The notes under the pieces: model-generated
What the model was told of the DNA's origin: nothing
Databases searched by the model: none
Seen by the model: only the letters and a program-made list of their open reading frames with translations
Assembly (NCBI GenBank): GCA_048938005.1
Contig: JBHLMQ010000060.1
Coordinates: 1-14,097 of the forward strand
Direction: 5' to 3'
DNA length: 14,097 nucleotides
DNA from: Promethearchaeota archaeon
Lineage (GTDB): Archaea > Asgardarchaeota > Lokiarchaeia > Sigyniarchaeales > SOKP01
In this document: positions 1-14,097 of the stretch, in pieces
How the letters are laid out: every line of letters begins with the position of its first letter
How positions within the stretch are numbered: position 1 is the first letter of the stretch
Position numbers and translations under genes: made by a program

Positions 1-123
1 TTAATCAAGAAAGGGCTAATAGAGTTTGAAAATACAAGTAAAGTAAAATATATTAAACTTACAGAAAAAGGATTGCTTGTTTATAACAAACTAAATGAAA
101 TTCAAGAAATGATAAAAAAATAA
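1..123 (+). CDS. 3' end of a winged helix-turn-helix DNA-binding protein (MarR/ArsR-like), truncated by the window edge
   Basis: Not in the ORF track. Frame 1 reads LIKKGLIEFENTSKVKYIKLTEKGLLVYNKLNEIQEMIKK* (TAA 121-123). L..KGLI followed by a wing hairpin and LTEKG is the typical wHTH C-terminal signature. Confidence 0.75.
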   Translation, partial: LIKKGLIEFENTSKVKYIKLTEKGLLVYNKLNEIQEMIKK

Positions 124-141
124 TTTCTCTATTTTTTTTTT
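124..141 (+). terminator. Putative archaeal oligo(T) terminator
   Basis: TTTCTCTA followed by T10 (132-141) immediately after the wHTH stop codon. Confidence 0.45.
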
Positions 142-173
142 AGATACATATCCTAGGAATAAGTGTAGAATTT

Positions 174-806
174 TTGATATTAAAAAGATTAGTTGTGGGA
201 CCTCTTGGAACCAACACATACATTTTTGGTTCGAGTAAAACGAAAGAAGTAGTGATTATAGATGTAGGTGGCGATCCAGACACAATAATTAATGCTGTAG
301 AAGAATTAAATGTTAAACCTATAGCAGTTTTATTAACACATGGACATTATGATCACACTTTAAAAGTGGGAAAAATTCTTAGACATTTCAATATTCCATT
401 AATGTTTCATAAAAATGAATTCGAATCTGGAATTTTCAGTTATAAAAAAGCAGACAAATGGTTAGAAGAAGGAGATTTTATAACTATTGGTGAAATAACA
501 CTAAATGTTCTTGAAACTCCAGGACATTCTCCAGGTGCCTTAACTTTTTACTCAAAAGACCCTAAGGAGTACAATGGACAAAATATTGAGGGAGTAATTT
601 TTCCCGGAGACTTAATTTTTCGTCGAAGTATTGGTAGATCTGATCTTAGAGGAGGCGATCCTCATCTTCTATTTTCAAGTATTAAATATAAAATTATGCA
701 TAATCCAGAAATTACAGATAATTTTTTGATATTTCCAGGACACATGGGCATTACATCTGTTAAAGAAGAAAGAAAATTAAACATTTTTAAGAAGTACTTT
801 TTATAG
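174..806 (+). CDS. MBL-fold metallo-hydrolase, glyoxalase II/YcbL-like
   Basis: TTG start. Motifs VGPLGTNTY, IIDVG, THGHYDH (HxHxDH), TPGHSPG, GDLIF..SIGRSDL.GG and PGH, the complete metal-ligand set of the family. Confidence 0.9.
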   Translation: MILKRLVVGPLGTNTYIFGSSKTKEVVIIDVGGDPDTIINAVEELNVKPIAVLLTHGHYDHTLKVGKILRHFNIPLMFHKNEFESGIFSYKKADKWLEEGDFITIGEITLNVLETPGHSPGALTFYSKDPKEYNGQNIEGVIFPGDLIFRRSIGRSDLRGGDPHLLFSSIKYKIMHNPEITDNFLIFPGHMGITSVKEERKLNIFKKYFL

Positions 807-988
807 ATTAATTACTCTACTTTTAAAAATGGAAAAAAATCTCCGTAATTTTCTCTAAGTTTTACAATTCGATTTTATGCAATTGCTCCATTCCATTTAA
901 AGAAGATTTTTTAATATAAATTTTTAAAAACCTTAAATCTATTATAATATTAAAAATTTAGAATATAATTCTCAAGGTGTAATGTATC

Positions 989-1273
989 ATTATAAATCGT
1001 GCGGAAGTTAAAGCAATAATTCGGCGTTTCGAAGAAAGAGAGGGAATTCGAGGGGTTATTATTTGTGATTCCAGTGGTTTGCCAATTGATTCCAATTTAG
1101 ATATCGAGCTCAGTGAATCAGTTGCTGCTTATGTAACCTCACTAATAGGGAAAGGACGACAAGTAGTTGAAGCGTTAAAAGAAGGGGAGCTCAATTTCAT
1201 TAGATTAGAAACATCGAAAGGTGAAACAATGGTTGCATTAGAGGAGAACCTGATCTTAATTATTTTGAAATAA
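989..1273 (+). CDS. Roadblock/LC7 domain protein, dynein light chain roadblock (DYNLRB)-like, about 94 aa; start uncertain (ATC 986, ATT 989 or ATA 992)
   Basis: The track ORF 1079..1273 stays open upstream to a TAA at 980-982. This gives INRAEVKAIIRRFEEREGIRGVIICDSSGLPIDSNLD...LNFIRLETSKGETMVALEENLILIILK, a complete roadblock fold (helix 1, GV.+..D..G.PI strands, helix 2, three strands). An SD-like AAGGTG lies at 974-979. Confidence 0.85.
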   Translation: MINRAEVKAIIRRFEEREGIRGVIICDSSGLPIDSNLDIELSESVAAYVTSLIGKGRQVVEALKEGELNFIRLETSKGETMVALEENLILIILK

Positions 1274-1280
1274 ATAGTAA

Positions 1281-1301
1281 TTTTTTCACTTTTCCTTTTT
1301 T
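1281..1301 (+). terminator. Putative T-rich terminator after the first roadblock gene
   Basis: TTTTTTCACTTTTCCTTTTTT starting 8 nt after the stop codon. Confidence 0.45.
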
Positions 1302-1325
1302 ATATATTTGATAAATTTAAATTCC

Positions 1326-1354
1326 TTAAACTATATATTTAAACTATATATTTA
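1326..1354 (+). repeat. 13-bp tandem direct repeat (TTAAACTATATAT x2 plus TTA) containing TATA-like boxes
   Basis: Exact copies at 1326-1338 and 1339-1351. The core TATATATTT occurs at 1301-1309, 1332-1340 and 1345-1353. Confidence 0.7.
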
Positions 1355-1422
1355 TTTAAGAAAATTTCTTAACCAATTTCAGAATTCAAATCTATTCAAA
1401 TTTTTTGGTAGGGATAATTATT

Positions 1423-1776
1423 ATGGTCGATAAAAAAGTCCTTGAACAAAAATTAGCAGAACTTATGGATATTGTGCCTGAATGTGAGGGTTTAATTGCA
1501 GCTGATACAAACGGGAAGGTAATGATTGGTCAAACAATAACCGAAATGGATCATGGAAAAATTGCGAAGGCATGTGCAGCAATCATTAAAGATTCAAACA
1601 ATCTTGGTAAAGATATTGGTAAAGGTGGTTTAAAAACAACTACTATTGAATTAGAAAATGGATTTGCTGTTTTGGTAGGTTCCGAAAAAAATGTTTTAAT
1701 TGCTTTAGCTGGTTTAGATGGAAGGAGCTCTCTTGCACTTCTGAAAAGAAATTTAATCTCAATTTCTTCATTATGA
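1423..1776 (+). CDS. Roadblock/LC7 domain protein, MglB/LAMTOR2-like long form with C-terminal helix (117 aa)
   Basis: ATG 1423 is preferred over TTG 1405 because a purine-rich GGTAGGGA lies upstream. Pattern L..L....P..EG.+.AD.NG.+, helix IA..CA.I...S..L..D+G.G.L....IE.ENG...L, and a terminal helix SLALLKRNL. Confidence 0.88.
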   Translation: MVDKKVLEQKLAELMDIVPECEGLIAADTNGKVMIGQTITEMDHGKIAKACAAIIKDSNNLGKDIGKGGLKTTTIELENGFAVLVGSEKNVLIALAGLDGRSSLALLKRNLISISSL

Positions 1777-1778
1777 AA

Positions 1779-1840
1779 TTTATAATTTAATTTTATTTTC
1801 TCCTTTTTAATAGATAAATAAAAAGTAAAGGTGGAAGAGT
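1779..1840. terminator. Putative bidirectional terminator region between convergent genes
   Basis: T-rich tract on the + strand (about 1790-1808) followed by an A/G-rich tract that reads T-rich on the - strand (about 1816-1839). Confidence 0.4.
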
Positions 1841-4800
1841 CTATTTTTTAGGTTTCTTCTTTTTCTCTGCTAAACCTCTTTCCTCCAATAAAGAGTCTAA
1901 ATCTATTTTCTCTTTTTCTTCAATTTCCTTAGGTTCTTCTTTCTTTTTTGGAATCTTTTTAACTGGTATAGGTTTTTTTAGCTCAGATACAGGCACATAT
2001 CTCCCTCTTCGTGGTTTCTTTTTAACTTCTTCAATAGGAGTTGCTAATTTTTTCCTTATTCTCAAAGCATAAATTATTATGGTAATCCAAACTAAAGCAA
2101 AAACAGCTCCTATGATAAAAACAAGATATTCTAAAATGTAATCATAAATAGGAATATCATAAATCTTAAATGAGGCTTCTTTAAGTACAACTATTGTCTC
2201 ATTTGTGAAAATGTTTTGTGCAGTTATAGAAACATTAATCTTAAATCTATTAAAATTTTTAATTGAAATTTCAATAATTAATCTAGTATTCTCATCTGGC
2301 GGCAACTGACTTAATAGAAGATAATCTATTTCAACAATTGAATATGATAAATCATGGTTAAGCTCAATAGAAATATTAGTAATTTTTAAATCAGAATCTC
2401 CAATATTATTAAGTATAATATCTAGAGTTGTGGCTCTATTTCGATAGATAAACACATTATTTGCTATTATGGACACCGAGAGGGCATTTAATTCATGAAT
2501 TACACTTACACTAATTGTTTTTGAAACTCCATTAATAGTATCACCCTCCCATATTAATCTAATTAATAAGTCTCCTTCAAAATCAATTGTTAATGTATTT
2601 ATCAAAAATGTTATAAATCCATTCGAATTCGTAATATCTGACCTAAAGTTAACCCATGAGTCAATTTCAAAGTATTGACAAGATATATTTTTGTTTGCTA
2701 ACGGCTTTCCAAATTCAGTTGCCAAAACAGCACTAATATTAATAGATTGTCCTTTAATCGGAGTGTTGGGATTAATTGTAATATCTGTAAATTTACTATT
2801 GAGTTTTAAGGAGAATTCACCTGTAAATTGGTTGTAGCTGCTAACATAATTCTGATCAAAGATATTAACTAAAATTGAGGTTTTATTCGGAAGATAAATG
2901 CATTCATCTCTATTGAATTCATTAAGGATAGGCTCGGCAGTTGTCTTATTTATTCTTAAACCAAGAATGTATCCATCATAATCGTTATTTGATTTATTAC
3001 TTAATAATGATAAATGAGCGCTTTCATATTTCCCAGTATCTGAACCCTCGATAAATACAGTAATTATTGTTTTTGCACCTGCCAATCTGATTGGGGCATT
3101 TACACCAGGCCAAATATTTGTAGCAAGACTTAGATCAGGAATTTTTAAATTAACATCAAATTCATTAGCATCGTCTGGATGTCCAGAGAATTTTAAATCA
3201 AAAGTGCTAGACGTATTTTCAGCTATGATCCATTCTTCATTCGCGAATGATACAAGTCTTACATTGATTTTTACACTCGCATTAAGAAAATAATGCAAAT
3301 TTTTACATGAAGCTTTTATATTGACAATCTCATTTGGATTTAAAATATTTTCACTCTGTTTAATAGAAGACAGCAAAATAGGTAATTTCTGACCTTCTAT
3401 TTTATAAATAAATTGTCTATTTATATTTGTAATATTAATAGGATAAAAATTTGGTATAGTAGTATCGTTAATAGACGCAATCATTAGTGTATAATCATGA
3501 TAAACTTTATCTACTTGTCCAAAAACTACATTTTTTCTTAAAGTTGGATTGTAATTGCAGCCATCCAATTGAGCATAATAAGTATCGATATAAGTGATTA
3601 CCTTTTTGCAGCCTATTGCAGATCCATTGAACCAAAAAAAGCCTAAATGATATTCTCCAAAGATTTTAAGATCATTTGTTAATTCTAAAATTGTTTCATT
3701 ATCAAAATCATAAATGAGGGATGCCCCTTTAACAATTCCACTTGAATCCTGTGGAAGAGTAGAAAACTTAGTACCATTAGGATAGAAAAGAGTCACATTC
3801 GAAACACCATTTAGAGGTGCTTTCGAATTATGATCTTGAATATCAACTCTAGTAGTAATATTATCACCATACATAAAACCATTTGTTTCCCATAAAATGT
3901 CGTTAAAATTAATATAACTATGCATTTTATAAATAAAATTATAGCTTGTGAGGTTTAAGGTATAATAACCATCTAGAATAGCAAAAGTTTTATTTACTAT
4001 GACTTTAGATTTCTCTGGATTTTCGGTTAAAATACTCTGTCCTTCTGTTTTGTAGAAAATTTCTTCAGGAACTGGATTTGTCAAATTATGGGCATTCAGA
4101 AAATTGTGATATGTAAACCAAAACTCTAAAAAATTCCATTTATCAAAGAAAGGATCGTTTTTGTTGAAATAATAAGTTAATACCCATTCAGGATCATTAT
4201 CATAAGATGCTCTATATGTAGTAGCAGCATTTTCAATCCAATATGCATTCACAGAATACGAAACATTAAATGTAAATCTTTTAATGTTGGTTTTATCCCA
4301 TGTCAGATTTATTTGAAATGTTGGATTATCTTCAATAGAAGTTGTAAAATTGTGGTGCCATCGCCCTTTGCCCCACTCTAAGGATGAACTTCCATTATAC
4401 GGAATTGATACATCCACAATTGGCAAATCTTGTATTTTTAAGGTTTGAGTATTATTAATATTAAAATCCGATGGTTTAAATCCTCTGGTAACATTCAATT
4501 TAAAAGAACTTGCATCTAATTGCCTAGAAATATACACGGAATCAATTTTTTTCTTAGCATTTTTCCATAAGCCTCCATCATCTTTTGTTGTTTTCAATTG
4601 ATGTTCAGTTCTTAAATCATCTCCATATTCGTCAAAAGGAAGTGTAACCAAACTATAAACTTCTTTTGGATTATTGGATTTAATTACGATAAAATAATTA
4701 GAAAGGTTTAGATTGGCTGTATTACCTTTATTTAATTCAAAATAAAAGAGTTCATCAGCAATATAATTGGTCACCAATTTAGTGTCTATTATTTCATCAT

Positions 4801-5911
4801 AATCTGGCCCCATATTAATATTTCTTAAATTAAGATCGGTTCTTTCAACAGTTCTATTAGCTCGATATAATGTAATGTTTAATTGTGTGGTGGCAGCTTC
4901 TACAAGATCTAATGTTCTTATCCAAGCATAAAATCCATTTACAGTGGTCTTTAAGCCTTTTAAATCAAATTCTAATGCCACATATTCCGTATCTGTTATA
5001 GGCAAATCGAAAGCATATGTAGATTGAAAATCAAATTTTTTTAATTCAATATTATATGGTGTGTTATCTGATCTTTCAAATACAAATTGAATTAAAATAG
5101 TATTAGTCAAATCAATATAGTTCAAATTTTCATTAATAAATCTGTATCGTATCTCCTGTTCCCCCAGACTACTATTTATGAAGTGTTTATTCGCAACATC
5201 TTCCCATCCATTTACAATATCTTTCATTTTTATGGTTAAATTCGCATCCTCATTAATATCAAAAACTAATGATAGAAGCAATCCTAAGATATGAGTCCTG
5301 TTAAATGCTACATTATATGGATTAGAATTCATATTTGAGAAATTTGCTGCTATTGTGAAATTTAAGATTCCATTAGTGGAATTACTTAAGTCTATAAACG
5401 AACCGTTATTAACATCTACCAAATCACCCCAATCTCCGCCATTATATTGTGCACCAGGGGTATATGTGATATTGGAATAATTCTCATCTGGATTGAAATC
5501 ATAGTATATAAAATCTCCCAAAGGATAGAGAGCATCATTATCCTCTAAAATATATTCGGTTGTAAAATTGCTCTGAAATGTAAAATTAAGATCCCCATAA
5601 GTGAGAAACATATCTTTTGACGGAATTGAAGGAATTTCAAAGAATTCCTCGTTATTATTTAAATTTTCAGACTTATTATTCGTATAAATTCGAACGTCTT
5701 GATCCACGCCAGATCCTGTAATAGTATCATCTAAATTAAGATCAGAATTTAAAGGAAATTTGTCTAGAACTCCTTCTTTAAAATTATTGTTTATCTCGTC
5801 ATCTTGAAATCCATTAAAACTACTTAATATTTGCACACTAGACAAAAAAATTGTTATCATGAAAAGTACGGCGAAGATAATTCGTTTTAAATCTTTTTTT
5901 CGTCGAATCAA
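1841..5911 (-). CDS. Large membrane-anchored cell-surface glycoprotein with beta-sandwich/Ig-like and CARDB-like C-terminal domains
   Basis: TTG start. Basic N-terminus plus hydrophobic signal/anchor (MIRRKKDLKRIIFAVLFMITIFLSSV). About 40 N-x-S/T sequons counted by hand. Ig-like G.PL.N..I...TNSNG segment and CARDB-like L.N.G...L..L.P.E segment. C-terminal TM helix (YLVFIIGAVFALVWITIIIYAL) and a 73-aa charged tail. Confidence 0.8.
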   Translation of the reverse strand: MIRRKKDLKRIIFAVLFMITIFLSSVQILSSFNGFQDDEINNNFKEGVLDKFPLNSDLNLDDTITGSGVDQDVRIYTNNKSENLNNNEEFFEIPSIPSKDMFLTYGDLNFTFQSNFTTEYILEDNDALYPLGDFIYYDFNPDENYSNITYTPGAQYNGGDWGDLVDVNNGSFIDLSNSTNGILNFTIAANFSNMNSNPYNVAFNRTHILGLLLSLVFDINEDANLTIKMKDIVNGWEDVANKHFINSSLGEQEIRYRFINENLNYIDLTNTILIQFVFERSDNTPYNIELKKFDFQSTYAFDLPITDTEYVALEFDLKGLKTTVNGFYAWIRTLDLVEAATTQLNITLYRANRTVERTDLNLRNINMGPDYDEIIDTKLVTNYIADELFYFELNKGNTANLNLSNYFIVIKSNNPKEVYSLVTLPFDEYGDDLRTEHQLKTTKDDGGLWKNAKKKIDSVYISRQLDASSFKLNVTRGFKPSDFNINNTQTLKIQDLPIVDVSIPYNGSSSLEWGKGRWHHNFTTSIEDNPTFQINLTWDKTNIKRFTFNVSYSVNAYWIENAATTYRASYDNDPEWVLTYYFNKNDPFFDKWNFLEFWFTYHNFLNAHNLTNPVPEEIFYKTEGQSILTENPEKSKVIVNKTFAILDGYYTLNLTSYNFIYKMHSYINFNDILWETNGFMYGDNITTRVDIQDHNSKAPLNGVSNVTLFYPNGTKFSTLPQDSSGIVKGASLIYDFDNETILELTNDLKIFGEYHLGFFWFNGSAIGCKKVITYIDTYYAQLDGCNYNPTLRKNVVFGQVDKVYHDYTLMIASINDTTIPNFYPINITNINRQFIYKIEGQKLPILLSSIKQSENILNPNEIVNIKASCKNLHYFLNASVKINVRLVSFANEEWIIAENTSSTFDLKFSGHPDDANEFDVNLKIPDLSLATNIWPGVNAPIRLAGAKTIITVFIEGSDTGKYESAHLSLLSNKSNNDYDGYILGLRINKTTAEPILNEFNRDECIYLPNKTSILVNIFDQNYVSSYNQFTGEFSLKLNSKFTDITINPNTPIKGQSINISAVLATEFGKPLANKNISCQYFEIDSWVNFRSDITNSNGFITFLINTLTIDFEGDLLIRLIWEGDTINGVSKTISVSVIHELNALSVSIIANNVFIYRNRATTLDIILNNIGDSDLKITNISIELNHDLSYSIVEIDYLLLSQLPPDENTRLIIEISIKNFNRFKINVSITAQNIFTNETIVVLKEASFKIYDIPIYDYILEYLVFIIGAVFALVWITIIIYALRIRKKLATPIEEVKKKPRRGRYVPVSELKKPIPVKKIPKKKEEPKEIEEKEKIDLDSLLEERGLAEKKKKPKK

Positions 5912-6077
5912 TAAAAATACCGTAATCTCTAATTTTTGTTTATAAAATAATTTAAAAGTATTAAAATTTCCTAATTATATTAAATTTATTAGTGAGAATT
6001 CTGATATAACATAATATTTTAAACTTTCAAATTCTTCTTTAATAAAAATAGCTTCTCTAGTTATTAAGGGAATTTAT

Positions 6078-7427
6078 ATGAGTGAAGAATTAATTCTTAA
6101 TGAAATCGAGGCTAATACAGAAGAATATATCGAATTTCTTCAAGAACTAATACAAACTGAATCATATAATCCTCCTGGTAATGAGAAAAATGTCGCGATA
6201 AAGATTCAGAAATATTTAAAGAATGCAGGAATTAAATGTGAAATTTTTCCTTTTGGGGAAAATCGTGCTAACTTAATAGCAACCTTAAATGATAATTTTA
6301 ATGGAAAAACTCTACTATATAATGGACATATGGATGTTGTACCCCCTGGTTCGGTAGAAGAATGGAAAAATCCACCTCTTTCTGCGATTATTAAGAGAAA
6401 AAGATTGTATGGACGAGGAACAACTGACATGAAAGGAGGAACGGCAGCTATGGCAATTTCATTGAAAATTTTAAAAAAGTTAGGTATCAAGATCTCAGGA
6501 AATTTAATTCTAAATGCTGTAGCAGATGAAGAAACAGGTGGTATCTTAGGGACTAAATGGAGCCTTGATAATATTTTAAAGTCAAGAAGCTGTGATTTTG
6601 CTGTAATAGGAGAACCGACCGGATTTAATCCCTTACCAAAAGCAATCATTTTTGGAGAAAAAGGACGTATGGAAGTGAAAGTAATAACATATGGCAAATC
6701 TAGCCATGCATCAGCACCGTTTTTAGGAAAGAATGCTATTAATATGATGAGTGAAATAATTCAAAACTTAGATAAATTAGATGAGTATATCCCAAAAATT
6801 GAACCTCCTTTATCCGAAAATGAATTAAAAGAATTAATTAATATAACTTTTCCCAGTCGAGATGCCTTTGAGAGAATTTTAGTAGAAGTACCTGATGTGC
6901 AAAGTTTAATAAAAACCAATCTTCATTTTGCAAAGAATATAACGATGATAAATGGAGGTATAAAACCAAATGTTATTCCCGATAAATGTGAAGCTATAAT
7001 TGATTTTAGATTATTACCAGGACAAACTATTGAAATGGTTTTAAATGGTTTGAAGAAGTTAATAAATGAGTTAGGATATCAAATAAAAGATAAACCAATA
7101 GGGGAACCAGAAGAAATCTTTATGTATTTAGAAGTGAAATTTCAAGGAGAACCATCTTATTGGAATGATTGGAAAAATTCGCAGGTTTTAAAAGGTTTTT
7201 ATGACATTGTAGAGAAAATTTATGAAAAGAAACCCTTTTATTTCTTCTTTCCCGCAAGTGGGGATGCAAAATATTATCGCAATACAAACTATTGTGAATC
7301 TACAATAATGTTTGGACCTGGAAATGTAAGAGTTGCTCATGCAACTAATGAATATGTAGAAATAGAAGACTTCATTAATTCTATCAAAGTTTATACTCTT
7401 TTTGCTAATAATTATTTGAAAGACTAA
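6078..7427 (+). CDS. M20 family metallopeptidase/deacylase (ArgE/DapE-like)
   Basis: Motifs S.NPPGNE, NGHMDVVP, LYGRGTTDMKGG, ADEETGG, GEPT, G..SHAS.P..G.NAI, GG.K.NVIP..C....D.R and FGPG....AH..NE. SD-like AAGGGA upstream. Confidence 0.93.
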   Translation: MSEELILNEIEANTEEYIEFLQELIQTESYNPPGNEKNVAIKIQKYLKNAGIKCEIFPFGENRANLIATLNDNFNGKTLLYNGHMDVVPPGSVEEWKNPPLSAIIKRKRLYGRGTTDMKGGTAAMAISLKILKKLGIKISGNLILNAVADEETGGILGTKWSLDNILKSRSCDFAVIGEPTGFNPLPKAIIFGEKGRMEVKVITYGKSSHASAPFLGKNAINMMSEIIQNLDKLDEYIPKIEPPLSENELKELINITFPSRDAFERILVEVPDVQSLIKTNLHFAKNITMINGGIKPNVIPDKCEAIIDFRLLPGQTIEMVLNGLKKLINELGYQIKDKPIGEPEEIFMYLEVKFQGEPSYWNDWKNSQVLKGFYDIVEKIYEKKPFYFFFPASGDAKYYRNTNYCESTIMFGPGNVRVAHATNEYVEIEDFINSIKVYTLFANNYLKD

Positions 7428-7515
7428 GAAATTTTGAAAACAATATAGAAATTTATAAGAATTTACTACTTTTATTTTATTAATTTCTAATATATTAGTT
7501 GATTTTCGAGATCTT

Positions 7516-8697
7516 TTGCCTGAATCAAAAATAGAAGATACAGTCATTCTCTTAGATGCTTCTAGGTCCATGTTAAGAAAAGATTTTAAACCAACTAGAT
7601 TGGTTATTGAATTACAAGCAGCTAAGAATTTCATTCAATCAAAATTATCAATTGATATGAAAGATCGAATTTCAATAATTACTTTTGGAGGAATTACAAA
7701 GAAGTTAATTGATTTCGCATTTGAAGAACAAAAATTAATCGAATCACTAAAGAATGTCCAGATTTCGGGCCGAGGATTCCTTCATGAGGGTATTGCTTTT
7801 GCTCTTCAAGTTCTTGTAAAAGAATTGCGGAAAGTTGGAGGGAAAACTCCGCGTATATTCATAATTACCGATAGCAAACTAAATATTGATGAGATCAAAT
7901 TAGAAAAAATGGTTAAAATCTCTAAGGGTTTAGGTGTGTTTATTGATGCATGTCAGCTAGGTGGAACGCAAGAATACGGAAAAAATTCTCTAAAAAAAAT
8001 AGCACAATCAACTGGGGGAGAATATGGATATTTCAACAATTCAAAAGAATTAATTAATGCAGGTAAAGTTTTTGCTTCGAAAAAAAGTGTAATGGAAACT
8101 ACAGACTATTTCTCTCCTGATAAAAACGATAAAATAGCACCACTAGTCAGCGAGATTGCCCTGCCATTAAGGAGACCATCTATGTCAGATATCAGGTTAA
8201 TTATAAAAGGATCAGATAGAACACGAGAGAAATGTCAAATTTGTCATTCTGTTAAAGCAGCAGTAACAGGTGCTGATTTTTTCAGTGAGGGGCGTTATTG
8301 TCCCAGCTGTGACCGACCAATGCATTTATCTTGTGCTGCAATGTGGGCTAAAAAAACAGAATATAAAGAAAATGTTTTCAGGTGCCCATTCTGCTTCTTT
8401 CTTCTATCACTTTCACCAGCAGCATTGAAACTTATTAAAGATAAAGAAGATTTAATGCAAGAAATAGAAATTATAGATGAAGATGAAAGATCAGAAACAA
8501 AGATGGTAGTAATTCCACGTCAAAAAATAGAACAAATAGATGCATCATGCTCTTATTGCCATAGTATTTTTTTAGGTGATTTTAAAGTCTATCGATGTGA
8601 AGTATGCAATGCATATTACCATGAACCATGTCTTCAAAAAATGAAAAAAGAAATTAAAGCTTGTAGGTATTGTGGAGCTAAAATTATTAACGATTAA
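7516..8697 (+). CDS. VWA domain (Ssl1/Rpn10-like) protein with two C4HC3 RING/PHD-type zinc fingers; TFIIH p44/Ssl1-like architecture
   Basis: TTG start. VWA motifs ILLDASRSM..KDFKPTRL (DxSxS), RIFIITDS and IAQSTGGEY. Finger 1 is C-x2-C-x18-C-x2-C-x4-H-x2-C-x16-C-x2-C (8233-8394). Finger 2 is C-x2-C-x12-C-x2-C-x4-H-x2-C-x10-C-x2-C (8548-8673). Confidence 0.8.
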   Translation: MPESKIEDTVILLDASRSMLRKDFKPTRLVIELQAAKNFIQSKLSIDMKDRISIITFGGITKKLIDFAFEEQKLIESLKNVQISGRGFLHEGIAFALQVLVKELRKVGGKTPRIFIITDSKLNIDEIKLEKMVKISKGLGVFIDACQLGGTQEYGKNSLKKIAQSTGGEYGYFNNSKELINAGKVFASKKSVMETTDYFSPDKNDKIAPLVSEIALPLRRPSMSDIRLIIKGSDRTREKCQICHSVKAAVTGADFFSEGRYCPSCDRPMHLSCAAMWAKKTEYKENVFRCPFCFFLLSLSPAALKLIKDKEDLMQEIEIIDEDERSETKMVVIPRQKIEQIDASCSYCHSIFLGDFKVYRCEVCNAYYHEPCLQKMKKEIKACRYCGAKIIND

Positions 8698-8729
8698 TGC
8701 ATATTAATAAAATTAAATTTCAAATATTA

Positions 8730-8782
8730 ACTCGTTTAGTTTAAAATATTTAAGCTTATATTCGTTTTATATATAAACGAGT
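8730..8782. promoter_or_regulatory. Candidate metG promoter/operator: inverted repeats around a TATA-like box
   Basis: ACTCGTTTA (8730-8738) is the exact reverse complement of TAAACGAGT (8774-8782). TCGTTT (8762-8767) and AAACGA (8775-8780) flank TATATAT. Confidence 0.45.
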
Positions 8783-8790
8783 GTGAATAG

Positions 8791-10848
8791 GTGATTAATT
8801 TAGCGAATAATCATAAAGGTAAATGGGTTGTAACATCTGCGTGGCCCTACGTGAATGCTACACCTCATCTGGGCAATTTAATTGGAAGTACATTATCAGC
8901 TGATGTATTTGCAAGATTCCTGAGACTGAATGGAGAAGAAGTGGTGTTTGTTTCTGGTTCGGATTCTCATGGAACGCCCATTTCAGTGGAAGCAAAAAAA
9001 TTAAATGTTTCAGCTGAAGAGTTAGCATTAAAGTATCATAAAATCATTAAAGATTTACATGAACAATGGCAAATATCTTTTGACAATTACACGATAACAC
9101 ACAATCCTACCCATATAGAATTTGTACAGAAAATGTATTTAGATATACAGAAAAATGGTTATATCTTAGAAAAAGAGATAGAATCCCTATACTGTGAAAA
9201 TGATAATTTATACTTACCCGACAGATTTGTTGAAGGAACTTGTCCTCATTGTGGGTATGATGATGCAAGAGGAGATCAATGTGATAAGTGTCAGAAATTA
9301 TTAACCCCATTAGAATTGATAAACCCAAGATGCGCAATTTGTGGAAATGCTCCTGTTATTAGAAAAACGAAACACTGGTATTTCGATTTACCTAAATTGC
9401 AGGATCGAATAACTAAGTTAATTGAAGAAAATAAAATTATCCCCTCTAATGCTCGACAAATGTGCTTAAATATGATTGCAGAAGGGTTACATGAACGTGC
9501 AATTACCCGAGATTTAGACTGGGGCATTCCTGCTCCCTTTAAAGGTGCTGAAAATAAAACAATATATGTATGGTCCGAAGCAGTATTAGGTTATATTACT
9601 GCTGTAAAAGAGTGGGCAGAAAAAATAATTAATGAACCGAATAAATTTGATTATTTCTGGAAAGATTCAGAAACTAAAACAGTTTACTTTGTTGGCAAAG
9701 ATAATATAATATTTCATTTAATTCTCTTTCCAGGACTCATTTTGGCTTATAATAATGATAAAAAGAAAGGTGAGCAGTTTGTTCTTCCATACAATGTTTC
9801 ATCGACAGAATTTTTAATGTATGAGAATGACAAATTTTCTAAGTCAAGAGGAATTGGTATATGGATTGATGAGGCGTTAAAATTAGCACCTTTAGATTAT
9901 TGGAGATTTAATCTACTATTTAATCGCCCAGAAACGAGTGATACATCGTTTTTATGGTCTGAATTTGATAACAATATAAAAACTCTTAACGATAATATTG
10001 GAAATTTTATACATCGGACTTTAACTTTTATTGAAAAACAATTTAATAGCAAAATTCCAGAAAGAATGGAAGATGATGAGATTGATAAAAAATTTATAGA
10101 AAAGTTAAATAGTATTAGGGCAGAAGCGGGTGAAAGTCTGAGGAATTTTAAAATAAGAAAAGCAATAAGAGATATTGTCAATTTTGGTAAAGAAGGTAAT
10201 ATTTACTTGAATGAAAAAGCTCCATGGCATTTAATTAAAAAAGATAAAAAGGCTGCTGGGCATGTTTTTAATATTTGTGCTCAAGCAGTATATGCATTAG
10301 CGGTTTTGTTAGGTTCTTTTATCCCTGAAACATCTAATAAAATTTTATCATATTTGAATGTCCCAGAATTATCAAAAATTACTTGGGATAGCATTAATGA
10401 TCATTCTATAAAAGCAGGGCAAAGAATTAAAAAACCGGAACCGCTCTTTCAAAAATTTGATATAGAAGAAATTAAAAAAGAATATAAAAAATTAAAAGAA
10501 GAAAAACCAAAAGAAGGTGATAAAGAACTGATTTCTTATGAAGATTTTCAAAAATTAGACATTCGAGTTGCCTTGGTTGAAAATGTTGAACAAGTTCCTA
10601 AAGCCGACAAGCTCTATAAAATATCGATCGATTTAGGAACTGAAAAAAGAACAGTGGTTGCTGGCTTAGCTGAATATTATAAAGTCGAGGATTTAAAAGG
10701 AAAAAAAATTGTTGTTTTAACAAATTTAGAACCAAGAAAATTACGTGGAATTTTAAGTGAAGGTATGCTTCTTGCTGCCGTTGAAGGTGAAAATGTCTCA
10801 ATAATAATCCCTGATAAAGATCTTCCTCCCGGAGCTAGAATTGAATAA
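8791..10848 (+). CDS. metG: Methionine--tRNA ligase with C-terminal tRNA-binding (Trbp111/EMAPII-like OB-fold) domain
   Basis: Motifs TSAWPYVNATPHLGN (HIGH), GSDSHG, zinc knuckles CPHC/CDKC/CAIC, ITRDLDWGIP, YVW, GKDNI.FH and KFSKSRG (KMSKS). C-terminal domain DF.KLDIRV...ADKLY...NLEPRKLRGILSEGMLLAA. Confidence 0.98.
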   Translation: MINLANNHKGKWVVTSAWPYVNATPHLGNLIGSTLSADVFARFLRLNGEEVVFVSGSDSHGTPISVEAKKLNVSAEELALKYHKIIKDLHEQWQISFDNYTITHNPTHIEFVQKMYLDIQKNGYILEKEIESLYCENDNLYLPDRFVEGTCPHCGYDDARGDQCDKCQKLLTPLELINPRCAICGNAPVIRKTKHWYFDLPKLQDRITKLIEENKIIPSNARQMCLNMIAEGLHERAITRDLDWGIPAPFKGAENKTIYVWSEAVLGYITAVKEWAEKIINEPNKFDYFWKDSETKTVYFVGKDNIIFHLILFPGLILAYNNDKKKGEQFVLPYNVSSTEFLMYENDKFSKSRGIGIWIDEALKLAPLDYWRFNLLFNRPETSDTSFLWSEFDNNIKTLNDNIGNFIHRTLTFIEKQFNSKIPERMEDDEIDKKFIEKLNSIRAEAGESLRNFKIRKAIRDIVNFGKEGNIYLNEKAPWHLIKKDKKAAGHVFNICAQAVYALAVLLGSFIPETSNKILSYLNVPELSKITWDSINDHSIKAGQRIKKPEPLFQKFDIEEIKKEYKKLKEEKPKEGDKELISYEDFQKLDIRVALVENVEQVPKADKLYKISIDLGTEKRTVVAGLAEYYKVEDLKGKKIVVLTNLEPRKLRGILSEGMLLAAVEGENVSIIIPDKDLPPGARIE

Positions 10849-10849
10849 A

Positions 10850-12094
10850 TTATAATTTTAATGAAAACAATGGATTTAATCGAGCAATTATTTCTCCAAG
10901 ATCCAATTGAATCGTTTTAAGTACAATATCTCTCCCTCTATATTCAAATTGTAATTCACTCACGTTCCTTATTATTTTTAATCTACTCATGCTTGTTTTT
11001 AAAGAAGTAACAAAGTATCTTTGATCTTTGTATTCTATTATATCCAATACATCTTTTATATCATTAAATTCATACCCTCCTCCATGTGGAAGGAGATTGG
11101 CATTTGTTAATAATTCTAAGAGTTCTAAATCTTCTGCTCTATCTAAGAGGTTTTGATTTTTAAGAGTTGTTTCAGTTAAATTTTTCTTTCCCGAAAATAA
11201 GTAAGCTGCAATGTCTGCTCTAAGAGTTGTGGGAAATATATTTGAATGAATTAAATCGCAATTAATATCTGTACAATTGCTTCCTAGATACATGTTATTA
11301 TAATCTTTTAGAAACTGATGTGGTTGATTGCATATGACTTCATATCCGTAATCAAAAAGATTATTTGCTATAATTTCTCGTTTTAAATTAGAAAATTCTA
11401 AAGCCTTTTTGTTGAATTCAAGATAATCTTTAGCATCAGAATCTAATAAAATATATTGTATACCAAATTTACTTCTTTCTTCAATCGCAATATCTTTTAA
11501 TGTTTTTGATTTATCAATATACAGTCCCATTCCGTAAGAATTGTCTCTAAACTCAGGGGCAGAACCATGAATTAAAAAGATATAAGGTGGAAGATCAATA
11601 TCAGAAAGATTTTTTGTTTCAAAGCAGTTAATAAAATGATTAGATATTCCATAATCCCAATCTATCAAGATTTCATCATGGTATAGTTCTTCTGATTTAA
11701 TTCTATCAATTTTTTTAATTAATTCATAGGGATCAGGTAATTCTTCAAAGCCACCAACTAAGATACCACAACAGTTTGGTTTAGTATTAAGAAAAATTAA
11801 TTTATCTTCTCCACTCCCCCAATTTAATCTCCCTCCATACCCTAATCCAGAATTCCATCTATATTTATTTCGTGAGATTGTTTCATCAGGAGAAGAAATA
11901 AATGTTGCCTTTGGTTCAAACCCGTATTTCTCTTGAATTAAGTGAAACATCGAAAGCCCATATTTCATGTTTGCCTTACATAATTTTGATGCTCCATCAT
12001 TTAGACCTGTTGAAAAAATGAATTGACTTGCTCTATCTAATAAATCTGATTTTGATAATTCTGAGATATTTTGAGAAAGGATTGATGAACCCAT
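10850..12094 (-). CDS. Highly divergent RtcB-fold protein (GTP/Mn-dependent RNA ligase superfamily)
   Basis: Colinear RtcB-like motifs: SPD70..GLGYGG (MPDxH..GFPIGG), PNCC109G (DINCG), GISN152H153F (GxGNHF), LIH176GS (MxHSGS), DYL...ALEFS..KR, PH259Q (HN), AYLFSG, PH337GGG (HGAG), EYR (AYK) and ARLNPLFSLK413 (C-terminal L.P+..+K). Confidence 0.75.
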   Translation of the reverse strand: MGSSILSQNISELSKSDLLDRASQFIFSTGLNDGASKLCKANMKYGLSMFHLIQEKYGFEPKATFISSPDETISRNKYRWNSGLGYGGRLNWGSGEDKLIFLNTKPNCCGILVGGFEELPDPYELIKKIDRIKSEELYHDEILIDWDYGISNHFINCFETKNLSDIDLPPYIFLIHGSAPEFRDNSYGMGLYIDKSKTLKDIAIEERSKFGIQYILLDSDAKDYLEFNKKALEFSNLKREIIANNLFDYGYEVICNQPHQFLKDYNNMYLGSNCTDINCDLIHSNIFPTTLRADIAAYLFSGKKNLTETTLKNQNLLDRAEDLELLELLTNANLLPHGGGYEFNDIKDVLDIIEYKDQRYFVTSLKTSMSRLKIIRNVSELQFEYRGRDIVLKTIQLDLGEIIARLNPLFSLKL

Positions 12095-12229
12095 TTTATA
12101 TTATCTACTAGCCTATAAATAAATTCTATCTAAAATTATATGGGAAAGTATACATATATAATATTAATGATATTACATTGAAATATTTGGTAAAAAAGAG
12201 TCTAAAATATTGATGATAAAATAGTTACC

Positions 12230-12853
12230 ATGAATGATTCGGCTAGTATTGTTTTAATTGATTCATTAAAAGATATATTAATTAATGGAGAATTTACAGG
12301 GTCAATTATTTCAAAATGGGAAGATGAAATTATCTTCTCTGACAATATAAAAATATCAGATTCTGATGGAATTATCATATCTGAGGGTTTACTTATAGGT
12401 TTTGAAAAGACTGGTAACACGTTAAATCCTTTTTCAAGAACTTCTGATTTTAAATGGGATATAAAAGAATCTCCATTGGAATATTCTCTTTTAATTCCTG
12501 AAAATGTAATGGAGCAGTATGATCAGGGACAATTTTCTAATGAATTCCCTTTTACTATTAATTTACTCCACACAGCAGGTTTATATTTAAATGATATTAA
12601 ATTTGGTGTAAATCATTTAGATTTTTTTAAAGGTGAAATTCTAAGAAATCCTATTTCAATGATTAAGAATGGTATAATTGTCGCTGATAGAGTAGTTATA
12701 GATCATAATGGTGATCCTGTGTTTTATGATTGCTTGATAGTTGGAAGGGATGAACGTGATGATCTTAATATAAGTTATGAACCAATTATTAATGTCGATG
12801 ATAAAGTGGTTGAATATATCATAATTTTAGGAATTGAGGAATTAAAAATTTAA
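12230..12853 (+). CDS. Hypothetical acidic, Ile/Asp/Glu-rich protein of unknown function
   Basis: 207-aa ORF filling the gap between two genes and ending 17 nt before the ATPase start. No recognisable family. The frame is open upstream to 12206, so an ATT start at 12209 is possible. Confidence 0.7.
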   Translation: MNDSASIVLIDSLKDILINGEFTGSIISKWEDEIIFSDNIKISDSDGIIISEGLLIGFEKTGNTLNPFSRTSDFKWDIKESPLEYSLLIPENVMEQYDQGQFSNEFPFTINLLHTAGLYLNDIKFGVNHLDFFKGEILRNPISMIKNGIIVADRVVIDHNGDPVFYDCLIVGRDERDDLNISYEPIINVDDKVVEYIIILGIEELKI

Positions 12854-12870
12854 AGTAATTATGATTCAAA

Positions 12871-14091
12871 ATGCTTCTTTTCGAAAATAAAGAAAAAAAA
12901 TTAATTAATCTCTTAAAATTCACAGGATCTCCCTTTAAAAAATTTGTTTCTACAGGAGAAATCGAAGAAGATATTGGGCTTGTAAAATCAAGGCAAGATT
13001 TATTAAGTGCTATCATAAATATAATTGAAAAAAATGAAAATTTCATCTTGCCAATAATTGGAAATGTAGGTACTGGAAAAACACATCTTTACTGGGCATT
13101 GAAACATGAATTGTATTATTATAATATAGTCTATATTTCATTAGAGAATGTTATGAAGAAATTTTATTATTATACATACTCAGAATTCATTGAAAGTATG
13201 GATGTAGAGGTTTTAAGAAGCATCGCAAAAAGATTATGTAATGAATGGGGCGCTTTAGAGAGAAAATATGGTTTTTTTCATTTGGCTGAGTGTGAAAAGG
13301 TGAGAAAAGTTGCTTTTGAGGAATGGGCTCCAAAATTTGAAAATAAAGCCGCGATAGTGGATATAATAAACGCTATAACTGCGCATCAATTAGATCCATA
13401 TAAAAAGGTAGAAGCAGAAAGGTGGCTTTTAGGAGAAGTATTGGATATAAGAGAACTTTCAAGATTGAATTTAATGCATGACTTAAGAGAAAAAAATAAT
13501 TCTTACACAATGCTGAAAGTATTAGTTGAAAATTCGATGGTAAGTAGTGTATTATTTATTGATGATTTCGAAAAAATTATAACTATGATGAAACCTATAC
13601 CTTTAGAGGAAGAAACGGAAGAAGTTTTTGATAGAAGTTGGCTTTATAGCACGAAGGAGTCTCCAGATAAAGATACAGCTGCAAAAACATTAGATAAAAT
13701 TATTCAATTAAACAAAATTAAGGGTCTGAGAATCATAATTACCTTAAAATCATTTGATTTGTATGAAGAAATTAAGAGAGAATTTGAAGAAAGGAACAAT
13801 AATCTTTTAGATGTATTAAAGGAGCCTATTACCTTATCAAACTTTTTAGAAGAAGATCTAAATAAGTTCTATAAAAGAAATTTGGAATATTTTTTTGGAA
13901 GCATTAATTACTTCGATTATTTTAGGGATTTCCCAGATTCATATTATCCACTAAACGAAAAAGTGTTGAACTATATTTATAATAATACTGAGGGCAATCC
14001 CAGAGAAATTATTAAGTTATTGATCAAAATTTTCAATGAGATAGTGTTATCTAATAAAAATTTAAATGAAGTCCTTAAAAAATATCAATAA
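12871..14091 (+). CDS. P-loop AAA+-type ATPase, BrxD/DUF2791-like
   Basis: Walker A IIGNVGTGKTH, helical insert with RWLLGE, Walker B VLFIDDFE, and C-terminal YPL....GNPREIIK (sensor-2-like). The ATPase call is firm and the subfamily is tentative. Confidence 0.8.
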   Translation: MLLFENKEKKLINLLKFTGSPFKKFVSTGEIEEDIGLVKSRQDLLSAIINIIEKNENFILPIIGNVGTGKTHLYWALKHELYYYNIVYISLENVMKKFYYYTYSEFIESMDVEVLRSIAKRLCNEWGALERKYGFFHLAECEKVRKVAFEEWAPKFENKAAIVDIINAITAHQLDPYKKVEAERWLLGEVLDIRELSRLNLMHDLREKNNSYTMLKVLVENSMVSSVLFIDDFEKIITMMKPIPLEEETEEVFDRSWLYSTKESPDKDTAAKTLDKIIQLNKIKGLRIIITLKSFDLYEEIKREFEERNNNLLDVLKEPITLSNFLEEDLNKFYKRNLEYFFGSINYFDYFRDFPDSYYPLNEKVLNYIYNNTEGNPREIIKLLIKIFNEIVLSNKNLNEVLKKYQ

Positions 14092-14097
14092 ATAATA

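Follow-up and report, generated by a model that had tools for sequence, protein, structure and literature searches.

A Protein Family with the Predicted Fold of RtcB, Probably Not Acting on Spliced tRNA, in Asgard Archaea and Other Uncultured Lineages

The window analyzed here, a stretch of 14,097 nucleotides from a Promethearchaeota archaeon, encodes a protein of 414 amino acids, P0001, in which the motifs of the tRNA ligase RtcB appear in altered form. Is this protein a second tRNA-splicing ligase, a relic of one, or an enzyme of the RtcB type that has been put to another use? A preliminary description had proposed a distinct RtcB branch, probably annotated as hypothetical, in which the Cys/His metal core and the histidine nucleophile are kept and the contacts to substrate and nucleotide are remodelled. 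In this report, we favor with moderate confidence a reading in which P0001 belongs to a sister family of RtcB, is not the tRNA ligase, would operate through a covalent His337-NMP on an altered substrate, and would be served by a phosphoesterase partner.

Predicted Fold and Relation to the Canonical RtcB

The open reading frame for P0001 starts with ATG and contains no internal stops. It is convergent with the gene for MetRS, which is 2 bp away, and its other neighbor is a divergent open reading frame of 207 amino acids. No partner gene was found to be co-transcribed with P0001 at this locus, and the PADLOC defence-system models gave no matches for P0001 and its two upstream neighbors. The named copies of P0001 are annotated "hypothetical protein" in every source that gives a name. 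Among 20 listed runs from 7 studies, no RNA run was given as containing the sequence.

The AlphaFold model of P0001 (AF2) has a pLDDT of 96.1 and a pTM of 0.94. The best match of this model in a Foldseek search of the PDB, a check that the preliminary description had put forward, was RtcB (E 1.8e-8, probability 1.00). Sixteen matches were obtained at E ≤ 0.001, the best 12 of these 16 were all RtcB, and the next fold appeared at E 0.079. Using VIA-align, 16 of 997 chains were found at Z ≥ 8, and among the matches listed (ten entries) all were RtcB, with Z values of 18.9–22.3 and rmsd values of 3.3–3.7 Å over 308–320 aligned residues that cover positions 15–414 of the model. The best non-RtcB fold reached just Z 4.6. 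The sequence identity to RtcB within the structural alignments is 9–15%. As modelled, P0001 has the RtcB fold along its whole chain.

Searches with the single sequence of P0001 (Pfam, NCBIfam, and phmmer against the PDB) gave nothing significant. PF01139 was absent from the Pfam matches at E ≤ 10, and the NCBIfam models NF007153 (cut-off 407) and TIGR03073 (cut-off 271.8) scored 12.9 bits and 12.6 bits (the latter with E 0.05 and over residues 208–248 only), respectively. PF01139 matched 3 of 78 relatives, with a best E of 0.0071. A profile built from these 78 relatives returned RtcB structures as its top four matches in the PDB (E 0.0032–0.01). When the family profile was aligned with that of 25 Asgard RtcBs using hhalign in local mode, a match was obtained over residues 147–413 (E 4.4e-5, probability 69%); in global mode the probability was 11.6% and the N-terminus was misaligned. 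A weak secondary hhalign match (E 0.031, probability 1.6%) placed PNxCG of the family on DINCG of RtcB and, with the whole-length structural match, lends weak support to the register in which C109 is the counterpart of Cys98. RtcB is reachable from P0001 by profiles and structure only.

The same genome encodes a canonical RtcB (568 bits) on another contig, C57, and a scan of the genome with the PF01139 profile found this gene only. The sole archease gene of the genome (147.3 bits) is located 37 bp from the canonical RtcB and is remote from P0001; no archease cluster was found among the recurrent neighbors of the family at 99 loci. Canonical RtcB is present in 59 of 61 Asgard genomes. The two profiles score 9–16 bits across the families, compared with 470–570 bits inside each family, and P0001 is thus not nested among the canonical RtcBs. 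The pI of P0001 is 5.2 and the median of 99 family members is 6.5, versus 8.65 for the 25 Asgard RtcBs. P0001 is probably not the tRNA-splicing ligase of the cell. The fold match, the conserved core, the lack of a PF01139 match, and the separate canonical RtcB and archease bear out the proposal of a distinct branch; the family is a real, unmodelled sister family of RtcB and is probably active. The suggestion that P0001 is exceptionally conserved, based on identities of 77–92%, was rejected; these values arise because close relatives are densely sampled, and in three genome pairs P0001 is less conserved (43.5–46.0% identity) than the canonical RtcB from the same pairs (54.8–57.0%).

Active-Site Residues Kept and Lost

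According to PMC9745838, the M1 metal in PhoRtcB is bound by Cys98, His234, and His329, the M2 metal is bound by Asp95, Cys98, and His203, both metals are employed in guanylylation, and the guanine is contacted by Glu206 (N1/N2) and Lys480 (O6). The 5′-OH strand is contacted by Asn202 and Arg238, as given in PMC8051266. The residues of P0001 were mapped by profile alignment onto the ligands defined in the former source, and residue conservation was counted over 78 aligned family members. The features are collected in Table 1.

Table 1. Positions in the Window of the P0001 Gene, Its Active-Site Motifs, and the Adjoining Spacer
Feature	Coordinates	Strand	Basis
P0001, member of an unmodelled family with the predicted RtcB fold	10850..12094	-	open reading frame, fold, family evidence
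K413, penultimate residue; aligned with Lys480 (guanine O6 contact)	10856..10858	-	alignment
H337-G-G-G-Y341; H337 aligned with His404, the nucleotidyl acceptor; Y341 in place of the Arg of HGAGR	11072..11086	-	alignment
H259-Q260; aligned with His329 (M1 ligand) and Asn330	11315..11320	-	alignment
H176-G-S-A-P180; H176 aligned with His234 (M1); P180 at the position of Arg238 (5′-OH strand phosphate contact)	11555..11569	-	alignment
N152-H153-F154-I155-N156; aligned with NHFxE of RtcB; N156 in place of the guanine-reading Glu206	11627..11641	-	alignment
P106-N107-C108-C109; C109 at the position of the metal-bridging Cys98; P106 at the position of Asp95 (M2 ligand)	11768..11779	-	secondary hhalign match, conservation
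D70 in a conserved PD motif (73 of 78 relatives); RtcB counterpart not established	11885..11887	-	conservation
A+T-rich spacer of 135 bp between P0001 and the divergent 207-aa open reading frame; presumed promoter region	12095..12229	.	

All of the motif strings quoted in the preliminary description were found in P0001 at the residues given there: KPNCCG (C109), SNHFIN (N152-H153), IHGSAPE (H176), PHQ (H259), YLGSN (G271), PHGGGY (H337), and the terminal lysine. H153, H176, H259, and H337, which align with His203, His234, His329, and His404 of PhoRtcB, are kept in 78 of 78 relatives. C109 and N152, at the positions of Cys98 and Asn202, are kept in 74 and 75 of the 78, respectively. In the loop that bears H337, P336 is found in 77, G338 in 74, and G340 in 76 of the relatives. 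The M1 ligand set (C109, H176, and H259) is therefore present in P0001 by alignment. The M2 set is incomplete; H153 and C109 are kept, and the position of Asp95 is occupied by P106, with proline in 62 of 78 relatives. The lack of Asp95 could keep the M2 site from forming; D70 or N107 (conserved in 69 of 78) might replace the missing ligand. From their alignment to the active-site residues of RtcB, C109, H153, H176, H259, and H337 are expected to cluster in space.

The contacts to the substrate and nucleotide are more variable. The position of Glu206 is occupied by N in 24, D in 13, E in 13, and S in 6 of the 78 relatives; that of Lys480 by K in 42 and R in 13; and that of Arg238 by P in 23, S in 15, R in 9, and K in 6. 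Y385 of P0001 was aligned with Tyr451 of PhoRtcB in the profile comparison with the PDB, a residue that we take to have a base-stacking role. The counterparts of Arg238, Glu206, and Asp95 are gone, and the substrate, and perhaps the nucleotide, would therefore differ from those of RtcB. The preliminary description had also claimed that several conserved basic residues were lost. This holds for Arg238 and for the arginine in HGAGR; on the other hand, conserved basic residues peculiar to the family are present (R75, R79, K/R183, R239, and R386). The proposal of a kept metal core and nucleophile with remodelled contacts was otherwise borne out by these counts, and, judging from the conservation, histidine nucleotidylation would be retained.

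The same counts bear on two other explanations. A relic of RtcB that has lost catalysis and serves a structural or regulatory role is an extremely improbable reading of P0001. The protein is without a curated model and without a partner in the window, and some catalytic-site residues have been lost, but at the catalytic positions four histidines are kept without exception, and a cysteine almost so, from bacteria to archaea at overall identities of 24–44%, and the gene is intact and single-copy in 119 of 134 genomes of the source organism's own taxonomic family. We also regard as quite improbable a metal-dependent phosphoesterase or cyclic phosphodiesterase only, with hydrolysis at the RtcB metal site and without a nucleotidyl-histidine. 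The loss of the guanine contact Glu206 and of the M2 ligand Asp95 would fit such an enzyme, as would the partners described below, all of which are hydrolases or kinases of phosphate esters, and RtcB has an intrinsic 2′,3′-cyclic phosphodiesterase step according to PMC8051266. This explanation leaves the (near-)invariance of His337 and PHGxG hard to account for without use of the nucleophile, and it is also opposed by the K or R at the Lys480 position in 55 of 78 relatives and by the alignment of Y385.

Spread, Gene Partners, and Proposed Activity

The family spans many uncultured archaeal and bacterial lineages, with 238 clusters at 50% identity and 214 related genomic loci, the latter found using a 12-sequence sub-alignment of the family. 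Of the Asgard genomes searched, roughly half (212 of 400) carry it in addition to the normal tRNA ligase. The genome-reduced Nano- and Woesearchaeota account for 8 of 99 family loci, four of them as pairs with an HD gene. The only fusion seen joins an APH-type kinase to the RtcB-like domain in one lineage (743/748 aa); fused forms of 810–2310 aa were not found in a search that constitutes weak evidence.

The genomic neighborhoods proposed for inspection in the preliminary description were surveyed at 99 family loci, and recurrent partners emerged. At least one of these was found at 70 of the 99 loci and none of them at 29; because the genomes are kin and the loci were located by means of the family, these observations are less independent than the counts suggest. 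The most common linked partner is a YpgQ-like HD phosphohydrolase, located within three genes at 29 of 99 loci. The HD gene is adjacent and on the same strand at 25 loci from 10 lineage labels, several with 4-bp overlaps. The best PDB match of its profile is YpgQ (7.1e-21), a Mn-dependent (d)NTP diphosphatase. The other partners are a glutathione-synthetase-like ATP-grasp protein (18 loci), an AP_endonuc_2 barrel (14), an AstE-like protein (13), a metallophosphoesterase (8), EndoQ (8), and a GDPD (7). EndoQ is directly downstream on the same strand at its eight loci (Clostridia and Aerophobetes), which carry two related lineage labels only. These partners are mixed: EndoQ and the nucleotide pyrophosphohydrolase suggest work on nucleic acids or nucleotides, and the GDPD, APH kinase, glutathione-synthetase-like ligase, and sugar-epimerase-like barrels suggest work on small molecules. 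The neighbors MetRS, ProRS, TrmI, and ETF were set aside as lineage-specific synteny; each occurs under one to four lineage labels only, and the MetRS gene is convergent.

The co-occurrence of the family with its partners was compared across Asgard genomes. Of 46 genomes bearing a top-tier HD orthologue, 45 also have the P0001 family. A 525-aa metallophosphoesterase and the P0001 family are found, respectively, in 111 and 119 of the 134 genomes of Asgard family f1, 12 and 13 of 31 in f13, 21 and 22 of 22 in f16, and in none of 36 in f18–f20. The exceptions are f27, in which the P0001 family is present in 4 of 4 genomes and the metallophosphoesterase in 0 of 4, and f28, in which the P0001 family is present in 0 of 5 and the metallophosphoesterase in 4 of 5. 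In f31, HD is the only partner. Two loci with GDPD and metallophosphoesterase genes on their flanks are sister to P0001, and the source genome holds an unlinked orthologue of the 525-aa metallophosphoesterase at 58% identity. A sequence search of the PDB with the 531-aa metallophosphoesterase of the source genome (contig C49, positions 325–1917) gave no matches, and the Atlas matches to its C-terminal half are metallophosphoesterase clusters only. The HD match in the source genome (118.8 bits) was rejected as an orthologue of the partner; it belongs to a lower-scoring tier with unrelated neighbors, and the lower-tier paralogue is present in 14 of 19 genomes of f19, in which the P0001 family is found in 0 of 19. 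The predicted complex of a Thorarchaeal family protein with the adjacent HD protein scored 0.00, which gives no answer either way.

In the proposed mechanism, the enzyme would depend on a transition metal, and its reaction with an NTP would leave NMP covalently attached to His337. The NMP would then be handed to a terminal phosphate, or to a cyclic phosphate that is opened first, to give an X-pp-N intermediate from which a hydroxyl may displace NMP to form a phosphodiester. N152, the kept asparagine, would hold the attacking hydroxyl and the phosphates of the nucleotide in place. The role of the partner phosphoesterase would be to make the phosphate end ready or to hydrolyze the pp-linked product; in many lineages this partner would be the YpgQ-like HD pyrophosphohydrolase, and in the clade of the source organism the 525-aa metallophosphoesterase with or without the GDPD.

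The substrate is probably not spliced tRNA. A polynucleotide-end enzyme with another strand-binding surface, either a ligase for the repair of RNA or DNA or an enzyme that caps 3′-phosphates, seems possible although rather unlikely to us; the HD or metallophosphoesterase partners would then be end-healing or de-capping enzymes. RtcB ligates 5′-OH DNA and caps DNA 3′-phosphates, as stated in PMC8051266, and Asn152, whose counterpart holds the 5′-OH nucleophile in RtcB, is widely kept. The downstream EndoQ, the resemblance of the HD partner to a (d)NTP pyrophosphohydrolase, the presence of the family in genome-reduced Nano- and Woesearchaeota, and its own conserved basic residues are likewise in line with such a role. 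It is disfavored by the loss of the Arg238 counterpart, the low pI relative to the Asgard RtcBs, the restriction of EndoQ to related lineages, and the many partners of the small-molecule type (GDPD, APH kinase fusion, glutathione-synthetase-like ligase, and AstE-like deacylase).

Within the preferred reading of altered His337-NMP chemistry, we tentatively suggest a non-polynucleotide phosphate ester as the substrate, such as a glycerophospho compound. A bolder proposal, distinctly unlikely in our estimation, is the RtcB-type sealing of such esters, with the GDPD, metallophosphoesterase, or HD protein as the phosphodiesterase cutter. The partner would cut a glycerophospho- or similar diester to leave a cyclic or terminal phosphate, which would be re-activated via His337-NMP and joined to a new hydroxyl. 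If true, this would amount to the cutting and rejoining ("splicing") of polar head groups or phosphodiester-linked metabolites by a chemistry so far known for RNA alone.

Comparison with Known Systems

The His-GMP, 3′-phosphate-activating chemistry of RtcB is unusual among ligases, and a second RtcB-fold family would show such chemistry put to another use. The family is tightly coupled with either the long metallophosphoesterase or the HD hydrolase of the YpgQ type, which offers concrete two-protein systems. The family also represents an annotation gap, being widespread and without a Pfam or NCBIfam model. No description of it was found among the papers listed in searches of the open-access literature, as judged by titles and abstract openings.

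P0001 resembles RtcB (PF01139; PH1602, 1uc2/4dwq/4dwr; TTHA1785, 2epg; human RTCB, 7p3b/8odo) in the whole predicted fold and in the order of the motifs, and it shares the counterparts of Cys98, Asn202, His203, His234, His329, His404, and Lys480. It differs in being about 70 residues shorter (414 versus 481–505) and in being without Asp95, Arg238, Glu206, the Arg of HGAGR, and an archease neighbor. It also falls under every curated threshold, has an acidic pI, and has other gene partners.

The PrfH-associated RtcB, RtcB2 (TIGR03073, "release_rtcB", model length 356), which repairs 16S rRNA according to the abstract of PMC13166195, is likewise a compact paralogue that coexists with other RtcBs. 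Its model is one of the two faint NCBIfam matches of P0001. A release-factor-like neighbor, as for RtcB2 and PrfH, was found at none of the 99 loci.

In heal-and-seal RNA repair modules, such as bacterial Pnkp/Hen1, a kinase, a metallophosphoesterase, and a ligase act together. The P0001 family is similar in that a sealing-type enzyme is coupled to a metallophosphoesterase or HD protein and, in one lineage, is fused to a kinase. This kinase belongs to the small-molecule/protein-kinase-like APH type, whereas that of the Pnkp/Hen1 type is a P-loop polynucleotide kinase, and the ligase of the heal-and-seal modules is a lysine-adenylyltransferase, whereas P0001 has the predicted fold of RtcB.

Fold and sequence relationships of P0001

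P0001, a protein of 414 residues encoded in a window whose G+C content is 26–34%, had been proposed in a preliminary description to be a cryptic RtcB-superfamily enzyme with an intact metal/histidine-nucleophile core and remodeled substrate-binding motifs. The motifs then claimed were all located at the residues named: KPNCCG (C109), SNHFIN (N152-H153), IHGSAPE (H176), PHQ (H259), YLGSN (G271), PHGGGY (H337), and the penultimate K413. The expected annotation was also borne out; the homologues named by their sources, all from Asgard-archaeal MAGs (Promethearchaeota/Lokiarchaeota, Hod-, Thor-, Odin-, and Hermodarchaeota), are always called "hypothetical protein".

Features of the window surrounding the P0001 gene
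Feature	Position	Strand	Description
Roadblock/LC7 domain protein	1405-1776	plus	123 aa
1356-aa ORF	1841-5911	minus	N-terminal hydrophobic stretch, Asn/Thr-rich body, C-terminal hydrophobic stretch, Lys/Glu-rich tail; without a Pfam match; resembles a large surface protein
393-aa protein	7516-8697	plus	N-terminal von Willebrand A (Ssl1-like) domain, C-terminal Cys-rich zinc-finger-like repeats; weak C1/Rubicon-homology matches
Methionyl-tRNA synthetase (metG)	8791-10848	convergent to P0001 gene	uninterrupted 685-aa ORF; stop codon 2 bp from end of P0001 gene
P0001 ORF	10850-12094	minus	ATG start, 414 codons, single open frame
A+T-rich spacer	between P0001 gene and divergent 207-aa ORF		135 bp
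207-aa ORF and 406-aa P-loop/AAA-like protein	12230-14091	plus	gap of 18 bp; 207-aa ORF without family match

The P0001 gene has no co-transcribed gene in this window. PADLOC found no match for the divergent gene pair upstream, and the same pair recurs upstream of homologous genes in two related Lokiarchaeial loci, L078 and L079. Downstream of the homologue in L079 (contig C1 of genome G189), the MetRS ORF is only 415 aa long; a gap of 496 bp separates it from the next ORF in the same orientation, which is 650 aa long.

Using P0001 alone as the query, Pfam returned two insignificant matches, PF01139 (RtcB) not among them, and NCBIfam returned two RtcB models at E values of 0.04–0.05 over 30–40 residues (12.6–12.9 bits vs cut-offs of 272–407). 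A phmmer search of the PDB sequences gave chance matches only. In a word-indexed protein collection 733 homologues were found at E ≤ 0.001, the best 120 of which are 77–100% identical to P0001, and an exhaustive search produced 238 clusters at 50% identity, of which 176 reach E ≤ 1e-10 and 77 reach E ≤ 1e-30. Alignment A1 was built from the 78 apparently near-full-length sequences among the 150 listed cluster representatives; these are 23–73% identical to P0001. No curated model in Pfam or NCBIfam covers this family, and no description of it was found in the literature, judging by search listings.

When the A1 profile was compared with the PDB, RtcB structures ranked 1–4 (2epg, 0.0032; 1uc2, 0.0088; 4dwr, 0.0091; 7lfq, 0.01), and the first non-RtcB match was GAPDH at 0.042. 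An alignment of Asgard RtcBs was prepared from 25 of 31 loci, the other six being left out where the ORF or motif filter picked no gene. The local hhalign match of A1 to these sequences had an E value of 4.4e-5 and a probability of 69% (residues 147–413 on RtcB 206–489), with a weak second match at 0.031 (residues 80–134 on 77–130); the global alignment was poor (probability 11.6%).

The AlphaFold2 model calculated from A1 has a pLDDT of 96.1 and a pTM of 0.94. Foldseek returned 16 PDB matches at E ≤ 0.001, and all of the matches listed are RtcB (best E 1.8e-8; TM 0.42–0.47), the next fold appearing at 0.079. Of the 997 best Foldseek chains, VIA-align placed 16 at Z ≥ 8. All ten of the entries listed are RtcB (Z 18.9–22.3, rmsd 3.3–3.7 Å, 308–320 aligned residues, model 15–414 on chain ~16–481), and the next match has a Z of only 4.6. 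A fold other than that of RtcB had been named beforehand as one of the results that would refute the proposal; the model matches RtcB structures, and the proposal holds on this point. P0001 is predicted to have the RtcB fold, and the modeled structure settles the question of relatedness.

P0001 is not the tRNA ligase. The genome that contains the window (G000; 3.72 Mb, 101 contigs, 95% complete) was checked, as had been suggested, for a separate canonical rtcB and archease. The sole PF01139 gene encodes 490 aa (568 bits, contig C57), and the sole archease gene lies 37 bp from it. Even at E ≤ 1, the A1 profile has no match in this genome other than the window's gene. With all filters off, this profile scores the 25 Asgard RtcBs at ~13–16 bits and the RtcB profile scores A1 members at no more than 9.3 bits, vs 470–570 bits within families, and thus P0001 is not nested among the canonical RtcBs. 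Canonical RtcB was found in 59 of the 61 Asgard genomes sampled. At the RtcB loci of G298, G299, G302, G015, and G011 the match is split (model 1–50 and ~45–426) within single frames of 973–1015 aa, which would fit an inserted element, for example an intein.

Distribution and gene partners

The family was found in 212 of 400 Asgard genomes, in 55 of the 90 of high quality, and in 119 of the 134 from the window's own Asgard family; in several other Asgard families it was not found (e.g., 0/12, 0/19, and 0/7 genomes). With a 12-sequence sub-alignment (A2), 214 relatives were identified in contigs representing one genome per species. The 80 that were kept are all from uncultured organisms, both archaeal (Altiarchaeota, Hadarchaeota, Nano- and Woesearchaeota, Bathyarchaeota, Thermoproteota, Hydrothermarchaeota, Methanohalarchaeum, and Asgard) and bacterial (Actinomycetota, Aerophobetes, Clostridia, Anaerolineae, Spirochaetota, Planctomycetota, Armatimonadetes, Bipolaricaulia, and others). 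A look-up in the ESM Atlas agrees in outline with this range. P0001 is not unusually conserved: it is 43.5–46.0% identical to its orthologues in three other Asgard genomes, and less conserved than canonical RtcB, for which the same pairs give 54.8–57.0%.

The neighborhood survey that had been called for covered 99 loci, made up of the window itself, 20 regions from Asgard genomes, and 78 of the 80 A2 loci, two of these having been left out as duplicates of included regions. ORFs were called mechanically, those no more than three genes away were clustered by BLASTP, and representatives were named via Pfam, NCBIfam, and the PDB. At least one recurrent partner is found at 70 of the 99 loci; at the other 29, the window among them, none occurs within three genes.

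Recurrent neighbors of the family gene
Partner	Loci (of 99)	Remarks
HD-domain protein, ~217 aa	29	25 adjacent on same strand, several 4-bp overlaps; 10 lineage labels, both domains
ATP-grasp protein, ~447 aa	18	modeled at pLDDT 90.8; similar to glutathione and glutathionylspermidine synthetases
AP_endonuc_2 TIM barrels	14	closest to sugar epimerases
AstE/AspA-type deacylases	13	
Metallophosphoesterase (MPE), ~525 aa	8	
Endonuclease Q (EndoQ)	8	5zb8, E 6.7e-61; always immediately downstream; only Clostridia and Aerophobetes
GDPD	7	

The HD partners are close orthologues of one another (mean column identity 48%), and their best solved relative is Bacillus subtilis YpgQ (5dqv, 7.1e-21), an Mn-dependent (d)NTP diphosphatase according to a review (PMC8177086). 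In one lineage an APH-type kinase domain is fused to the N-terminus of the family protein (743 and 748 aa). In a FastTree phylogeny of the 99 proteins, P0001 appears to cluster with two other Lokiarchaeial copies that lack partners, and the next group out would be two archaeal loci in which GDPD and MPE genes flank the family gene.

Other arrangements were observed at single loci or small groups. Two Spirochaetota loci (L148 and L149) have the family gene between two D-Ala-D-Ala-ligase-like ATP-grasp genes, with a lysine-2,3-aminomutase-like radical SAM gene upstream. At the Asgard loci L069, L076, and L077 the gene is followed by those for a pyruvoyl arginine decarboxylase and a deoxyhypusine synthase. 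A 635-aa member (L094:2273-4177) carries a ~230-residue extension without a Pfam match.

The distribution of MPE (E ≤ 1e-60) closely tracks that of the family in Asgard genomes; because these genomes are kin to one another, these counts and those for HD below are descriptive only.

Genomes with MPE and with the family, by Asgard family
Asgard family	MPE	The family	Genomes
f1	111	119	134
f3	10	11	14
f13	12	13	31
f14	3	3	3
f15	8	9	12
f16	21	22	22
f18, f19, f20, f24, f25	0	0	all

By genome, f13 has both in 11, the family only in 2, MPE only in 1, and neither in 17. The pattern is broken in f27 (the family 4/4, MPE 0/4), in f28 (0/5 and 4/5), and in the last three Asgard families pooled (21/89 and 1/89), where HD is the partner. 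G000 itself encodes a full-length MPE orthologue (531 aa) at the start of contig C49; the MPE that flanks the sister-clade gene shares 58% identity with it. At this locus (L167; G000:C49:1-3402) the gene 6 bp upstream, in the same orientation, is that of a hexapeptide-repeat (LbH) protein, truncated by the contig end so that its C-terminal end is left. Downstream of the MPE gene come those for a small ThiS-like protein and a GTPase of the Gtr1/RagA family.

HD profile matches (E ≤ 1e-25) fall into two tiers. The upper tier (209–318 bits) comprises 46 genomes, 45 of which also have the family, G132 being the exception. The lower tier (~110–135 bits) is widespread and includes 14 of the 19 genomes of f19, where the family is found in 0/19. 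The HD protein of G000 was discounted as a partner; it scores 118.8 bits, in the lower tier only, and its neighboring genes are unrelated.

Active site and possible substrates

In the Pyrococcus horikoshii enzyme (PhoRtcB), metal site M1 is formed by Cys98, His234, and His329 and M2 by Cys98, Asp95, and His203; His404 attacks the α-phosphate of GTP, Asn202 and Asn330 hydrogen-bond phosphates, and guanine is recognized by Lys480 at O6 and by Glu206 at N1/N2 (PMC9745838). The 5'-OH nucleophile is held by Asn202, and the first phosphates of its strand by Arg238, Arg190, and Gln194 (PMC8051266). Counterparts in P0001 were taken from the A1-profile/PDB and hhalign alignments.

PhoRtcB residues and their counterparts in P0001
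PhoRtcB	P0001	Among 78 A1 sequences
Asp95	P106	Pro 62
Cys98	C109	74 (weaker N-terminal alignment)
Asn202	N152	75
His203	H153	78
Glu206	N156	N 24, D 13, E 13
His234	H176	78
Arg238	P180	P 23, S 15, R 9, K 6
His329	H259	78
Asn330	Q260	Q 50
His404	H337	78
Arg of HGAGR	Y341	Y 57
Lys480	K413	K 42, R 13

The invariant columns are H153, H176, H259, G271, and H337; those at ≥90% are D70, C109, G110, N152, F154, R239, P336, G338, and G340. Conserved residues of the family's own are D70, R75, N76, R79, N107, E181, K/R183, R239, Y385, and R386. Judged from the alignment, strong constraint acts on M1, on half of M2, on the nucleophile, and on the Asn that positions the hydroxyl; one M2 ligand, the reader of guanine N1/N2, and the known strand-binding arginine are not retained.

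The family enzyme probably still forms a histidinyl-nucleotide and activates a phosphate, and the phosphoesterase partner would then either generate the phosphate end or strip a pyrophosphate-linked nucleotide. As substrates we tentatively favor small phosphate esters, chiefly because the nearest partnered relatives of P0001 carry GDPD and MPE. The GDPD, the APH kinase fusion, the sugar-epimerase-like barrels, and the glutathione-synthetase-like ligase with its AstE-like deacylase speak for the same choice. Nucleic acids or nucleotides are somewhat less likely; EndoQ as a neighbor, the nucleotide pyrophosphohydrolase-like HD partner, and the presence of the family in genome-reduced DPANN archaea speak for them. 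Small phosphate esters are also suggested by the loss of Arg238 and by the acidic pI, which is 5.2 for P0001 and has a median of 6.5 in the family, vs 8.65 for the Asgard RtcBs. The family has the RtcB fold with a conserved catalytic core, stands apart from the tRNA ligase, and is genetically tied to phosphoesterases.
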